Positions 1 through 64,000 of a stretch of 64,000 bases of DNA are shown here, one piece after another; positions within the stretch are counted from its first letter, which is position 1; every line of letters begins with the position of its first letter. Position numbers and translations under genes: made by a program. A model generated the notes under the pieces. That model saw only the letters and a list, made by a program, of their open reading frames with translations. It ran no database searches and was not told where the DNA came from. Source of the stretch: Chloroflexota bacterium (GTDB taxonomy: Bacteria > Chloroflexota > UBA11872 > VXNJ01); assembly GCA_965261345.1 (NCBI GenBank), contig OZ253449.1, positions 1,984,001 through 2,048,000 on the forward strand. The letters run 5' to 3'.

Positions 1-532
1 GATCCAGCTGAAGGGTTTCCTGTTGATCCTCGGCCAACTGGGCAATATCTGAATCGATTGCCGCAATATAGCCCCGCAGCGCGTTGATCCGTTCGCCGCC
101 ACCGGCAACTGCTGAAAACTTGGCCAACTCGGCTTCAATCTGGTCGTGGACCGTGTCCAGGTTTCGATTGACCCGCTCGAATTCGGTCTGTGAATCGGAA
201 GTAATGATCTGCGGCCCGGCCGCCAGCAGGGTTGACGTGTGTCGCGCCAGGGTAAAGGCGGACGTCAATTCCGGGATGGTCGCACTGGTTATTTCGGTCT
301 GTGAACGGCCAACTGCCTCGAAGGAAATCATGCCGGTCAAACCGGCGCTAAAGGTCAGCAACAGGGCTCCGCCAATCCCGATGTATATGTGGGTTGAGAT
401 TTGTCGCGGAAACACCGGTAGGCGTACCAGCAGGCGCTCCCAGAAGCCGGGCCCGGCAGGGGTGGGGGCGCCGTCGCCGGTTGCGTCTTGACCTGAGGTT
501 GAATTCCGTTGCGGGAAATTCGTACTGGACAT
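1..532 (-). CDS. Membrane sensor protein (probable histidine kinase), N-terminal part; runs off window edge
   Basis: Not in ORF track. Manual translation from ATG 532, directly after the upstream TAA: MSSTNFPQ...IYIGIGGALLLTFSAGLTGMISF (TM), then helical TorS/4HB-like region SATIPELTSAFTLARH...; open to position 1. Confidence 0.6.
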   Translation of the reverse strand, partial: MSSTNFPQRNSTSGQDATGDGAPTPAGPGFWERLLVRLPVFPRQISTHIYIGIGGALLLTFSAGLTGMISFEAVGRSQTEITSATIPELTSAFTLARHTSTLLAAGPQIITSDSQTEFERVNRNLDTVHDQIEAELAKFSAVAGGGERINALRGYIAAIDSDIAQLAEDQQETLQLD

Positions 533-1798
533 TTATCCTTCAACCGGCGCGAATTGGCCGTCGCTGCCGATGACCGTTAAGAAAACCCGGTCGGATCCCT
601 GGTTGTCGTTCTCACCGAAGGCCAGTTCAAACCCCCCGAGTTGAATCCGACTGCTGGCCCGCAGACGCTCCAGGAAGCAGTTGCGGTCCAGGGCGGCGCC
701 ACACATTTCCAACCCGGCGATTGCCAGCCGTCCGGCCAGGTAGCCTTCAAACGAGACGAACCCGGGGGTTGCCGCCGGGTCGTGTTCGGCCAGCGCCGCC
801 AGGTATTGGGCGGTAATGGGCAAGGCCGGATCAGTCGGGAACGGAACCACCTGGGTCACCTGGACACCCACCCCCTGCGGCCCCAGATGTTCGGCCAGCG
901 AATTGCTGCCCACAAACGAGATCGCAACGAATTCTGAATCCAAGCCGGTGGCCTTGGCCAGTGCGATAAGCGAGCCGACCGGTTCATAGGCCCCGACCGC
1001 GATGATCGCCTCGGGCGCCGCCGCGGCAAGATCTAACAGCGCGGTCTTGACCGCCGTTGTATTGCGGGTATAGAGTCCCACTCCGACCGCTGCCATGCCG
1101 CGCCGGTCCAGCGCCGCGCGTACTCCGTTGTAACCCGCCCGTCCGAATGAATCGTCCTGGTAGAGCACCCCCACCCGGGTATATCCCTTGACCCCTACGA
1201 GCTGCTGCACCATGGCCTCGGTCTCCTGGTCATAGGACGCCCGCAGGTTGATCACGATCCCAAGATCCGGATTGCGCAAGAATCCGGCCCCGGTAAAGGG
1301 GGCAATGAACGGGACGCCGGTTTCAGCGGCCACCGGCACGGTTGAGCGCGATGTCGGGGTCCCCACTGATCCGATCAGGGCAAAAACGGCCGAATTCCGT
1401 ATTAAGGACTGGGCATTGGCGATTGCGGCTTCAGGTTCGTAGTAGTCGTCGAGCGATTTGAGCCGCAATCTGCGGCCGGCGATCCCGCCGGCCGCGTTGG
1501 CTTCAGCAAAAGCGGCCAGGATGCCGCGCCGCATCTCGATGCCCAACCCTCGGGCGGGCCCGCTGAAAGCGGCGGTCTGGCCAAAAAGCACAAATTCGGA
1601 ATAGACTCCCGGATCATTGGGCACTGCGGGATCGCCGGCTTGGGCGGCGGCCACATCGGGAACCATCGCCGGATCGGCGGCCGAAGGCTGGTTCCAGCGC
1701 AATTGCCATGCGATCGCCAATCCGATCACGACCATTCCGATTAGCGCCAGTCCGGCCAACCTATACCGGATGCGCGTCGCGAACAGAATCGGTCGCAC
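533..1798 (-). CDS. Type 1 periplasmic-binding-fold protein (LivJ-like ligand-binding protein) with N-terminal TM anchor
   Basis: FGQTAAFSGPA, NAAGGIAGRRL, DDYYEP, VGTPT, RASYDQE, YQDDSFG, FEGYLAG motifs. Confidence 0.85.
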   Translation of the reverse strand: MRPILFATRIRYRLAGLALIGMVVIGLAIAWQLRWNQPSAADPAMVPDVAAAQAGDPAVPNDPGVYSEFVLFGQTAAFSGPARGLGIEMRRGILAAFAEANAAGGIAGRRLRLKSLDDYYEPEAAIANAQSLIRNSAVFALIGSVGTPTSRSTVPVAAETGVPFIAPFTGAGFLRNPDLGIVINLRASYDQETEAMVQQLVGVKGYTRVGVLYQDDSFGRAGYNGVRAALDRRGMAAVGVGLYTRNTTAVKTALLDLAAAAPEAIIAVGAYEPVGSLIALAKATGLDSEFVAISFVGSNSLAEHLGPQGVGVQVTQVVPFPTDPALPITAQYLAALAEHDPAATPGFVSFEGYLAGRLAIAGLEMCGAALDRNCFLERLRASSRIQLGGFELAFGENDNQGSDRVFLTVIGSDGQFAPVEG

Positions 1799-2215
1799 CT
1801 AGCGCGATATAACGACGTCTAGATAGTTGCGATCGGCCTCGCGCCGGTAGTGGATGCTTTCGGCCAGGGCGACGCAGAGAAAGACTCCCAGCCCGCCAAT
1901 GGGCCGTTCTTCCAGCGACGCGTCGACATCCGGAGAGGATGTTTCGCGAAGCGGGTCAAAGGCGATGCCGGAGTCGCTGAACTCGATCAACACCGATTGC
2001 GGGGTCGCCTCTATCACCATTTCAAACGTCTCCTCCTGCTTTAAGCCCGAATAGGAGATGATGTTGAGCCCGAGCTCCTCAACCGCTAACTCAACCTTGA
2101 ATTCCAGCTCCGAGGACCAGCCGTCGGCGCGGGCGAATTCGCCGACCGCACCTGCCATGTTGGCGATTTCTTCCCGCCGGGCAGGGTACCGCCAGGATTT
2201 TTTCACCGATATCAA
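1799..2215 (-). CDS. Anti-sigma factor / Ser kinase, RsbW/SpoIIAB-like (HATPase_c)
   Basis: LAVEELGLNII N-box, SDSGIAFDP, RPIGGLGVFL; TTGA overlap with upstream gene. Confidence 0.85.
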   Translation of the reverse strand: MISVKKSWRYPARREEIANMAGAVGEFARADGWSSELEFKVELAVEELGLNIISYSGLKQEETFEMVIEATPQSVLIEFSDSGIAFDPLRETSSPDVDASLEERPIGGLGVFLCVALAESIHYRREADRNYLDVVISR

Positions 2216-3438
2216 TCCCCACCGATTCGACAGAGCGCCAGACAGGTAATGTCGTCGAACTGGTCGTACCCGGCGGAAAAATCATCGACCGAGGCGGTTA
2301 CCGTGGCGATTGCGGTATCGGCGGCGTTCGGCGGGTTGGACGCGAGCAGTTCGCGAAGACGATCCAGTCCGAACTGGTCGCTACCGTCCGAAGTGGCATC
2401 GGTTACCCCGTCGGTATAGGAAACAAAAGAATCGCCCGGTTCAAGCTGAAGTGTTGCCGATTCGTATTCGAATCCGGGCAACACGCCCATGGCGATGCCG
2501 CCAGTAGTTGGCAGCACCCTGGTTTGGCCGTCGCTGCTTACCACCAGCGGCTGATCGTGGCCGGCGTTGGCATAGTCCAGGACCCCTGAGGCTGGGTCGT
2601 ACTCGCCGTAGAAAACGGTCACGAACATCGTGTCCGGGTTGTCGGCGCAGAGCAGGTCGTTGGCTTCGGCCATGATCGCCCCCGGGTTACCCCCGCGCAT
2701 CGCCGCCCCCTTCAGGACGGTCCGCGCCGCCATCATAAAGAGGGCCGACGAGACGCCCTTGTCGGAGACGTCGGCGATGGTGATGCCAATTTTCCCGTTG
2801 CCCAATTCCAGTACGTCGTAGAAATCTCCACCCACGTTGCGGGCCGGTTTCATTGAAGCCGATACGCTGAAATTTTCCGCCGCCGGGAACGTGGTGGGAA
2901 GAATCGATTGCTGCAACCTACGGGCGATGTCGAGCTCGTTCTGCAGCGCCACCAGTTGGTCGCGCGCTGATAGGGCTGCCAACCAAAGGCTCAGGTTCTC
3001 AAGCGCCCGATCGATCGTTATCGCCAGATCCTTGAAATCGACCGGCTTGGTTACAAAGTCAAAGGCGCCCCGGTTCATGGCGGTGCGGATGTTGTCCATG
3101 TCGCCGTAGGCTGAAATGATCACGGCGCGGATGTCAGGGTCGATCTTGGGGATCTGCTGGAGCAGCGTCAGGCCGTCCATCTTGGGCATATTGATATCGG
3201 AGAGGACCAGCTTGATATCGCGGTCTTGCTCTAACTGCTCGAGCGCTTCAACGCCGTTGCTGGCAAAACTGAATTCGTACAGTCCGGCCCGGATGCTGCG
3301 CCGCAGGCGCTGCCGGATCAGTGGTTGCAGATCGGGTTCGTCATCGACAACGAGGATCTTGCTCGGTTTATCGGAGGGAGCCGGCCTATCCGCGTTGCCG
3401 GCCGCCGCGCGATCAGACGACGGACGATGGACGGTCAT
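2212..3438 (-). CDS. Response regulator REC fused to PP2C/SpoIIE (RsbU-like) phosphatase
   Basis: REC VVDDE, SDINMP, FVTKP; PP2C GGDFYD, ADVSDKG, YTDGVTD, DDITCL. Confidence 0.92.
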   Translation of the reverse strand: MTVHRPSSDRAAAGNADRPAPSDKPSKILVVDDEPDLQPLIRQRLRRSIRAGLYEFSFASNGVEALEQLEQDRDIKLVLSDINMPKMDGLTLLQQIPKIDPDIRAVIISAYGDMDNIRTAMNRGAFDFVTKPVDFKDLAITIDRALENLSLWLAALSARDQLVALQNELDIARRLQQSILPTTFPAAENFSVSASMKPARNVGGDFYDVLELGNGKIGITIADVSDKGVSSALFMMAARTVLKGAAMRGGNPGAIMAEANDLLCADNPDTMFVTVFYGEYDPASGVLDYANAGHDQPLVVSSDGQTRVLPTTGGIAMGVLPGFEYESATLQLEPGDSFVSYTDGVTDATSDGSDQFGLDRLRELLASNPPNAADTAIATVTASVDDFSAGYDQFDDITCLALCRIGGD

Positions 3439-3486
3439 TGCGCGATCTTTTCGGCCAGGCGGTCAAGCCAGCGGAAAAGCACTAGA

Positions 3487-3834
3487 TCACCCGTTCAATG
3501 CGGCTACGGCTGAGGCCTGATCGGAATGAACGTTGATGATCCTGTCGAATCCGGAAATCCGGAATACTTCGCTGATCTGCGGGTTTAATGCGCAGGCCGC
3601 CATCTGGCCGCCACTCTGGCTCATTTTGCGGGCCAGCAGCAATACCACCCGCAATCCGGCGCTGGAAATATAGGTGATATCGGCAAAGTCCAGGACGAGA
3701 GATTTATCGTCCTCGGTCAATGCCGATTCGACGTTTGCGAACACATCGCGCGCATTGGTGCCGTCGACGCGGCCGGAAAGCTCGGTAATTAGCACCGATC
3801 CCTCGCGTATCGCGTTAAAGCTGGCTTCGCCCAT
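3487..3834 (-). CDS. STAS anti-anti-sigma factor, RsbV/SpoIIAA-like
   Basis: 115 aa; LDFADITYISSAGLRV with phosphoacceptor Ser; VFRISGFD. Confidence 0.92.
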   Translation of the reverse strand: MGEASFNAIREGSVLITELSGRVDGTNARDVFANVESALTEDDKSLVLDFADITYISSAGLRVVLLLARKMSQSGGQMAACALNPQISEVFRISGFDRIINVHSDQASAVAALNG

Positions 3835-4047
3835 ATTGCCCCTCTAGTAAAAAGGCCCCTAGTTGAATCTGAAGTTGGCCGTGCATTGCGATGCGAGCTT
3901 ACGCTCGCAATTGGGGTCAACTGCCGGAGCCCGGCACCCTCAGTTTAAAACTGTACGGATGCCGGTTGACGCAGCGGCGACCAAAGCACCGATCGGACGC
4001 CGATTCGGTGGCTTGCTATTACCAGTTCTCGGCCGGCAATTTGCTGG

Positions 4048-4812
4048 TTAGAACGGGCGGCGGGCGAGCGAGAACGATTGCCCGGTTGGGCCGCCGGTGG
4101 GCAGAACCGCCATCCAGGCGACCAGTTGCCCGACCTCGTCGGGATGCTTAACGCGTTCTGATTCGGCGAATGGTGGCGGTTTATCGGCGAATTCAGCCAG
4201 CACCGTCTCGACCGATGTGCGATCGTCGGCCCAACCGACATTGGTGGTTGCCACCAATCCGGGTATTACGTCGTTTACGTCGATGCCGCGATCCCAGACC
4301 TCCAGCGACAACACTTGAGTGAGCATGTGCACTCCGGCTTTGGCAACGGCGTAGGGGCTGTTGCCGGGCATGGCGCTCAGACCCATGCCGGAAGCGATAT
4401 TTATGATCTTGCCCCCGCGCGGAATGTGAGCGAGGAATGCCCTGGTCACGTAATAGGTCCCATATAAATTGATGTCAACCGTCTGCGTCCAACCCTGCGG
4501 CGAACTTTCGGCCAGGGGTAGTGTTTCAAAGGAGCCGCCGGCGTTGTTGACCAGGATGTCGCAGCCTGAAAATTCCGCGACCACCGCGTCGGCAAACTTG
4601 CTCACGGTTTCCCAGTCGGCCACGTCAACGCGGGCAACCATGCAGCGTCGGCCCAACAGGTTGACCGCTTCGGCCAGGCTGTTTAGTTCGTCAATCGAGC
4701 GCGAGCATCCCACAATATCGGCGCCCTCCCGCGCCAAGGCCATCGCGATCGAGCGGCCGATGCCTCTCCCGGCGCCGGTAATGACGGCGATTTTTCCCTG
4801 CAACTGGCCCAT
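4048..4812 (-). CDS. Short-chain dehydrogenase/reductase
   Basis: TGAGRGIG, NNAG, YAVAK. Confidence 0.92.
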   Translation of the reverse strand: MGQLQGKIAVITGAGRGIGRSIAMALAREGADIVGCSRSIDELNSLAEAVNLLGRRCMVARVDVADWETVSKFADAVVAEFSGCDILVNNAGGSFETLPLAESSPQGWTQTVDINLYGTYYVTRAFLAHIPRGGKIINIASGMGLSAMPGNSPYAVAKAGVHMLTQVLSLEVWDRGIDVNDVIPGLVATTNVGWADDRTSVETVLAEFADKPPPFAESERVKHPDEVGQLVAWMAVLPTGGPTGQSFSLARRPF

Positions 4813-4991
4813 TGGCTGCGCAACTCCCTCGATTTCGGCATGCGGATCGTGCGACCCGCTTGCCGAGTTATTTGCCCAAGCAAATTTACCCGTCCGGAAA
4901 TTGGTACATAGAAAATAACTGTTGGTAGTTGAAAATCTAGCGTTGTTCGTTCGCCCAAGCCTCTGGCGGCACCCTTGGTTCTAATCCGATC

Positions 4992-6182
4992 TTGCCGATA
5001 AAAATCTCCCAGCGCGCCGACCGCATGGCCGAGTCGGCCACCATGGCGGTGGCCGGCCGCGCCGCCCAGATGCGGCGGCAAGGCATCGACGTTATCAGCT
5101 TCGGCGCCGGTGAACCGGATTTCGACACCCCCGATCCGGTCAAACGGGCGGCGATAGATGCCCTCGAGCAGGGCCGCACTGGATACGCTGCGCCGGCCTC
5201 GGGGATCGTCCCGCTTAAGGACGCGATTGAGCTCGCCCTGCGCCGTGACGCCGGGCTCGAATATGCGGCGAACCAGGTCATCGTTACCTGTGGTGGCAAG
5301 GAAGCCCTCTTCCTGGCGTTCGCCGCCCTGTTGGATCCCGGCGACGAGGTAATCATCCCGGCTCCATATTGGGTTTCCTTTCCCGAGCAGGTCACGCTCT
5401 GCGATGGAGTGCCGGTAATCGTTGCCGGAAAAAGGGAAAACGACTACAAGTTGACGCCCGATCAGGTGGCTGAAGCAATCACCGACCGAACCAGGGCATT
5501 CGTATTCAATTCCCCGTCAAACCCCGGCGGTTTCGTCTATTCGCCTGGTGAAGCCCGGGCCATCGCCGAGGTGTTTAGCGGTGGGCCGGTCACCGTGCTG
5601 GCCGACGAGATTTACGACCAGTTGGTATTCGGCGGGGCCGACTTTCAGAACTTTGCCAGCATTTCCGAAGATGCGTACCAGCGCACGATTACTTTCAACG
5701 CCTCCAGCAAGACATACGCGATGACCGGGTGGCGCTTGGGTTTTGCGGCCGGCCCTCAATCGGTGATTTCCGCCATGGCCAAGATCCAAACTCAGACGAC
5801 CTCCGGGGCCTGCAACTTCACCCAATACGGCTACGCTGCGGCCCTGGCAGGCGATCAGTCGCTGGTTGCCGAGCGGAGGTCGGAATTTGCCCGCCGCGGC
5901 CAGTACTGTTACGAACGCCTCAATCAGATGCCGGGGGTGCACTGTTCGCGCCCGCAGGGCGCTTTCTACGCGCTGCCCGATGTATCGGGCAGCTACGAAC
6001 GGCTTGGGGTCAGCGGATCAATTGAGTTTTCGGAGCGATTGCTCGAACAGGCCCACACCGCGGTAGTCGCCGGAGCGGCCTTCGGAATGGATGCGACGGT
6101 GCGCCTCAGTTTCGCCACCGACTTCGACACCCTCGTGAGGGGCCTGGACCGGATTGCGAAATTCCTCGAGGTGGAAATGTAG
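4992..6182 (+). CDS. PLP-dependent class I/II aminotransferase (aspartate aminotransferase-like)
   Basis: GAGEPDFDTP, NSPSNPGG, DEIY, SKTYAMTGWRLG. Confidence 0.92.
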   Translation: MPIKISQRADRMAESATMAVAGRAAQMRRQGIDVISFGAGEPDFDTPDPVKRAAIDALEQGRTGYAAPASGIVPLKDAIELALRRDAGLEYAANQVIVTCGGKEALFLAFAALLDPGDEVIIPAPYWVSFPEQVTLCDGVPVIVAGKRENDYKLTPDQVAEAITDRTRAFVFNSPSNPGGFVYSPGEARAIAEVFSGGPVTVLADEIYDQLVFGGADFQNFASISEDAYQRTITFNASSKTYAMTGWRLGFAAGPQSVISAMAKIQTQTTSGACNFTQYGYAAALAGDQSLVAERRSEFARRGQYCYERLNQMPGVHCSRPQGAFYALPDVSGSYERLGVSGSIEFSERLLEQAHTAVVAGAAFGMDATVRLSFATDFDTLVRGLDRIAKFLEVEM

Positions 6183-6190
6183 ATGGATCG

Positions 6191-7147
6191 ATGAAACCGG
6201 ATTGTTGCCCCCCACCTAGATCGGCCGTCACCGTTGCGGCCGCCGCCAGTTCGCACCCCATCGCACCCGAACTAGGCAGTGTTCCTGAGGGCATGTCGTT
6301 CGTTCCGGGCGGGGAGTTCCTAATGGGAACCGAAAGCAGCGAAGGTTTTGCCGAAGACGGTGAGGGCCCGATCCGGGCGGTGACCCTGGACCCCTTCTAC
6401 ATCGACCAGACTCAGGTGACCAACCGCCAATTTGCCCAATTCATCAAGGCCACCAGTTACAAGACCGAGTCGGAGCGATTCGGCTGGTCTTTTGTATTCG
6501 AACTCCTGGTCCCGGGGCGCATTCTGCGGGAGAACCCGCAACGGGTGAACGAGGTTCCGTGGTGGTTGGCGGTAAATGGGGCCAGCTGGAAGCACCCAGA
6601 AGGTCCCGGGTCCAACGTAAAGAAGCGGCCCGATCACCCGGTGGTGCAAGTTTCCTGGAACGACGCTCAAGCCTATTGCCAGTGGGCCGGTAAACGCCTC
6701 CCAACCGAGGCTGAATGGGAATGCGCTGCCCGCGGCGGGTTGGATCAGGCGATCTATCCATGGGGCGATGAGTTGACGCCCGGTGGGGGGCATATGGCCA
6801 ACATCTGGCAGGGCAAGTTCCCTGGCTTAAACACCCGCGACGATGGATATCTCGGCACCTGCCCGGTTGGGGTTTACCCGCCCAATGGATTTGAGATCTA
6901 CGGCGCGGCCGGCAACGTCTGGGAATGGTGCAGCGACTGGTTCAGTCCCAATTTCCATCTGCGGACTTCGCGCGTTAATCCAGTGGGGCCACCCCAGGGA
7001 TCGGTCCGCGTAATGCGCGGCGGATCGTATCTCTGTCATGATTCCTACTGCAACCGCTACCGGGTGGGCGCCCGCAATCGCAACACCCCTGACACCGGCG
7101 CCGGAAACCTCGGATTTCGCTGCGCCATGAGCGCCCGACCAACTTAA
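6191..7147 (+). CDS. Formylglycine-generating enzyme (sulfatase maturase)
   Basis: HPVVQVSWNDA, RLPTEAEWE, GNVWEW, catalytic RGGSYLCHDSYCNRYR. Confidence 0.92.
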   Translation: MKPDCCPPPRSAVTVAAAASSHPIAPELGSVPEGMSFVPGGEFLMGTESSEGFAEDGEGPIRAVTLDPFYIDQTQVTNRQFAQFIKATSYKTESERFGWSFVFELLVPGRILRENPQRVNEVPWWLAVNGASWKHPEGPGSNVKKRPDHPVVQVSWNDAQAYCQWAGKRLPTEAEWECAARGGLDQAIYPWGDELTPGGGHMANIWQGKFPGLNTRDDGYLGTCPVGVYPPNGFEIYGAAGNVWEWCSDWFSPNFHLRTSRVNPVGPPQGSVRVMRGGSYLCHDSYCNRYRVGARNRNTPDTGAGNLGFRCAMSARPT

Positions 7148-7167
7148 CGGCCGTGCAGCTGGCCGAG

Positions 7168-8616
7168 CTAATAAAGTGCCAGTTTTTGGTGCGTGCGATC
7201 GTAGGTTGTGGCCAGCTTTAGCAACAACGCCTTGCGCATTTCGGCCAGGGCGGCCTGCCCCGAATCCATACCCGCCAGGTTGACGTGTTCGCCGGGATCG
7301 GCCCGGCGATCGTAGAGGATTTCGTCGCCCGCGTGGCTGATCCAGTACTTGTAATCGTGCGAAATCAGGGTTAGCACCGAGGAGCCGCCCAGGCGGTAGC
7401 GGCCGGTCGAGGGCGCTCCGGAGTGCACCGCCGAATTCCCCGGATCGAAATATTCGACCAGAACTGTATTGCGGGCGGTTGCGCCGCCGTTGGTTAAATG
7501 CGGCCAGAGCGAATCCCCGTCGATTTGCCGCGGGATCTCCAGGCCCAACCCGTCGAGCAGCGTCGGCACCAGATCTACCGCTTCGAAAAATCCGTCCACG
7601 GTCGCGTTGCCGGGTAGCGCTTCCGGCCAGCGCCAGACCATCGGTACGTGGAGGCAGGAATCGTAGTGGGCCTGGTGTTTGCCCATCGTGTAGTTGTCGC
7701 CGCAGGCGTCACCGTGGTCTGAGTAATAGACAACGATCGTGTTGTCGAGCTGCCCAGTGCTCGCGAGGTGGTCGATGATGCGTCCGCAGTGGAAGTCGAC
7801 CATCGTGCAGCTGGCGTAATAGTAGCGCCTAAATTGCATCACCTCTTCCTCGGCTGGAAGCAGAGCCTGCGAAATCTGGCGGACCATCTCCGGCTTGTCG
7901 GCCAGCTCACCGGGCACCACGTCGGGCGGCGGTACGGTTTCAAGCGGGTAGTGATCGAGATATTTAGGCAGCGGGTTGCACGGGAGGTGGGGAAGGTAGA
8001 AACCGGCGATTGCAAACCAGGGCGTATCGCCCGACCCGTCGATGAAATCGATCGTCTGATCGGCCACCCAGGCGCTGTAAGACAGCTCTTCGGGACCGGC
8101 GAAATCCATGTAAAGCATGCCTTCACGTTCGCTGGAAAGAGGGTGGGGGACACCCACTGTTGTCTCCATTCCCGGGGCTACATGGCGGATCCAACGGATG
8201 TAGTCGTCGGGGTAGGAGCCGGGTTCGTCCGCGTTGACATGCACGTCAAATCCATAGGCCGGGTGCGGGCGATCATAGTTCCGGTTGGAATGTGGCAGGA
8301 AGTGCAGTTTGCCCAGATTGCCGGTGCGATAACCGGCGTGCGAGAGGAGATTGGCGATCGTTATTTCCTGCTCGGGCAGCGTGAAGCCGTTCGAGGTAAC
8401 GCCATGATTGTGTGGATATCGCCCGGTAAGCAGGGTTGCCCGCGATGGCATGCAGACTGGATTGTTTACATAACATCCGGTCAGATTTACCCCCTCGGCG
8501 GCCAGGCGATCAATGTTGGGAGTCTTAACGTAGCCGTGCGAGTTGACCCCCAGACAATCGAAGCGCTGCTGATCGGAGGTCAAAAACAATACGTTGGGCC
8601 GACTGCGTTTGGTCAT
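7168..8616 (-). CDS. Cys-type sulfatase
   Basis: PNVLFLTSDQ, CMPSRATLLTG (CxPxR), GKLH, SDHG. Confidence 0.92.
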   Translation of the reverse strand: MTKRSRPNVLFLTSDQQRFDCLGVNSHGYVKTPNIDRLAAEGVNLTGCYVNNPVCMPSRATLLTGRYPHNHGVTSNGFTLPEQEITIANLLSHAGYRTGNLGKLHFLPHSNRNYDRPHPAYGFDVHVNADEPGSYPDDYIRWIRHVAPGMETTVGVPHPLSSEREGMLYMDFAGPEELSYSAWVADQTIDFIDGSGDTPWFAIAGFYLPHLPCNPLPKYLDHYPLETVPPPDVVPGELADKPEMVRQISQALLPAEEEVMQFRRYYYASCTMVDFHCGRIIDHLASTGQLDNTIVVYYSDHGDACGDNYTMGKHQAHYDSCLHVPMVWRWPEALPGNATVDGFFEAVDLVPTLLDGLGLEIPRQIDGDSLWPHLTNGGATARNTVLVEYFDPGNSAVHSGAPSTGRYRLGGSSVLTLISHDYKYWISHAGDEILYDRRADPGEHVNLAGMDSGQAALAEMRKALLLKLATTYDRTHQKLALY

Positions 8617-8829
8617 CGCGGCATTACCTTTCGCGATCGCAGGATGTGGCCCTGACCGCAGCGGGATACTGCCGTCGATCGCCTCTGAGCATTATCTGGT
8701 GCTACCGCCGCCCATCCAGACTGAAGCACTCGGCGATTGCCGACCGGCAAAATGTTTGCTCGCATCGCAGGGGTTCAATGCGCGTCCCGCCAGATCCGGG
8801 CCGGCCAAGTGATCCGCTTACGGCCGGAT

Positions 8830-10026
8830 CTAGCCGGATCGCAGCAGGCAGAGGCTGGCGGAATGCGTATGGACGTAACTGGAAGATCCCACCGGACCCA
8901 GTTCGCCGTTGGCGAAAAAGCCGGCCACCGGCACCTGGTTGCCGATCGCTTTGCCAACGATTCCAACGTCGCGATTGGGTTCAGCGTACAGTCGGGTCCC
9001 GCGGGCGTTGCAGGTAAATAGGAGCGCGGCCGCGGGCGGACTCGAAAATGCCTGGGGTGAGAGCAGCAGCTCGAAATCGTCGGCCGCCGCCGCTGCCGTT
9101 CTTACGTGAAAACGAACGATTTGGCCGACTCGGGTCAAGTCCATTACCGCGATCGCACCGGTTTCGGGGTTGACCCCCGAAACGTTGCGAATCAGGTAAT
9201 CAGAAGGCCCCGGCGGGTCATCGCAATCATCAACCGCGATTCCGACCAACAGTCCGCCGCTGCGCACGTAGGAACGGAGTTCCTCATCCAACTCGTGATA
9301 GAGATCGCGAAATACCAAGGCCGGATTGTGACCGTCCAACTCGGTGATCTGGTTGCGCGAAGCGCCGGTAATCTCGTATTCGGTACCAATTGGACGGCAT
9401 CCCTGCGAGAGGATGATTTCGGGTTCGATGCTTCCGCCAAGGGCCAGGCCGACCACTCCCTCGTCGCGAATCTGCCCGTTGGCGGCCAGCCGGGTCATCC
9501 CCGGGCTCTGGCTACCGCTGGCCACCCCGCCAACCACCGGCGTGAGCGGAAAGGCCGCGTCAAAGGCCGGTAGCAGATGCCGCAGGGGAGCCGAAAAGGG
9601 TTCGGCGAGAAGTATGAAGATCTTGGGCTGAAAATCCAACCCCAAGCGGCCGCGCAGATTTTCCGGGCTGGCGAAGACGTATTGCCAATCCGCGTCGCCC
9701 AACTCGAATCCCGCACAGCAAAGATCCGGCCCCCATCCGGCCATCAGGGCCGCGGCCGGTCGGACCTCGACCTCGCGTTCATTGCCGATAACCCATTCCG
9801 CCGAGCAGGCGATCGAGGTGGCCGGCCGCAGGGTGTTTTCAAGCTCGGCGATCTGATACTCAGCCTCGGCCCGATTGTTGGGAGCTGTAAAAAGAAGTGC
9901 TAGATCGGGTGGCTCGGTTCGATCTCCGACGATGCTGTCGACCAGTGCCGGTACGGTTTGGGCAGGGCTCTGGTCGGCAGCCAGCGCCGAAGCAAAGTAA
10001 AGTCCGTCCGTCGCTGCCCTGGTCAG
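8830..10026 (-). CDS. FIST signal-transduction domain protein (about 398 aa; probable CTG start)
   Basis: VVGGVAS, SQGCRPIG, FTCNARG, GFFANGELGP; frame open upstream of ATG 9744 with FIST-like YFASALA..DLALLF..ACSAEWVIG. Confidence 0.8.
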   Translation of the reverse strand: MTRAATDGLYFASALAADQSPAQTVPALVDSIVGDRTEPPDLALLFTAPNNRAEAEYQIAELENTLRPATSIACSAEWVIGNEREVEVRPAAALMAGWGPDLCCAGFELGDADWQYVFASPENLRGRLGLDFQPKIFILLAEPFSAPLRHLLPAFDAAFPLTPVVGGVASGSQSPGMTRLAANGQIRDEGVVGLALGGSIEPEIILSQGCRPIGTEYEITGASRNQITELDGHNPALVFRDLYHELDEELRSYVRSGGLLVGIAVDDCDDPPGPSDYLIRNVSGVNPETGAIAVMDLTRVGQIVRFHVRTAAAAADDFELLLSPQAFSSPPAAALLFTCNARGTRLYAEPNRDVGIVGKAIGNQVPVAGFFANGELGPVGSSSYVHTHSASLCLLRSG

Positions 10027-10415
10027 CTGGATATATCCCCGAGGGTCAACCCCAACCCCTGCGCCTTGGGGGCGGCCGCGGCCGCCATCGCTGCGTGTTC
10101 GTCGTCACTGCACGGGGCATCGAGCGCGATCCCGGCCTCGGCGTCGGAGGGCTTCACCAGACCCTGGGCGACCAGGTACTGCTCAAGTTCCTCGCCGGAC
10201 ACGTCGGCGACCACTTGGCCATTGATTTCCAAACTGGGCTGGAAGCGCTGGCCAGTCTTCATCACCATCTCAATGTAGTTTTCAGGGATGTTGATGATGT
10301 CTTTGTCTTCGTAGGGCAGGGCGTACTTGGCCAGTACCGCCCGCACCCCGTTGCTCCAGCCGCAGGAAGGCTTCATCCAGGCGGTAATTTCCGGCGCTTG
10401 GGTATCGGTGGCCAT
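10023..10415 (-). CDS. Monothiol glutaredoxin-like protein
   Basis: KPSCGWS, KTGQRFQPSLEING. Confidence 0.8.
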   Translation of the reverse strand: MATDTQAPEITAWMKPSCGWSNGVRAVLAKYALPYEDKDIINIPENYIEMVMKTGQRFQPSLEINGQVVADVSGEELEQYLVAQGLVKPSDAEAGIALDAPCSDDEHAAMAAAAAPKAQGLGLTLGDISS

Positions 10416-10566
10416 GTCAGGTTCCGTTGGTCTGTAAAATGCGTTCGAATTGACGCATATTTTCCGATTATGGCACGCAATATCATCTCGTCTCCCTACC
10501 GGCCACGACCGGTGGCATCCCCGATTGGCGCATGCGCATCCGCGCTGGCGCTAGGCGTTCCCGCGA

Positions 10567-11682
10567 TCAGGCGATCGCGATCGCGATCGCCTGATCCTCG
10601 CGCGCCGAACGGTAGCAGGCTTGCACCAGGGAAATCGTTGCCAGGTTGTCGGCCCCACCCGGGTCCGGTTCACCGTCCTGCTCGATTGCCAGCATCAGTG
10701 AGGCCATCGGACCGATGAAGGAATGAGGGACGCGCAACTCCGGGATGTCGAGGGCGAATTCGGCTCCGCCATTGAGGCAGGTCGAGCGGACGTTGAGGCG
10801 CGTCGGGTGGCCGGCCGCCGACCCTGCGAACAGATCCATGTCGCCGGTTACTGTCCCTTCGGTGCCCTCGAATCGGAACTTGGCGTACTGGATGTCGTAG
10901 CGGTTGTTGGCGGATGCGACGATCAGCGCGGTGTGCCCACCATCAAATTCGAGGACCGTATTCGAGCGGGTCTCGGCGGCCCGCAACTGTCCCGGCAGTT
11001 TGCCGGCTGAACAGTAGACCCGCGCGGGTTCCCCGAATAGAGCCCGCAAAACGTCAAGGTAATGGATCGAGTGATACATGATCTCCATGTAGAAGTCGCC
11101 AGCAAGCAAAGGCCGCGAGAAATCGATGTTGACGTTTACGTCAAAGATCGTCCGGGTAGGCCGACCGAGCAACGAGCGCGCAAACAGGCCGGCGACCGTC
11201 CGCATTCGCCCATCGTGGCGCAGCTGTTGGTTAACGTTCAGCTTCACACCGGCGTCCCGACAAATCGCGACGATCTCCCGGGCATCGTCGATTTCTTCAT
11301 GGAGCGGCTTTTGGCAAAGAATGTGCTTGCCGTTGGCGGCGGCGGCGGCAACTATTTCCCGCTGGACGGCTGGAACGAGCGCAATGTCGACGATCTCCAC
11401 GCTTTCGTCGTCAACCATTTCGGCGACGCTTGTGTACACGCGCGCTAGGCCGAATCGGTCCGCGACCGCCTCGGCGCGTGAACGGGTGCGATTCCAGATG
11501 CCCGCCACTTCGAATCCGGCCATCGCGTAAGCCGGCAAGTGGGCGCCGGTCACGATCGAGCCAGCCCCGGCGATGGCGATCCGCCGGGATCGATCACCGG
11601 GCATCTGCGGTAGGTAGTTAATGTCGAGTTCGGGTGACGCCAATATCGGACCTCCTGATTGGGGGTGGACCCTGCGCCCCAA
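10567..11682 (-). CDS. Gfo/Idh/MocA family oxidoreductase (start uncertain)
   Basis: [23 protein letters not shown]. Confidence 0.88.
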
Positions 11683-11788
11683 TTATTCAGGTCGCGGCAA
11701 TGTTGGGTCGATCGGTGATGCGGTCTGCAAAAATCGGCCGGGCAGGAAAACCCGCCCAAAACTTTCCCAATTCTGCGGAGCCCCTTGC

Positions 11789-13468
11789 ATGTCAGATCCG
11801 GCCAAACGCCGAAGTTCGGTAATGACCGATGGCCCCAATCGAGCGGCGGCGCGGTCGTTCTTTAAGGGGATCGGATTCACCGACGCCGATCTTGACCGTC
11901 CGCTGGTGGGGGTGGCCCACATGTGGATTGAAACGATGCCCTGCAATTTCAACCAGCGGCGGCTGGCCCAGCATGTGAAAGAGGGCATCCGCCAGGCCGG
12001 CGGAATGCCGGTTGAAGTCAATACAATTGCCGTTTCGGATGCCGTCTCGATGGGCACCGAGGGCATGAAAATGTCACTGACTTCGCGCGAGGTAATTACC
12101 GACTCAATCGAACTGGCCGCGCTGGGGCACTCGTTCGACGGACTGGTCGTGATCGTCGGCTGCGACAAGACCATTCCAGCCGGCGCAATGTCCTTGGCGC
12201 GCCTGAATATCCCTGGTCTGGTGCTCTATTCGGGCACCATCGCGCCCGGTCGGTTCCAGGGTCGCGACGTCAACATCCAGGACGTCTTTGAAGCGGTCGG
12301 CTCCCATGCCGCCGGCAAGATGACCCGCGCCGAACTTAGCGAACTGGAGGGCGCGGCATGTCCCGGGGCGGGGGCCTGCGGCGGGCAATTTACCGCCAAT
12401 ACGATGGCGCTGGCCCTGGACTTTCTGGGAATTTCGCCCGCCGGTCGCAACGGGGTCCCGGCCACCGACCCGGACAAGATCGAGATCGCCCGCGAGGCCG
12501 GGCGGCTAGCGATGCGGCTGGTGCGGGAAGACCGCCGTCCACGCGAATTCATTACCCGGCCGGCAATTCACAACGCAATCGCCGGAGTATGTGCGACTGC
12601 CGGATCGACCAATGCGGTTCTGCATCTTATGGCGATTGCCGCCGAGGCCGACATCTCGATTCCGCTTGAGGATTTTGACCGGATTTCCGAACAGACTCCG
12701 GTGCTGGCCAATCTAAAACCAGGCGGTGACTATGTGGCCACCGACGCCTACGCGGCCGGCGGTATGGGTCTGGTGGCCAAGGAATTGGTCCGCAAGGGGC
12801 TAATGCACGACGCCCCCAACGTGGACGGTCGCTCGATGTTCGAGATCGCCGCCGCGGCTGAGGCCACACCAGGGCAAAAGGTGTTTACCACGCTGGAGAA
12901 GGCATTCAAACCGACCGGCGGAATCGCGATCCTGCGTGGCAATCTTGCCCCCGATGGGGCGGTCGTTAAGTTGGCCGGCCATGAGCGGACCAGTTATTCG
13001 GGACGCGCCCGGGTATTCGAATCGGAAGAGGACTGCTTTGCGGCGGTGCAATCACAAGATCTCCGCGATGGCGATTTCGTGGTAATTCGCAACGAGGGGC
13101 CGGCCGGCGGTCCGGGGATGCGGGAGATGCTGCAGGTGACGGCGGCGATCGTCGGTTCGGGGATGGGCGAAAAAGTGGCGTTGATGACCGATGGCCGGTT
13201 TTCAGGCGCCACCCACGGCCTGGTAGTCGGCCACGTTTCCCCCGAAGCCGTTCGTGGCGGCCCGATTGCCGCGGTCCGTGAAGGCGACACGATTTCTCTG
13301 AACGTGCCTGATCGCACCCTGACCCTGGAAGTTGACGAGGCCGAGATTGCCGCCCGTCTGGCCGCCTACCAATCGCCGCCGAACCGCTACAAGAGCGGGG
13401 TTATGGCCAAATACGCCGCCCTGGTTTCGTCGGCTTCGGAAGGTGCGATCACCCGCCCTTCGACCTGA
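11789..13468 (+). CDS. ilvD: Dihydroxy-acid dehydratase
   Basis: [39 protein letters not shown]; start moved to ATG 11789. Confidence 0.95.
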
Positions 13469-13492
13469 TATTGGGGCCTGAAGTGGCGGCCT

Positions 13493-14761
13493 TTAGTTCA
13501 GAAGGGCGCGAATTGCCGGCACCAGTTCCGATCGGTCAATTACCTGTTGGCTGGCCGCGTCTAGGTCGCGCAGCGCCAGCGTTTCGGATTGGAGTTCGTT
13601 ATCGCCCACGATGACCGCCCAGCGGGCCCGCTGGGCGTTGGCTTTTCGAAGGTGCGATCGCGGAGATGCGGCGGCATATCCGGCAATTGCGATTAGCCCC
13701 AGATCGCGCAGTTGTCCAGCTAACGCCAAAACCACTGACCGCGCCGCCGGACTTAGCGGCGCCAAGTAGACATCGACCCGCGGAGCCGCGCCGGCCAGCT
13801 TTCGCTGGGCCGCAAGATTGATCAAAACGCGCTCGATCCCGCACCCGAAACCGACTCCTGGGGTGGTCGGCCCTCCGAGTTGCCCGGCGAGCAGATCGTA
13901 GCGTCCGCCGCCGGCTATCGTTGCCTGTCCAGCCGAATCAGCGGGCCATATTTCAAATACGGTGTCGGTGTAGTAGTCGAGTCCGCGCACCAGGCGGAAG
14001 TTGCTCTGGAAACTGATTCCCAGTTCGGTCAACGCACTGGTCAGCTGTTTGAAATGTCGGGCTGAATCGCGGCCCAGGTAGTCGATCGTGTGCGGCGCGT
14101 CGTGGCAGATCGCTTGGTCGCGCGGGTCCTTGCTGTCGAGGATGCGCAGCGGGTTCTGCTCCAACCGGCGCCGACTCTCCTCGGAAAGCCCGCTGGCCCG
14201 CGGCGCCAGGTGGGCCTTTAGCGCGGTCAGGTAATTGACGCGATCGCCCGGCCGACCGATGCTGTTTAGCTGCAGCGTGAGTCCGTCCAACCCCAGATCG
14301 TGCCTGAGCAGCAGCCAGATCTGCGAAATCAGTTCGGCGTCGGCGTGCGGGTCCTGCTCCCCCAGCAGCTCGGCCCCCATCTGATGGTGTTGGCGTAGGC
14401 GGCCGGCCTGTGGTCGGTCGTAACGGAACAGCGGGGCATAGTAGGCCAGCCGCGCCGGTTGCGGGCGCGATGCCATCCCGTGCTGAATATACGCTCTTAC
14501 CACCGGCGCGGTCCCCTCCGGCCGCAGGGTCAGGCGGTCGCCGGATTTGTCGGCGAAAGAATAAGTTTCGTTGGCGCCGATATCGGTGGCCCGGCCAACT
14601 GCCCGCTCAAATAGGGCCGAATCCTCAAACAGTGGGGTGTCAAGTCGCCCGAAGCCGGCCCGGCCAAAGCGCTGCCAAAAAGCCGAGAGAACCAATTCCC
14701 AATCGGCCTGCTGTTCCGGCAGGCGGTCTTGGGTTCCGCGCGGCGTCTGAAACTCGGCCAC
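13493..14761 (-). CDS. hisS: Histidine--tRNA ligase
   Basis: LRPEGTA, FRYDRPQAGR, LVRGLDYY, GGGRYD, GFGCGIER. Confidence 0.95.
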   Translation of the reverse strand: MAEFQTPRGTQDRLPEQQADWELVLSAFWQRFGRAGFGRLDTPLFEDSALFERAVGRATDIGANETYSFADKSGDRLTLRPEGTAPVVRAYIQHGMASRPQPARLAYYAPLFRYDRPQAGRLRQHHQMGAELLGEQDPHADAELISQIWLLLRHDLGLDGLTLQLNSIGRPGDRVNYLTALKAHLAPRASGLSEESRRRLEQNPLRILDSKDPRDQAICHDAPHTIDYLGRDSARHFKQLTSALTELGISFQSNFRLVRGLDYYTDTVFEIWPADSAGQATIAGGGRYDLLAGQLGGPTTPGVGFGCGIERVLINLAAQRKLAGAAPRVDVYLAPLSPAARSVVLALAGQLRDLGLIAIAGYAAASPRSHLRKANAQRARWAVIVGDNELQSETLALRDLDAASQQVIDRSELVPAIRALLN

Positions 14762-14858
14762 CGGCTTAGAGGCCGGCCCGCGCGGCGGTCGAATACGGCC
14801 GCACGGCGTTAGGCATCAGCCGCGCCGGGTCGTGGCCGGTCGCCCACCCGCAACTGTT

Positions 14859-15128
14859 TTAGCCGCCGAGCAGGGCCTGCAATAGGCGCCCTAGAACCTG
14901 CAATCCGATGATTGCGATCAGCGGCGAGAGGTCCATCCCCATATTGCCGCCCAGGCGCGAGCGGATCGGCTGCAAGATCGGCTCGGTCAGGCTGTAGAGG
15001 ACGTTCATGATCGGATTGGCGGGGTCTTGGATGAACCAGGACAGCAGCGCGCGGGCGATGATCAATAACGTCAGGGCCGAAATCGCGGTGTCGGCCAAGC
15101 CGACGATCAGGTTTGTCAATTCACCCAT
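14859..15128 (-). CDS. yggT: YggT/YlmG family membrane protein
   Basis: ARALLSW, LTEPILQPIR, MDLSPLIA. Confidence 0.9.
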   Translation of the reverse strand: MGELTNLIVGLADTAISALTLLIIARALLSWFIQDPANPIMNVLYSLTEPILQPIRSRLGGNMGMDLSPLIAIIGLQVLGRLLQALLGG

Positions 15129-15234
15129 CGGTTGGACTCTCTTAGCATTCTTGAATCCAGATACTGGTTGCGATCATCCGGCGATGTTGGGTCCGGTCAC
15201 CCTCAGTATCGCAACCGGTGGACGCGGCTGGCTT

Positions 15235-15924
15235 TCAGGATTCGGGCCGCGCACCAAATATCGCCCGGCCGATTCGCACGATGGTGGAGCCTTCGGCGAT
15301 CGCCGCCGGAAAATCGGAGGTCATCCCCATCGAGAGCTCTGAGAGCGGTTGGCTGGGAAACTGAGTTTTGAGCCGCTCGCGCAAATGCCGCAGGGTGGCA
15401 AATGTTTCGCGCAGGAATTTTTGATCGTCGGTCTGCGGCGCAATCGACATCAGACCGCAGATCCTTAGCGAGGTGGATTCGCAAATCTGCCCGCACAGAT
15501 CAGAAAGGCCCTCGGCGGCGATTCCGCCCTGTCCGGTGGCCCCCGAGAGGGAAACCTGCAGCAGTACCGGGAAATTCGGCTCCGGCGCGCGCCGGTCGAT
15601 GGCGCGGGCCAGGGCGATCGAATCTACCGACTCGATCAGATTGAAGAATGCGGTCGCGTCGCGGGCCTTGTTCCGTTGCAGCCGCCCGATGAGGTGCCAA
15701 ATGTTTCCCTCGCCAAGCTGGGCTATCTTGGCAACGCCTTCCTGGACCCGGTTTTCGCCGAAGCGGGAGATCCCCAACGCTCCGGCGGCACGGATATGGT
15801 CGAGTCCGAAGGTCTTGGAGACCACAACCAGCGAAACCTCGGCGCGGGCCCGCCCGGCCGAGGCGCAGGCGTTGTTGATCTCTCCCTCAACCCGATCTAG
15901 ATTGGCGGCGATTTGCGCTCGCAA
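15235..15924 (-). CDS. yggS: PLP homeostasis protein YggS/ProsC
   Basis: VVSKT, FGENRVQE, WHLIGRLQRNK, LSMGMTSD, VRIGRAIFG. Confidence 0.95.
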   Translation of the reverse strand: MRAQIAANLDRVEGEINNACASAGRARAEVSLVVVSKTFGLDHIRAAGALGISRFGENRVQEGVAKIAQLGEGNIWHLIGRLQRNKARDATAFFNLIESVDSIALARAIDRRAPEPNFPVLLQVSLSGATGQGGIAAEGLSDLCGQICESTSLRICGLMSIAPQTDDQKFLRETFATLRHLRERLKTQFPSQPLSELSMGMTSDFPAAIAEGSTIVRIGRAIFGARPES

Positions 15925-15947
15925 GCGCGCCGGCGGGCCGGGCCGGT

Positions 15948-17063
15948 CTATATTGCGGTCCGCCGGTGCTGGCGCAGAAATCCTGGCAGGTCCGATCCGG
16001 CTTCAGCCGCCCGGTCGCCGATTCCAAAGCCGCGCAGGCTAGATGGCGATTCGCCCCTCAAGCGGGTGGCGATTACGGTTACGAAAATATCGCGTTCGAC
16101 CTGTTCCTCAACCACCGCGCCGAAGATGATGTTGGCGTCCTCGTGAACGGCGTTGGAGATGATGCTGGCGGCTTCATTGACCTCGAAGAGGGACAGATCG
16201 TAGCCGGCGGTGAAATTTAGCAAGACGCCGCGGGCGCCATCGATCGAAGCGTCCAGCAGAGGCGATTCGAGCGCCTGCTTGACCGCCACAACCGCCCGGT
16301 TTTCGCCGGTCCCGTGACCGATTGCCATTAGCGCGGTACCCGATTTGGTCATGACCGCTCGAACGTCGTTGAAATCGAGATTGATCAGGCCAGGTTTGGT
16401 CACCAGGTCGGATATTCCCTTGATCGCCTGTCGCAGAATGTCATCTACCGCCTTGAAGGCTTCAAGCATCGGCAGGTTCTTGTCGGCGGTTTCCAATATG
16501 CGATCGTTGTGAATCGAAATCGATGTGTCTACGTGCCGCTGCAGTTCCTCTAGACCCGTTTCGGCCACCTTGGACCGGTGTGATCCTTCGAAGGAGAACG
16601 GTTGCGTAACCACCGCCACGGTGAGGATGTTCATGCTCGAGGCGATCTCGGCAACGATCGGCGCTGCCCCGGTGCCGGTGCCCCCACCCAGTCCGGTGGT
16701 TACGAACACCATATCGGCGCCCTGCAGACAGGCCGCGATCTCGTCGGCGTTCTCTTCGGCCGCCTTGGCACCGACCCTGGGGTCGCCGCCGGCGCCAAGT
16801 CCGCGGGTCGCTTTTTCGCCGATTCGAATCCGCTTAGGGGCCAGCGATCGAACCAGTGCCTGGGCGTCGGTGTTCACCGAAATGAAATCGAGGCCTTCCA
16901 GCCGGTGATTGATCATGCGATCGACCGCGTTTCCGCCGCCACCGCCGACGCCGATCACCTTGAGGTTGGCCGGATTCGGCGCGAACAGACCATCACCGGG
17001 CCCACCGGAGCCGCGACCCGATATTCGGGTAACGATATTCCCCCCGCGGGTGGCCTCAGCCAT
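15948..17063 (-). CDS. ftsZ: Cell division protein FtsZ
   Basis: GVGGGGGNAV, GGGTGTG, INLDFND, C-terminal DLPGFLR. Confidence 0.98.
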   Translation of the reverse strand: MAEATRGGNIVTRISGRGSGGPGDGLFAPNPANLKVIGVGGGGGNAVDRMINHRLEGLDFISVNTDAQALVRSLAPKRIRIGEKATRGLGAGGDPRVGAKAAEENADEIAACLQGADMVFVTTGLGGGTGTGAAPIVAEIASSMNILTVAVVTQPFSFEGSHRSKVAETGLEELQRHVDTSISIHNDRILETADKNLPMLEAFKAVDDILRQAIKGISDLVTKPGLINLDFNDVRAVMTKSGTALMAIGHGTGENRAVVAVKQALESPLLDASIDGARGVLLNFTAGYDLSLFEVNEAASIISNAVHEDANIIFGAVVEEQVERDIFVTVIATRLRGESPSSLRGFGIGDRAAEAGSDLPGFLRQHRRTAI

Positions 17064-17178
17064 TGGTGCGCTTCAAGCCGGAACCAATTCTGGATTTAGT
17101 GTTGATGCCACGTTGCCAGCGGGCACATTTGTATGCGCATATGTTACAAGGCAACGCAAAACATTCCCCGTGTGACCA

Positions 17179-18426
17179 TCAACCGGACCAGCCGGGGTTG
17201 GGTTGAAAAAGCCCTCGTACCCAGCGTCGCAACGACTCCAACGAATCGCTGCGATCGGCGATAACCCCGACCTGCGGACGCTCGCGGTCGCCCGGTCCGA
17301 TTCCCGCCAGCGCCAGCCCCACCGCGGTCGTAAATTCCGGTCGCCGCAGACTTGGATTCATCCCGAAAAGTAACGGCGGGACTCCGCGCTGACCGGGCTT
17401 GCCCAGTGTCTGGGCCGCCAATTGAACGACCCCGGGCAACTGCGCGCCACCGCCGGTCAGGACAATCCCGGCGGCCAGGTGGTGAATCAGTCCGGCGTCG
17501 ACAAGCACCTTGCGGGCCCGTAGAAACAAGTCCTCGTACCGGGCCTCGATGATCTCGCGCAGGAACCCGGCGTCAAATTCGACTTCCCGCAAACTGAACG
17601 AAGTCGACCGCAGGGTGCTCGACGATCCCGCCACTAGATCGCCATGGGACAGCTTGAGCTCTTCGGCTACCGCCAGCGGCACGTGCAACCCCTTGGCGAT
17701 ATCGGCGGTAACCGATTCGCCGGCCACCGGAATCGAATGCATCAAGCGAAACGTTCCGTGTCTAAAAACCATCAGATCGCTGGTTGAATGACCGATGTCG
17801 AGCAACGCCACGCCGGCGTGAGTCTGCTCATCGTCAAGACAGGCGCCAGCCGCCGCGTGCGGTTGCAGCATGGCCGAATAGACCTGTGCCCGCGCTTGCC
17901 GCATCGCCTCAGCCTGGTTGTTCAATGACCCGGAAAGGCCGGTTACGATTGTTGCCGTCAATGCCAGGCGACGCCCGACAAGGCCGACCGGATTGTCCAC
18001 CCGGGCGGTTCCATCAACTACGTATTCGAGCGGGTGCAGATAGACCACCTCGCGACCGGGCTCGCGCACCGATCCGGTAAGCCGCACCAGCAACTGCTGC
18101 AGGTGGTGTCTGCGAAAACTACGTTCGTTGGCCCGCAGCAGAATCTCGGCGGTCCCGGCCATGGTTGTAAGGTGTGATCCAGCGATTCCCACGCAGATCC
18201 GTTCCACCCGGCAGGCGGCCGCCTGCTCGGCGTGCCGAATCGCAGCGCCGATCGATGCGGCCGCGGCCCCCACGTCGGTCACCTGGCCGCGAAAAATTCC
18301 CTGGCTGGGAGCGGTTCCGACCCCGAGGACGTGGGTCTGTTGATTACGGTAGCGTTCGGCGATAACCGCTACCGTTTTAAAGGATCCGATTTCAAGTCCG
18401 GCCACCGCTTGCCCGCGGGCCATCAA
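17179..18426 (-). CDS. ftsA: Cell division protein FtsA
   Basis: GLEIGSFKT, LLDIGHSTS, VLTGGGAQL; directly upstream of ftsZ. Confidence 0.92.
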   Translation of the reverse strand: MMARGQAVAGLEIGSFKTVAVIAERYRNQQTHVLGVGTAPSQGIFRGQVTDVGAAAASIGAAIRHAEQAAACRVERICVGIAGSHLTTMAGTAEILLRANERSFRRHHLQQLLVRLTGSVREPGREVVYLHPLEYVVDGTARVDNPVGLVGRRLALTATIVTGLSGSLNNQAEAMRQARAQVYSAMLQPHAAAGACLDDEQTHAGVALLDIGHSTSDLMVFRHGTFRLMHSIPVAGESVTADIAKGLHVPLAVAEELKLSHGDLVAGSSSTLRSTSFSLREVEFDAGFLREIIEARYEDLFLRARKVLVDAGLIHHLAAGIVLTGGGAQLPGVVQLAAQTLGKPGQRGVPPLLFGMNPSLRRPEFTTAVGLALAGIGPGDRERPQVGVIADRSDSLESLRRWVRGLFQPNPGWSG

Positions 18427-19181
18427 CCGCCCCCCAACTGCGGCATCAACGCCCCCGATCGGGTGCGGTAGGTCGGCCGCTCGACCGGCCGCAGGTCGAC
18501 TAGGGCAAGCTGTTGCCGATCCTCGGCGGCCGCCCGGGCGACCGCGCCCAGCGCGATCAATTTCTGGTCGATCTCGCGCGGCGGACCCAGATAGATTCGC
18601 GCCCCACCGGACGTCTGGGCGATCATTCCCTCTTCCGGGACGTGTTGGATGTAGGCCAACTCCATGCCCAATCGGGTAAGGACCTGGTCAAGACGGAATC
18701 CGGTTGCGAGGACGGCCGGGTCCATCTTCCGAGGCGCCTGAGCCGATCCCGGACTGGAGAAGACCAATTCGAGCGCCGGGTCCATCCCGGGGGCAATGAC
18801 CTGGGCGTGGCGGTCGATGAGGAAGTGCGATCCGCCGACGAACCAGTTGGCCACCGCCCGGACCGGTTGCACCATGACCTCGGCGCTGCCATCGATGCGT
18901 GGCTCAACGTGGGCCCAGCTTATCTCCGGTTCGGCGCGCAGGCGATCGGAAAGGGTCCGGGACGAGATCAGGAAGATGTTGCCTTGCTCGCGGAAAGCCC
19001 GTGCGATCGGGGCAGCTGAAATCGAAACGCTGCCCGGGCCACCGGCGATTATCGCGGCGTCGATCTGGCGGATCCGAAACTGCGGGGCGGTCAGCAACCA
19101 GACCAGGATCGCGGCCATTGCCAGCGCGGCGCTTAGGGCCAGCCAGCGAGCCTGGTGGGCGGCGACGAATCTGATGATCAT
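18423..19181 (-). CDS. ftsQ: Cell division protein FtsQ/DivIB (divergent)
   Basis: Single TM, POTRA-like region, C-terminal VDLR; lies between murB and ftsA. Confidence 0.75.
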   Translation of the reverse strand: MIIRFVAAHQARWLALSAALAMAAILVWLLTAPQFRIRQIDAAIIAGGPGSVSISAAPIARAFREQGNIFLISSRTLSDRLRAEPEISWAHVEPRIDGSAEVMVQPVRAVANWFVGGSHFLIDRHAQVIAPGMDPALELVFSSPGSAQAPRKMDPAVLATGFRLDQVLTRLGMELAYIQHVPEEGMIAQTSGGARIYLGPPREIDQKLIALGAVARAAAEDRQQLALVDLRPVERPTYRTRSGALMPQLGGG

Positions 19182-20116
19182 CGACGGCCGCCGCCCCGGT
19201 CGCCAAAACCTTCACCGATCAGCTTGATCTCCGGCTCCAGGGTGATCCCGGTTCGAGATTTGACTCGGTCCCGGACCAGCTCCATTAACTCGACCACCTC
19301 GGCGGCACGGGCTCCGCCGCAATTGATGATGAAATTGGCATGGCGGGTGGAAACCTGGGCCGCCCCGACCTGGGTTCCCTTCAGGCCGGCCGCGTCGATC
19401 AGGCGTCCAGCAAAGTCCCCGTCTGGGTTCTTAAAGATCGATCCTGCGCTCTGCCGCGCCGGCTGGCTGCTCCGCCGCGTGATCGCGACCTGCCGCATGC
19501 GCCCAGCTATCGTGGCACGATCGCACAGGTACCCCTCCATGGTCGCGGACACGACCACCGCCGGAACCGGCCCGATCTGAAGGCCCGAGCAACGGTAGCC
19601 CAATCCCAATTCGCCCGCCGTTTGCACCGTTAGCTGATCGGGCCGCCAAATCGTGGCGTCCCTCAAAACGGTTGCTGTATCAGAGCCGAAGCACCCAGCA
19701 TTACCTACTACCGAGCCGCCAACCGTGCCGGGTATACCCACTGCGAACTCGAACCCAGCAATTCCCTGTTCGGCCGCAAACTGGGCCAGTTGCCCCATCA
19801 TTGCCCCCGACTCGGCCTGGATTCGGCCGGGACCCTGCAAGCTGATCGACCGCGCGCGATTGACGATCACCAGGCCCGAAATCCCTGCATCGCCGATAAG
19901 CACGTTTGAGGCGTTGCCTAACACGGTGACCGGAAGCCGATTAAACCAAGCCACCTCCAGCAGACCAGTTAGTTGCCCAGCGCTTTCGACCCGGGCCAGA
20001 TACTGTGCCTTACCGCCAATTCGAAAGTAGGTCTGATCGGCCAGCTCAGCGCCTTGGGTGACCATTGATCCGGAGGGCCAGTTTGGTTTTAGTGTGCCCA
20101 CTGCGTTCGCAGCCAA
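19178..20116 (-). CDS. murB: UDP-N-acetylenolpyruvoylglucosamine reductase
   Basis: FRIGG, GNASN, GIPGTVGG, SAGSIFKNP, HANFIIN, LEPEI. Confidence 0.95.
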   Translation of the reverse strand: MAANAVGTLKPNWPSGSMVTQGAELADQTYFRIGGKAQYLARVESAGQLTGLLEVAWFNRLPVTVLGNASNVLIGDAGISGLVIVNRARSISLQGPGRIQAESGAMMGQLAQFAAEQGIAGFEFAVGIPGTVGGSVVGNAGCFGSDTATVLRDATIWRPDQLTVQTAGELGLGYRCSGLQIGPVPAVVVSATMEGYLCDRATIAGRMRQVAITRRSSQPARQSAGSIFKNPDGDFAGRLIDAAGLKGTQVGAAQVSTRHANFIINCGGARAAEVVELMELVRDRVKSRTGITLEPEIKLIGEGFGDRGGGRR

Positions 20117-21483
20117 TCGGCCAACCGGCCGGACAGTTTGATCACGTCGCCGGCCCCCAAGACCAGGATCAGATCGCCACGTTTAGCCGCGGCCGCAATC
20201 TGGGTGAAGGCCTGTTCGAAGTCGGCGCAGGCCTCGGCCCGTTCACCTACCGCCTGGGCTAGATCCTTTGCGCTGACGGAATGCTCGCGGTCGCGCCCCG
20301 GGGGCGAATAAATATGGCAGACGGTGACCTTATCGGCTCCGACCAGGGCGCTGGCGAACTGAGCAAACAGGGCGGCGGTGCGTGAGCGCAGGTGCGGCTG
20401 AAAAACCACCCACAATCGCGATGCCGGCGGGTCCAATTCACGGGCGGCGGCGATCGCCGCCGCGATCTCGGTGGGATGGTGGGCGTAGTCGTCAATCAGG
20501 GTGATTCCCCCGGCCCTGGCGGCCAGCGCAAAACGCCGGTCGGTGCCGGAAAACTCAGCCAGCGCCGACAGAGTGGCCGCCGGGTCGATCGCCTGCTCGG
20601 CCAGCGCGGCGGTGGCCGCCAGGGCGTTGAGGGCGTTGTGCTGGCCGGGAACTTGCAGCCGCCCGGTCAGGGTAGTCCCGGCGGGGGTGCGGATGGATAT
20701 TAGTTGGCCAAACCCGCTGGGTCGTCGGTTGATTAGCTGCCAGGTTCCATTCATTCCGAAGCTGACCACCCTGGCCCGGGCGGTTGCGACCGCCTCGGCC
20801 ACCGCGGCGATCTCGGTCCGGGCAATCAACGTGCCCCCGGCCGGCACCGTTGCGGCGAATTGGGCGAACGCGGCCCGCAGCTGTTCCCAGCTGCCGTACA
20901 GGTCAAGATGGTCGATTTCGAGGTGCCCGATGATTGCCGATTGCGGATCGTAGGCCAAAAAGGCACGGGCGTATTCGTCGGCTTCGACCACCGCCAGCGG
21001 TCCGCTTCCCCAGGCTGCATTGCGGGAAAGCTGGGGAACCTGGGCGCCGATTAGGTAAGTCGGCAGGTGCCCGAGGCGGACGAGCGCGAAGCTGGCCATC
21101 GCCGCGGTGGTCGTCTTACCGTGGGTACCGGCAACCGCGATCGTTCTTTTCGCGGCCAGCAGCGAGGCGATGAACTGGGCTCGGTCCAGCAGCAGCAACC
21201 CCCGCTCTCGGGCGGCGACCAGCTCGGGATTGCCGGGACCGATTGCGGCTGAATAGACCAACAACCCGGTTCCATTGACGTTTTCGGCGGCGTGGCCGAT
21301 GCTGACCTTTACTCCCTGGCTGGCCAGCCGGTCGGTATAGGGTGAGGACTCCAGGTCCGAGCCGCTTACGCGCGCATTGCGGTCAAGGGCGATTTGGGCA
21401 ATCGCGCTCATTGCCATTCCGCCGATTCCCACTATGTGAATTGGTGGCGGATTCTGCCAATCGATCGTGGCCAGAGGAGTCAT
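20089..21483 (-). CDS. murC: UDP-N-acetylmuramate--L-alanine ligase
   Basis: GIGGMAMS, GTHGKTTT, EADE, DDYAHHPTEI, FQPH. Confidence 0.95.
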   Translation of the reverse strand: MTPLATIDWQNPPPIHIVGIGGMAMSAIAQIALDRNARVSGSDLESSPYTDRLASQGVKVSIGHAAENVNGTGLLVYSAAIGPGNPELVAARERGLLLLDRAQFIASLLAAKRTIAVAGTHGKTTTAAMASFALVRLGHLPTYLIGAQVPQLSRNAAWGSGPLAVVEADEYARAFLAYDPQSAIIGHLEIDHLDLYGSWEQLRAAFAQFAATVPAGGTLIARTEIAAVAEAVATARARVVSFGMNGTWQLINRRPSGFGQLISIRTPAGTTLTGRLQVPGQHNALNALAATAALAEQAIDPAATLSALAEFSGTDRRFALAARAGGITLIDDYAHHPTEIAAAIAAARELDPPASRLWVVFQPHLRSRTAALFAQFASALVGADKVTVCHIYSPPGRDREHSVSAKDLAQAVGERAEACADFEQAFTQIAAAAKRGDLILVLGAGDVIKLSGRLADWLRTQWAH

Positions 21484-22568
21484 CGGTGCCGTGCCAACAG
21501 TTGCAGTTGCTCGGCGACGGTCTCGGCCGCCCTTGGGATCGCGAGGCGCCCGGCCGCGCTTCCCATGACCGCCAGGCGGCCACGATCGGCGAGCAGCCCG
21601 GCAATCGCCGGCGCCAGCTCGCCAAGGCGGTCTTGGTCCAGGATCTGGGCCGCTCCCGCTTCGGCGAAGGCTAGTGCGTTTTCGGCTTGATGGCCTCCGG
21701 CAAATGTCCCGGGTACCAGGATCGCCGGTGTGGCGGTTGCGGCAAATTCGGCCAGGGCCCCGGCTCCGGCTCGGCTAACGACCAAGTCGGCGGCCGAAAG
21801 CAGGTCGGCATACCAGCGGCCAACGAATGCAAATGGGTGGTAGCGTTGGGCGTGGAGATGGGACAGACCAGCCCGCGCGCTGACCGCCGCGCAATATCCG
21901 GCGGATCCGGTGATGTGGACCAGCTGGATTACATCCAGGATTTCAGACAGCGCCTCGGCCACCGCTTCATTTATGGCGCTGGCACCCTGGCTTCCGCCGA
22001 CCACCAGCAGCAACCGGTCGGTCCGCCCTATGCCCAGCTCCTCCTTGGCCGCCAGCGGATCGGGGTTGAGAAATTGGCCGCGCAACGGCAACCCGCAGAC
22101 GATGGCCGACTTTCCTCCATTGCCATCGCCGCGCCGGGCGACCCGGCCTACGCACGTGGCCAACCCGGTCTGCAGCCGCACCGCCAGCCCGGGCTTTGTA
22201 TCAAGGTCAAGTAGGAACAGCGGCCGGCCGAAGATTCGAGCGGCCAGCGCCCCGGGTATGGATGGATATCCGCCGGTGCTGAGGGCGACCTGCGGATTAA
22301 AGGCGATCACCGCTGGCAACGCCGCCAGCAGCGCCGCTAGGTTGCGGGCCAAATTGAGCGGGATCTTCCAGCCGGGAATGCCCGCGAGCGGCGCAGATGG
22401 CAGCCTGCGGAGGGCGATCCCACTTTCGACAAAGAGCCGATCGGCAGGGCGACGGCCGGCCAAGGCCAGGATTTCCAAGCCCGGATTGCTCGCGCGCAGC
22501 CGCTCGATAACCGCCAGGGCCGGCATTACGTGGCCGGCGGTACCGCCGGCGCACACCAGCAGCCGCAT
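21480..22568 (-). CDS. murG: Lipid I N-acetylglucosaminyltransferase
   Basis: GGTAGH, TGGY, GGSQGA, SRAGA, HQAENA. Confidence 0.95.
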   Translation of the reverse strand: MRLLVCAGGTAGHVMPALAVIERLRASNPGLEILALAGRRPADRLFVESGIALRRLPSAPLAGIPGWKIPLNLARNLAALLAALPAVIAFNPQVALSTGGYPSIPGALAARIFGRPLFLLDLDTKPGLAVRLQTGLATCVGRVARRGDGNGGKSAIVCGLPLRGQFLNPDPLAAKEELGIGRTDRLLLVVGGSQGASAINEAVAEALSEILDVIQLVHITGSAGYCAAVSARAGLSHLHAQRYHPFAFVGRWYADLLSAADLVVSRAGAGALAEFAATATPAILVPGTFAGGHQAENALAFAEAGAAQILDQDRLGELAPAIAGLLADRGRLAVMGSAAGRLAIPRAAETVAEQLQLLARHR

Positions 22569-23716
22569 TAGATTTCACGCAGGCGGGTGCTGCGGGCAAC
22601 GTTGAGCAAGATCCCCAGCATCACCATCGTAAAAATATGTGAGGTGCCTCCGGCCGATATGAGCGGCAACGGCAGCCCGGTTACCGGGGCCAAACCGGTA
22701 TTTACCAACATGTTCAGCAGCGCCTGGGCCACAATCGATGTCGTAATCCCGGCCGCCAAGGCTGAACCCAGGAGGTCTGGAGCCCGCGCCGCGTGATATA
22801 GCCCGCGAAAGAGCAGCAGCACGAAAGCGGCCAGTACCCCGCCGGTTCCAATCAGCCCCAATTCCTCGCCAATTACGGCAAAAATCGAATCCGAGGTGGA
22901 GACCGGCAGGTACAGGTACTTGATCGTGCCCATGCCGATGCCCTTGCCGGTCAGTCCGCCCGATCCCAGCGCCAGCGCAGACTGCTGGACCTGATAGTTG
23001 GCGCCGGCCAGTCCGGCTTCCGGATTTAGGAATGCGGCAATCCGTGCGAGTTGGTAATCCAGGTCGCGAAAGATGAAGATGATTGCCACCACCACCACCA
23101 CCACCAGGGTTGCCAGGGCGATGTAGCGCACCGGCACACCGGCGCTAAAGCTCACCGCCAGGGCGGCGACCACCATCATTAGGGCGGTCGAAAGGTCCGG
23201 CTGGATCATCACCAACAGAATCGGCAGGCCGGCCACGGTTCCGCCTAGAAGACAAACCCTAAAGTTTGCCAACTGGTCGCGGTTGGCAAACAGGAAGGAA
23301 CTGAGCGCTGCGATCAGGGTCACCTTCGCCAATTCCGACGGCTGGAAGGTGAGGCCGCCGAACTCAAACCAGCGGGCCGAAAAAGTGTCGGTTAATAGGC
23401 CGAAGGCCAACACCGCCAGAAGGCCGCAGAGGGTTAGCGCGAAGAGGCCCTGCCAGTGTTTGACGATCAGATGGTAGTCAATCAGGGAAACCGTCAATAG
23501 GGTCGCGTAGCCTGCCAGTACGATTCCCAGCTGCTTTACGATCGCCGAATTGATCAACCCGGATTCGGGCGGTGTGAACGGCATATTGGCGCTGGCAATC
23601 ATGACCATCCCGACCAGGGGTATGACGACCGCCAGGGCCAGGATCCAGAAATCATTGGCCGGCCAGGTCAATTCTTCCCACGGCAGGACCCTGGATGGCC
23701 GAAGCGAGTCATTCAT
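22568..23716 (-). CDS. ftsW: SEDS peptidoglycan polymerase FtsW
   Basis: FQPSELAK, QPDL, GSGGLTGKG, DSIFAVIGEELG, TGLPLPLISAGG. Confidence 0.93.
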   Translation of the reverse strand: MNDSLRPSRVLPWEELTWPANDFWILALAVVIPLVGMVMIASANMPFTPPESGLINSAIVKQLGIVLAGYATLLTVSLIDYHLIVKHWQGLFALTLCGLLAVLAFGLLTDTFSARWFEFGGLTFQPSELAKVTLIAALSSFLFANRDQLANFRVCLLGGTVAGLPILLVMIQPDLSTALMMVVAALAVSFSAGVPVRYIALATLVVVVVVAIIFIFRDLDYQLARIAAFLNPEAGLAGANYQVQQSALALGSGGLTGKGIGMGTIKYLYLPVSTSDSIFAVIGEELGLIGTGGVLAAFVLLLFRGLYHAARAPDLLGSALAAGITTSIVAQALLNMLVNTGLAPVTGLPLPLISAGGTSHIFTMVMLGILLNVARSTRLREI

Positions 23717-23718
23717 CG

Positions 23719-25458
23719 TTATTCGGCCTTGGCCGGGATTCCCAGGAGGGGAAACACCGTTTCGACAACCTCATTGAAAACGGGCGAGGCCACCTCATAG
23801 GCCCAGCGACCCTGGCCTGGGGCGTCTATTTTTACGACTACCAGAGCTTGTGGCGCCCGCATCGGTCCGAAGCCGACATAGCTGGGGATGGTCGTGTCCG
23901 TGGAGTAACCGGAACTGATCGGCACCTCGGTTGTGGCGGTCTTGCCAACCGTGTCATAGCGTAACGAGACCGCCGGATTTCCTGCTATCGAGCGTTCGGC
24001 ACTGTACATCATCGCAACCAGGCGGGCCGCGGTCGAAGGTTGAATGGCCTGCCTTAGAACCTCCGGTCGGGTGAATTCGACTAAACCGTCGGGTTCAATT
24101 ACCGCGCGCACCGCCCGCGGCCTGAGCAGTTTGCCGCCGTTGGCAATCGCCGACATGGCCATCGCCACTTGGATAGGCGTAATGGCCAGGCCCTGACCGA
24201 AGGAATTGGCGGCTAGATCGCCCTTGTACCAGCCCGATTGGCCGACCATCCGAACGATTCCACCAACTTCGCCAGCCAAGTCCACACCGGAGGGCCGTCC
24301 GATGCCAAATGCCCGCAGATATTCATAGAAGCGCTCCGGGCCAAGCTGATTGGCAACCCACACCGCCCCGGTATTGGAGGAGTGGCGCAGTACCGAGGTC
24401 ATGTCCTGGTTGGGGTAGGTCTTCCCGTCCCAGTTAGAGATTTCGAGCCCGCCATATATGATCTGGCCCGGAAAATCGTGCTTGGTCGTGGGTTCAATCA
24501 CTCCGGCATCTAGGGCCGCCGCCATAGTGATCAGCTTGAACGTTGATCCGGGTTCCCAAACCAGCTGGACCGCACTATTGAGAAACTGCGGACCAATTTC
24601 GGTGTAGTCGGACAACCGGTCGGGGTCGAAATCCGGTCGGTTGGCCATCGCCAGGATTGAACCGTTGCGGGGGTCAACGATGAGGATGCTGCCGCTGTTG
24701 GACTGATACTGCTCAAGGGCCGCCCGCAGGATCGCTTCGGTCTTTAACTGGATTCGGCGATCAATCGTCAGTTGGACCGCCGCCCCGGCCTGGGATACGC
24801 TAACGATCGACCGGCCGACCGGGATCGGCCGTCCCAGCGGGTCCCGGTCGGCGATCACCCGCCCGGGCCGGCCGCGCAGGCGCTCGTCGTAATAGGATTC
24901 GATTCCGGCTCGACCGGTGTTTTGCCCGTCCACAAAGCCCAGAATGTGCGATGCCAGGTGACGCGAAGGGTAGCGCCGGCGCTGCTGGCTCTCGATTTGA
25001 AGGCCGCCGCCGCGACCGTTTTGAATGTCCTCCCGCAGAGGGGCCAGGAGCTCCGGATCCAAGTCGCTGGCCAGCACTGAATAGAGCGATTCGCGATCGG
25101 GCATGGCTCGTTCCAGGCCGGCGCGTGGGATACCGGTGCGCTCGGCAACCAGGTCCAGACTGGCCCGCAGGTCCGCGTCATGCAGTACGCCGGGTGAGGC
25201 GATCACGCGCTCGGTCAGGTAGGAGGTTGCCATCAATTGGCCGCGGGTGTCGAGAATGTCGCCCCGCCGCGCCGCCAGGACACTGTCGGCCCGCAACTGC
25301 AGCCGAGCGTCGGCCGCGTGGCGATTCTTGTCAAGGACCTGAATCCTGACCAGGGCTGAGGTTACCGCCCCGGCGAGGAGTAGGTTGGCGCCGCCCAGGA
25401 GCAGCAAGCGGCGTGAAAGCCAGGGGGCGGGACCGCGCTCGGGCGGGCTTTCATTCAC
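23719..25458 (-). CDS. ftsI: Class B penicillin-binding protein FtsI
   Basis: RGDILD, RRYP, EPGSTFK (SxxK), SSN, GKTAT. Confidence 0.92.
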   Translation of the reverse strand: MNESPPERGPAPWLSRRLLLLGGANLLLAGAVTSALVRIQVLDKNRHAADARLQLRADSVLAARRGDILDTRGQLMATSYLTERVIASPGVLHDADLRASLDLVAERTGIPRAGLERAMPDRESLYSVLASDLDPELLAPLREDIQNGRGGGLQIESQQRRRYPSRHLASHILGFVDGQNTGRAGIESYYDERLRGRPGRVIADRDPLGRPIPVGRSIVSVSQAGAAVQLTIDRRIQLKTEAILRAALEQYQSNSGSILIVDPRNGSILAMANRPDFDPDRLSDYTEIGPQFLNSAVQLVWEPGSTFKLITMAAALDAGVIEPTTKHDFPGQIIYGGLEISNWDGKTYPNQDMTSVLRHSSNTGAVWVANQLGPERFYEYLRAFGIGRPSGVDLAGEVGGIVRMVGQSGWYKGDLAANSFGQGLAITPIQVAMAMSAIANGGKLLRPRAVRAVIEPDGLVEFTRPEVLRQAIQPSTAARLVAMMYSAERSIAGNPAVSLRYDTVGKTATTEVPISSGYSTDTTIPSYVGFGPMRAPQALVVVKIDAPGQGRWAYEVASPVFNEVVETVFPLLGIPAKAE

Positions 25459-25951
25459 CCAACGCGCTCCGAAAGGCCGAATTTAGGAACTGGCCGGCCG
25501 ACTGCCAAATTCGTTGATGCCACTTGGTAAGGGTTGGCGGGGCCGGGTCCCGCCATTCAGGGTCTGAAAAACCAACCGGCGGCGGATTGGCGATGACCGT
25601 CACTGATTCGGCAGCCGGTTCAACCATTCCCAATTCGAGCGCCCGCTGCTCAATCTCGATTAGATTGGAGGCGGTCGCGGCCTTGGTGGTCAGCCCCAAC
25701 TGGACGCCCTGGGCGCGCGTCAGATCGCGTTCCAGCTCGTCCACGGTGGCGATTCGCTGGGCCTGCAATTGGATCTGCAGGACCAGAAACATCGCCAACA
25801 GAAATGTTGCCAGAAGACCAGCCAGGAACGCCGGTCCGGGTCCCAGCCGCAGCCCGGTGGCGCGAATTTTGCCCAATAAGACGGCGAGGCGACGGGTTCG
25901 GACCGAACCCGTCGGTCCGGCGATGCGGGCTCCGAAATGGACGACAACCAT
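25451..25951 (-). CDS. FtsL-like cell division protein
   Basis: TM plus coiled coil plus IEQRALELGM; lies between rsmH and ftsI. Confidence 0.7.
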   Translation of the reverse strand: MVVVHFGARIAGPTGSVRTRRLAVLLGKIRATGLRLGPGPAFLAGLLATFLLAMFLVLQIQLQAQRIATVDELERDLTRAQGVQLGLTTKAATASNLIEIEQRALELGMVEPAAESVTVIANPPPVGFSDPEWRDPAPPTLTKWHQRIWQSAGQFLNSAFRSALGE

Positions 25952-25958
25952 GGTTTTA

Positions 25959-26849
25959 CTAGATCACAACTGCGCAGCGCAATCGGGCGCTGCGGGCACG
26001 CCGATTGATCGCAACTTCAGCGTCGGTGGGGCGGAGCGGTTTTGGGGTCGCGATTGCCAAGCGCCCGGCCAATTTGGCTTGGCGAAAAGCCAGTTTGACC
26101 AACCGGTCCTCGGCGCTGTGAAAGGAGATCATCACAATCCGGGCGCCGCTTCCGCACAGCCGTTCGATCGCCGCCAGAAATCTTTCCAGGTTGCCCAACT
26201 CGTCATTGACCGCGATCCGGAGAGCCTGAAACGTGCGAGTGGCGGGATGGATTCGACCGCGCTGCCGGACCGCGGCCCGGGTTACCAGCCCGACCAGGGC
26301 GCTGGTTGTTGTTATCGGAGCGGCAGAGCGGGCCTGGGCTATCGCGCGGGCGATTCGCCGACTATTGCGCTCGTCGCCGTAACGAAACAGCAGGTCGGCC
26401 AATTCGATCTGCGGCAGTTCGTTAACCAGGTCGGCTGCAGTGGGCCCACGGTCGGGGTCAATTCGCATGTCCAGCGGGCCGGGTGCGGCAAACGAGAATC
26501 CACGTTCAGGGTCCGCGATCTGGTCGGACGAGATCCCCAGATCGGCAAGCACGCCATCGACGCGACCGAATCCCGCGGCTCGGGCAACCTCGACTACCTG
26601 GGCAAAATTGGAGCGGCGCAAGACCGCCCGTGGGCCGAATTGGGCCAGCCGGTCAGCGGCCCGGGCGATCGCCGAGGGGTCGGCGTCAAGACCCAGCAGA
26701 CGTCCGTGCGGGCGATTGCGTTGGAGGATCAGGGCGGAGTGGCCACCACCACCTACGGTTGCGTCGAGAAAATCGGCATTGGGAGTTGGGCTCAACTGCA
26801 CGAGCGTCTGGCGGGGCATCACCGGCTGGTGGGAGTATGGAATCGTCAC
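25959..26849 (-). CDS. rsmH: 16S rRNA m4C1402 methyltransferase
   Basis: HQPVM, DATVGGGGH, DLGISS, PLDMR, FQALRIAVN, SFHSAED. Confidence 0.95.
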   Translation of the reverse strand: MTIPYSHQPVMPRQTLVQLSPTPNADFLDATVGGGGHSALILQRNRPHGRLLGLDADPSAIARAADRLAQFGPRAVLRRSNFAQVVEVARAAGFGRVDGVLADLGISSDQIADPERGFSFAAPGPLDMRIDPDRGPTAADLVNELPQIELADLLFRYGDERNSRRIARAIAQARSAAPITTTSALVGLVTRAAVRQRGRIHPATRTFQALRIAVNDELGNLERFLAAIERLCGSGARIVMISFHSAEDRLVKLAFRQAKLAGRLAIATPKPLRPTDAEVAINRRARSARLRCAVVI

Positions 26850-26911
26850 CCGCACCGTCCGATTGGTAAGTGTGAGGCGGAGGGGAGGCGCTCCACCCCA
26901 CACTAGTACCC

Positions 26912-27355
26912 TTAAGTTGTTGGGCCGCGCTCAGCGGCGGCTCGGAACGTGTCGGCAATCGTTGCCGGGAGATCGGCTTGCAGGGCTGCCCATTGCTGGG
27001 CGCACCAGATTTCAACCCGTTCTCCGGCCCCTACCACGGCCACGTCCTTGGCAATACCGACCATTTCACGCAGGGGCGCGGGTATTGAGATGCGGCCCTG
27101 CTTGTCAAATTCGAGCGGAGCGGCATTGGCAAACAGCGCGCGGCGGGCATTGCGGCCCTCGCGGCGAAATTCATCCAGATTGGCAACCCGTTCGGCCTTG
27201 ACCGACCAAGCGGCGGTCGGCATTAGTTCCAAGCAGGAATCGATACCTCGGGTGATCATGCCGCCAGCGCTAAAGCCTTCGCGAAAACGTCTCGGCACGG
27301 TCAATCGCCCCTTGGGGTCGAGCGAGTGCATGTACGTGCCCATAAAACAGCTCAT
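26912..27355 (-). CDS. mraZ: Transcriptional regulator MraZ
   Basis: FMGTYMHSLDPKGR, DKQGRI, RVEIW. Confidence 0.95.
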   Translation of the reverse strand: MSCFMGTYMHSLDPKGRLTVPRRFREGFSAGGMITRGIDSCLELMPTAAWSVKAERVANLDEFRREGRNARRALFANAAPLEFDKQGRISIPAPLREMVGIAKDVAVVGAGERVEIWCAQQWAALQADLPATIADTFRAAAERGPTT

Positions 27356-27402
27356 AGGCGTGCTGTACTCGCTCACTTCATCCTGATTGCAAGCAAAGTC
27401 TA

Positions 27403-27427
27403 CCACTTTGCCCCACTTCACACCACT
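27403..27427 (-). promoter_or_regulatory. MraZ-binding repeats (3x AGTGG at 10-bp spacing)
   Basis: Minus strand AGTGGtgtga AGTGGggcaa AGTGG about 50 bp upstream of mraZ; matches the known GTGG-N6 operator pattern. Confidence 0.85.
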
Positions 27428-27493
27428 AATTGCCTCTCGCAATGCGATTCGGCCCATTTCTGATCCAATACCAGTCGGACGGATCTGCGGCGG

Positions 27494-27515
27494 GATCGCT
27501 TCTCGGGAAGCGATC
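27494..27515. terminator. Stem-loop downstream of the RNase HI gene
   Basis: GATCGCTTC-tcgg-GAAGCGATC 9-bp perfect stem, no U tract. Confidence 0.45.
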
Positions 27516-27537
27516 TGCGCCGATCTAGCCGGGTCGG

Positions 27538-27984
27538 CTAGCGCTGGTGCTCATCAATCGCGGCGTTGGCCAGGCCGTCGGCCAGCTGGTTGCTACCGCG
27601 CCGCACGTGGACGAATTCAAGCCGTTCAAATTCCTGGCCAAGCTCAATGGCGGCCGACGCCAGCTCGCGTAAATTGGGGTGCTTGATCTTGTACCGACCG
27701 TTTAGCTGGCGAACCACCAACTCCGAATCGAGCCGACAACAGACGCGCCGCAGCCGCAGTTGGCGGGCCAGCTGCAGCCCCAGCAGCAGGGCCCGATATT
27801 CGGCGTCGTTGTTGGTGGCGCGACCCAGGTAGACCCGGGCCCGACCCAGTTCGGCGCCATCGCCGGTCACGACCACCGCCCCGGCCGCAGCCGGCCCTGG
27901 GTTACCGCGTGAAGCCCCGTCGGTATAGACGAAACCGTCAAAATCAGTTGGGAAGGCCAACCTATGCAAAGTCCCAAAACGCAT
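27538..27984 (-). CDS. rnhA: Ribonuclease HI family protein
   Basis: YTDGASRGNPG, TNNDAEY, LDSELVVRQ, NQLADGLAN. Confidence 0.9.
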   Translation of the reverse strand: MRFGTLHRLAFPTDFDGFVYTDGASRGNPGPAAAGAVVVTGDGAELGRARVYLGRATNNDAEYRALLLGLQLARQLRLRRVCCRLDSELVVRQLNGRYKIKHPNLRELASAAIELGQEFERLEFVHVRRGSNQLADGLANAAIDEHQR

Positions 27985-28037
27985 TCGTACCGGTGGCCGT
28001 CAATTATGATGATTTGTGCCATCTCACTGGAGGGTAT

Positions 28038-29159
28038 GTGGCCCAAGCTCCCGATGGTCTAAGAGACGTAATCGCCGGCTCTTCGACGATCTGCTTCCTC
28101 GATGGACAGCTGGGAATCCTGCGGTACCGTGGCTATCCGATCGAGCAACTGGCGGCCCACTCGAACTTCGAGGAAGTGGCCCACCTGCTCTGGAAGGGGG
28201 AGCTGCCGAACGGCGACCAGCTTGCCTCGCTGACCCGGCGGTTGGCAGCGACTAGGATCCCGGCGCCGATCTGGGAAATCATCCGGCGCCTCGGCCCGGT
28301 TGAAATCATCGATGTACTGCGGACGGGGATTTCGGCGCTGGCCGGCTACGACCCCGAAGGCGGGGAAATTGACCCGCCGGCGCTGCGGCAACAGTCCGAG
28401 CGCCTGACCGCGCAGGCGGCGGCGATCGTCGCCGGAGCCTGGCGCATCAAGTGCGGCCAAGACCCGATCGAGCCCGATCCCGAACTGGGGTTTGCCGCCA
28501 ATTTCCTCTACCAGCTGCTCGGCCGCCCGGCCAGCCCGGTGGCCGCGCAAAGTCTCGACATCGCCCTGATCCTGCACGCTGAGCACGAGCTCAACGCGTC
28601 GACTTTTGCGGGGCGGGTGATAGTCGCCACGCTCACCGATCTGCACTCAGCCATCACCGGTGCGATCGGCGCCCTCAAGGGCCCGCTGCATGGCGGGGCC
28701 AATGCCGCCGCGCTGCGCATGCTCAGGGATATCGGGCCCAAACAAAATGCCGAAAAAGATATCCTGCGGAGGTTGGCCAATCGCGAGCGGGTAATGGGTT
28801 TTGGGCACGCCGTCTACCGCACCGCCGACCCACGGGCCGGTGTTTTGAAGGCGATGTCGAAGGCGCTCGGTCAGGATGTTGGCGATTCGACGCTCTACGA
28901 AACTTCCGCGGTGATCGAAAAGGTCATGCTGCGGGAGAAGAACCTCAACGCCAACGTTGACTTCTATTCGGCCAGCGTGTACCACAACCTGGGAATTCCG
29001 ACCGAGCTGTTCACGCCGATCTTTGCGATTTCGCGGATGACCGGCTGGACCGCCCATGTTATCGAACAGGTCGAAAACAACCGGATCATCCGGCCGCGTC
29101 TGGAATACGTGGGCGAGCCCGAGCGCCCATACCCGGTAGAGGGACAGCCGACCGAATAG
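28038..29159 (+). CDS. Citrate synthase / 2-methylcitrate synthase
   Basis: LRYRGY, HAEHELNAST, GPLHGGAN, MGFGHAVY, NVDFYS; GTG 28038 with GGAGGG RBS. Confidence 0.93.
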   Translation: MAQAPDGLRDVIAGSSTICFLDGQLGILRYRGYPIEQLAAHSNFEEVAHLLWKGELPNGDQLASLTRRLAATRIPAPIWEIIRRLGPVEIIDVLRTGISALAGYDPEGGEIDPPALRQQSERLTAQAAAIVAGAWRIKCGQDPIEPDPELGFAANFLYQLLGRPASPVAAQSLDIALILHAEHELNASTFAGRVIVATLTDLHSAITGAIGALKGPLHGGANAAALRMLRDIGPKQNAEKDILRRLANRERVMGFGHAVYRTADPRAGVLKAMSKALGQDVGDSTLYETSAVIEKVMLREKNLNANVDFYSASVYHNLGIPTELFTPIFAISRMTGWTAHVIEQVENNRIIRPRLEYVGEPERPYPVEGQPTE

Positions 29160-29195
29160 CCTTCGCCGGTTCCCGCCCGGCGCGAGCGATGCCGA

Positions 29196-30596
29196 TTACC
29201 GGGTGGGCCGCATCGCGGCCAGCGCCGCGCCCAGTCCGTACAGCAATACCACCATCGAAAAGACCGCCAGGTATCCGTGGCGGGTTATCGCCTCCGGGGC
29301 TGTCACGGCGTTGCCGAGTCCTGTGGATGTGAGCACTACCGTGGTAAAGACCAGGCCCGCCAGCGTCTGGCCGGCCACTGCCGCAAACGACCGCATCCAG
29401 GCATTGGCGGCGCTGGCCAGCCCGATGTGGGCCGCGGCAACCGAACCGAGCACTGAACTGGCGTTGGGCGAGGCGAAAAGCCCCTGTCCGACGCCTGCCG
29501 CAAGCAGCCGCAATGCCACCGTCCAGGGTCTCGTTTCCGGCCCGACGAAGGCCATCGATAGCATTCCGACCGCCATCAGCACGAGGCCGGCCACGGCCGG
29601 GAGTTTTTCCCCGAATCGGTCAGCTAGCGCACCCGCCCGGAATGCCACCACGACCGCCCCGAGCGGGTAACTGGCAACTATCAGTCCGGACAGCTGCGGG
29701 CTAAGGCCCAGCTGCCGCTCGAGCAGAAACGGAGTGATCAGCGTGTGGGCGCCGATCGCCGCGAACCCGGCGATACCCGATCCAATGCTCAACGCAAAGC
29801 GCGGTTCAATCACCACCCGCAAGTCGACCAGCGGCCAGCTGATGGCGCGCTGGCGCCGGATGAATCCCACCAGACCGCCCGCCGCCACGGCAGCGCTCGG
29901 GATTACCAACAGACCGGATGGACCCGCGACCGCAACCTGATTGATCGCCAGGGTCAGGGCGGCAATCCACAGCGCCAGCAGCCCCGCCCCTGCCCAGTCG
30001 AATTGTCCCTGCTGGGTGTTACCGGGCACCGCCGGCAGGAACTTTCGCCCCAGCATAATTGCCGCCAAAGCCATCGGAACGGCCACCAGGAAAACCAGGC
30101 GCCATCCCAGCAGCCCGGATATCAGACCGCCGAGGATCGGCCCGGTCAACATGCCCAGGGCGATTACAGTCCCGTTGACCCCCATCGCCCGGCCGCGCAT
30201 ACCGGGCGGAAAGGCCTGGCCCAACAGCGCCCAGGCGCTGGAGGCAATAAGCGCCGATCCGGCGCCCTGGACGATGCGTGCGATCACCAGCACAGAAAGG
30301 GTGGGGGCCGACGCCGCCAAAACCGCAAACATGGCGTAAACGAGCAGGCCGGCCCGGGCCAACTGCGGCCTGCCTAGGCGATCGGCCAGACGACCGAGCG
30401 GAATGAGAAGACAAGCACTGGCCAGCAAAGGGGCTAGGTTGACCCATTGCGCCACGGACAAATCGATCGCCATTTCGCGGGCGATTGACGGGGTGGCGAC
30501 GACGACGGCGGCGGTATCGGCGGTTACCATAAAGACCGCCAGAGCGATCACTGCGGCGCGCGGCCAATTGGGTCGATCAGCCGAAGTTGGCGGCAT
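29196..30596 (-). CDS. MFS transporter, DHA2-like 14-TM (copy 2)
   Basis: GRLADRLGR, ARIVQGAG, RGRAMG, GPILGG. Confidence 0.9.
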   Translation of the reverse strand: MPPTSADRPNWPRAAVIALAVFMVTADTAAVVVATPSIAREMAIDLSVAQWVNLAPLLASACLLIPLGRLADRLGRPQLARAGLLVYAMFAVLAASAPTLSVLVIARIVQGAGSALIASSAWALLGQAFPPGMRGRAMGVNGTVIALGMLTGPILGGLISGLLGWRLVFLVAVPMALAAIMLGRKFLPAVPGNTQQGQFDWAGAGLLALWIAALTLAINQVAVAGPSGLLVIPSAAVAAGGLVGFIRRQRAISWPLVDLRVVIEPRFALSIGSGIAGFAAIGAHTLITPFLLERQLGLSPQLSGLIVASYPLGAVVVAFRAGALADRFGEKLPAVAGLVLMAVGMLSMAFVGPETRPWTVALRLLAAGVGQGLFASPNASSVLGSVAAAHIGLASAANAWMRSFAAVAGQTLAGLVFTTVVLTSTGLGNAVTAPEAITRHGYLAVFSMVVLLYGLGAALAAMRPTR

Positions 30597-30662
30597 TTCC
30601 TCGCGGTCGGGCGATCCGGTCAATCCGACTCCGAATGGCTGGTGCCGATCGCCGGCCGCCAA

Positions 30663-32090
30663 TCAAATTTGATCGGGAGTAACCACCCGGCCGCGGGTCG
30701 AGGCCAGAACCGCCCCGATGGCAAACAACGCCGCGGTCGCACCATATACCGCCCAATAGCCGTAGCGCGCGGTCTCAAACGGTGCGCTGAGGGCATCGTT
30801 GACCCCTTCGAAGGAAAGCACTACGGCAGCAAATACAAGTCCAAAGACAGCCTGCCCAAGGACGAAACCGAAGGTCCGCATCCAGGCGTTGAAAGCACCC
30901 GCCAGGCCGATTTGCGAACGCGGCAGCGAGCCCATGATGGAGGACGAATTGGGCGACATAAACAATCCCTGGCCCAACCCGACAAAAAGCATTCTGGCAC
31001 CCGCTTCCCACACTGACGACCCGGGACCGAGGGTCAGCATCGAAGCCACGCCTACGGCCATCATCAGCAGTCCCGCGGTCGCCGGCAGGCGAGGGCCGTA
31101 GCGGTCCACGAAAGCCCCGGCGCGAAACGCCAGCAGAACTGCCCCAACCGGCATCAGGGCCAGCAGCAGGCCGGCGGTGGGGGCCGAGAAGCCCATCACG
31201 TCTTGGAAGAGGAAGGGGGTCAGTAGCACGTGGCCGGAGATTCCAATGAACGTGATGAACCCGATTCCGATGGAAAGCGAGAACATTCGCACCTTAAAAA
31301 CCCGCAGATTGACCAGCGGGTTGGTGGACCTTAGCTGGCGCACCAGGAAAACTGCCGCCATCAACACCGCTGCCACGATAGCGACGACGATCAGCGGATC
31401 ACTCCAGCCGCGCACCGAGCTTTGATTGAGGCCGTAGACCAGCGAACCGATCCAGCCGACCAGGAGCACCGCGCTCAGCCAATCAACCCTTACCCGGCCT
31501 TCGGGCAGGACTTCCTCTTTTAGCACCCGGAATCCGACCGCCAATGAGACCAGCGCGATCGGGGCCGCAAGCAGGAAGATGAAGCGCCAGCCAAAAAATC
31601 CGGTGATGAGTCCGCCGATGATCGGCCCCGAGAGCAGCCCCAGCGATACCACCGAACCATTCAGGCCCATGGCCCGACCGCGCATCACCGACGGAAAAGC
31701 GGTAACCATCAGCGCATTGCCGGTCGATTGCAGCATCGCGCCCCCGATGCTCTGGGCGACCCGCGCGGCCACCAGAATCGGCAGATTGGGGCTCAGCGCC
31801 GAGGCGATCGCAAAAACGCCGTACACCGCAAACCCGACCAACGCCAGGCGCCGCCGCCCGATCAGGTCCGAGAGCCGCCCGAAAAACAGAATCAGGCTGG
31901 CGGTGCCCAGCATGTAACCCAAGGCGACCCATTGAGCCTGCGGCAGGTCCACCCCGAGGTCGTGAGCTATTGTGGGCAGGGCCACGCCCACGCTGGAAAC
32001 ATCCGCGGTGGCCATAAATACCCCCAGGCCCACCACAACCGCCTGTGGCCAATGGGGCGCGGCCCGCTCAGTCGCCTGCCGGGTATTCAT
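30663..32090 (-). CDS. MFS transporter, DHA2-like 14-TM (copy 1)
   Basis: GRLSDLIGRR, RGRAMGLNG, GPIIGG; ATGA overlap with upstream ORF. Confidence 0.9.
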   Translation of the reverse strand: MNTRQATERAAPHWPQAVVVGLGVFMATADVSSVGVALPTIAHDLGVDLPQAQWVALGYMLGTASLILFFGRLSDLIGRRRLALVGFAVYGVFAIASALSPNLPILVAARVAQSIGGAMLQSTGNALMVTAFPSVMRGRAMGLNGSVVSLGLLSGPIIGGLITGFFGWRFIFLLAAPIALVSLAVGFRVLKEEVLPEGRVRVDWLSAVLLVGWIGSLVYGLNQSSVRGWSDPLIVVAIVAAVLMAAVFLVRQLRSTNPLVNLRVFKVRMFSLSIGIGFITFIGISGHVLLTPFLFQDVMGFSAPTAGLLLALMPVGAVLLAFRAGAFVDRYGPRLPATAGLLMMAVGVASMLTLGPGSSVWEAGARMLFVGLGQGLFMSPNSSSIMGSLPRSQIGLAGAFNAWMRTFGFVLGQAVFGLVFAAVVLSFEGVNDALSAPFETARYGYWAVYGATAALFAIGAVLASTRGRVVTPDQI

Positions 32091-32518
32091 AGTTGCCGGC
32101 AAAAATCCAATACCGCCGACAACAACAGCCCGGCGCGGTTGTCGACCGGCTCCAACTCCACCTGCCAGCTTCCAAGCGAGCGGTCGACAACCGCGCCGAA
32201 GGCCGCCAGATTGTCAATCAATTCCTCAATCTGACCGTCGTCGGCTCCCAATCTGCAAAGCCGCTTTGGCATGAACTGGATGTGTGGAGCGGTCGACCGT
32301 TGTCGCGGGGCGACTATCCGGGCGACGGGCGCACTGTTTTCGCCGTCTGCCCAGACCAACGCCAGACTGTTGAGGCGCACCCTTAAGGTGCCACCGCCCG
32401 CGAGCCAGCGCCCGGCCAAATCCACGACCAATTGACCGTGGCTGGCAAGATTTAAGTCAACCCAACTTGTCAGGCGTAGATCTTGCGGCGATGAAATCGC
32501 AGCCTGGAGCTTGGTCAA
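32087..32518 (-). CDS. Hypothetical protein
   Basis: 143-aa ORF filling the gap, ATGA-coupled to the MFS gene; no recognisable motif. Confidence 0.5.
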   Translation of the reverse strand: MTKLQAAISSPQDLRLTSWVDLNLASHGQLVVDLAGRWLAGGGTLRVRLNSLALVWADGENSAPVARIVAPRQRSTAPHIQFMPKRLCRLGADDGQIEELIDNLAAFGAVVDRSLGSWQVELEPVDNRAGLLLSAVLDFCRQL

Positions 32519-32578
32519 GTGGCAGCGAGTTAAATAAAACGTTACTCGCTAAATTTTGCGTTAGCTGACGGGGAGAGC

Positions 32579-33592
32579 ATGTACGGGATTGCAATTGCCG
32601 GCACCGGCTGGGTTGCCGCTGCCCACCTGGCTGCCATTGCCAATGACCCGCGCGGCCGGGTCGTCGCCGTGTCTGGGTCAACCCGCTCGAAGGCGATCGA
32701 CTTCTGTCGGCTGCACGGTCTGTCCGCAAGTCCCTACGGCGATTTTGAGCAGCTGCTTGCCGACCCGCGGGTCGACGTGGTCTTTTTGGCGACTCCAAAC
32801 AATCTGCACTCCCGCCAAACGATCGCCGCGGCCCAGGCGGGCAAGCACCTACTGATTGAAAAACCGGCGGCCCTGGACGTCGACTCGCTTGAGCGCTCAA
32901 TTGCCGCGGTGGAGCGGGCCGGAATAACCAGTCTGGTCGGGTTTGTGCTGCACTGGAACCCGATGTTTGACCTGATCAAATCGCAGCTCCGGGCCGACCT
33001 GTTAGGCCGAGTTTTCTATGCCGAAGTCAACTACTGGCACCAGGTTGGCGATTGGTATTCGGGATTCTCCTGGGCCAGGACCCGGGCCGGCGGCGGAAAC
33101 GCCCTGCTGTGCGCGGGCTGCCACGCGGTCGACGCTCTGCGCTACTTTACGGGTTCCGAGATAACCTCGCTTACGGCGCTTGCAACCGACGATGGCAGTG
33201 GTCACGAATACCCGTCGACGATGGTGTTCATATGCCAACTAAGCAACGCGGCAATCGGCAAGGTATCGGCCAGTCTCGGGGCGCACCTACCCTATCAATT
33301 TGACGTCGACCTGCTCGGCACCAAAGGATCGATTCGCAACAATCGCCTGTACAGCAAGGAATTCGAAGGCCTTCGCGGGTTTTCGTGCGCCGACGTGGAG
33401 TGCCCGAATACGGCCGAGGTCGCGTCACACCCGTTCAACGGTGAGGTGGCCCACCTGTTCGATTGCCTCGACGCCGGGGTCGATACACAGCTGTCGCTGC
33501 GCTCTACCCGCAACACTCACCAAGCCTGCATTGCCGCCGAAATATCGGCGAGCCAAGGTCGAACCGTCAGTCTGCCGTTAGAACCCGAATAG
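32579..33592 (+). CDS. Gfo/Idh/MocA family oxidoreductase
   Basis: IAGTGWVA, ATPNNLH, LIEKP, GCHAVD. Confidence 0.9.
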   Translation: MYGIAIAGTGWVAAAHLAAIANDPRGRVVAVSGSTRSKAIDFCRLHGLSASPYGDFEQLLADPRVDVVFLATPNNLHSRQTIAAAQAGKHLLIEKPAALDVDSLERSIAAVERAGITSLVGFVLHWNPMFDLIKSQLRADLLGRVFYAEVNYWHQVGDWYSGFSWARTRAGGGNALLCAGCHAVDALRYFTGSEITSLTALATDDGSGHEYPSTMVFICQLSNAAIGKVSASLGAHLPYQFDVDLLGTKGSIRNNRLYSKEFEGLRGFSCADVECPNTAEVASHPFNGEVAHLFDCLDAGVDTQLSLRSTRNTHQACIAAEISASQGRTVSLPLEPE

Positions 33593-33600
33593 AGTCCGGT

Positions 33601-34359
33601 TTACTGGCCCGCCGCCGACTCCGCCGAGCCCAGCAGTTCGCCCTCGTCGTCGTCCAGTTCCCGGTCAGATTTCGCGTTATCACCATTCGACTGCTCAGGG
33701 ATCAAATCGCGTTTGCTCCGACGAGCGTCGATAAGATCGGCCGCAGACTGCGAACTGGCTTCGGATACGCTGACGCCGGGGGCCAGCGCCAGGATTTCGA
33801 ACGCATTTCCGGCCGGCCGGAACACGCCGAGCTGGGTTATCAGCAATTTGATGGGGCGGAAGTTAAAACCCTTGGCGCTCTCAGGCAGCGGACCTAGCAA
33901 AGCGGGCTGTCCACCCGGCTGGGCGTGGTGGGCCAGCGCGATTAGGCGCCCGGCGCCGAATGCGATCTCCGGCAATAGACCTGGAGCATGGGCCTGACCC
34001 GCGCTCGGACCGGGCGGCTGGGCCTGCCCGTTGGCCGAAACCGATCCAACCTCGAGTACCCCCACGTCGACCCATCCGCGGCGGAGCAGGGCGGCCGCTT
34101 CCAGTGGTCCTTGCAGCGAACCGCCGGCAATTACCGCCACCCGTTCACCCTTAGCGTTCGGTTGGGTTCCGCGCCCGCGCCCGCGCCGGTCGGGGCCCGC
34201 GCCGACGATCCCGTTTTCATCAAGAACGACGACCGCTTTTTCGGCGAGTTGGTTGCGAATCATTTCCGGCAGTCCGGCCCCCACGATCACGACGTCATGG
34301 TGTTCAAGTTCGGCGGCCGCCTGCTGTGCGATTTCAGTGGGGCTCCAGGTCAATTTCAA
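33601..34359 (-). CDS. Family I CoA-transferase beta subunit (divergent)
   Basis: GAGLP, ENG, RRGWVD, LITQLGVF, LAPGVS. Confidence 0.75.
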   Translation of the reverse strand: MKLTWSPTEIAQQAAAELEHHDVVIVGAGLPEMIRNQLAEKAVVVLDENGIVGAGPDRRGRGRGTQPNAKGERVAVIAGGSLQGPLEAAALLRRGWVDVGVLEVGSVSANGQAQPPGPSAGQAHAPGLLPEIAFGAGRLIALAHHAQPGGQPALLGPLPESAKGFNFRPIKLLITQLGVFRPAGNAFEILALAPGVSVSEASSQSAADLIDARRSKRDLIPEQSNGDNAKSDRELDDDEGELLGSAESAAGQ

Positions 34360-35057
34360 TTTCCTCTAACTACGCCGCGTATAGTGATGCCCGGCGTGTC
34401 GACTGCCCCTGGATCGATGTCGCCTATCTCGTAGAGTTCGTCGACCTGGGCCAGGACCACCGGTGCTGCTGAGGCAACCACGGGGTTTGAGCTGACCAAG
34501 GCCCCCCGGTACGACAGATTGCCATAGCGATCGCCGCGCCAGGCCTTCACCAGTGCCAGATTGCCAACGATCGCCGGGGCGACGGCGTACTCTTGCTTGC
34601 CGACGGCCAGCTTGGCGGGCGCATCGCCCAATCCGGCGGCCAACGCCAGTGGGGCCAAAATTCCCCCGAGCCCGGCCCCGCCGGCCCGTACCCGCTCGAA
34701 CAGAATTCCCAACGGGCAAACCTGGATCTCAAGTTGCCCAGCGGAGGCGCCGTCGGTGTTCAATTGCCCGAGGCGGGCGGTAATCAACTTCTTGCAGCGG
34801 CCGGCCGCAATCAGCGCCTGAATTGAATCGTTGTCGGCATTGGCGCATACGATAGTCAACTCGTCGGCCGCGGTCGCCACCAACGCTTCGAGCAGTCGCA
34901 GTGGCTGGCTGGCTCGACTCTGGCCGCCCACCAGCACGATATCACCGCTGGCTGTTCCGGCCAGCGCGGCCTCGGCCGAGGTGGTTTTGTCGAGCAGCGT
35001 CGGCACCCGGAGGGCCGGCCCCAGGTAGCGGCCGCTGGGTGCCGAATCAGCCATCAC
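34356..35057 (-). CDS. Family I CoA-transferase alpha subunit (divergent)
   Basis: ERVRAGGAG, ALVKAWRGDRYGNL, IDPGAVDTPG. Confidence 0.8.
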   Translation of the reverse strand: MMADSAPSGRYLGPALRVPTLLDKTTSAEAALAGTASGDIVLVGGQSRASQPLRLLEALVATAADELTIVCANADNDSIQALIAAGRCKKLITARLGQLNTDGASAGQLEIQVCPLGILFERVRAGGAGLGGILAPLALAAGLGDAPAKLAVGKQEYAVAPAIVGNLALVKAWRGDRYGNLSYRGALVSSNPVVASAAPVVLAQVDELYEIGDIDPGAVDTPGITIRGVVRGN

Positions 35058-35078
35058 ATCGATCGCCGGGCCGGCGAG

Positions 35079-35513
35079 TTAGAGCCAGCGCCGAACGAGG
35101 GCCACGATCAGGCTGCTGCAACCCAGTGCCAGGCCGAAGGCGATCGCCGACCGGGTCCCCATGATCGCCTTGACCCGGCCGTTGACCGATCCGGCCACGA
35201 CCGCCAAGGCGAAGACGTTGCGGGCCTCGACCGCCCCGCCGACCACCCACTGGGCGATGCTGTTCTCCAGCTTCACGCTTCCGCCGCCGACCAGAATCGC
35301 CGTCGATTCTTTCATCGTGGTGTTGGCGGAAATAATTCCACCGGCGGCCGAACCGCTCAGGTTGGCTGCTTGGGGGTGAGCGATCGCGATCGCCGACAGA
35401 TCGGCATCGATCCGGGCCGCCCGGATCGATTGGGCCGCGCACATCTGCAAATTTACGTTTTCGGCAACGACGGAATCAATCGACCGCGAATGCTCACTGG
35501 CAATTGCAGTCAT
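35079..35513 (-). CDS. Hypothetical protein with 15-aa repeats and C-terminal TM
   Basis: 15-residue periodicity, hydrophobic tail ending RRWL; operonic position. Confidence 0.6.
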   Translation of the reverse strand: MTAIASEHSRSIDSVVAENVNLQMCAAQSIRAARIDADLSAIAIAHPQAANLSGSAAGGIISANTTMKESTAILVGGGSVKLENSIAQWVVGGAVEARNVFALAVVAGSVNGRVKAIMGTRSAIAFGLALGCSSLIVALVRRWL

Positions 35514-35543
35514 CTATCAGAACCTTCCGCGCCTCGGCATCGC

Positions 35544-36731
35544 TCAATGTTCATTTTCGCCCGCTTTGACCGCCGCCCGCCGGGCGGCTTCCATGACCGC
35601 CAGCAACGGGACGCGGTGGACCCGGGCCGCCTCCCGGGCGGCCTCGAATTCCGGCGCCGCTTGCCCTGGGAGATCGGCCGATACCTTGACCAGAATCGGC
35701 CCGTATGGGGTCCTGGCGGTTACCGTGGTCCGGGCAAGGGCGCGCCGCCGAAACTCGCGGTGACGGATTCCCAGGGTGCCGGTCTCGGCAAATATCGCCG
35801 CTTCGACCGCCCGGCGGTCGCCGGGGCGGCAAATTGCGCAAAGGGTAACCGCGGGTCGGAATTTTTTCATCTGGATCGGTATGAACCAGGTATCTAGCGC
35901 CCCGGCCGCAAAACAGCGTTCGGCGGCATAGCCGAGTACCTCTGGGCTCACGTCGTCGATATTGGTCTCAAGCACCAAAACGGTTTCGAGACCGCCGCCG
36001 TCCGAATCGGATTCCTGGCCCGCGACCAACCGAAGGACATTGGCCCACGGCGGGTTGGCGCTGCCGGCCCCGTAGCCGCTGGTTTGCGCCCGCATTGCTG
36101 GTAGCGGCCCAAAATCTTGGGCCAAGGTGGTAAGAATCACCGCCCCGGTGGGGGTCAGTAATTCGAGATTTGCCCCCGATGAATAGACCGGTGCGGCAGC
36201 CGCAGTCAGCAGTTCCAGGGTGGCCGGAGCCGGAACCGGCAGCAGACCGTGTTCGGTCTGGACCTGCCCGCTGCCGGTGTTGATCGGCGAAACAGTAATC
36301 GATTCGGCGTCTAACCATTGGGCGCCGATCGCCGCACCGACCAGATCAAGGATCGCGTCGACGGCCCCGACCTCGTGGAAGTGAACCTTTTCCACCGGCA
36401 TCCGGTGAACCTTGGCTTCGGCCGCGGCCAGCCGTTTAAAGAAGTCGATCGCCAACCGTTCGACCGCTGGATCCAGCCCGGCGGCGGAAACGATGTCTCC
36501 GATTTCGGCCAGGCCGCGCTGTGATTTGCCCGGCGGGATCTCGACCTGGAGCCAGGTTGCCCCGATCGCCCCGCGCATCACCTTGTGCGGGCGCATCGAC
36601 CAGTGACCGACCTGAAGCTTCTTTAGCTGCCCGTGCAATTCGGAAAACGGCATGCCGGCATCTAGGAGCGTGGCCAGGAACATGTCGCCGGCGGCCCCGG
36701 ACGATGCCTGCAGGAAGGCGATCCGCGCCAC
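35544..36731 (-). CDS. larC: Nickel insertase LarC
   Basis: SGAAGDM, AEAKVH, VHFHEVGAVD, PVPAPAT, TPTG, ETNIDD, MKKFRP. Confidence 0.93.
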   Translation of the reverse strand: MARIAFLQASSGAAGDMFLATLLDAGMPFSELHGQLKKLQVGHWSMRPHKVMRGAIGATWLQVEIPPGKSQRGLAEIGDIVSAAGLDPAVERLAIDFFKRLAAAEAKVHRMPVEKVHFHEVGAVDAILDLVGAAIGAQWLDAESITVSPINTGSGQVQTEHGLLPVPAPATLELLTAAAAPVYSSGANLELLTPTGAVILTTLAQDFGPLPAMRAQTSGYGAGSANPPWANVLRLVAGQESDSDGGGLETVLVLETNIDDVSPEVLGYAAERCFAAGALDTWFIPIQMKKFRPAVTLCAICRPGDRRAVEAAIFAETGTLGIRHREFRRRALARTTVTARTPYGPILVKVSADLPGQAAPEFEAAREAARVHRVPLLAVMEAARRAAVKAGENEH

Positions 36732-37475
36732 CTAAGCGACCTTGCCGCGCAGGATCAGGGCGGCCAGATATCCGGCCCCGAATCCATTGTCGATGTTTAC
36801 CACCGCCACCCCGGGGGCGCAGGAATTTAGCATCGTCAGCAGCGGCGTGATGCCACCCAGTGACGCCCCGTAGCCGACGCTGGTCGGGGTCGCGATCACC
36901 GGGGCGGCGGTTAAACCTGCCACAACCCCGGGCAGCGCGCCCTCCATGCCGGCCACCGCGATTACCACGTCGGCGCTCTCGAACTGATCCCGATTGGCAA
37001 GCAGCCGGTGTATGCCGGCGACGCCTACATCCCACAGGCGGGACACCCGGGCGCCCAGCGCCTCGGCCACCAGCGCCGCCTCAAGCGCCACCGGAATATC
37101 TGAGGTCCCGCCGGTCGCGATCACCAGTCGCCCGGGCAGGCTCGGTCGCTGCCCGGAGATAACGGTCCCGGCCGCCGGCTCCCAGATGGCTTCGGGTAGC
37201 GCTTGACATAAAGCCCGGGCGTGATCGGAGTCGGCACGGGTGGCGATCACCACCTCGCCGGCCGCCTGCAGCGCCAGTGCGATCCGGGCCGCCTGGTCGG
37301 GAGTCTTCCCCTCGCAGAAAATCGCCTCTGGAAATCCGGTTCGTGCCGAGCGCTGGTCGTCAACCTTGGCAAATCCCAGATCGGCGTAGGAGCTGCCCAG
37401 GCGGGCCGCCGCCGCCGTGACGGTCATTTTGCCGGCCGCAACCTGATCGAGCAATCGGAGTAACTCAGGTTCCAT
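36732..37475 (-). CDS. larB: Nickel-pincer cofactor biosynthesis protein LarB
   Basis: GTSDIPVA, DVGVAGIHRL, AGMEGALP, PTSVGYG, VNIDNGFGAG. Confidence 0.95.
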   Translation of the reverse strand: MEPELLRLLDQVAAGKMTVTAAAARLGSSYADLGFAKVDDQRSARTGFPEAIFCEGKTPDQAARIALALQAAGEVVIATRADSDHARALCQALPEAIWEPAAGTVISGQRPSLPGRLVIATGGTSDIPVALEAALVAEALGARVSRLWDVGVAGIHRLLANRDQFESADVVIAVAGMEGALPGVVAGLTAAPVIATPTSVGYGASLGGITPLLTMLNSCAPGVAVVNIDNGFGAGYLAALILRGKVA

Positions 37476-37481
37476 TGCCGG

Positions 37482-38885
<1,404 letters not shown>

Positions 38886-38945
38886 TCAAACACCGGGAAC
38901 CAGGGCCGGCGGACTGATCGGCCAACCCCGGCCGGCTGGGCCCGA

Positions 38946-40154
38946 TCAGACGGCCGAGGTCTGCGATAGCGGTCGGCTGCCGGCCTTGATGACATCGGTC
39001 TTCTGGGACATGAGCATTCCGAAGCCGCAACTGGCCAGGGCGATAACCGCGCCGCCGACGAATGGTACTACGTGGCCAAACTGCTCCCACAGGATGCCAC
39101 CGGAAATCGGAACCAACACCGCCGCGATGTGGTTCATCGTCTGTCCGGTAACCATCGTGGGACGCAGGTCAGATTGCTTGATCAGCATCTTCTTTCCAAA
39201 GGTGGCAATTGCCAGCGAGTTGGAGAAAAGCAAGTTGTCGAGAACGTACAGGGCAAAGAGCACGTTTACCGAATCGATTAGCGCGTAGCCGAGGAATACC
39301 AGGCCGATTAGGAACGTGGAGGGAACGAAGACCAGTCGTTCGCCGAAGCGGTCGATCCAGCGCCCGAAAATGTAGGACGCAAAAATCGAGACCACCTGGT
39401 TGACCAGGAACAGCGTGGTGATGATTGAAATCGGGGTTCCGTAGAGCTTGACCAAAGCGAACACGGCAAACGTCATAAAGATATGGCGACGTCCCCCGTT
39501 GAGTATCTGGAGCACGTAGAAAAGCCAGTACTGCCGACGGATGACGATCCGCTGTTCGGGCGGCCGCTCCTTGGATTTGATCGTGAACATGAGCAACCCG
39601 CCGACGGCGATCATGAGCGCTGAGAACAGGAACATCGGACGATAGCCGAGTCCGGCGGTGACAAGGTAGACAACCGCGATGCCGGCCAGGGCGGCGATGT
39701 TGCCCGATGAGCGCAGGATCCCCAGGCGGGTCCCTGCCTCGGCGTCATTGCCAAAGCGGAGGGCCAGTGACATCGAGAGCGGCGCCCAAGTGTGGAAGCC
39801 GATGCTCCAGACCAACGAAAAAATGATCAGGGAAGTTACTGAGTCGACGTGAAAGTAGTTGAGTACCCCAATGGCCATCAGGAGAAGGGCCAACCCGGCA
39901 ACCACCGGTTCGAGCAGCATCATCACCACCGCGGCCATGAGCACCGAAAGCAGGCCCGGCACCTCGCGTATGGTCTCCAGGATTCCGATCTGGAATGGCG
40001 AGATGCCGATTTCATCGACCGCGAAATTAGTAAAGATCGTGTTGTAGGCGAAAAAACCAAGTGAGTAGAACGCCCCGGCGACGATCAGCAACCGAAAGTT
40101 GTGGGATTGGCCAGGCAGCAGGCGCCGCCCGGTGCTTGTGAGCAACCAGCGCAT
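38946..40154 (-). CDS. MFS transporter (12 TM)
   Basis: IREVPGLL, GRWIDRFGER, about 12 hydrophobic segments. Confidence 0.85.
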   Translation of the reverse strand: MRWLLTSTGRRLLPGQSHNFRLLIVAGAFYSLGFFAYNTIFTNFAVDEIGISPFQIGILETIREVPGLLSVLMAAVVMMLLEPVVAGLALLLMAIGVLNYFHVDSVTSLIIFSLVWSIGFHTWAPLSMSLALRFGNDAEAGTRLGILRSSGNIAALAGIAVVYLVTAGLGYRPMFLFSALMIAVGGLLMFTIKSKERPPEQRIVIRRQYWLFYVLQILNGGRRHIFMTFAVFALVKLYGTPISIITTLFLVNQVVSIFASYIFGRWIDRFGERLVFVPSTFLIGLVFLGYALIDSVNVLFALYVLDNLLFSNSLAIATFGKKMLIKQSDLRPTMVTGQTMNHIAAVLVPISGGILWEQFGHVVPFVGGAVIALASCGFGMLMSQKTDVIKAGSRPLSQTSAV

Positions 40155-40167
40155 TTACTGAGTGGCC

Positions 40168-41670
40168 TTAGGCGGCAAAATTGCCAAAGTGATCTAAGAG
40201 TGCTTCATACATGACATCAAATTTGAGCAACTGAGCGGCGTAGTAGGCGCTGGCGGCCGGGTCGGGGTCGACTTGCTCGACGATCGGAATCATGTCGGCC
40301 GCCTGCTCGAGCGATTCGATCACGTGCATCGAACGCATCGCCAAAAGGGCCGCTCCCAGCACCGATGCATCGCCCTTGGCCGGCAGCGAGAGCGGGGTAC
40401 CCAGACAATCGGCCAGCATCTGCACCCAGAAGCGTGATCCCGTGAATCCGCCGGTGGTTCGAACCTCGCTCGGTTGGGCGCAGATCTCTTTGAGGGCGGT
40501 AAACACTTGTCCAAGATGCAGGCAGATCGACTCCATCGCCGCTCGCGCGATGTGATCGCGCGAATGACCCAGCGTCAACCCTAAAAGCATGCCGCGTGCG
40601 TCAACGTTCCAGTTCGGTGAGCGTTCACCAGCTAGGTAGGGCAGCAGCAAAAGTCCTTCGGCGCCGATCGGGGCCGCCTGCGCGGCGACGTTGACGGGCG
40701 TGTAATCATCGCGGTCTAAACGGTCGGCAAAGAATGTGTCACGAACCCAGCGATAGACGATTCCGGCCGACGATATGGCTCCGCCATTGACCCAGAGGCC
40801 GTCGGCCAGGTAGTAGGACCAGGTTGCCCTCCCCGGGTGCAGTACCGGGCGGGCATCGATCGTGCGGCAGGCCGCCGAGGTGGCAATCATGGCGGTGTAG
40901 ACACCGGTCCCGATCCCTCCGACGCCGACTGATGAGAGCATGCCGTCGGCGGCCCCGACAATGAGCGGCGTGCGTTCAGGCAGCCCGACTTGGGCGGCGA
41001 TCGCCGGGAGGAAACGGACCTGCTCGTGGGATTCGGTCAGTTCGCCCAGCTGATCCGGTTTAACTCCCAGATAGCTGAGCCATTCGTCGTTCCAGGAGAG
41101 TCCGGCGGTATCGAGCATTCCCGAACCCGAACCAACCGAGCGGTCAAGCAGGAGGTGGCCGGTGAGACGGTAGAGCAGGTAGGTCTTAAGGGGGACGAAC
41201 CAGCGGGCGAGCCCAAACCGCTCGGGGTAGTGCTCGGCCAACCAGCCGATCTTGGGGCCGGTGTAGATCGAATGGATCTGGCATCCGGTGCGCTGATAAA
41301 CGCGGTCATGATCGAGCGCTGTCTGGCTGGCGCGGACCTGCGGACCGCAGCGCAGATCGGCCCAGGTCAGCGCCATGCCCAGCGGGCAGCGATCGGCATC
41401 CAGCGCCACCAGCGATCCGATGATTGCGCTAAGCCCCACCGCGGCGATTTCGCAACCATGGCGATGGCGGGCCAGGTCGGCGCACTCGGCGAGCACCTGC
41501 AAACAGGTAGCAACATATACGGCGGGGTCCTGTTCGGCGGCGCCGGGAACGGGCGAGAGCATTGGCAGGTCGGCGCGGGCCGAGCAGACCGCCACCGCTT
41601 CGCTGGTGAACGCGGTCGCCTTAACTCCGGTGGTTCCGGCGTCAAGGCCGATGAATACGGACTGGGACAA
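40168..41670 (-). CDS. FGGY carbohydrate kinase (gluconokinase/xylulokinase-like)
   Basis: GLDAGTTG, TWADLR, PYLAGERSP, TGGF. Confidence 0.9.
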   Translation of the reverse strand: MSQSVFIGLDAGTTGVKATAFTSEAVAVCSARADLPMLSPVPGAAEQDPAVYVATCLQVLAECADLARHRHGCEIAAVGLSAIIGSLVALDADRCPLGMALTWADLRCGPQVRASQTALDHDRVYQRTGCQIHSIYTGPKIGWLAEHYPERFGLARWFVPLKTYLLYRLTGHLLLDRSVGSGSGMLDTAGLSWNDEWLSYLGVKPDQLGELTESHEQVRFLPAIAAQVGLPERTPLIVGAADGMLSSVGVGGIGTGVYTAMIATSAACRTIDARPVLHPGRATWSYYLADGLWVNGGAISSAGIVYRWVRDTFFADRLDRDDYTPVNVAAQAAPIGAEGLLLLPYLAGERSPNWNVDARGMLLGLTLGHSRDHIARAAMESICLHLGQVFTALKEICAQPSEVRTTGGFTGSRFWVQMLADCLGTPLSLPAKGDASVLGAALLAMRSMHVIESLEQAADMIPIVEQVDPDPAASAYYAAQLLKFDVMYEALLDHFGNFAA

Positions 41671-41712
41671 GTGGGCGACGGTGTTCTGAGGATCAGCCGT
41701 TCGGGTACCAGA

Positions 41713-41928
41713 TCAACGGCGGAGGCGGCCCTTGCCGTCGCATTTGGGGCACGTGCCGCTGGCAACGTGCCAACCACCCGGCTTGGATGGGTCGGGCCAG
41801 CGCTCATCGATCGAGCCGGTCGCGTCGCAGCGATTGCAGCGCGGACCCTGTGGGCCCAGCAGTCGCGGAAGCAGGATCACGCCGGCGGCGATTATGGCCA
41901 GCGGAATTATGAAGGTCGTAAGGTCCAT
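41713..41928 (-). CDS. Small membrane protein with DnaJ-like Cys4 zinc finger
   Basis: N-terminal TM; CNRCDATG and CPKCDGKG; GGAAGG RBS. Confidence 0.7.
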   Translation of the reverse strand: MDLTTFIIPLAIIAAGVILLPRLLGPQGPRCNRCDATGSIDERWPDPSKPGGWHVASGTCPKCDGKGRLRR

Positions 41929-42051
41929 TTTTCCACCTTCCGCGTCTCGCTGCCCTCATTATCAACCGCGCCCGCCAAACCGCCAGCAAAGCACGGGCGA
42001 ATTTTTTGGAGATTTCAATCCTCTGCCCAATTGGGCCAATAGAATCGGCCC

Positions 42052-45000
42052 ATGCGAGCGGCCAATTCAACTGAATTTGTGCACCTGCACGTCCATTCCG
42101 AATTCAGTCTGCTGGACGGAATGGGCAAGATTCCCGATCTGGTTAACCGGGCCGGCGATCTGGGAATGGGGGCCTTGGCGCTGACCGATCACGGATCGAT
42201 GTTCGGGGCCATGAATTTCTATCTGGAGGCGCGCCGCCAGGGGATCAAGCCAATCGTCGGGTGCGAGGTTTACGTGGCCGCCCGATCCATGTCCCAAAAG
42301 GAGGCGCGGCGCGACCAAAGCTCCTCCCATCTGACCTTGGTCTGCCAGGACGCGACCGGGTACCGCAACCTAATCGGGATGGTGTCGAAGGCCCACCTCA
42401 ACGGTTTCTACTACAAGCCGCGGATCGATCTTGACCTGCTTGCCAGCCAGTCCGAGGGCATCATTTGTCTGTCCGGCTGCCCGGCCAGCGACATGTCGCG
42501 CCGGATTCGCGACGGGAACCTCGAATCGGCCCGCCAGCTGGCGGGCCGTTACCGCGAGATCTTCGGGCCCGATCGATTCTTCATCGAAGTGATGAACCAC
42601 GATCTGGAAATCGAGCGCGTTCTCAACCCGGGCCTGCTGCAGATTGCCGGCGAACTAGGTGCCCGCCTGGTTGGCACCCAGGATGTTCACTACGTGGATC
42701 GGCAGGACCAGGAGGCCCACGACGTGCTGCTTTGCATCGGCACCAAGTCGAGGGTCGCCGACGCCTCACGGCTAAAGATGGACGGGTTTTACCATCTGGC
42801 CGGCGCCGAGGAAATGGAAAGTCGCCTGTCGGAATTTCCGGGTGCTTTCCAAAACACCGCCCTGGTGGCTGAGGCCTGCAACCTACAGCTTGATCTGGGC
42901 CGGATCTCATTGCCGCCAATAGATCTGCCCGAGGGCCGGACCGCGGCCGAGCACCTGCGCGAACTGTCCAGGGCCGGACTGGCCGAACGCCGTCCCGGGG
43001 ACGGCCCCACCTACCCCGAACGGCTAGAACACGAACTCGGGATCATCTGTTCGCTCGGGTTCGAAACCTATTTCCTAATCCATGCCGAGATATTCCAGTT
43101 CGTCCGCCAGCGTGGAATCCTGGCCGGTCCGCGCGGGTCGGTCGGAGGCTCGCTGGTGGCCTATGCGCTGCGGATTTCCGACATCGATCCGATTCAGCGC
43201 GATATTCCATTTGAGCGCTTCCTCAACGAGGGTCGCCGCGATCGTCCGCCGGACATCGACATGGACTTTCCAGACGATCACCGCGCGACCGTAATTGATT
43301 ACCTTTCGCGCAAGTACGGGCGCGAGCACGTGGCCCAGATTGCCACCTTCGGCACCATGGCCGCCCGCCAGGTGCTGCGCGACGTGGGCCGCGTAATGGA
43401 CATGCCCTACGACGCCGTTGACCGCATCGCCAAGGCGATCCCGCAGGTGGCGGTGGACCCCTGGGACCTTAAGCGGTCGCTCGCCAATGTGGAGGAAATC
43501 GCGCTCGCCTACCGCTCGGATCCGCAGGTCCAACGCTTGATCGATCTGGGTCTCAAGCTGGAGGGAATCTCGCGCAACCCTTCGGTCCATGCCGCAGGGG
43601 TTGTGGTGGCAAATACCCCACTGGCCCAGCACCTACCCCTGATGCGCGGTCAACAGGGCGAGCCAGTTTCGCAATTTACCTTCGATACCCTCGAGCAGAT
43701 CGGATTCTTAAAGCTCGACATTCTGGGGTTGTCGACCTTTCGAACTATTAGCACCGCGATCGGGCTGATCAGCGATCGGTACCAGCAGCAGATCGACCTT
43801 GAGACGATCCCGTTTGACGACTCGGCCACCTTTGCGATGCTCTCGAAGGGGCGTACGGTTGGATGTTTCCAACTGGAGAGCGAGGGTATGACCCGCGCGC
43901 TGGTGCAACTCCAACCGAGCCGCGTGGAAGACTTGGCAGTTCTGGTCGCGCTCTACCGCCCGGGACCGATGTCCAACATCGACCGCTATGTGGCGATGAA
44001 AAAGGACCCGACGCGGGTTCGCTATCTCCACCCAGCGCTCGAACCGATTCTCAAGGAGACCTATGGGGTAATGGTCTACCAAGACCAGGTCCTGGTGGCG
44101 GCGCGCGAGCTGGCCGGATTCAGCTGGCCCGAGATCGACGTCATGCGCAAAGCTCTCGGCAAAAAGATCCCGACCGAACTGGCCGAACAGCGCGAGAAAT
44201 TCCTATCCGGGGCGGCCGCCGGCGGTATCGCCCGCAACGTGGCCGAGTCCATATACGAACTGGTCGAGCCATTCGGTGGCTACGGATTCAATAAGGCCCA
44301 CGCTTTCTATTACGGTACGGTGGCCTATTGGACCGCCTACCTCAAAGCGAATTACCCGCGTGAATTTATGGCCGCGGTGCTTACCACCGCCAGCGGCGAT
44401 TCAGCCAAACTGGGCTCGGCCATCAGCGAGTGCCGCAATCTGGCCATATCGGTCAAGGGGCCAGACCTCAAGCGATCAGGCGCCGATTTTGAGGTCAGCG
44501 GGGACGACATCTACTTCGGCCTTGCAGCGATCAAAGGGATTGGACGCAAACTGGCCGACGACATAGTCGCGCACCGGACCAAACCATATGCGGATATGGC
44601 CGATCTGTGCAAACGGGCTTCCGGCCAGATCGGGCGGGCCCAGCTTGAGCGCCTGGCCAAATGCGGGGCACTGGATTATTTCGGTGAACGCAGCGCCCTG
44701 CTTGAATCGGTCGAACCAACGATTCGGCACCTTCAGTCACTGCGCGCCAGCGGATTAATCGACCAGCGGACCCTGTTCGGAGGAACGGGTTCAGATTCGC
44801 CTGGCCAACCGTCGGCGATGGCAATGACCTTGCCGTCGGTAGCTCCGGCCAGCCGCGAGCAGAAAGCGCTCTGGGAGCGCGAGGGGTTGGGAATCAATTT
44901 CACGCCCGACGAATTTGACGATGTGGCCCACAAATTGCGTGGTGCCAACCTCCCGCTCCCCGACGAAATTGGACCGGAACGCGTCGACACCGAGCCCGAG

Positions 45001-45699
45001 ACGGGCGGCGTGATCAGTGACCTGCGCCAATTCCGGACCCGCTACAACCGCCAAATGTGCGCATTTAAGCTATCGGCCGGCGGCGTTACCTCGCTGAGCG
45101 TTACGGTCCTGCCGCGGATGTTTGAGAAACGAGGTTCGATCCTGGCCGATGGCCGGATCGTCTGGCTGAAAGGCAAGGTCGAATCGGATGGTGCGACGGT
45201 GCGACTGGTGGTGAACGATTCGGGCAGGCTGGAGCCGCTGGCCCGTTTGGCCAGCAAGGGGGCCAGCGGCGCGACCCCGGGGCCCGCCCGGGCGGAGCGC
45301 GGTCCGTCGCCGCGGGATACCAGTGGCCAACCCGCCGTTGACCGACCGACCGCAGACGATGCTTCCTCGCACCCCGCCAACGGCCAACCGGCCGCCGCCG
45401 CGCCGGTCGACACAACTGTCAGCGCTGATCTGACCCATCAAGGCTCCGCAAAAACACCGCGGCGACTGCGCATGACCCTGAGCGGCCGGGAAACCGACGA
45501 TCTTGGTCGGCTGCGACTCTTGCGAGAGGAAATGCGGGCCAATCCGGGGCCGTTCTTTATCGAGCTGGAACTGCGCGGCGACGGTGAATCGATCGTCCTG
45601 CGCCTGCCCGGAAAAGTCGCCGATCCGGCGATGATCGCCGATGCCCTACCGGGCCAATTCGAGGTTGTCGGACCCGACACCGGCGCGGGCGGCGATTGA
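42052..45699 (+). CDS. dnaE: DNA polymerase III alpha subunit
   Basis: HLHVHSEFSLLDG, TDHG, RGS, PDIDMDF, KLDILGL, GYGFNKAH. Confidence 0.97.
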   Translation: MRAANSTEFVHLHVHSEFSLLDGMGKIPDLVNRAGDLGMGALALTDHGSMFGAMNFYLEARRQGIKPIVGCEVYVAARSMSQKEARRDQSSSHLTLVCQDATGYRNLIGMVSKAHLNGFYYKPRIDLDLLASQSEGIICLSGCPASDMSRRIRDGNLESARQLAGRYREIFGPDRFFIEVMNHDLEIERVLNPGLLQIAGELGARLVGTQDVHYVDRQDQEAHDVLLCIGTKSRVADASRLKMDGFYHLAGAEEMESRLSEFPGAFQNTALVAEACNLQLDLGRISLPPIDLPEGRTAAEHLRELSRAGLAERRPGDGPTYPERLEHELGIICSLGFETYFLIHAEIFQFVRQRGILAGPRGSVGGSLVAYALRISDIDPIQRDIPFERFLNEGRRDRPPDIDMDFPDDHRATVIDYLSRKYGREHVAQIATFGTMAARQVLRDVGRVMDMPYDAVDRIAKAIPQVAVDPWDLKRSLANVEEIALAYRSDPQVQRLIDLGLKLEGISRNPSVHAAGVVVANTPLAQHLPLMRGQQGEPVSQFTFDTLEQIGFLKLDILGLSTFRTISTAIGLISDRYQQQIDLETIPFDDSATFAMLSKGRTVGCFQLESEGMTRALVQLQPSRVEDLAVLVALYRPGPMSNIDRYVAMKKDPTRVRYLHPALEPILKETYGVMVYQDQVLVAARELAGFSWPEIDVMRKALGKKIPTELAEQREKFLSGAAAGGIARNVAESIYELVEPFGGYGFNKAHAFYYGTVAYWTAYLKANYPREFMAAVLTTASGDSAKLGSAISECRNLAISVKGPDLKRSGADFEVSGDDIYFGLAAIKGIGRKLADDIVAHRTKPYADMADLCKRASGQIGRAQLERLAKCGALDYFGERSALLESVEPTIRHLQSLRASGLIDQRTLFGGTGSDSPGQPSAMAMTLPSVAPASREQKALWEREGLGINFTPDEFDDVAHKLRGANLPLPDEIGPERVDTEPETGGVISDLRQFRTRYNRQMCAFKLSAGGVTSLSVTVLPRMFEKRGSILADGRIVWLKGKVESDGATVRLVVNDSGRLEPLARLASKGASGATPGPARAERGPSPRDTSGQPAVDRPTADDASSHPANGQPAAAAPVDTTVSADLTHQGSAKTPRRLRMTLSGRETDDLGRLRLLREEMRANPGPFFIELELRGDGESIVLRLPGKVADPAMIADALPGQFEVVGPDTGAGGD

Positions 45700-45813
45700 T
45701 TACATAATTTCAAAGACCTTTTCGGCTGCTCATTCCGCCACGGATCTGGCCGGCCGGCAGTTGCAATTGACCAAATCGGGCAAAACCGCCAAAACGCAAG
45801 GAGACGGCGCGCA

Positions 45814-46707
45814 ATGAGAGTTGGATTTATCGGCCTTGGCACGATGGGGTTACCCATGGCAACGAACCTGCTAAAAGCCGGGTACGAAACCGTTGTCTGG
45901 AACCGCACCGCGTCCAAAGCCGCAGAGCTCGTCGACGCCGGGGCGGTGTTGGCCGAATCACCCGGTGAACTGGCCGCGCAGTGCGATGTAATCGCGGCCT
46001 GTCTGCTCCTGCCGCAGATATCCGAAGACATTTTCCTGGGGCCCGGGGGAGTGGTCGAACGGGCGGCGGCCGGAGCGGTGCTTATCGACTTTTCGACCAA
46101 TGGAGTCGATACCGCCAAAAAGTGTTACGATGCCGCCCAGGCAAACGGCCAAGGGTACCTGGATGCACCGATATCCGGTGGGCCCTGGGGGGCCGAGGCC
46201 GGGACGCTGGCAATCATGGTGGGCGGCGATGAGGCCGCTTTCGACCGCGCCAAACCGGTGCTGGACGTGCTCGGCGGCAACGTAAATCTGATGGGTGGAC
46301 CGGGCGCGGGGGCGGTCACCAAACTGGCCAACCAGGTCATCTTCGCCGCCCAACTGGCTATCGCCGGGGAAGCCTTTGTGATGGCCCAGAAATTTGGGCT
46401 CAACCCAGAGGCCTTGCTCAATGTACTGCAATCGGCTACTGCGGCCTCGGCTTCACTGGACCGCAACTTCGCAATGAAGGTCTTTAAGCGCGATTTTTCG
46501 CCGGCGTTTTCGGTTGATTTGTTGGCCAAGGACCTGGGGCTAACCTCCGACCTGTGTCGAAGCCTGGGAGTGCGTAACAACGTCGGCCTGATTGCCGAGA
46601 GTTTTATGCGCGAGGCTCAGGCCCAGGGCAACGGCGGACTGGACATAACTGCTGCCGTATTGACCCTTGAAAATCTGGCCGGAGTCGAGGTGCGGCCCCC
46701 GGCCTAA
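45814..46707 (+). CDS. Beta-hydroxyacid dehydrogenase (3-hydroxyisobutyrate DH/GarR family)
   Basis: GFIGLGTMG, DAPISGG, TKLANQ, FSVDLLAKDL. Confidence 0.92.
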   Translation: MRVGFIGLGTMGLPMATNLLKAGYETVVWNRTASKAAELVDAGAVLAESPGELAAQCDVIAACLLLPQISEDIFLGPGGVVERAAAGAVLIDFSTNGVDTAKKCYDAAQANGQGYLDAPISGGPWGAEAGTLAIMVGGDEAAFDRAKPVLDVLGGNVNLMGGPGAGAVTKLANQVIFAAQLAIAGEAFVMAQKFGLNPEALLNVLQSATAASASLDRNFAMKVFKRDFSPAFSVDLLAKDLGLTSDLCRSLGVRNNVGLIAESFMREAQAQGNGGLDITAAVLTLENLAGVEVRPPA

Positions 46708-46735
46708 CCGACCGTCCAAACTTCCAACCAGCGGG

Positions 46736-47134
46736 ATGTTGCGCCGGTTTCTGGTCGGCTGGGTCTCGGTCATCGTCGGGCTCGTGGCGGCCGACCTGCT
46801 GTTGGGCGACCGGCTGACGATGCCCGAGCAGACTTCAAACCTCTACTGGTCAACATCTGCCGGTTTTGCCTTCGCATTCGCCTTTCTGGTTACCTACGTG
46901 CGCCCGCTGGTGACTTCGATGCTGGGTCCGCTGGGGTGCCTGCTCACCTTTATCACATTGGGTTCGGTGCATCTGGTCAGCGCTACCGCCCTTTTCTGGC
47001 TGGCACTGCAGCTGCCCCTGGCAATTTCGGTTATCGATGCGGTCAGCGCGATCTGGGCGGTGTTGATCATTAGCGGCTGTTCAATCGCCGGTTCCCAGCT
47101 GTTGGGCGCCGGCCGGCGCGGGCGGGCGGGCTAG
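46736..47134 (+). CDS. YvlD/phage-holin-4 family 4-TM membrane protein
   Basis: VRPLVTSMLGPLGCLLTFITLG, four hydrophobic segments. Confidence 0.65.
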   Translation: MLRRFLVGWVSVIVGLVAADLLLGDRLTMPEQTSNLYWSTSAGFAFAFAFLVTYVRPLVTSMLGPLGCLLTFITLGSVHLVSATALFWLALQLPLAISVIDAVSAIWAVLIISGCSIAGSQLLGAGRRGRAG

Positions 47135-47181
47135 GCAGATGCCCGATCGCTAGCGACCTGGCCGCCCGCGCCCACCTTGCA

Positions 47182-48894
47182 TTGCAGTCCGCTGACCGCC
47201 CGGTCGGATTCGGCCAATTGGCCAGCGTAGTTTACGCGGCCGAAAGATCGTCAATTCCCGCCGTGCTTGGGCTGCAATTGGCGGCGGCCTTGGATGCTGA
47301 CGCGCGGTTTTTCCGGGACCAAGGCCAGGTTTCGCTGGCGGCCTGGGAAATGCGCGATGTGGGCTTGCAACATGCCGAATTTGTGGCCCTGGATGTGGAG
47401 TCCAACGGCGGAGCCTCGGGACGCCACCGGATCATCGAGTTGGGCGCGGTCCGATTTGGGGTCGATGGGATCCGAGGCCGTTTCCAGACCTTGGTGGCGG
47501 CCCCGGCGCCGATCGCCCGGGCGGTGACCGCGATGACCGGGATCGAGGATGAAATGCTTTGCGGGGCCCCATCGCCGGCAAAGGCCCTCGAATCGCTGGC
47601 CGAATTCTGCCTGGGTGCGGTCTTGGTTGCCCACAACCTGGTCTCAGACCTAAATTACATAAACCAAGAGGCCCACTGGGCCGGGCTGCCAACCATGAGT
47701 GGAGACGGTCTGGACACAATGGCGATCGCGGCCTGGCAGCATCCCGACGGGGGGCCTTTCGGGTTGGCCCGTACGCTATCGCTCTACGGGTTGTTGGAGC
47801 AGTCGCTGCACCGCGCGGGGTCGGACGCCGAATCGGTGCGGGAGATCTTTCTGGCACAAATCGAACACGCCCGCGGCGCCGGTGTCGGCAAGGTTGGTCA
47901 GTTGCGCCAGATCTGTCAATCCGCGTTGACTCCCGATCCACATCTGGCTCGCTTGCTCGATCAGGCCGCCAAGCGACTACCGGCGCTGCCCGGGACGTAC
48001 CAGTTCATCGACGTAAACGGTAAAGTCCTCTACGTCGGCATGGCCAAATCGCTGCAGCGGCGGGTGCGGCAACACTTGGCAAATTCGAACCGGCACGCCC
48101 GCCGCCGCGACGGACTGCTAGAAAAAGTCGACCGAATCGAGCACCAAGTCTGCGGATCCGAGCTGGCCGCCATGATCTCCGAACAGGACCTGATCACTGG
48201 ACTGGATCCGCCGTTTAACCGCCAGAAGCGGTCGCACCGCGGCCCCCGTTACGTTGCCCTTAGCATGACCGGTAATCGCGGGCAATTGCGGGCCGTGGCC
48301 CAACCGCTGGGAACCGCCACGGCCTGCGCCGGTCCCTTCCGCACCGCCGCCAGCGCGCGCGAACTGGCGAGCCGACTACGCTCGGCGCTGGAAATTTCAG
48401 CTCGCTGGGATGAAGCCGGTCGGCCTTCGGCGAGCGGCCTTGCGGCGGCTGCCGCATTCCTGCGGGGTGGAATGGTTGCGGCACGACGGGAGTTGGGAGG
48501 TCAAGACGATCCGCAGGCTGCACGATATCTGCGACGCCTCAATTCCCGTGGACCTTGGCCGCGGCCCCTGCCCGGAGGAATGGCCGGACGCCCGGTGATC
48601 GCAGTCACTCACTCAGATATCCCCGGTCAAATTGCGATTTGGCTAATCGCCGCGGGCGCAGTGATCGCGCAACGGCCGGTTCCGCAGGCGGCCGAGGAAA
48701 TGTTGTCGGAAGCGGTCGAAGAATTGGTCGCAACTCCGATCCCCGAACCGGGCGATCGGCCCGACGCGGTGGGCAATCGGGTGGATCGTTGGCTTATCGG
48801 CAATGTCGATCGCCCCAACGTGATATGGATAGACGGCAACCGTGCCAAGATCGTGGCCCAGGCGAAGCGGGCGGCTCGCCGTTTGTGGACATGA
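47182..48894 (+). CDS. DEDDh exonuclease (DnaQ-like) fused to UvrC-type GIY-YIG nuclease
   Basis: ALDVES, VAHN, HRAGSDA; LPALPGTYQF..VLYVGMAKSLQRRVRQH, PPFN. Confidence 0.85.
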   Translation: MQSADRPVGFGQLASVVYAAERSSIPAVLGLQLAAALDADARFFRDQGQVSLAAWEMRDVGLQHAEFVALDVESNGGASGRHRIIELGAVRFGVDGIRGRFQTLVAAPAPIARAVTAMTGIEDEMLCGAPSPAKALESLAEFCLGAVLVAHNLVSDLNYINQEAHWAGLPTMSGDGLDTMAIAAWQHPDGGPFGLARTLSLYGLLEQSLHRAGSDAESVREIFLAQIEHARGAGVGKVGQLRQICQSALTPDPHLARLLDQAAKRLPALPGTYQFIDVNGKVLYVGMAKSLQRRVRQHLANSNRHARRRDGLLEKVDRIEHQVCGSELAAMISEQDLITGLDPPFNRQKRSHRGPRYVALSMTGNRGQLRAVAQPLGTATACAGPFRTAASARELASRLRSALEISARWDEAGRPSASGLAAAAAFLRGGMVAARRELGGQDDPQAARYLRRLNSRGPWPRPLPGGMAGRPVIAVTHSDIPGQIAIWLIAAGAVIAQRPVPQAAEEMLSEAVEELVATPIPEPGDRPDAVGNRVDRWLIGNVDRPNVIWIDGNRAKIVAQAKRAARRLWT

Positions 48895-48920
48895 CCGGGA
48901 CGGCCCGGCCCGGCTGGTCC

Positions 48921-50287
48921 CTAGACCGCTCCGAGGGCGCTTAGCAGCGCCGCGGCCTTGTGCTGAGTTTCTTTGAATTCGGCCGGTGGCTGCGAATCGG
49001 CCACAATCCCGCCGCCGACGTGGAATTGCCACTCCCGTCCCTCGCTGTATATGGTCCGGATCGGGATCGAGGCGGAGACGTATCCGTCAAATCCGACCTG
49101 GACGATTGCGCCGCAATAGCCGCCGCGGGTTACCGGCTCCAATTCGGCGATTATTTCCATCGCCCGCAATTTGGGAGCGCCGGTCACCGATCCGCCCGGA
49201 AACATCGACCTTAGTAGATCAAGCGCCCGCGCGGGCCCCGAAACCCGGGCCGAAATAGTCGACTCCAAATGGTGGATCCGCTGATTCGTAACGATCTGTA
49301 ACAGCCGCTCTACGGCAACTGATCCGGGCTCGGCGATTTTTCCAAGGTCGTTTCGCAAGACATCGACGATCATTACGTTTTCGGCTCGGTCCTTGGGGCT
49401 CATGACCAATTCTTCGGCCAGGACCTGGTCGGCGACCGGGTCCTCTCCACGGGGCCGCGTCCCCTTGATCGGCCGGGTTTGCACGACCCCTTTTTGGTGG
49501 AGCAACAGCAATTCGGGTGAAGCTGAAATTACCGATTGGCCGCGCTGACTCAAAAATGCGGCCATCGGATCGGTTCCCGACCGCCGCAGGCGCAGGAAGA
49601 CATTCCAGGGATCGGCACCCAGACGGCCCGATAGGCGCCGGGCGATGTTGACTTGGTAGACATCGCCGGCGGCAATGTAACGCTGAACCTGTTCGACGGT
49701 TTGCATGTAGCCGGAACGCGTAAAGTCGCTCATTGCCCCACTTGAACGGATCGAAGGAATCGCCCGCCATCTGGTTCGGAGCGCGGTTAGCAGGCTGCGA
49801 CGGTCAGACAGCCCGGTCTGCGGTCGGGGGTCGGCCCCGTTTACGATCAGCCACGTCTCGCCTTTGCCCTCGTCGTGGGCGATCACCCAGCCGTAGAGCC
49901 CGAAGCGCATCAGGTGACGCCCCGCCGGTGCACGGCAGTTGCGGACCCGATCAAAGCAATAGCCGGCCTCGTATTCAATTTGCCCGATCGCCCCGCCCGA
50001 AAACGGAACCGGGCCGAAAGATACCTCGCCGTGGCCGGCAAGGACCAAGTCCGACAGCTGGGCAAGCGCGTCGCCTTCGGGCTGTCCCGGCAGCCAGTCC
50101 ACCCAGGCGTACGGGTCGGCGGTTAGATAGCTGTGCCCGGTAACACCATTGGCGATAAACGCCAGGCCCGGCAGGTGACGGAGGTCCTCGGCGATCAACT
50201 CCAGCGGAGCCGACGACCGCAAGCGCTCGTATTGGATTAACCGCAGGCGCCGGCGGTTCGGGTTCGCCCCGGAAGGATCAATGGGCA

Positions 50288-50288
<1 letters not shown>
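48921..50288 (-). CDS. pabB: Chorismate-binding enzyme, aminodeoxychorismate synthase component I-like
   Basis: GDVYQVN, SPEL, RPIKGTR, KDRAENVMIVD, PGGSVTGAPK, GGGIVADS. Confidence 0.85.
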
Positions 50289-50361
<73 letters not shown>

Positions 50362-50435
50362 GTGAGGGTTGTTAGGGAGGTTCAAGCATACTAATTTGAG
50401 CCGCCGGACCACCGGCGTTAGGGATTTGAAGGGCT

Positions 50436-50443
50436 AATGCAAT
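50436..50443 (+). repeat. 8-bp target-site duplication AATGCAAT (left copy)
   Basis: Identical to 51928-51935; abuts the TIR. Confidence 0.88.
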
Positions 50444-50462
50444 GGGGCTTATATACCTAACT
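50444..50462 (+). repeat. Terminal inverted repeat, tnpB 3' side
   Basis: GGGGCTTATATACCTAACT. Confidence 0.88.
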
Positions 50463-50486
50463 AGCACAAGGCCCGTCGGCATACAT

Positions 50487-51634
50487 TTACGCCGCCTCGC
50501 CGGCGGCCGCGGGCATAACCCCGCCCGCGAGAGCCTTCTGAAGGATGTTTAAGGCCGCGTTGTGATCGCGGTCGATATCCAGACCGCATTCACATACGTG
50601 CCTTCTCACCTCCAGGCTCTTTCTGACCATCGCACCGCAACTGCTGCAGCGCTGCGAGGTGTTTCTGGGGTTGACGAATACCAGCTCCCTACCGGCGCTC
50701 TCGGCCTTGTAGAGAAGCTGACTGATGATCCGTCCCCAGCTTTGTTCCAATATGGCGCGGTTCAGTCCGCGCTTTCTGGCCCCGCCCGATCTGGTCATGG
50801 CCTTTTTGTCCAGCTTCTCCACGGCTATATATCCGTAGCACCGGATCAAATCGGTCGTTATCCGATGGCACTGGTTCCTGTCCCTGATCCGGGCCCGCTC
50901 ATGCGCGTTGGCCAGGATGCGACGGCGCTGCCGGAAGCGGCGGCTGCCCTTCTTGCATGCCGACAGGCGCCGCTGCTTGCCGACTATCTCGGCGCGGTCC
51001 ACCTGGCGGCGCTCGATCTTTCGACCCTCACTGGTGGTGATGCGGGCCATAACTCCCATGTCCAGGCCGACCTTGGCCGGGTCATATGGCAACGGCTCCA
51101 TCTCAACCGCGTAGGCCCGGTTCACGGCTATGCGCCGTCCCCGGAAGGCAATACGGATCGTCTTCAGGTCTTCTGAAGGCGGCAGCGCTCGCCCGGTCCG
51201 GATCTTAATCGCCGGCAACCCTTTTACACGGACTGCGTAACCGCGCCCGTCGGGTCTGACCATCGCGGGCGTAGTTTGTTCCAGCTGGATCGTGCGGTAG
51301 CGATGATGCGGCTTATAGCGCGGGAATCCTGGTTTCTCACCGTTCTTACAGCGGCGGTAAAAGGCCTGCTTGGTGCTTTCGGCGCGAGTGAGCGCACCGC
51401 GCCGATATCGACCGACAGGGTCCCCCAGAACGGGTCCTGGCTGCGGGTACGAGTGAACGCCTTCATGCGGTCGAACAGTGAATCGCTATTGCCGCATTCT
51501 TTGTAGGACCGGCGCCATTCTTCCAGTTCGGCGTTGTACAGCTCGGCGCATCCGGAGAGCACCTGGTTGAGCCGATCGCAGCCGCGGCGGCTCAGGAAGC
51601 CGCGCCGCTGGAAGGTGCGGTAGGTGGTCGGCAT
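50487..51634 (-). pseudogene. tnpB: TnpB RNA-guided endonuclease with one frameshift near 51402 (about 382 aa if repaired)
   Basis: N-terminal YRTFQRR..LYNAELEE; joined frame QAFYRRCKNGEKPGFPRYK; RuvC VGLDMG, IAVEKL, DRDHNAALNI; Zn finger TSQRCSSC..CECG. Confidence 0.9.
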
Positions 51635-51908
51635 TTGCCGGTGTTCTATATATATGGGTTCTATTTTTAAGGCCTTAAGTATATATGGTATGTTCGATAT
51701 ACTGTTTGCGCCCATGCGTTCGTTGATATCGTCGGGCGGGCGAGCAAGCAAGACGGCACACCGCCCTCCTCTATGGAAGGCCCTTTACGATCTCGGCGTC
51801 AATTTCCGCTGGTAGTGGGTCTGGTCGATCGGTGGCTGCGATTCGGCGCCGACAATCATGCGTGTGTGAAACCGGCGGGGTTCATTAAGATTCAGTCGGG
51901 TTGGATCA

Positions 51909-51927
51909 AGTTAGGTATATAAGCGCC
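51909..51927 (-). repeat. Terminal inverted repeat, tnpB 5' side
   Basis: AGTTAGGTATATAAGCGCC on the + strand. Confidence 0.88.
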
Positions 51928-51935
51928 AATGCAAT
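51928..51935 (+). repeat. 8-bp target-site duplication AATGCAAT (right copy; contains start ATG 51929)
   Basis: Identical to 50436-50443. Confidence 0.88.
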
Positions 51936-52864
51936 CAATAGACCGCTGGCGCGGGTCGTTGCTGGGACTTGCCTGTGGGGACGCGTTGGGGATGCCAGTC
52001 GAGTTCGCCGATCCGCCGCCGAGCGAACCGGTAATCGACATGATGTCGGGCCGCTCGCGCGGGCAGAAAACTCCCGCTGGCGAGCCGGTTGAAGCTCCGG
52101 CCGGGAGCTGGACGGACGACACCGCAATGACTCTTTGCCTGGCCGAAAGCCTGCTGGAGTGCTCCGGCGTGAACCTGCCCGATCAAATGCAACGCTATTG
52201 GCGCTGGGGTAACGAGGGCCACCTTTCAGCCACCGGGCAGGCATTTGGTATGGGGCCGACCGTCAAGGATGCATTGCGGCGATTTTCGGCCGGGCAAGGA
52301 CCCTGGGGCGATGCCGAAGCGTTGACCAACGGGTCGCTAATGCGGGCGGCCGCCCCGCCGCTTTTCTTTGGCGGGCGCCCCGATCTGGTCCGGGCGGCAG
52401 CAGAATGCTCCACCCCCACCCACTTACATCCGGTGTCCCAGGCCGCCTGTCAGGTTTTTGCAAATCTGCTGGCGATGGCGCTGGCCGGGGCCGGGCGACC
52501 GCAGTTGCTTTCAACCGGTGCCGGCAGCGAGGGCCTGGGTGGCCCCCTGCCTGGCCGGCTTGACCAGATCCTGTCCGGCGACCTGGCCGCGCGCTCAAGG
52601 GATGAGATCTCCGGCGCCAATAACGTCGAATGCACCTTAGAGGCTGCCCTGTGGTCATTTGCGACGACCAACGACTTTGAATCCGGCGCTGTCGTTGCGG
52701 TTGACCTGGGGCTCGATGCTGATACAACTGCATGTGTATACGGTGCCCTGGCCGGCGCCCACTACGGCATCGCGCAGGTCCCCGCGCGCTGGCTGAAACG
52801 GCTTTGCCGGCGAGAGTTGCTCGAACAATTTGCCGAGCGTCTGCATGCGGCCGCCAACGATTGA
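51929..52864 (+). CDS. ADP-ribosylglycohydrolase (DraG family)
   Basis: GLACGDALGMPVE, WTDDTAM, NGSLMR, PTH, LGLDADTT. Confidence 0.92.
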   Translation: MQSIDRWRGSLLGLACGDALGMPVEFADPPPSEPVIDMMSGRSRGQKTPAGEPVEAPAGSWTDDTAMTLCLAESLLECSGVNLPDQMQRYWRWGNEGHLSATGQAFGMGPTVKDALRRFSAGQGPWGDAEALTNGSLMRAAAPPLFFGGRPDLVRAAAECSTPTHLHPVSQAACQVFANLLAMALAGAGRPQLLSTGAGSEGLGGPLPGRLDQILSGDLAARSRDEISGANNVECTLEAALWSFATTNDFESGAVVAVDLGLDADTTACVYGALAGAHYGIAQVPARWLKRLCRRELLEQFAERLHAAAND

Positions 52865-52886
52865 ACCGTAGCCGGCCAATCAACCT

Positions 52887-53375
52887 TCAATTCGGGGGCC
52901 GCATGATGCGAACGTTAAAGTTCCCGTCGCGCACGAAATAGGAACTGGCGATCGTTGACGCCAGCGACGTTCCGAGGGAAACTAGCAACGCTGAGCCGAA
53001 TCCGGCTACCTCCACCCCGGGGATCACTTCGCTGGCCAGAAGCAGCAGCAACGCCCCGAATACAAAGTGGAACAGGCCGAAAGTGAGCAGAATCAGCAGG
53101 CAAGCGAGCGGCCCAAAGAGCGTATATAGGAGCGGGCGCACCAGTATATTGATCGCCGCCAGGATAGCGGCGAAGGCGATCAGGGCGGCAAAGTACTCGA
53201 TCTGACCAAACGGTGGGAGCGAGATGCTGCCCGGGAAAAGGGCCGCCAGCAGGGCTAGCGCCAGGACTGTAGCTGCCGTTTGCACCGCGAATTTAAAGGC
53301 GATGCGATCGGCAAAGGCGCGCGCCGAAAACCCGCTCGGGTCCGGGCCGTCGCCGGTCTGGTTACGCGCTTGCAT
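52887..53375 (-). CDS. YvlD/phage-holin-4 family membrane protein
   Basis: INILVRPLLYTLFGPLACLLILLTFGL, GVEVAGFGSALL. Confidence 0.75.
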   Translation of the reverse strand: MQARNQTGDGPDPSGFSARAFADRIAFKFAVQTAATVLALALLAALFPGSISLPPFGQIEYFAALIAFAAILAAINILVRPLLYTLFGPLACLLILLTFGLFHFVFGALLLLLASEVIPGVEVAGFGSALLVSLGTSLASTIASSYFVRDGNFNVRIMRPPN

Positions 53376-53393
53376 GAAAACGACCGGGCCAAT

Positions 53394-53469
53394 TGGTGCC
53401 GAGAGCCGGAATTGAACCGGCGACACATGGATTTTCAGTCCACTGCTCTACCGACTGAGCTATCTCGGC
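53394..53469 (-). tRNA. tRNA-Phe (GAA)
   Basis: GCCGAGATAGCTCAGTCGGTAGAGCAGTGGACTGAAAATCCATGTGTCGCCGGTTCAATTCCGGCTCTCGGCACCA. Confidence 0.97.
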
Positions 53470-53572
53470 GACAAGTTCCATTTTATTTGGGAATCGGCGC
53501 CGCGGTGGGTGTTCCCGCGGCTGCGCCCCGGGACCTGGAACTGGTTTTTTGGCAACAGGCAATTGGGTGCGT

Positions 53573-54019
53573 TCAGGCCGGGGCGGTAAGCATCAATTCG
53601 CCGACCGCGCGGATTACAGCTTGCAGATACGGGCGCCCGGCGCGGAAGTAGGCATCCAACTGGTCGGCCTGCACCCAGCGGCATCGGTCAATGTCCTCGC
53701 GGCGATCGGGGGTGAGTTGGTCGGTGCGCTTTCCGGCGTAATCGAGCACAAACCAGTGAACCGTTTTTGCAACCGGCTCACCTGAGTAATAGGCAACATA
53801 GGTCGAGTCGCAGAGCGGCGAGCGGAGGGTGAGCAGTTTGGCCGCCAGGCCGGTCTCCTCGGAGATTTCGCGGGTGGCACAGCTTCCACGATCCTCTTTG
53901 CGCCGCAGTTTGCCTTTCGGCACGTCCCAGAGTCCATGCTTGCGAATCAACAACCCGTGCCCCTCGCAGAATACCAGGCCGCCGCACGCCGTCATCTTGC
54001 GCATCTGCGACTTATTCAT
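53573..54019 (-). CDS. Nudix hydrolase
   Basis: WDVPKGK..ATREISEETGL Nudix box. Confidence 0.88.
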   Translation of the reverse strand: MNKSQMRKMTACGGLVFCEGHGLLIRKHGLWDVPKGKLRRKEDRGSCATREISEETGLAAKLLTLRSPLCDSTYVAYYSGEPVAKTVHWFVLDYAGKRTDQLTPDRREDIDRCRWVQADQLDAYFRAGRPYLQAVIRAVGELMLTAPA

Positions 54020-54899
54020 GCATGTGAATTCGCTCGAGAATCCGGATTTGATCGGCGCTCAAATTTTGGAATAGCACCCCGTCAACAATCATGTTGAATC
54101 CCGATTTGCGCTTTTCGGCCTCGTAGGTGTGCAGCGAGAGATCGCGACCCTCGTAGTTAAAGCGCGCGAGCAGGTAGTAAATCACGTTTAGGCGCGCCTG
54201 GTGTTTGTTGTCTGAATCGATGATCACCCAGGGCGCGTAGTCGGTGGAAGTGACCGCGAACATGCGCTCTTTAAAGTACGTGAACATCTGCCAGCGTTCG
54301 GCAACCCGGCGGTCGTTGGCCGAGTATTTCCAATATTTGAGTTCGCTGCTCTGGCGCAGGCGAAATCGCAGATTCTGGGCCTCGCGCGAGACCGAGAGAT
54401 AGACCTTGAGCAGGTCGACTCCCTGGCCGACAATGTTTTCCTCCCAGGCGTTGACGTTGCTTAGGAAATAGTGGTACTGCTTCATCGTGCAATAGCCCAT
54501 CGCCGGTTGCACTAGGGCCCGCGAATACCAGGAGCGGTCAAAGATCGTTAGGGTTCCAGGTTTGGGCAGCATTCGGTGGTGGGTACCCAGCCAATTGCGC
54601 ATCTGCCGGCGAGTTGGCACCCCTTGGGAAATAATCTCGGCACTGCGCGGGTTCAAATAGCGGGTAATCGCCGCCGCGGTTGTGCCCTTGCCGGCCGCGT
54701 CGCGGCCTTCCAGCACCACCGCCACGCGGCGTCCTGCGTCTTCGATCCATTCTTGGAGGCGAAGCAACTGGACCCGCAATTCACGCAATTCGGCACGGTA
54801 GGCCCGGTAGCCAATGTCTCGAAATTCGGGCAGATCGTACGCGATCGTGGTGGTATTGGGGAGGATTCTGGAGTTGGATTTATCCTGCAATCTGTTCAA
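54012..54899 (-). CDS. ppk2: Polyphosphate kinase 2
   Basis: EGRDAAGKG, FDRSWYSRA, WKYS, APWVII. Confidence 0.92.
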   Translation of the reverse strand: MNRLQDKSNSRILPNTTTIAYDLPEFRDIGYRAYRAELRELRVQLLRLQEWIEDAGRRVAVVLEGRDAAGKGTTAAAITRYLNPRSAEIISQGVPTRRQMRNWLGTHHRMLPKPGTLTIFDRSWYSRALVQPAMGYCTMKQYHYFLSNVNAWEENIVGQGVDLLKVYLSVSREAQNLRFRLRQSSELKYWKYSANDRRVAERWQMFTYFKERMFAVTSTDYAPWVIIDSDNKHQARLNVIYYLLARFNYEGRDLSLHTYEAEKRKSGFNMIVDGVLFQNLSADQIRILERIHMHE

Positions 54900-55280
54900 C
54901 TGTCAAGCACTTGTTTTCCGCAGTCCACGGCACGGACCACCGCCACAGGGACAGTGATGGCCAACCGACTGTAATAGCGGCCGCCCCTTTGCACTTTCTT
55001 TTTAACAACATCAGTCAAGCGCCGGACCCACGGACTCTGTGGGGCAGATCGGCGTGTTAACCCAACCGCTCGCGCAATCTCGACTAACCACAGCGGTGAG
55101 CCCGGTAAAGTCACCCGACCGCGAAAGCTAAGATCTGGAGGATTTGTTTGACGCTGCAAAAATTGCCCCTGCGCGGGATTGTCCGAGCCGCTACTCGGCC
55201 TTAAGCGGATCGCCGGTCCTGGCCGCCCGGACCCGCCGGGTCGGGCCGCTCAATGTTCCCAATCCGTAGCTGTCCGAGGT

Positions 55281-56660
55281 TCATTCGTCAAAGTTCTCGG
55301 GCATTAAGACGAATTCGGGATAGGCCTCTATCCCAAGTTCGGCACTGTCCTGCCCAAGCCGTTCGGCATCTGGCGAAACCCGAACGCCGATAAAGAAACT
55401 GAGCGCGTGCCAAAGTCCGAAGGAAACTCCGAATACTGATACGCCGATTGTTGCCACGCCGAGCGCCTGGATCAAGATGTCGGCACCGCCGACAATGCTC
55501 ACCGCCAGGGTGCCCCAGATTCCGGCGAAAAGGTGGGCAGGGATTGCCCCGACCACGTCGTCGACCTTGACCGTTTCTAACAATTTGATTCCCGCGGTGC
55601 AAATTACCGCGCCGATTGCGCCGATCGCGATCGCCCAGCCAGGTTCGGCAATATTGGGACCGGCGGTGATTGACACCAACCCGGCGATGGCACCGTTAAG
55701 GCCCGCAAAAAGATCCGTCCGGCCCAGGACGAATCGCGAGAAGGCCAGGGCGGTAACGACCCCAGCAGCAGCGGCCAAGTTGGTGTTTACGAAGATCTGG
55801 CTCATTGCCACCGCGTCAGCGACCGACCCCAACGCCAACTGCGAGCCGCCATTGAATCCGAACCAGCCCAACCAAAGGATGAATACGCCCAGGGTTACGA
55901 CCAAAATGTTGGACGGCGGAGTTGGCCTGACCCAACCGTCATTTCGAAATTTCCCGAGTCGCGGCCCCACCACTATCACGCCGGCCAGCGCCGACCATCC
56001 ACCGACTCCATGTACGATCGTCGATCCGGCGAAATCTAGGAATCCGAGTTGCGAAAGCCACCCGCCGCCCCAGGTCCAGGCACCAACGATCGGGTAGATG
56101 AACGCAGTCAGGATTAGCGTAAACAGGAAGAATGGCCACATCTTTACACGCTCGGCCAATGCGCCGGAAACGATCGAGGCGGCAGTTGCGACAAAGACCA
56201 TCTGGAAGAACCAGTCCGACATGACCGAATGACCGTTCGCGGTAACTGCCACTAGCGCGGCTTCATCGGCCGCGTCGGCCAAAAGGGCAATTTCGGCAAC
56301 CGATGGGAAATAAGCGATGTTGAAGGACCCAATCCAGTCGCCCACTCCGACGTACATGAGGTTGTAGCCAATAACGAAATAGGCCAATGATGCAATCGAG
56401 TAGATTCCAATGTTTTTCAGGCAGATCATCGATGCATTCTTGGTCCGCACTGAGCCCGATTCCAGCATCGTAAAGCCGGCGCACATCCACATGACCAAGG
56501 CGCCAAATATCAGGAAGGAGAAGGTGTTGAGGACAAATTGTGTCTCGCTTTCGACCGCCGCCGAGGCGGCCGCTGGAGCCAGCAGGATTGCGCTGATTGC
56601 CGCCACAACGCCCAGCGGAGCCCAATGACGCCCGAATGATCGGTGTGATTTAGTCTTCAC
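55281..56660 (-). CDS. amt: Ammonium transporter
   Basis: AGFTMLE, FFQMVF, SGALAER, DFAGSTIVH, GWFGFNGGS, DDVVGAIPAH. Confidence 0.95.
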   Translation of the reverse strand: MKTKSHRSFGRHWAPLGVVAAISAILLAPAAASAAVESETQFVLNTFSFLIFGALVMWMCAGFTMLESGSVRTKNASMICLKNIGIYSIASLAYFVIGYNLMYVGVGDWIGSFNIAYFPSVAEIALLADAADEAALVAVTANGHSVMSDWFFQMVFVATAASIVSGALAERVKMWPFFLFTLILTAFIYPIVGAWTWGGGWLSQLGFLDFAGSTIVHGVGGWSALAGVIVVGPRLGKFRNDGWVRPTPPSNILVVTLGVFILWLGWFGFNGGSQLALGSVADAVAMSQIFVNTNLAAAAGVVTALAFSRFVLGRTDLFAGLNGAIAGLVSITAGPNIAEPGWAIAIGAIGAVICTAGIKLLETVKVDDVVGAIPAHLFAGIWGTLAVSIVGGADILIQALGVATIGVSVFGVSFGLWHALSFFIGVRVSPDAERLGQDSAELGIEAYPEFVLMPENFDE

Positions 56661-56997
56661 GCAGAATCCGCCTTGGATCCACTGCCATTGCCCATAACCC
56701 TGGCGAACAGGCGTGTCGGCACCAGCTTCTACGACCGGGCCCACAATCGTAATTTATCTGCAAACTACGCCTTCGTGATCAGCAACTCGGAACAATTACG
56801 CTCCCCCGGTCGGAGCGATCGTCCGGCGTCCATCCAAATTAAGCACCGTGGCACCCGCAACGGGCGGATTTACCTTTCGGCGTCCCGCGAACGATTGCGC
56901 TGTTTGGGTCATTTCCGCCGTGGATCAAGCCCGGCGGGGACTGCTCCAACCGTTACGATGATCTTTCTTAGACCGGACGCGACAGTTGGCGGTGTCG

Positions 56998-57321
56998 CTA
57001 TTGGATCGGTGAGCGCGGCGTCGCTTCCAGGCGAGTGACCTGAATCAAATCCCGCTCCATCATCGCCTTAACGCGCGGGGCAATGTCGTTCTTCCAGTGG
57101 TCGCTGTTGTAGACCGCGTCGTACAACCGCTCGCGCTCGGTCTCGTTCACAAACCGACGAATCCACACATAGGTGTTCTCATCCTCTTGCCCCGTAAACG
57201 AGCCCAGGATGACCATGCCCTGCTTGGTTTGAAACGGGATGATCTCCTGCTCCATCAAATCAACAAACTCGGCGCGGCAACCTTCGTTGATCGTATATCG
57301 TCGTAGTTCAAAAAACAACAT
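56998..57321 (-). CDS. NIPSNAP family protein
   Basis: FELRRYTI, YVWIRRF, ERERLYDAVY; GGAG RBS. Confidence 0.85.
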   Translation of the reverse strand: MLFFELRRYTINEGCRAEFVDLMEQEIIPFQTKQGMVILGSFTGQEDENTYVWIRRFVNETERERLYDAVYNSDHWKNDIAPRVKAMMERDLIQVTRLEATPRSPIQ

Positions 57322-57378
57322 GTACTCCTGTTCGACTGATACGCGCTAGCGCTCGCCGGCGGTACTGGCAGCCGGAGT

Positions 57379-57400
57379 TTATCCGTTGCTAAACGGATAA
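57379..57400. promoter_or_regulatory. Inverted repeat, candidate operator in divergent intergenic region
   Basis: TTATCCGTT-gcta-AACGGATAA. Confidence 0.4.
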
Positions 57401-57784
57401 GACAAGGTTGACGCGCAATGACGAGGTGGGCCGGCTAACGGATTTTTTGCGCTAGATCGGCGCGATCGCTGCGCCCAACCGCCACCCGTTGGAGGGGCCG
57501 ACCGATGGTCCCTGGACGGTGCTGGATGTTGACGCAATGGCGGCCACCAAAGTTTTCCTTTCCTCTAATCTCAGAGGGCGCTGCCGGGCAATACTTCTAG
57601 TGATTTGGCGGTTGATCTGCCGACAGGGGGAACGTGCAAGTGATATTGCGACGTAGCCGTGCCGCCGTTCACTTTGCCAACACCCAGATGCTCAGCGACG
57701 CTTGCATCGCCCGATCTGGCCGTCCACCGAAGTTGCGGCGATGTTGAATCGGAGCTGGCCGGGCCCGCGGCGGATCTGACCGGG

Positions 57785-59440
57785 ATGTTTCAGCAAACGC
57801 TCATTGAGCTAGGCCTGCTGATCGTGGCAGCCAAACTCGCCGAAGGGGTCCTTGGCCGCCTCGGCTTGAATTCAATCGTTGCCTTCACTTTCGCCGGCGT
57901 GCTGTTGGGGCCAGTTGCTGGGATCGTCAAGCCAACTGCTGAACCCGAGCTCTTTCTCTCGCTTGGCGTCTTCGTGCTGCTCTTTCTGATCGGCCTCGAT
58001 GAAATTGACACCGCCGGAATTCTGGCAACGATCCACGGCCGGTATGTGGCCGTCGCGCTGGGATCGGTGTTGATTTCGATATTGGTGGCGATGCTTGTAA
58101 CTTCCGATTTACTCGGTTTCCCATTCGCGCTCGGCCTCGACTTTAACTACGCCCTGGCGTTGGCCGGGATTTTGTCTCTATCGAGCCTGGGGATCGCGGC
58201 CAAGGTCCTCTCCGACAGTGGGTATCTACGAAAACCGATCGGTATTGAGATATTCACGCTCGTGATCATCGCCGAAATCGCCGCGCTCTTGGTGGTGGGG
58301 TTCACGATTGGCACGCAGGAACATGAATTCGACCTGCTGGGAACCGTCAGGCTGCTCGTTCAAATCGTCGCTTTTCTGGCCGCAGCCTGGTTTCTTTCGG
58401 CGCGGGCCCTTCCGCCCGCGATTGTCTATCTACAACGGATCATCAACGTGCCGCAGCTGTCATTCGGGTTGATGATCGGCGGCCTTTTGCTGGTCGTGGC
58501 CGGTACCGAATTCGTTGGGCTGCATGGTTCGATCGGGGCCTTGCTATTCGGTGCGTCCTTGACCGGGCTGCCGGATCGGGTTCGGCGCGAAATCTTGCCC
58601 GGTTTAAGGAGCGCTGCCGATGGCCTATTTGTCCCCTTGTTTTTTGCTGCGGCCGGCCTTCGGTTCGATCTTTCCTTCACAACCCTGGCGATCGGCACGA
58701 TAGTGGCCTTGGTTTTGGTTCCGCTATTTGGAAAGTTCGTTGGCACCTACATATTTGCGGTCGCAATGAGGCTTCAGAACCCGCTGACGTTGTCAACCGC
58801 GCTAATGGCCAAGGGCGTGACCGAGATTGCCCTGCTGGTCGTCCTGTTCGAATCGGGGGCCATCGACCAGCCCGTGTTTTCGCTGTTGGTGCTGATCATG
58901 CTCGGTTACATCTTGCTGATGCCGCAGTTGATCAGTTTCGCAGTTCGGCATGTTACTTCACGCCACCGTCCTTCCAGCTCCGATGCGATCTCGCGCCCTT
59001 ATATACGCATGGCCTTGACCGGGGTTTCGATCAGCAGCGTGCTGGACCGGACTCAGACTTACTTTGGACCCTCGGCTTCGGTGGCGCAATTGCTGGGTGC
59101 GGCGACCGCGCCCCACCAATCGGACTTCCTGGTGGTTGATGATGGGCAGGTCTGCGGGATCGTCACGTTGGACCGGTTGCACGCGGTTCCGGTTGAAAAA
59201 CGTGCCCAAACCCACCTGGATCGTTTGATCCGCCGCGACATACCGCGCGCCCAGCCCGAGGAATTGGTCAGCGATGTCCTAGAGCGGATGGACGAACAAT
59301 CGGTCGGGATTATTCCGGTTTGTGACCATGAAAACGACAAGTTGCTCGGTTCGATTGCCAGCCATGATCTGCTGGACCTGGTGCTTTTGATAGGCGAGGT
59401 CAACGAAGAAATTGCTGCCAGGGAAAACGCCGCCGGTTAG
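57785..59440 (+). CDS. Cation:proton antiporter (CPA2-like) with C-terminal CBS pair
   Basis: AGVLLGP, LFLIGLDE, IGALLFG, FVPLFF; CBS FLVVDDG.., IIPVCD..LLGSI. Confidence 0.87.
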   Translation: MFQQTLIELGLLIVAAKLAEGVLGRLGLNSIVAFTFAGVLLGPVAGIVKPTAEPELFLSLGVFVLLFLIGLDEIDTAGILATIHGRYVAVALGSVLISILVAMLVTSDLLGFPFALGLDFNYALALAGILSLSSLGIAAKVLSDSGYLRKPIGIEIFTLVIIAEIAALLVVGFTIGTQEHEFDLLGTVRLLVQIVAFLAAAWFLSARALPPAIVYLQRIINVPQLSFGLMIGGLLLVVAGTEFVGLHGSIGALLFGASLTGLPDRVRREILPGLRSAADGLFVPLFFAAAGLRFDLSFTTLAIGTIVALVLVPLFGKFVGTYIFAVAMRLQNPLTLSTALMAKGVTEIALLVVLFESGAIDQPVFSLLVLIMLGYILLMPQLISFAVRHVTSRHRPSSSDAISRPYIRMALTGVSISSVLDRTQTYFGPSASVAQLLGAATAPHQSDFLVVDDGQVCGIVTLDRLHAVPVEKRAQTHLDRLIRRDIPRAQPEELVSDVLERMDEQSVGIIPVCDHENDKLLGSIASHDLLDLVLLIGEVNEEIAARENAAG

Positions 59441-59746
59441 CTTTGGGCCCGCCGGCCAACCGTTGCCGCCCAATCGCTTCGGCGGCTGTGCAGCTCCGAT
59501 ACCCCCTGGCCCTCCGGGGCGCACCGGGAACCGAAAAAACTGCCATAGAGATCCGTTCCTGAGAGCAAGCGGGAATTTACCTGCCACCGTATTGGCCTGA
59601 CCGCGACCTCTGCCCCTGGCCGGTGACGATTGGGTCCTGTCGTCTCCCGGATTGACCAATTGGGCGCAGTTGTGAGCGGCAAGCGGGCAATTGGGCCCCG
59701 GATCTAACATCAACCCGAAATTGAGGGTCGACGATGCCGCGGCAGT

Positions 59747-60304
59747 TTATTGGTCGAGTTCCGGCTTGACCGCTTCATCCGTTCGGCTGCCGCGGGTGCA
59801 CTGATAAGTTAGCTGTACCAAACTCGTGTCGAAGGCTTGGGTTTCGACCAAGGACATGACCTGCTGCGGTGTTTGGGGCGGGAACAGCCGAATGCCGTCT
59901 CCGAGGATTAGCGGGTGCACCGATAGCACCAACTGGTCGACTAAATCGCGTTGGAGAAATTCCCTAACGACCTGTCCGCCGCCCACGAGCCAGATGTTAT
60001 TATCCTGGCGCGCCTTGAGACCTGATACCAGGTTGGATAAGTTGCCGGATTCGAAACGAACGTTGGCATCAAGCTCGCCGGCCCGAGTGCGCGATAACGC
60101 CCAGCCTTCGATCTCGGGCCAGGGGTAATCCCCAAAACTAAGGATTTGTTCGTAGGTGGTGCGCCCCATAACGACCGCCCCAACCCCTGCGATAAAGTCT
60201 CGGAAGCCGTAATCCTGGTCGTGGAACAACCAGCCGACATCCCCGTCGCGGCGGGCGATGTATCCGTCGACACTGCAGGCAATGTAGGCAATTACCTTGG
60301 GCAC
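59747..60304 (-). CDS. Dihydrofolate reductase / RibD C-terminal family protein
   Basis: IACSVDGYIA, MGRTTYE, IWLVGGG, PLILGDG. Confidence 0.9.
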   Translation of the reverse strand: MPKVIAYIACSVDGYIARRDGDVGWLFHDQDYGFRDFIAGVGAVVMGRTTYEQILSFGDYPWPEIEGWALSRTRAGELDANVRFESGNLSNLVSGLKARQDNNIWLVGGGQVVREFLQRDLVDQLVLSVHPLILGDGIRLFPPQTPQQVMSLVETQAFDTSLVQLTYQCTRGSRTDEAVKPELDQ

Positions 60305-60469
60305 GCTATTTTTTCGCTTGGCTAGCGCGCCGGATTTGCGGCAGCGCATCCTGTAAGGCAGCGTGGGTGATCTTCTGGGGCAAGATCGTGACCGCTTTCA
60401 GCCCGCTGCGAACCCATGATATTCCCGGATGCCGATGCCGGATGGCCCGCCTGCCCGGGGCGAAGCAGG

Positions 60470-61601
60470 CTATCCAGTCCATCCGTGAAATGTTTGCCGA
60501 GGGCAGCAATTGCAGTTGGGGTTGGTCTCCCGGGATCCCAGCGGCGCCAGCTCGATGATCGACTCGCCGGCCGGGATTGTGCTGCGCCATGCTCGCCCGG
60601 CCGAGAACGAAAACGCGTCGACTCGCTGGCAGGTTTGTTCGATGTACCATTCAAGGCCCTCGCGACGCCCCAGCTCCGGTCGATCCCACATCCAGCTGAT
60701 CTGTACCAGGCGACGAATAGAGAGGAACAGAGGCAGTAGCGATAACGCGTCGTCGTCCAGCGGACGCACCGTGCGATAACCGGAGATCAGCGCACCTTGG
60801 ATCGCTTGGAAACTCGACCGATCATCGAGGCCAAATAGCGCGACCGCCAACTCGTATTGATGCCATCCGAATCCGGCGTCGTCGAAATCAATTGCGTGCG
60901 ATTTACTCGCATCGCCTACTGGGATGTTTTTGCAGGTAGGTCGGCGTGGATCATCGCGCAAATGCCCCCGTCCTTGCCGTAATCGCCCAGGATCGCTGCA
61001 ATGCCGTCTCGGGCCCGGGACAATATGTCTCGTTGCGCCGGTTCTAGCAGTGGAATATCCCAGAATCGTCCCCAGAACGGAGCCTTGCCGACGTAGCCAG
61101 GCACATCGAATGCGTCCGCGAAAATCCTGCCGGGGGCGTCCATCCGGGCGATTGGTTGTGAATTGTGGCGACGATCCGGCCGATCTGTCCAAATTGCTCG
61201 GAGATGTGGCCTTCATCGTTTTCTGAATCGATCACCTCGGCCAGCCGTGTACCGTCAATCCATTCGACGAGCCCTACGGCCCGACTCGACGTGCCCTCGG
61301 GTGTAACAACGGTGGCAAAACCCGGGCCATCCAGGGTGCGCAATCCAATCGGAACCGAAACCCCCGCATCCTCGAGCAACTGGGCCCAGATCAATTCCGA
61401 TTCAAGTTCCCATAGCGTGTGATACTCGGGCCGGTGAATCCGCAGGGCGTACGCGCAGCCGTCTGACATGTTGAGCTCAAAAACCGTGTTTTCGTTGCGC
61501 GAGACCAGCTCCATTTTGTAAGGCTTGAGCCCCCAGTACGGCAACGCTTGCTCGGCTAGCGCCCGCAGTTCCGCGTCACTTAGATTGGTCGGCTCAGGCA
61601 A
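60470..61601 (-). pseudogene. APH/type II homoserine kinase-like phosphotransferase with two frameshifts
   Basis: ENTVF, YALRIHR; frame breaks near 61115 and 60937 join FSR|HAFDV and HADL|H.KN; IDFDDAGFGW. Confidence 0.82.
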
Positions 61602-61605
61602 ACGA

Positions 61606-62892
61606 TCAGACGGGATCGGCGACGGCAGCCTCGAAGGCTTCCAGGAACATCTCGGCGTGCTCTTGTTTGAACACGAGCGGCGGGCGCAGTTTCAACACAT
61701 TGCCGTGTTCGCCCGCTCGGCCCATCAAGAACCCGGCCTGGCGAAGTCGATTGACTATCACATCCGCGCCGCCGGGATCGGGTTCCTTAGTCTGCCGATC
61801 CTTGACCCATTCGACCCCGATGAACAGGCCATGCCCACGCACATCGGCCATCGATTCGCAACGCCCCTGCATTCCGCGCAAACTGTTCTGCAACCGCGTA
61901 CCGACATTCGCCACGTTTTCGAGGAGATTTTCGCCCTCAATCACGTCGATTACTGCTTGTCCCACTGCTGCCTGCAACGGGCTGGATGCAAAGGTGTTGA
62001 AGTAGCCGGTGCTGGCGCGGAAGCTGCTGACCAGCTCCGGCGAGGCAACTACTCCCGCCAGGGGGAGGCCATTGCCCATCGGCTTGCCCATGCTGACGAT
62101 GTCGGGAATTACCCCAGACAACTCATAGCCCCACCAACGGCCGGTCCGACCAAACCCCGCCTGCACTTCGTCGCAGATGAACAGACCGCCACTGGCACGC
62201 ACCAGTTCAGCCGCCCGACCCATGAACCCCGATGGGATATTGGGAAGCCCTTCGTTAGCCAATATCGGGCACAGCAGCAACCCAGCAAACGAAATGCCGT
62301 CTTGAGCAAAACCCTCGATCTCGGCTGCAAGCCGAGCAAGATAAACGTCTGTTAGCGGTTGACCGTCGGGCGCATCGTCGATCGGGCGATAGCACTGTGG
62401 CACGGGGATGAAGCGGATCTCCGGACCGTGGTCATCGCCGCGCCGCCGTCCTAGTTTGCGCACCTCGGTGGAGTTGCCGTGATAAGCCGCATCGGTACAG
62501 ATCAACCCGCGTCCGCCGGTCGCGGCACGTGCCATCATGATCGCCACCTCGTTGGCCTCGGTGCCGCTGCACGTAAATACCGCGGTGCCGATCGGATCGG
62601 GGTGAAGGCCAGTTAGCCGCTCGGCGTAGTTGAGGATCCCCTCATGCAGGTAGCGCGAGTGGACGTTCAACGTCTCCGTCTGGCGCCGCATGGCCGCCAC
62701 GACATGCGGGTTGGCGTGCCCGACGCAAGGCACATTGTTGTAGAGGTCGAGGTAGCGGCGCCCGTTGGGGTCGTAGAGCCAGACCCCTTCTCCACGAACG
62801 ATGTGAACCGGATCCTCGTAAAAGGTGGCGATGCCGGTACCGAGCAGTCGTTTGCGACGGGCCAGAAGCTCATCTGGATTTGCGGTAGTCAT
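61606..62892 (-). CDS. Class III PLP aminotransferase / phospho-lyase-like
   Basis: YLDLYNNV, CSGTEAN, AYHG, DEVQAGFGRTG, MGKPMGNG, YFNTF. Confidence 0.9.
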   Translation of the reverse strand: MTTANPDELLARRKRLLGTGIATFYEDPVHIVRGEGVWLYDPNGRRYLDLYNNVPCVGHANPHVVAAMRRQTETLNVHSRYLHEGILNYAERLTGLHPDPIGTAVFTCSGTEANEVAIMMARAATGGRGLICTDAAYHGNSTEVRKLGRRRGDDHGPEIRFIPVPQCYRPIDDAPDGQPLTDVYLARLAAEIEGFAQDGISFAGLLLCPILANEGLPNIPSGFMGRAAELVRASGGLFICDEVQAGFGRTGRWWGYELSGVIPDIVSMGKPMGNGLPLAGVVASPELVSSFRASTGYFNTFASSPLQAAVGQAVIDVIEGENLLENVANVGTRLQNSLRGMQGRCESMADVRGHGLFIGVEWVKDRQTKEPDPGGADVIVNRLRQAGFLMGRAGEHGNVLKLRPPLVFKQEHAEMFLEAFEAAVADPV

Positions 62893-63750
62893 GTACTGAT
62901 TGTGGGCGGCGCCACAAATGGTTGCAAGTCTGGGGGCTCAGACATCGCCGGGTCAGAGCCTGCGGGGGAGGGAGTCGGCGGAAGGCAGCCATAGGCGGCT
63001 CTGGGGGAATTTGATTGGCCCCCGCTCTGGACGCGTCAGCAATGAACATTATCTCCCGCCGCCGCGCGGCCGCACTCTAGGAGTTGGCAGCCCACCAGTG
63101 CCTAGGCCACATACCTGGCGGCAGCTGCAATTTGGTCGGAAAGGCGCCGGTGCATTCAATCCCGGCCACGCTGTTGGTCTGCAAACTAGGAAATTTGGGA
63201 CTGCGCTAACGATGGCGCCCCCGCTGCGAAAGTCGTCAGGGCAACCCGGGTTACGTCCGGGCAAAAGGTGGAACCGTCCTCGCCGGAGGCCATCGTCTAG
63301 CAATTCACAATCGGCGGATCCGAATCTCAGTCGGAGGAGTCGCTGACCCTAAATTGCCCGAATTTCAACAGCGCGGTGCGTTCACTTCAACCGCACACTT
63401 GTGGCTCAAGCACGGCCTGAAGTTGCTGTTGGTAAGTTTGAAACTTGTGGTTGGAAGCACCCCGCCCCAATGTCGAAAAATTCGGGAAAAGTCGGCAGAT
63501 GCCAGTTCGTGACAAGTAACAGCTTCGACCCGGAAAGCATTTCATTTCCCGGCAGCCCCCCACTTTGCCTCCCCAATCCTTAATGTCGGGACTCGATTCG
63601 GCGAGGCGAACGTGTCCGATGCCTCCGATCCAATGGCCCGATCCCGGCGGGACGCCGCAGCTCGCATGGGGCATCGAAATGATTGGAAATTTATTGGAGC
63701 CAAGTTGCGCCGAATAGGATGACACCACCCCAGCCAGCGGCAGATGATCC

Positions 63751-64000
63751 ATGACCAGCGAAATTGCCTTCTCAACGATTGAAGAACTCGCGCCCCGAAT
63801 TGCGGCTGGCGAACTGTCGCCGGTCGAGATGACGCAGATGCAGCTGGACCGGATTTCTACGGTCGATGGGCGGTTGAAAAGCTTTGCGACGGTCATGGCT
63901 GATTCGGCTCTGGCCGAAGCGCGGCGCGCACACGACGAGATCGCCTCTGGAAGCTATCGCGGCCCGCTGCACGGCGTGCCAATCGCGGTTAAAGATCTCT
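63751..64000 (+). CDS. Amidase signature family protein, N-terminal part
   Basis: Manual translation MTSEIAFSTIEELA..LSPVE..YRGPLHGVPIAVKDL; runs off window. Confidence 0.85.
   Translation, partial: MTSEIAFSTIEELAPRIAAGELSPVEMTQMQLDRISTVDGRLKSFATVMADSALAEARRAHDEIASGSYRGPLHGVPIAVKDL

Follow-up and report, generated by a model that had tools for sequence, protein, structure and literature searches.

A tnpB-only transposon with IS1595-type ends in a Chloroflexota genome and its predicted guide RNA scaffold at the terminal repeat

TnpB of ISDra2, an IS200/IS605 element of Deinococcus radiodurans (PDB 8h1j, 8exa), works with an RNA whose scaffold covers the 3′ end of tnpB and terminates where the element ends on its right side, and whose flank-derived guide matches the empty site. 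In this omega-RNA, nucleotides -6 to -2 pair with -102 to -106 and form a pseudoknot adjacent to the guide (PMC10097598). We analyzed a 64,000-nt stretch of contig OZ253449.1 from a Chloroflexota bacterium (the window), in which a short transposon encodes a nuclease homologous to ISDra2 TnpB over its full length. For the family of this element we predict from sequence a scaffold and a guide placed as in ISDra2, and we propose a guide-adjacent pseudoknot like that of the solved RNA (PMC10097598). Yet, ISDra2 has subterminal hairpins and makes no duplication, whereas the window family has inverted repeats and an 8-bp target-site duplication, and no Y1 TnpA was found in its five genomes. Its guide would start with duplicated target bases, and its candidate motif is a single G instead of TTGAT. 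In comparison with ISDra2, resealing of the donor site on excision is not known for the window family.

That TnpB guides might operate in DDE transposons bounded by inverted repeats was already suggested in print in 2023 (PMC10691335). As in the window family, TnpB of the DDE-1 to DDE-6 branches and solo TnpBs lies between inverted terminal repeats (Altae-Tran et al. 2023, PMC10691335), the TnpB 3′ end is near the transposon end, and transposase-less and transposase-bearing copies have common ends. IS630 is the sole family named in the main text of that paper, which mentions IS1595 0 times; RNA structure, pairing between a pseudoknot and the repeat, and a flank motif, all part of the present analysis, do not figure in the passages of that paper considered here. 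The families listed for DDE-associated TnpB in a 2026 review are ISL2, IS630 and IS1031 (PMC13565253), and a literature search for TnpB with IS1595 returned nothing on the combination by title or abstract.

In eukaryotic Fanzor1 systems, e.g. SpuFz1, conserved inverted repeats likewise flank the nuclease gene, the scaffold occupies the right end and the guide follows it (PMC10432273); this was shown experimentally there and is inferred here. A further parallel is that their left duplication is described as contributing to the motif (PMC13565253). Unlike the window family, they encode larger proteins and belong to other transposon superfamilies (PMC10432273). With IS1595 family members that carry passenger genes, the window element shares the end type and the 8-bp duplication, but it lacks a transposase, carries an RNA-guided nuclease as cargo and has a left and a right end that are functionally differentiated. 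The subgroup name of such passenger-gene elements is presumably ISNwi1.

Ends and insertion site of the element

The whole element (positions 50444-51927, minus strand) is a 1,484-bp IS1595-type inverted-repeat transposon without transposase, whose sole gene is tnpB. Its inverted-repeat arms (50438-50462 and 51909-51933) are 25 nt long, with complementarity of 92%. On the tnpB 3′ side, the right-end repeat (50444-50462, minus strand) closes with the minus-strand terminus ...TATATAAGCCCC. For comparison we used 22 copies of the element from five genomes of the same genus. The last 12 nt of the right repeat are kept in 22/22 copies, with divergence beyond, and sequence conservation among the copies ends exactly at the element end. 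The left-end repeat, on the tnpB 5′ side, is located at 51909-51927 (minus strand), and consistent differences between left and right ends were seen at positions 3, 5 and 9 (17 copies).

The right copy of the target-site duplication, AATGCAAT on the plus and ATTGCATT on the minus strand, occupies 50436-50443 and would make up positions 1-8 of the predicted guide. The left copy (51928-51935) includes the ATG of the downstream ADP-ribosylglycohydrolase gene. From the tnpB stop codon to the element end at 50444 there are 43 nt (50444-50486). The repeats, the duplication and this gap had been described in an earlier note on the same DNA, made from the sequence alone, and all three were confirmed. 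On the right-end side, the neighbor outside the element is a tRNA-Cys gene (50288-50361, minus strand). In five congeneric genomes, tRNA-Cys is placed directly upstream of the same ADP-ribosylglycohydrolase gene without the element, and the empty site reconstructed in the earlier note is therefore consistent with a naturally element-free junction. In contigs of four DNA runs, no record skipping the element was found.

Near-identical ends also bound a second element of this genome, L046, whose transposase has DDE_Tnp_IS1595 (2.7e-35) and Zn_ribbon_IS1595 domains and which carries three unknown ORFs in addition. No DDE_Tnp_IS1595 was detected inside 50444-51927, whereas two copies are present elsewhere in the window genome. 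As it has no transposase, the window element is a non-autonomous IS1595 derivative and not a full member of the family. The duplications of the 17 two-ended copies are exact in 9 cases, differ by one mismatch in 3 and do not match in 5.

Predicted RNA scaffold, guide and target-adjacent base

Two adjacent GC hairpins lie within the last codons of the minus-strand tnpB, as the earlier note had read them. Hairpin 1 (CGCGGGC/GCCCGCG, 50508-50529, minus strand) has an 8-nt loop and a conserved stem of 6 bp; it is 99.2% paired, and both partners are substituted at pair 184/203 in 6 copies and at pair 185/202 in 4. Hairpin 2 (GCCGCC/GGCGGC, 50491-50507, minus strand), with a 5-nt loop, is 100% paired and shows both-side changes at three pairs. 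Across the 22 copies, pairing of the two hairpins is maintained at 99-100%; compensatory changes affect 5 pairs and alter the encoded residues. Conservation of the two predicted hairpins exceeds chance.

At its 5′ side, the predicted scaffold has a multi-stem domain (50530-50620, minus strand; alignment columns 89-182) inside the tnpB coding sequence. The closing helix of this domain is 87.7% paired, and its pair 91/180 occurs as GC (10 copies) or AU (9 copies). An inner helix (columns 96-102) is poorly kept (53.9% paired). A long-range pairing of columns 13-16 with 240-243 never varies and is uninformative. Hairpin 3 has its position (50461-50480, minus strand) after the stop codon and ahead of the terminal repeat. 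When each copy was folded separately, this hairpin was obtained in 19/22 copies (-7.0 to -14.8 kcal/mol) in three unrelated sequence versions; it was missed by RNAalifold because the three subfamilies misalign. The window copy is degenerate at this position and gives a different, weak fold (-5.9).

The 197-nt RNA from 50424-50620 (minus strand) folds with -92.1 kcal/mol (z = -5.24), and 0/200 shuffles were as good. For the complete 53-pair structure, pairing was 87.4% vs. 84.1% in shuffled alignments (0/500). Hairpins 1 and 2 together with the pseudoknot presented below were 95.9% paired vs. 89.6% when shuffled (0/500 reached this value) and about 50% when slid, with compensatory change at eight pairs. 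A conserved structured RNA is thus predicted that overlaps the tnpB 3′ end and reaches the right end of the element. No terminator-like site was found on the minus strand ahead of the element end. An Rfam 15 scan of the element with E up to 10 gave the tRNA plus two chance matches, and no curated RNA family was matched. Synonymous-site entropy has its minimum in the last 20 tnpB codons (0.57 vs. 0.8-1.3 mid-gene), but it is also low at the N-terminus (0.61), so that the dip at the 3′ end may be taken as a weak sign of RNA constraint.

The hairpin 1 loop (GGGGUUA, 50516-50522, minus strand) can pair with the terminal 6-7 bases of the right inverted repeat. In the resulting putative pseudoknot, the 3′ strand would be formed by the last 7 nt of the element (AAGCCCC, 50444-50450, minus strand), directly 5′ of the predicted guide. 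Over the 22 copies, 89.6% of cells are paired, compared with 64% and 68% after sliding by one column, and in 18/22 copies no other window out of 243 pairs better with the terminal 7 nt than the hairpin 1 loop. At least four independent switches, with G-U intermediates, can be placed on the tree (L010 vs. L008; L044 vs. L040/L042; L025; L019). The most variable pair is GC in 8 copies, AU in 7, GU in 3 and unpaired in 4, and mismatches occur in three lineages (L034; L017; L006 with L018). The right-end final base is C in 22/22 copies. Changes in the pseudoknot are tracked by the right end and are not followed by the left end. Since the complementarity of loop and right end follows sequence change, and a pseudoknot of this kind adjoins the guide in the solved TnpB RNA, we predict an RNA that includes the terminal repeat bases. 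Most likely, this RNA extends to the very end of the element, and its guide consists of the right duplication and flank, as the earlier note had proposed. The note's wider claim of an omega-RNA running through the repeat is supported at the level of the family, by the tnpB 3′ structure and the complementarity to the repeat end, but not as a present activity of the window copy, in which the frameshift and the state of hairpin 3 speak against it.

The predicted 20-nt guide (50424-50443, minus strand; length assumed) would comprise the right duplication and 12 nt of flank, counted from a scaffold ending at 50444. It has a single occurrence in the 2.39-Mb genome at ≤4 mismatches, and the guide region is different at every copy. 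The candidate target-adjacent base (51936, minus strand) directly precedes the left duplication when read in tnpB orientation and is G on the minus strand. For a conserved motif next to the duplications of independent insertions, raised as a check in the earlier note, one candidate base emerged: G at -1 of the left duplication in 15/17 copies (binomial 4e-6), and in 21/24 left ends of TnpB elements overall. The latter set draws on 11 extra end-pattern rows, five of which were counted as family left ends (L152, L171, L168, L162, L149); L163 (left-end-like, G), L145 (right or transposase-type end, T) and four chance-like rows were set aside. Left ends were not found for L040 and L045, the left end of L044 is truncated and that of L030 is cut by the contig end.

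No base bias follows the right duplication. At the occupied site, the terminal C of the repeat stands where empty sites have G, in agreement with the expectation that the filled allele has repeat sequence at the motif position. This G ahead of the left duplication is a candidate target-adjacent motif. As a motif it is one base long, and TTGAT of ISDra2 is much longer. The TTGAT that the earlier note had seen at the window junction is absent from the other 16 junctions and was rejected as a chance occurrence.

A less probable but serious explanation is that the conserved 3′ structures do exist but have a role other than guiding TnpB, acting as mRNA-stabilizing hairpins, translation-control hairpins or transposase DNA sites, and that the G reflects an orientation-specific preference of the mobilizing transposase. 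In one subfamily a hairpin at the left end mirrors hairpin 3, which could therefore be a DNA-level feature of the ends. Pairing and covariation of the pseudoknot alone are moderate against column shuffles (13/500 and 12/500, respectively). Moreover, the cognate transposase of the MAG copies is missing from view: no IS1595 transposase was found in the two MAGs with 7-8 copies each. Against this explanation, the many G-U pairs of hairpin 3 are possible in tnpB-sense RNA only, the hairpin 1 loop follows the right end and not the left, and the predicted architecture matches the guide-adjacent pseudoknot of the solved TnpB RNA (PMC10097598). Transposase-bearing relatives have G at 1/12 ends (Fisher 6e-6 vs. 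TnpB elements) and show C, not G, on both sides. Yet this comparison set is small and distant, comprising 6 elements of other genera whose transposases share only about 50-60% identity, and another asymmetric transposase preference may thus account for the flanking G.

Decay of the window copy and distribution of the family

The N-terminal part of the window tnpB (51401-51634, minus strand) matches residues 1-78 of an intact relative, after which the frame is lost. The C-terminal part (50487-51401, minus strand), in a different frame, matches residues 79-382 and holds the RuvC domain, the zinc finger and the stop codon (50487-50489). The open reading frame is not intact, being broken by a single-base frameshift (51400-51401, minus strand) between residues 78 and 79; sister-strain contigs have one additional base behind 51400. 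The frameshift is present in X1 contigs, which come from the window's own organism and possibly from the window's source sample, so they are not independent. The sister strain has the element at this site too, but there tnpB has lost 11 nt by deletion, indicative of relaxed selection. Judged by these lesions, namely the frameshift and broken hairpin 3 here and independent ones in the sister strain, the window copy is dead.

The window tnpB gave Pfam matches to OrfB_IS605 (8.4e-11) and Cas12f1-like_TNB (2.9e-23), and the profile of its family aligned over the full length with the ISDra2 TnpB structures 8h1j and 8bf8/8exa (~2e-37). All 18 intact relatives have D192, E273, D355 and D357 without exception. 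These residues are found also in the C-terminal frame of the window copy, where the catalytic motifs and zinc finger are intact, and hairpins 1 and 2 and 6/7 pseudoknot pairs are present as well. Still, the view that the window copy would be an active homing system once expressed is very improbable and largely refuted by the frameshift after residue 78, the broken hairpin 3, the deletion in the sister-strain element and the presence of only one full copy of the tnpB element in the genome.

It is likewise very unlikely that this TnpB is a domesticated RNA-guided regulator between old transposon ends. Many TnpB lineages are described as immobile (PMC10691335), and the lone genomic match of the guide adjoins a tRNA and a gene start. 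Contrary to domestication, the catalytic residues are invariant, each genome has 6-8 copies, which occupy different sites and are flanked by fresh duplications, every copy has its own guide region, and the window copy is decaying in two strains.

In a metagenome scan we obtained 80 loci, all only 32-45% identical. The family ends were found at none of the 53 metagenome loci examined; a 10-nt repeat seed was seen at 13 of them and is chance-like. G047 TnpB, 45% identical, has no inverted repeats. Because the distant TnpBs are without the family ends, the repeat-bounded form is, among the genomes and loci examined, confined to this genus. An ordinary IS200/IS605-type tnpB-only element with an incidental inverted repeat, which the name of the Pfam family (IS605 OrfB) might suggest, is scarcely credible and is refuted by the end structure, given that the 25-nt inverted repeat and 8-bp duplication recur at independent sites, the ends are common to an IS1595 transposase element, relatives at 32-45% identity have no such repeats and Y1 TnpA (PF01797) is absent from the five genomes, with 6/14 control genomes positive.

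Proposed homing mechanism

The reading that we favor, and hold to be reasonably probable, is that the window element is a fossil non-autonomous transposon with IS1595 ends, whose intact kin have an omega-RNA scaffold running through the right repeat, a guide taken from the flank and homing to empty sites. The ends would be of IS1595 type (19-25-bp inverted repeats, 8-bp duplication), with tnpB and the omega-RNA scaffold as the only cargo. In intact members, the scaffold would span approximately the last 140 nt of tnpB and 38-48 nt after the stop codon, including the right repeat, and would be closed by the pseudoknot in which the hairpin 1 loop pairs with the 6-7 terminal nt of the element. 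As the predicted scaffold runs to the element end, a transcript reading through it would gain the right duplication and flank as its guide.

For these intact members we infer that the RNA exists and that its guide is used. The guide would fit only the unoccupied version of the site, where the base before the target is G, compared with C at the occupied site. TnpB would cut empty alleles, and repair from the filled copy would restore or spread the element, while the jumping itself would be done by a DDE transposase encoded elsewhere. A 2026 review points out that cut-and-paste excision by DDE transposases already leaves a break, which makes the benefit of TnpB unclear (PMC13565253). We suggest tentatively that TnpB may serve here as a homing drive, with the repeat end in a dual role as transposase substrate and pseudoknot strand and the G/C difference telling empty from filled sites. 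The G|A bias (21/24) would then be a footprint of retention: the transposase would insert more freely, and insertions with the right neighbor base alone would persist.

By itself, the window copy is an ordinary dead insertion. RNA-guided nucleases are reported to be rare in bacterial DDE transposons, and the reason for this and their role are considered open (PMC13565253). The genus offers a natural test bed, with 6-8 intact and recently moved copies per genome, a defined predicted scaffold, a proposed specific pairing of scaffold and terminal bases and a candidate one-base target-adjacent motif. A motif this short may be of interest to engineers of compact editors. If the flank bias does reflect retention, genomes themselves would directly testify that TnpB aids the persistence of a DDE transposon.

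Anatomy and origin of the window element

The window element occupies 50444-51927 on the minus strand (1,484 bp), is bounded by a 25-nt inverted repeat (92%) and has on either side a copy of AATGCAAT, an 8-bp direct repeat (50436-50443 and 51928-51935). Its tnpB gene, read from the sequence on the minus strand, runs from an ATG at 51634 to a stop codon at 50487-50489, and the C-terminal frame matches the Pfam domains OrfB_IS605 (8.4e-11) and Cas12f1-like_TNB (2.9e-23). The stop codon lies 43 nt from the element end, as the earlier note had counted, and the two hairpins it described were found again at 50508-50529 (hairpin 1, CGCGGGC/GCCCGCG) and 50491-50507 (hairpin 2, GCCGCC/GGCGGC). A tRNA-Cys gene (50288-50361, minus strand) lies beyond the right end, on the tnpB 3′ side, and the start of an ADP-ribosylglycohydrolase gene falls within the left duplication. 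In five congeneric genomes the tRNA stands directly upstream of this gene with no element between, an uninterrupted order showing that the empty site had been reconstructed soundly; the window element is a simple insertion. By inserting here, the element duplicated the region around the ADP-ribosylglycohydrolase start codon (51928-51935), and its left end is now the sequence upstream of that gene.

Scanning the 2.39-Mb genome that holds the window with the terminal repeat revealed a second element with near-identical ends, located outside the window at genome positions 2210000-2212447 (L004:1501-3948; 2,448 bp) and flanked by the 8-bp duplication AATGCAAC. One of its genes codes for a 335-AA protein that combines DDE_Tnp_IS1595 (2.7e-35) and Zn_ribbon_IS1595 (1.1e-09) domains; three passenger ORFs (108, 160, and 174 AA) lack a Pfam match. 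At the same time, a search for Y1 TnpA (PF01797) gave no match in this genome and four relatives, against 6 positives among 14 control genomes. From the shared ends and the absence of Y1 TnpA we therefore conclude that the window element is a transposase-less derivative of an IS1595-type transposon, with tnpB as its only gene; the IS1595 subgroup is presumably ISNwi1. A one-mismatch match to the end pattern also led to six copies of an unrelated repeat outside the window (e.g., 161262, 239597, 1036819, 1600278, 1640188, and 2060737), which do not differ across the 100 nt compared and are probably another multi-copy insertion sequence.

In three complete genomes no tnpB copy was found near a transposase gene. 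The IS1595 transposase is far commoner than the tnpB family, occurring in 29 of 401 genomes. Two MAGs (90% and 80% complete) carry seven (G001) and eight (G002) tnpB cassettes. In most of these the ORF is intact, and several have exact duplications, but the assembled contigs yielded no IS1595 DDE domain. All transposase-type elements of this genus lie in ATGCA-containing 8-mers, and so does the window element. In genome G100, two identical IS1595-type ends (L047 and L051) point toward each other across 13.6 kb; their duplications, AATGCATC and GATGCATC, are palindromic and nearly match, and the pair may represent a large composite or cargo-laden element.

Copies of the family and the predicted guide RNA

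Close TnpB relatives (64-80% tblastn identity to the window C-terminal frame) turned up in the same genus only. An intact relative, used as query, matched 5 of 401 genomes of the phylum (E 1e-60 or better), including one outlier from another family at 45% identity. The resulting set comprises 22 distinct copies, the window copy and 21 from four other genomes, most with an intact ORF of 382-383 AA. In all 22 the tnpB stop codon precedes the conserved terminus ...TATATAAGYCCC (and variants) by 38-48 nt, and beyond this terminus the copies diverge completely. Both ends could be located in 17 copies; the 8-bp duplication was exact in nine, had one mismatch in three and did not match in five (L020, L022, L033, L038, and L042; 2-6 mismatches with both ends intact), perhaps as a result of recombination between copies or flank replacement. 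Moving the boundary by one base makes the L033 flanks fit, as a 9-bp duplication. For the L006 copy, the left end (L152:1501; L006:3960; G001 contig C23) lies ~3.5 kb upstream of the tnpB match; this element of about 4.5 kb, with duplication ACATATAA vs. ATATATAA, probably harbors a further insertion.

RNAalifold on the 22-copy alignment recovered hairpins 1 and 2 and an upstream multi-stem domain. Hairpins 1 and 2 taken with a proposed pseudoknot, in which the hairpin 1 loop pairs with the end of the element, were 95.9% paired vs. 89.6% in shuffled alignments (0/500 reached the observed value) and about 50% when slid. The full 53-pair structure (columns 89-275) was 87.4% paired vs. 84.1% in shuffles (again 0/500), with 15 pairs changing on both sides, such as pair 91/180 (GC in 10 copies, AU in 9); one inner helix is poorly kept (53.9%). 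The two hairpins themselves are 99-100% paired and show compensatory changes at five pairs, with variants including GCGGG/CCCGC, TCGGG/CCCGA, CTGGG/CCCAG, and GGGGG/CCCCC, and these changes alter the encoded amino acids. Hairpin 3 (50461-50480), between the stop codon and the terminal repeat, is kept by 19 of the 22 copies, in three versions of unrelated sequence, and its many G-U pairs are possible only in tnpB-sense RNA. No terminator-like site was found on the minus strand ahead of the window element end, and Rfam held no family matching the predicted tnpB 3′ RNA.

The hairpin 1 loop (e.g., GGGACUU, GGGGCUU, GGAGUU, or GGGAUUU) complements the terminal 6-7 nt of the element (AAGUCCC, AAGCCCC, AACUCC, and AAAUCCC); in the window copy 50522-50517 would pair with 50444-50449 on the minus strand. 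When the 243 possible 7-nt windows are ranked as partners of the terminal 7 nt, the loop comes first in 18 copies and second in the other four. On a tree built without the pseudoknot columns, compensatory switching occurred independently at least four times; three G-U intermediates and three lineages with mismatches were also seen. The left inverted repeat does not track these changes, which argues against simple co-evolution of transposase sites. Alone, the pseudoknot was 89.6% paired, falling to 64% and 68% when slid by one column, and shuffles reached this in 13/500 (pairing) and 12/500 (covariation). Because this column-shuffle control is only moderate, G-U tolerance letting most purine/pyrimidine combinations pair, we regard the pseudoknot as probable, not proven. 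It matches the guide-adjacent pseudoknot of the solved ISDra2 RNA, where, according to the accessible text, nt -6 to -2 pair with nt -102 to -106 in an arrangement that its authors describe as conserved in all Cas12 guide RNAs (PMC10097598).

A one-sided junction beside the target duplication

In tnpB orientation, 15 of 17 copies have G directly 5′ of the left duplication (binomial 4e-6 vs. a flank G frequency of 0.33), and six of seven further left ends bring this to 21/24. The duplication itself starts with A in 13 of 17; the base after the right duplication is unbiased (A6, C5, G3, T3). The earlier note had pointed to TTGAT at the junction, but this motif is not conserved among copies: the window junction reads TATTG-ATTGCATT and others read, e.g., CATAG-ATAAATTC and GATCG-AATCGTAG. 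Since the right end terminates in C in 22/22 copies, the candidate target-adjacent base would be G in empty sites and C in filled ones. For comparison, 31 transposase-bearing loci were examined and six with clean ends and perfect duplications were kept, a small set from other genera; their flanks, counted in both orientations, had G in 1/12, C in 7/12, and A as the first base in 2/12 (Fisher's test vs. tnpB elements, 6e-6 for G and 0.0025 for A). We favor reading the one-sided G-A junction as a putative footprint of retention or selection by TnpB, and rank an asymmetric preference of a transposase below it.

Decay of the window copy and place of the family

Aligned to an intact relative, the N-terminal frame of window tnpB covers residues 1-78 and the C-terminal frame covers residues 79-382; since together they leave no gap, a single-base frameshift at about 51400-51401 breaks the gene. 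Contigs of the window's own organism (X1) show the same frameshift, and may come from the source sample of the window rather than provide an independent check. The insertion is shared, at an identical position, by a sister strain known from another study; that copy has one extra base at the frameshift (51400), lacks 11 nt at 50679-50689, has gained 2 nt at 51654, and differs by two substitutions within the right repeat (50447 and 50462), the former changing a G-C pair of the proposed pseudoknot to G-U. Decay is proceeding independently in the two lineages. The window copy has a disrupted hairpin 3, and the predicted guide (50424-50443, minus strand) has no other match in its own genome. The same genome retains a heavily degraded tnpB 3′ remnant with a right-end-like terminus (L003:1501-2115) and a solo left end (L005:2094-2250; 79% identical to the 5′ 155 bp of the window element), one of the few left ends with C rather than G before the duplication. 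The proposal of an omega-RNA running through the terminal repeat finds partial support from comparison at the family level; the window copy, with its frameshift and broken hairpin, is a fossil.

In the text accessible to us, Altae-Tran et al. 2023 (PMC10691335) describe six DDE-associated TnpB branches with inverted terminal repeats and a TnpB 3′ end no more than 250 bp from that of the transposon, report solo TnpBs between the same ends, and infer related guide mechanisms; the main text names IS630 and does not mention IS1595. The consulted portion of a 2026 review (PMC13565253) lists ISL2, IS630, and IS1031, calls the association rare in prokaryotes, and presents the left duplication of Fanzor as part of its motif. 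Fanzor SpuFz1 lies between inverted repeats with its RNA at the right end (PMC10432273). In the portions of the DDE-associated TnpB literature consulted we met no description of the loop-to-terminal-repeat pairing or the one-sided G-A junction. The window family is an IS1595-type addition to the known class of DDE-associated TnpB elements.

Follow-up and report, generated by a model that had tools for sequence, protein, structure and literature searches.

A 1484-bp element carrying a tnpB gene in a Chloroflexota genome (2.39 Mb in a single contig, 61.6% G+C) is best explained as a non-autonomous transposon that belongs to an IS1595-type lineage (DDE, cut-and-paste) and carries an OMEGA module, tnpB with its omegaRNA scaffold, a reading to which we assign a probability of roughly 85%. 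The element occupies positions 50444-51927 of the 64,000-nucleotide stretch of DNA analyzed here (the window), and it is a 1.5-kb tnpB cassette without a transposase gene. A preliminary description of this DNA had proposed that a DDE transposon lineage recruited TnpB, and the proposal is supported by shared ends, by 20 copies of the gene, by target-site duplications, and by empty sites in relatives. The features of the element and its surroundings, in window positions, are as follows.

50288..50361, minus strand: tRNA-Cys(GCA), left neighbor, outside the element (ARAGORN; Rfam tRNA, 69.5 bits)
50420..50443, minus strand: predicted guide segment, the flank past the element end, its first 8 nt being the duplication (from TnpB biology)
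50436..50443, no strand: target-site duplication copy 1, AATGCAAT, abutting the repeat at 50444 on the outside
50444..50462, plus strand: terminal inverted repeat, tnpB-3' end, GGGGCTTATATACCTAACT (sequence comparison, motif scan)
50444..50660, minus strand: omegaRNA-like scaffold that overlaps the 3' end of tnpB and extends into the inverted repeat (20-copy alignment, covariation)
50487..51410, minus strand: tnpB C-terminal frame, 307 codons and stop, with RuvC D/E/D residues and a CxxC...CxC zinc finger
51396..51634, minus strand: tnpB N-terminal frame, ATG at 51634, its join to the C-terminal frame broken by a 1-nt deletion
51635..51700, minus strand: upstream block, ATATATACTT...CATA...GGGC-ATG, conserved among copies in the alignment; presumed promoter or 5' UTR
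51772..51931, minus strand: end module of about 160 bp, common to other transposase-less cassettes with the same end type
51909..51927, minus strand: terminal inverted repeat, tnpB-5' end, GGCGCTTATATACCTAACT read inward
51928..51935, no strand: target-site duplication copy 2, AATGCAAT, abutting 51927 on the outside and containing the hydrolase ATG (51929)
51929..52864, plus strand: ADP-ribosylglycohydrolase gene, right neighbor, outside the element (Pfam PF03747, 2.4e-63)
51936, minus strand: candidate TAM base, a G directly 5' of the duplication at the tnpB-upstream end

The inverted repeats, the 8-bp duplication abutting both of them, and tnpB as the only recognizable gene between them had all been reported in the preliminary description, and each was confirmed. 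The two 19-bp ends are identical at 18 of 19 positions (one mismatch to the reverse complement of GGGGCTTATATACCTAACT), and a scan for this 19-mer motif allowing up to three mismatches found the two element ends and no third site across the 64-kb window (0.00 expected from 100 shuffles). The two copies of AATGCAAT, at 50436-50443 and 51928-51935, match at 8/8 bases. A 9-bp duplication was ruled out, as the two copies are preceded by different bases, the 3' copy by the C of the repeat and the 5' copy by a G. Open reading frames and Pfam searches leave tnpB, on the minus strand, as the sole recognizable gene within the 1484 bp, with matches to OrfB_IS605 (PF01385, 5.8e-11) and Cas12f1-like_TNB (PF07282, 4.1e-23); a sigma-70 promoter scan of the element returned 0 consensus matches. 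The IS1595 family is known to include passenger-carrying and non-autonomous members. The inverted repeats and 8-bp duplication of the window element match this family, and a DDE_Tnp_IS1595 transposase with a zinc ribbon is absent inside it; since tnpB is the only gene within and the transposase lies elsewhere in the genome, the element can belong to the family only as a non-autonomous derivative, not as an autonomous member. It falls outside IS200/IS605, as it has inverted repeats and a duplication and lacks TnpA, and outside IS607, as it has these same features and encodes no recombinase.

A six-frame search of 61 related genomes detected close tnpB copies (64-79% identity to that of the window) in the genus only, where five of the six other genomes hold them. 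The genus contains 20 full-length tnpB loci including that of the window, with the other 19 in sister species; 18 of these 19 are intact (381-383 aa), among them the G003 gene at L007:1270-2415, and one is truncated. Similarity stops at an identical base, ...TATATAAGCCCC, in all 20 copies. In 11 of the 20, an end of the same type is found on the 5' side beside an 8-mer that matches the 3' flank at 7-8 of 8 positions, and eight of these 11 duplications are perfect and all different: ATTGCATT, AAGTGAAA, TAATTGTC, CAATGAAA, GTAGATTC, AATCGTAG, ATAGTTTG, and AAATATAG. The main scan found no matching duplication for the other nine copies; one of them (L022) was resolved later, with a 7/8 duplication and its 5' end 4.5 kb away due to an IS21 element nested inside, and eight remain. 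A frameshifted copy (L030) has AAATCATC on both sides, an 8/8 duplication. Altogether, duplications are found in 13 elements including that of the window, nine perfect and four at 7/8, and all of them differ in sequence. The expectation that other copies would share the end type and carry different 8-bp duplications was thus borne out, as was the expectation that tnpB homologs would be flanked by inverted repeats: the genus copies have ends of the same type, sitting in IS1595-type ends rather than in ordinary IS200/IS605 or IS607 ends. Some ends within the family are degenerate, matching at only 12 of 19 positions.

Amino acid identity between the tnpB copies ranges from 64 to 98% and is mostly below 90%, which also holds within one genome. 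By this divergence the copies are old, and the divergence of copies within a genome gives no sign of recent movement. A 3-kb insert in the copy of genome G005 was considered as a candidate partner transposase and ruled out, as the insert is an IS21-family element (IstB, and an IstA with the domains rve and Mu-transposase C) nested in the 5' non-coding part of the cassette (L176, G005:C23:79700-84500), which it stretches to approximately 4.5 kb. Neither tnpB nor an IS1595 transposase was found in genome G002. This genome does contain a 170-bp match to the 5' end module (G002:C1:1774775-1774942), to which the window module at 51772-51931 is 80% identical, and a solo 5'-type repeat with G at -1 (G002:C1:1285857-1285869, L065); both look like remnants of lost cassettes.

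An intact IS1595-family element of 2448 bp lies within the genome that the window comes from (G000:2210000-2212447). Its ends, GGGGATTATATATTTAACT and GGGGCTTATATACTTAGTT, are each 16/19 identical to the window end, the 8-bp duplication AATGCAAC is found on both sides, and it encodes a 323-aa protein with DDE_Tnp_IS1595 (PF12762, 2.5e-35) and Zn_ribbon_IS1595 (PF12760, 1e-9) domains, along with two open reading frames without Pfam matches; the transposase maps to G000:2211445-2212413. It is thus an autonomous element with ends corresponding to those of the tnpB element, and the earlier assignment of the ends and the 8-bp duplication to the IS1595 type is borne out by the same end core on transposase-bearing IS1595 elements. 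The 13-nt core of the ends, GGSGMTTAYATAC, has 19 matches in the seven genomes of the genus versus 0 in a reversed control. A search of the class for relatives of the IS1595 transposase gave matches in 45 of 98 genomes (E <= 1e-70). Both ends were within reach at six of 30 transposase loci in the class; each of the six has ends of the GGGRMTTATATAC type and is flanked by a perfect, AT-rich duplication of 8 bp; the remaining 24 showed no end pair by strict criteria, a test limited by flanks of 1.5 kb. Elements of this kind also carry other cargo in the window's own genome. The element at G000:1292593-1295048 (L080) has IS1595-type ends and the duplication AAAACACT, and it encodes a 640-aa DUF2207-like membrane protein but lacks a transposase gene. 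Over its first 155 bp it matches the end module of the window element at 51772-51931, on the tnpB-upstream side, at 79% identity. This shared module suggests an exchangeable cargo slot. Also in this genome is the 3' part of a decayed tnpB, with a related repeat still at its end (G000:1137507-1138121).

We propose that an IS1595-family transposase supplied from elsewhere would bind both GGGGCTTATATAC-type ends of the cassette, and that the cassette would be inserted by an 8-bp staggered cut into AT-rich 8-mers; mobilization in trans is what we infer from the distribution of ends and genes. That some other transposase moves a cassette with DDE-type ends appears unlikely, and this possibility has certain observations in its favor. 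No IS1595 transposase was detected by Pfam model or protein query in genomes G001 (80% complete, eight tnpB hits) or G005 (90% complete, seven tnpB hits), which together account for most of the perfect tnpB-element duplications, and tnpB and an IS1595 transposase were never found in one element among those examined. Both genomes, however, are draft assemblies, in which repeats are often missing, and as the tnpB copies are old the partner transposase may since have been lost. Also against another enzyme is the fact that the rare end core and 8-bp AT-rich duplications flank six transposase-bearing IS1595 elements, one of which is in the genome of the window.

Several further observations were made on the IS1595 elements of this group. 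Nearly the same 8-mer hosts three elements: AATGCAAC at G000:2210000-2212447, AATGCAAT at window 50436-50443, and AATGCATC at G003:2132216-2132223, which may reflect a preferred target or mere coincidence. The possibility that these near-identical duplications (AATGCAAT, AATGCAAC, and A/GATGCATC) are element sequence was ruled out, as the 8-mers of other copies are unrelated. The last of the three sites belongs to a composite-like unit of 13.6 kb (L081, G003:C1:2131700-2146400; ends at G003:2132224 and 2145871), which is flanked by AATGCATC and GATGCATC. Its borders are formed by two IS1595 copies in inverted orientation, one of them truncated, with 40 terminal bases that are identical between the two; its cargo includes an N6-methylase/MmeI-like protein of 980 aa, a Ser/Thr kinase, and part of an IS256-type transposase. 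In the class, many genes for IS1595 transposases contain one in-frame stop codon (TAG, TGA, or TAA) at comparable positions (e.g., G345:C1:884844-885791 and G451:C1:1822012-1822953), which could be a recurring break or programmed read-through.

At the other end of the cassette, tnpB runs nearly to the transposon end, with only about 25 nt between its stop codon and the inverted repeat. The last 240 nt of the 20 copies were aligned on the tnpB sense strand (alignment A2), and the consensus structure contains 37 pairs with 98.6% of cells paired and eight pairs with compensatory changes. None of 500 shuffles reached the observed values, and slid controls were 34-52% paired; the single-sequence fold of the window scaffold has a z of -2.68. 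The two best-supported hairpins lie in the final codons of tnpB, and beyond the gene the scaffold reaches into the inverted repeat. A structured omegaRNA is thus predicted at the tnpB 3' end, reaching the end of the transposon, and judging by the covariation its scaffold is under structural selection. An Rfam search of 50200-52100 at E up to 1 returned the neighboring tRNA only and no omegaRNA family. As the scaffold is at the usual place of a TnpB omegaRNA, the guide would come from the flank and start with the duplication. The transcript would extend from the 3' part of tnpB across the inverted repeat and on into the flank, and TnpB with this omegaRNA would cut the unoccupied allele, favoring retention or copying of the element as in IS200/IS605.

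More distant relatives of the protein were collected as an outgroup of 80 metagenome loci (30-40% identity, the only relatives found in the metagenome scan) and four genome loci (32-42%); a single-protein search of genome contigs returned only three loci. The end motif occurs in two of these 84 loci, in both cases away from the gene ends, and no inverted repeat above the shuffled control was found in the 50 outside loci with enough flank, in a scan that misses ends as degenerate as the weakest of the family (12/19). An IS200-type Y1 TnpA lies directly upstream in 12 outside loci, while no resolvase or IS1595 transposase was found among the 76 of 155 upstream ORFs that were scanned, these being the longer and nearer ones. 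With outside relatives lacking such ends and 12 of them beside a Y1 TnpA, the gene seems to be descended from IS605-type TnpBs and to have been captured afterward by an IS1595 shell. In a large protein collection, there are about 66 clusters at least 59% identical among those listed, and every cluster with a named organism is from Chloroflexota; the next tier, at 47-53% identity and 398 aa, was not found among 401 sampled genomes of the phylum.

Because its nearest relatives outside the genus are TnpBs of the Y1-TnpA (IS605) type, the gene comes from that world, and one could argue that an ordinary IS200/IS605-type tnpB once landed inside an IS1595-derived miniature element, making the pairing functionally meaningless. 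We regard such an accident as extremely improbable. The 20 copies all terminate at one common position, diversification of the family to 64-98% identity has left reading frames intact and the ends in place, and there is no trace of IS605 ends or TnpA inside the element. The short distance from stop codon to repeat, and the covarying RNA scaffold that enters the repeat, also speak against it.

Empty alleles of the insertion site, whose existence in relatives had been anticipated, are found in all five congeners that hold both flanks. In these genomes the gap between tRNA-Cys and the hydrolase gene is 77-96 bp. In G002, AATGGAAT occurs once at the empty site, with CAATTGAGCG next to it; this is the counterpart of AATGCAAT followed by CAATAGACCG in the window, and thus one copy of the target. 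The empty sites show only that the element inserted, nothing beyond. The insertion took place between tRNA-Cys and the hydrolase start codon after the species split from its sequenced relatives. The insertion cut the ADP-ribosylglycohydrolase gene off from its former upstream region, and the ATG at 51929, which falls within the second copy of the duplication 2 bp past the inverted repeat, was recreated by the duplication.

Read in the direction of tnpB, the base that directly precedes the 5' copy of the duplication is a G in 11 of 11 copies with verified duplications and in five of five further 5'-type ends. This amounts to 16 of 16 clear ends, which together with four of six less certain ends gives a total of 20 of 22. 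On the 3' side, the corresponding base is a G in only three of 11 copies, and the ends of the six transposase-bearing IS1595 elements have a G in two of 12. The inverted repeat always terminates in C in the 20-copy alignment, and the duplications follow a roughly symmetric pattern, A-W-W-N-N-W-W-N. The G at -1 in 16/16 ends is an indirect hint of TAM-dependent guided cleavage by TnpB, and although it rests on one base we prefer, tentatively, to read the invariant one-sided G as the possible footprint of a very short TAM, consisting of one base or YG. A two-fold symmetric transpososome should not produce a one-sided G, whereas a TAM read by TnpB with a guide starting with the duplication would; alternatively, the transposase may have a preference that depends on the orientation of these particular ends. 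On the TAM reading, TnpB in an IS1595 shell would still cut the empty allele with a guide beginning with the variable 8-bp duplication, and the C that ends the inverted repeat would shield the occupied site; the transposase itself shows no preference for G, so only insertions beside a G would be retained. If true, the G footprint would represent the relaxed target recognition that is proposed, in the part of a 2026 review concerned with this point, for prokaryotic OMEGA systems in DDE transposons (PMC13565253). The TAM requirement would then be unusually small, which would make it relevant in practice to compact genome editors. Of the features reported here, only the one-sided G is new to us in not having been seen described before.

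The tnpB gene of the window copy itself is split. Alignment with intact relatives places a 1-nt deletion in a glycine codon just after 51400, between ...SVDIG and RGALTRAE...; neither this frameshift nor the presence of the hydrolase ATG in the duplication had been recorded in the preliminary description. The residues D192, E273, and D357, which we take to be the RuvC D-E-D triad, and C330/C333/C348/C350, which we likewise take to form the zinc finger, are invariant in the 16 intact copies aligned and present in the window frame. Contigs from four public sequencing runs were compared with window positions 50200-52200. Contig X1 shows no difference from the window and may be where its sequence came from. 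The extra G behind 51400 that restores the frame was found in contigs of the three other runs, from two studies: contigs X4 and X5, of another study, span both junctions and carry the G but have 11 nt missing at 50679, and contig X9, of a third study, has the G together with an in-frame 15-nt deletion at 51528. The window-copy tnpB is decaying, with different lesions in different strains. No empty allele or joint across the element was found among the contigs of the four runs, indicating that the insertion is fixed in the sampled populations.

Such decay could suggest that TnpB no longer serves the transposon and is instead domesticated or regulatory (TldR-like), or a passenger without a guide-RNA role. 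According to the passages of the 2026 review that deal with DDE elements, excision by a DDE transposase leaves a double-strand break, so that such an element has less need for restorative homing (PMC13565253), which would also fit this explanation. We nevertheless consider this explanation very unlikely, as the RuvC residues and zinc finger are invariant, the RNA scaffold is under structural selection, the gene has kept its place at the extreme end of a mobile cassette, and the asymmetric G beside the duplication fits TAM-dependent action.

A comparison of the window family with described TnpB systems shows both shared and distinct properties. The preliminary description held that prokaryotic tnpB normally travels in IS200/IS605 or IS607 elements, a statement that is outdated: in the text of Altae-Tran et al. 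2023 PNAS (PMC10691335), six DDE-associated TnpB branches (DDE-1 to DDE-6) are described, all with inverted terminal repeats and with the TnpB 3' end within 250 bp of the transposon end. The same text describes solo TnpBs between ends nearly identical to those of transposase-bearing elements, which its authors take as mobilized in trans. The window family shares the position of TnpB within inverted terminal repeats, with a 3' end about 45 bp from the element end versus the 250 bp or less reported there, and it likewise has solo copies with the same ends as transposase-bearing elements, implying mobilization in trans. The two differ in the partner family, which is IS630 as named in that text, or ISL2, IS630, and IS1031 according to the sections of the 2026 review that list partners (PMC13565253), and IS1595 here. 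IS1595 is not named as a TnpB partner in the text of the 2023 study, and in its supporting information the family is mentioned a single time, for comparison; its Additional Files and Tables S1/S2 may differ in this respect (PMC10691335). A literature search combining TnpB and IS1595 returned no paper on that association, judging by titles and the openings of abstracts.

Like IS1595 insertion sequences, the window element has ends starting with GG, an 8-bp duplication, AT-rich targets, and cargo beside or replacing the transposase. Unlike them, it lacks a transposase, its cargo is an RNA-guided nuclease, and its RNA scaffold overlaps one of the repeats. The tnpB-only IS1341-type elements of the IS200/IS605 family also have a length of about 1.3-1.7 kb, a single tnpB, a 3' omegaRNA, and dependence on a transposase in trans; in contrast to the window family, they possess neither inverted repeats nor a duplication, and the nearest IS605-type relatives of the window TnpB are only 30-42% identical. 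Eukaryotic DDE transposons carrying Fanzor share a TnpB-family nuclease placed between inverted repeats with target duplications. The parallel to Fanzors drawn in the preliminary description therefore holds insofar as a TnpB is found here in a TIR-bounded DDE element, but the idea is not new, going by the text of the 2023 study (PMC10691335). In Fanzor elements the short, fixed duplication (TA, TTAA) is said, where the 2026 review treats it, to be part of the TAM, with its 3' copy in the RNA scaffold (PMC13565253). The 8-bp duplication of the window family varies, and would thus belong to the guide; the only fixed flanking base is outside the duplication.

In conclusion, the design of a TnpB housed in a DDE transposon with solo copies moved in trans has been known since 2023, and the IS1595 partner case is a further member. 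It indicates that an IS1595-type DDE transposon can carry an OMEGA nuclease module as cargo in a free-living bacterial lineage, and it is a well-documented case, with a resident partner transposase, many independent insertions, and empty sites. The family also bears on the rarity of TnpB with DDE transposons, a rarity that may be explained by inflexible TAM recognition according to the relevant part of the 2026 review (PMC13565253). It offers intact TnpB genes of 381-383 aa together with a defined RNA scaffold.
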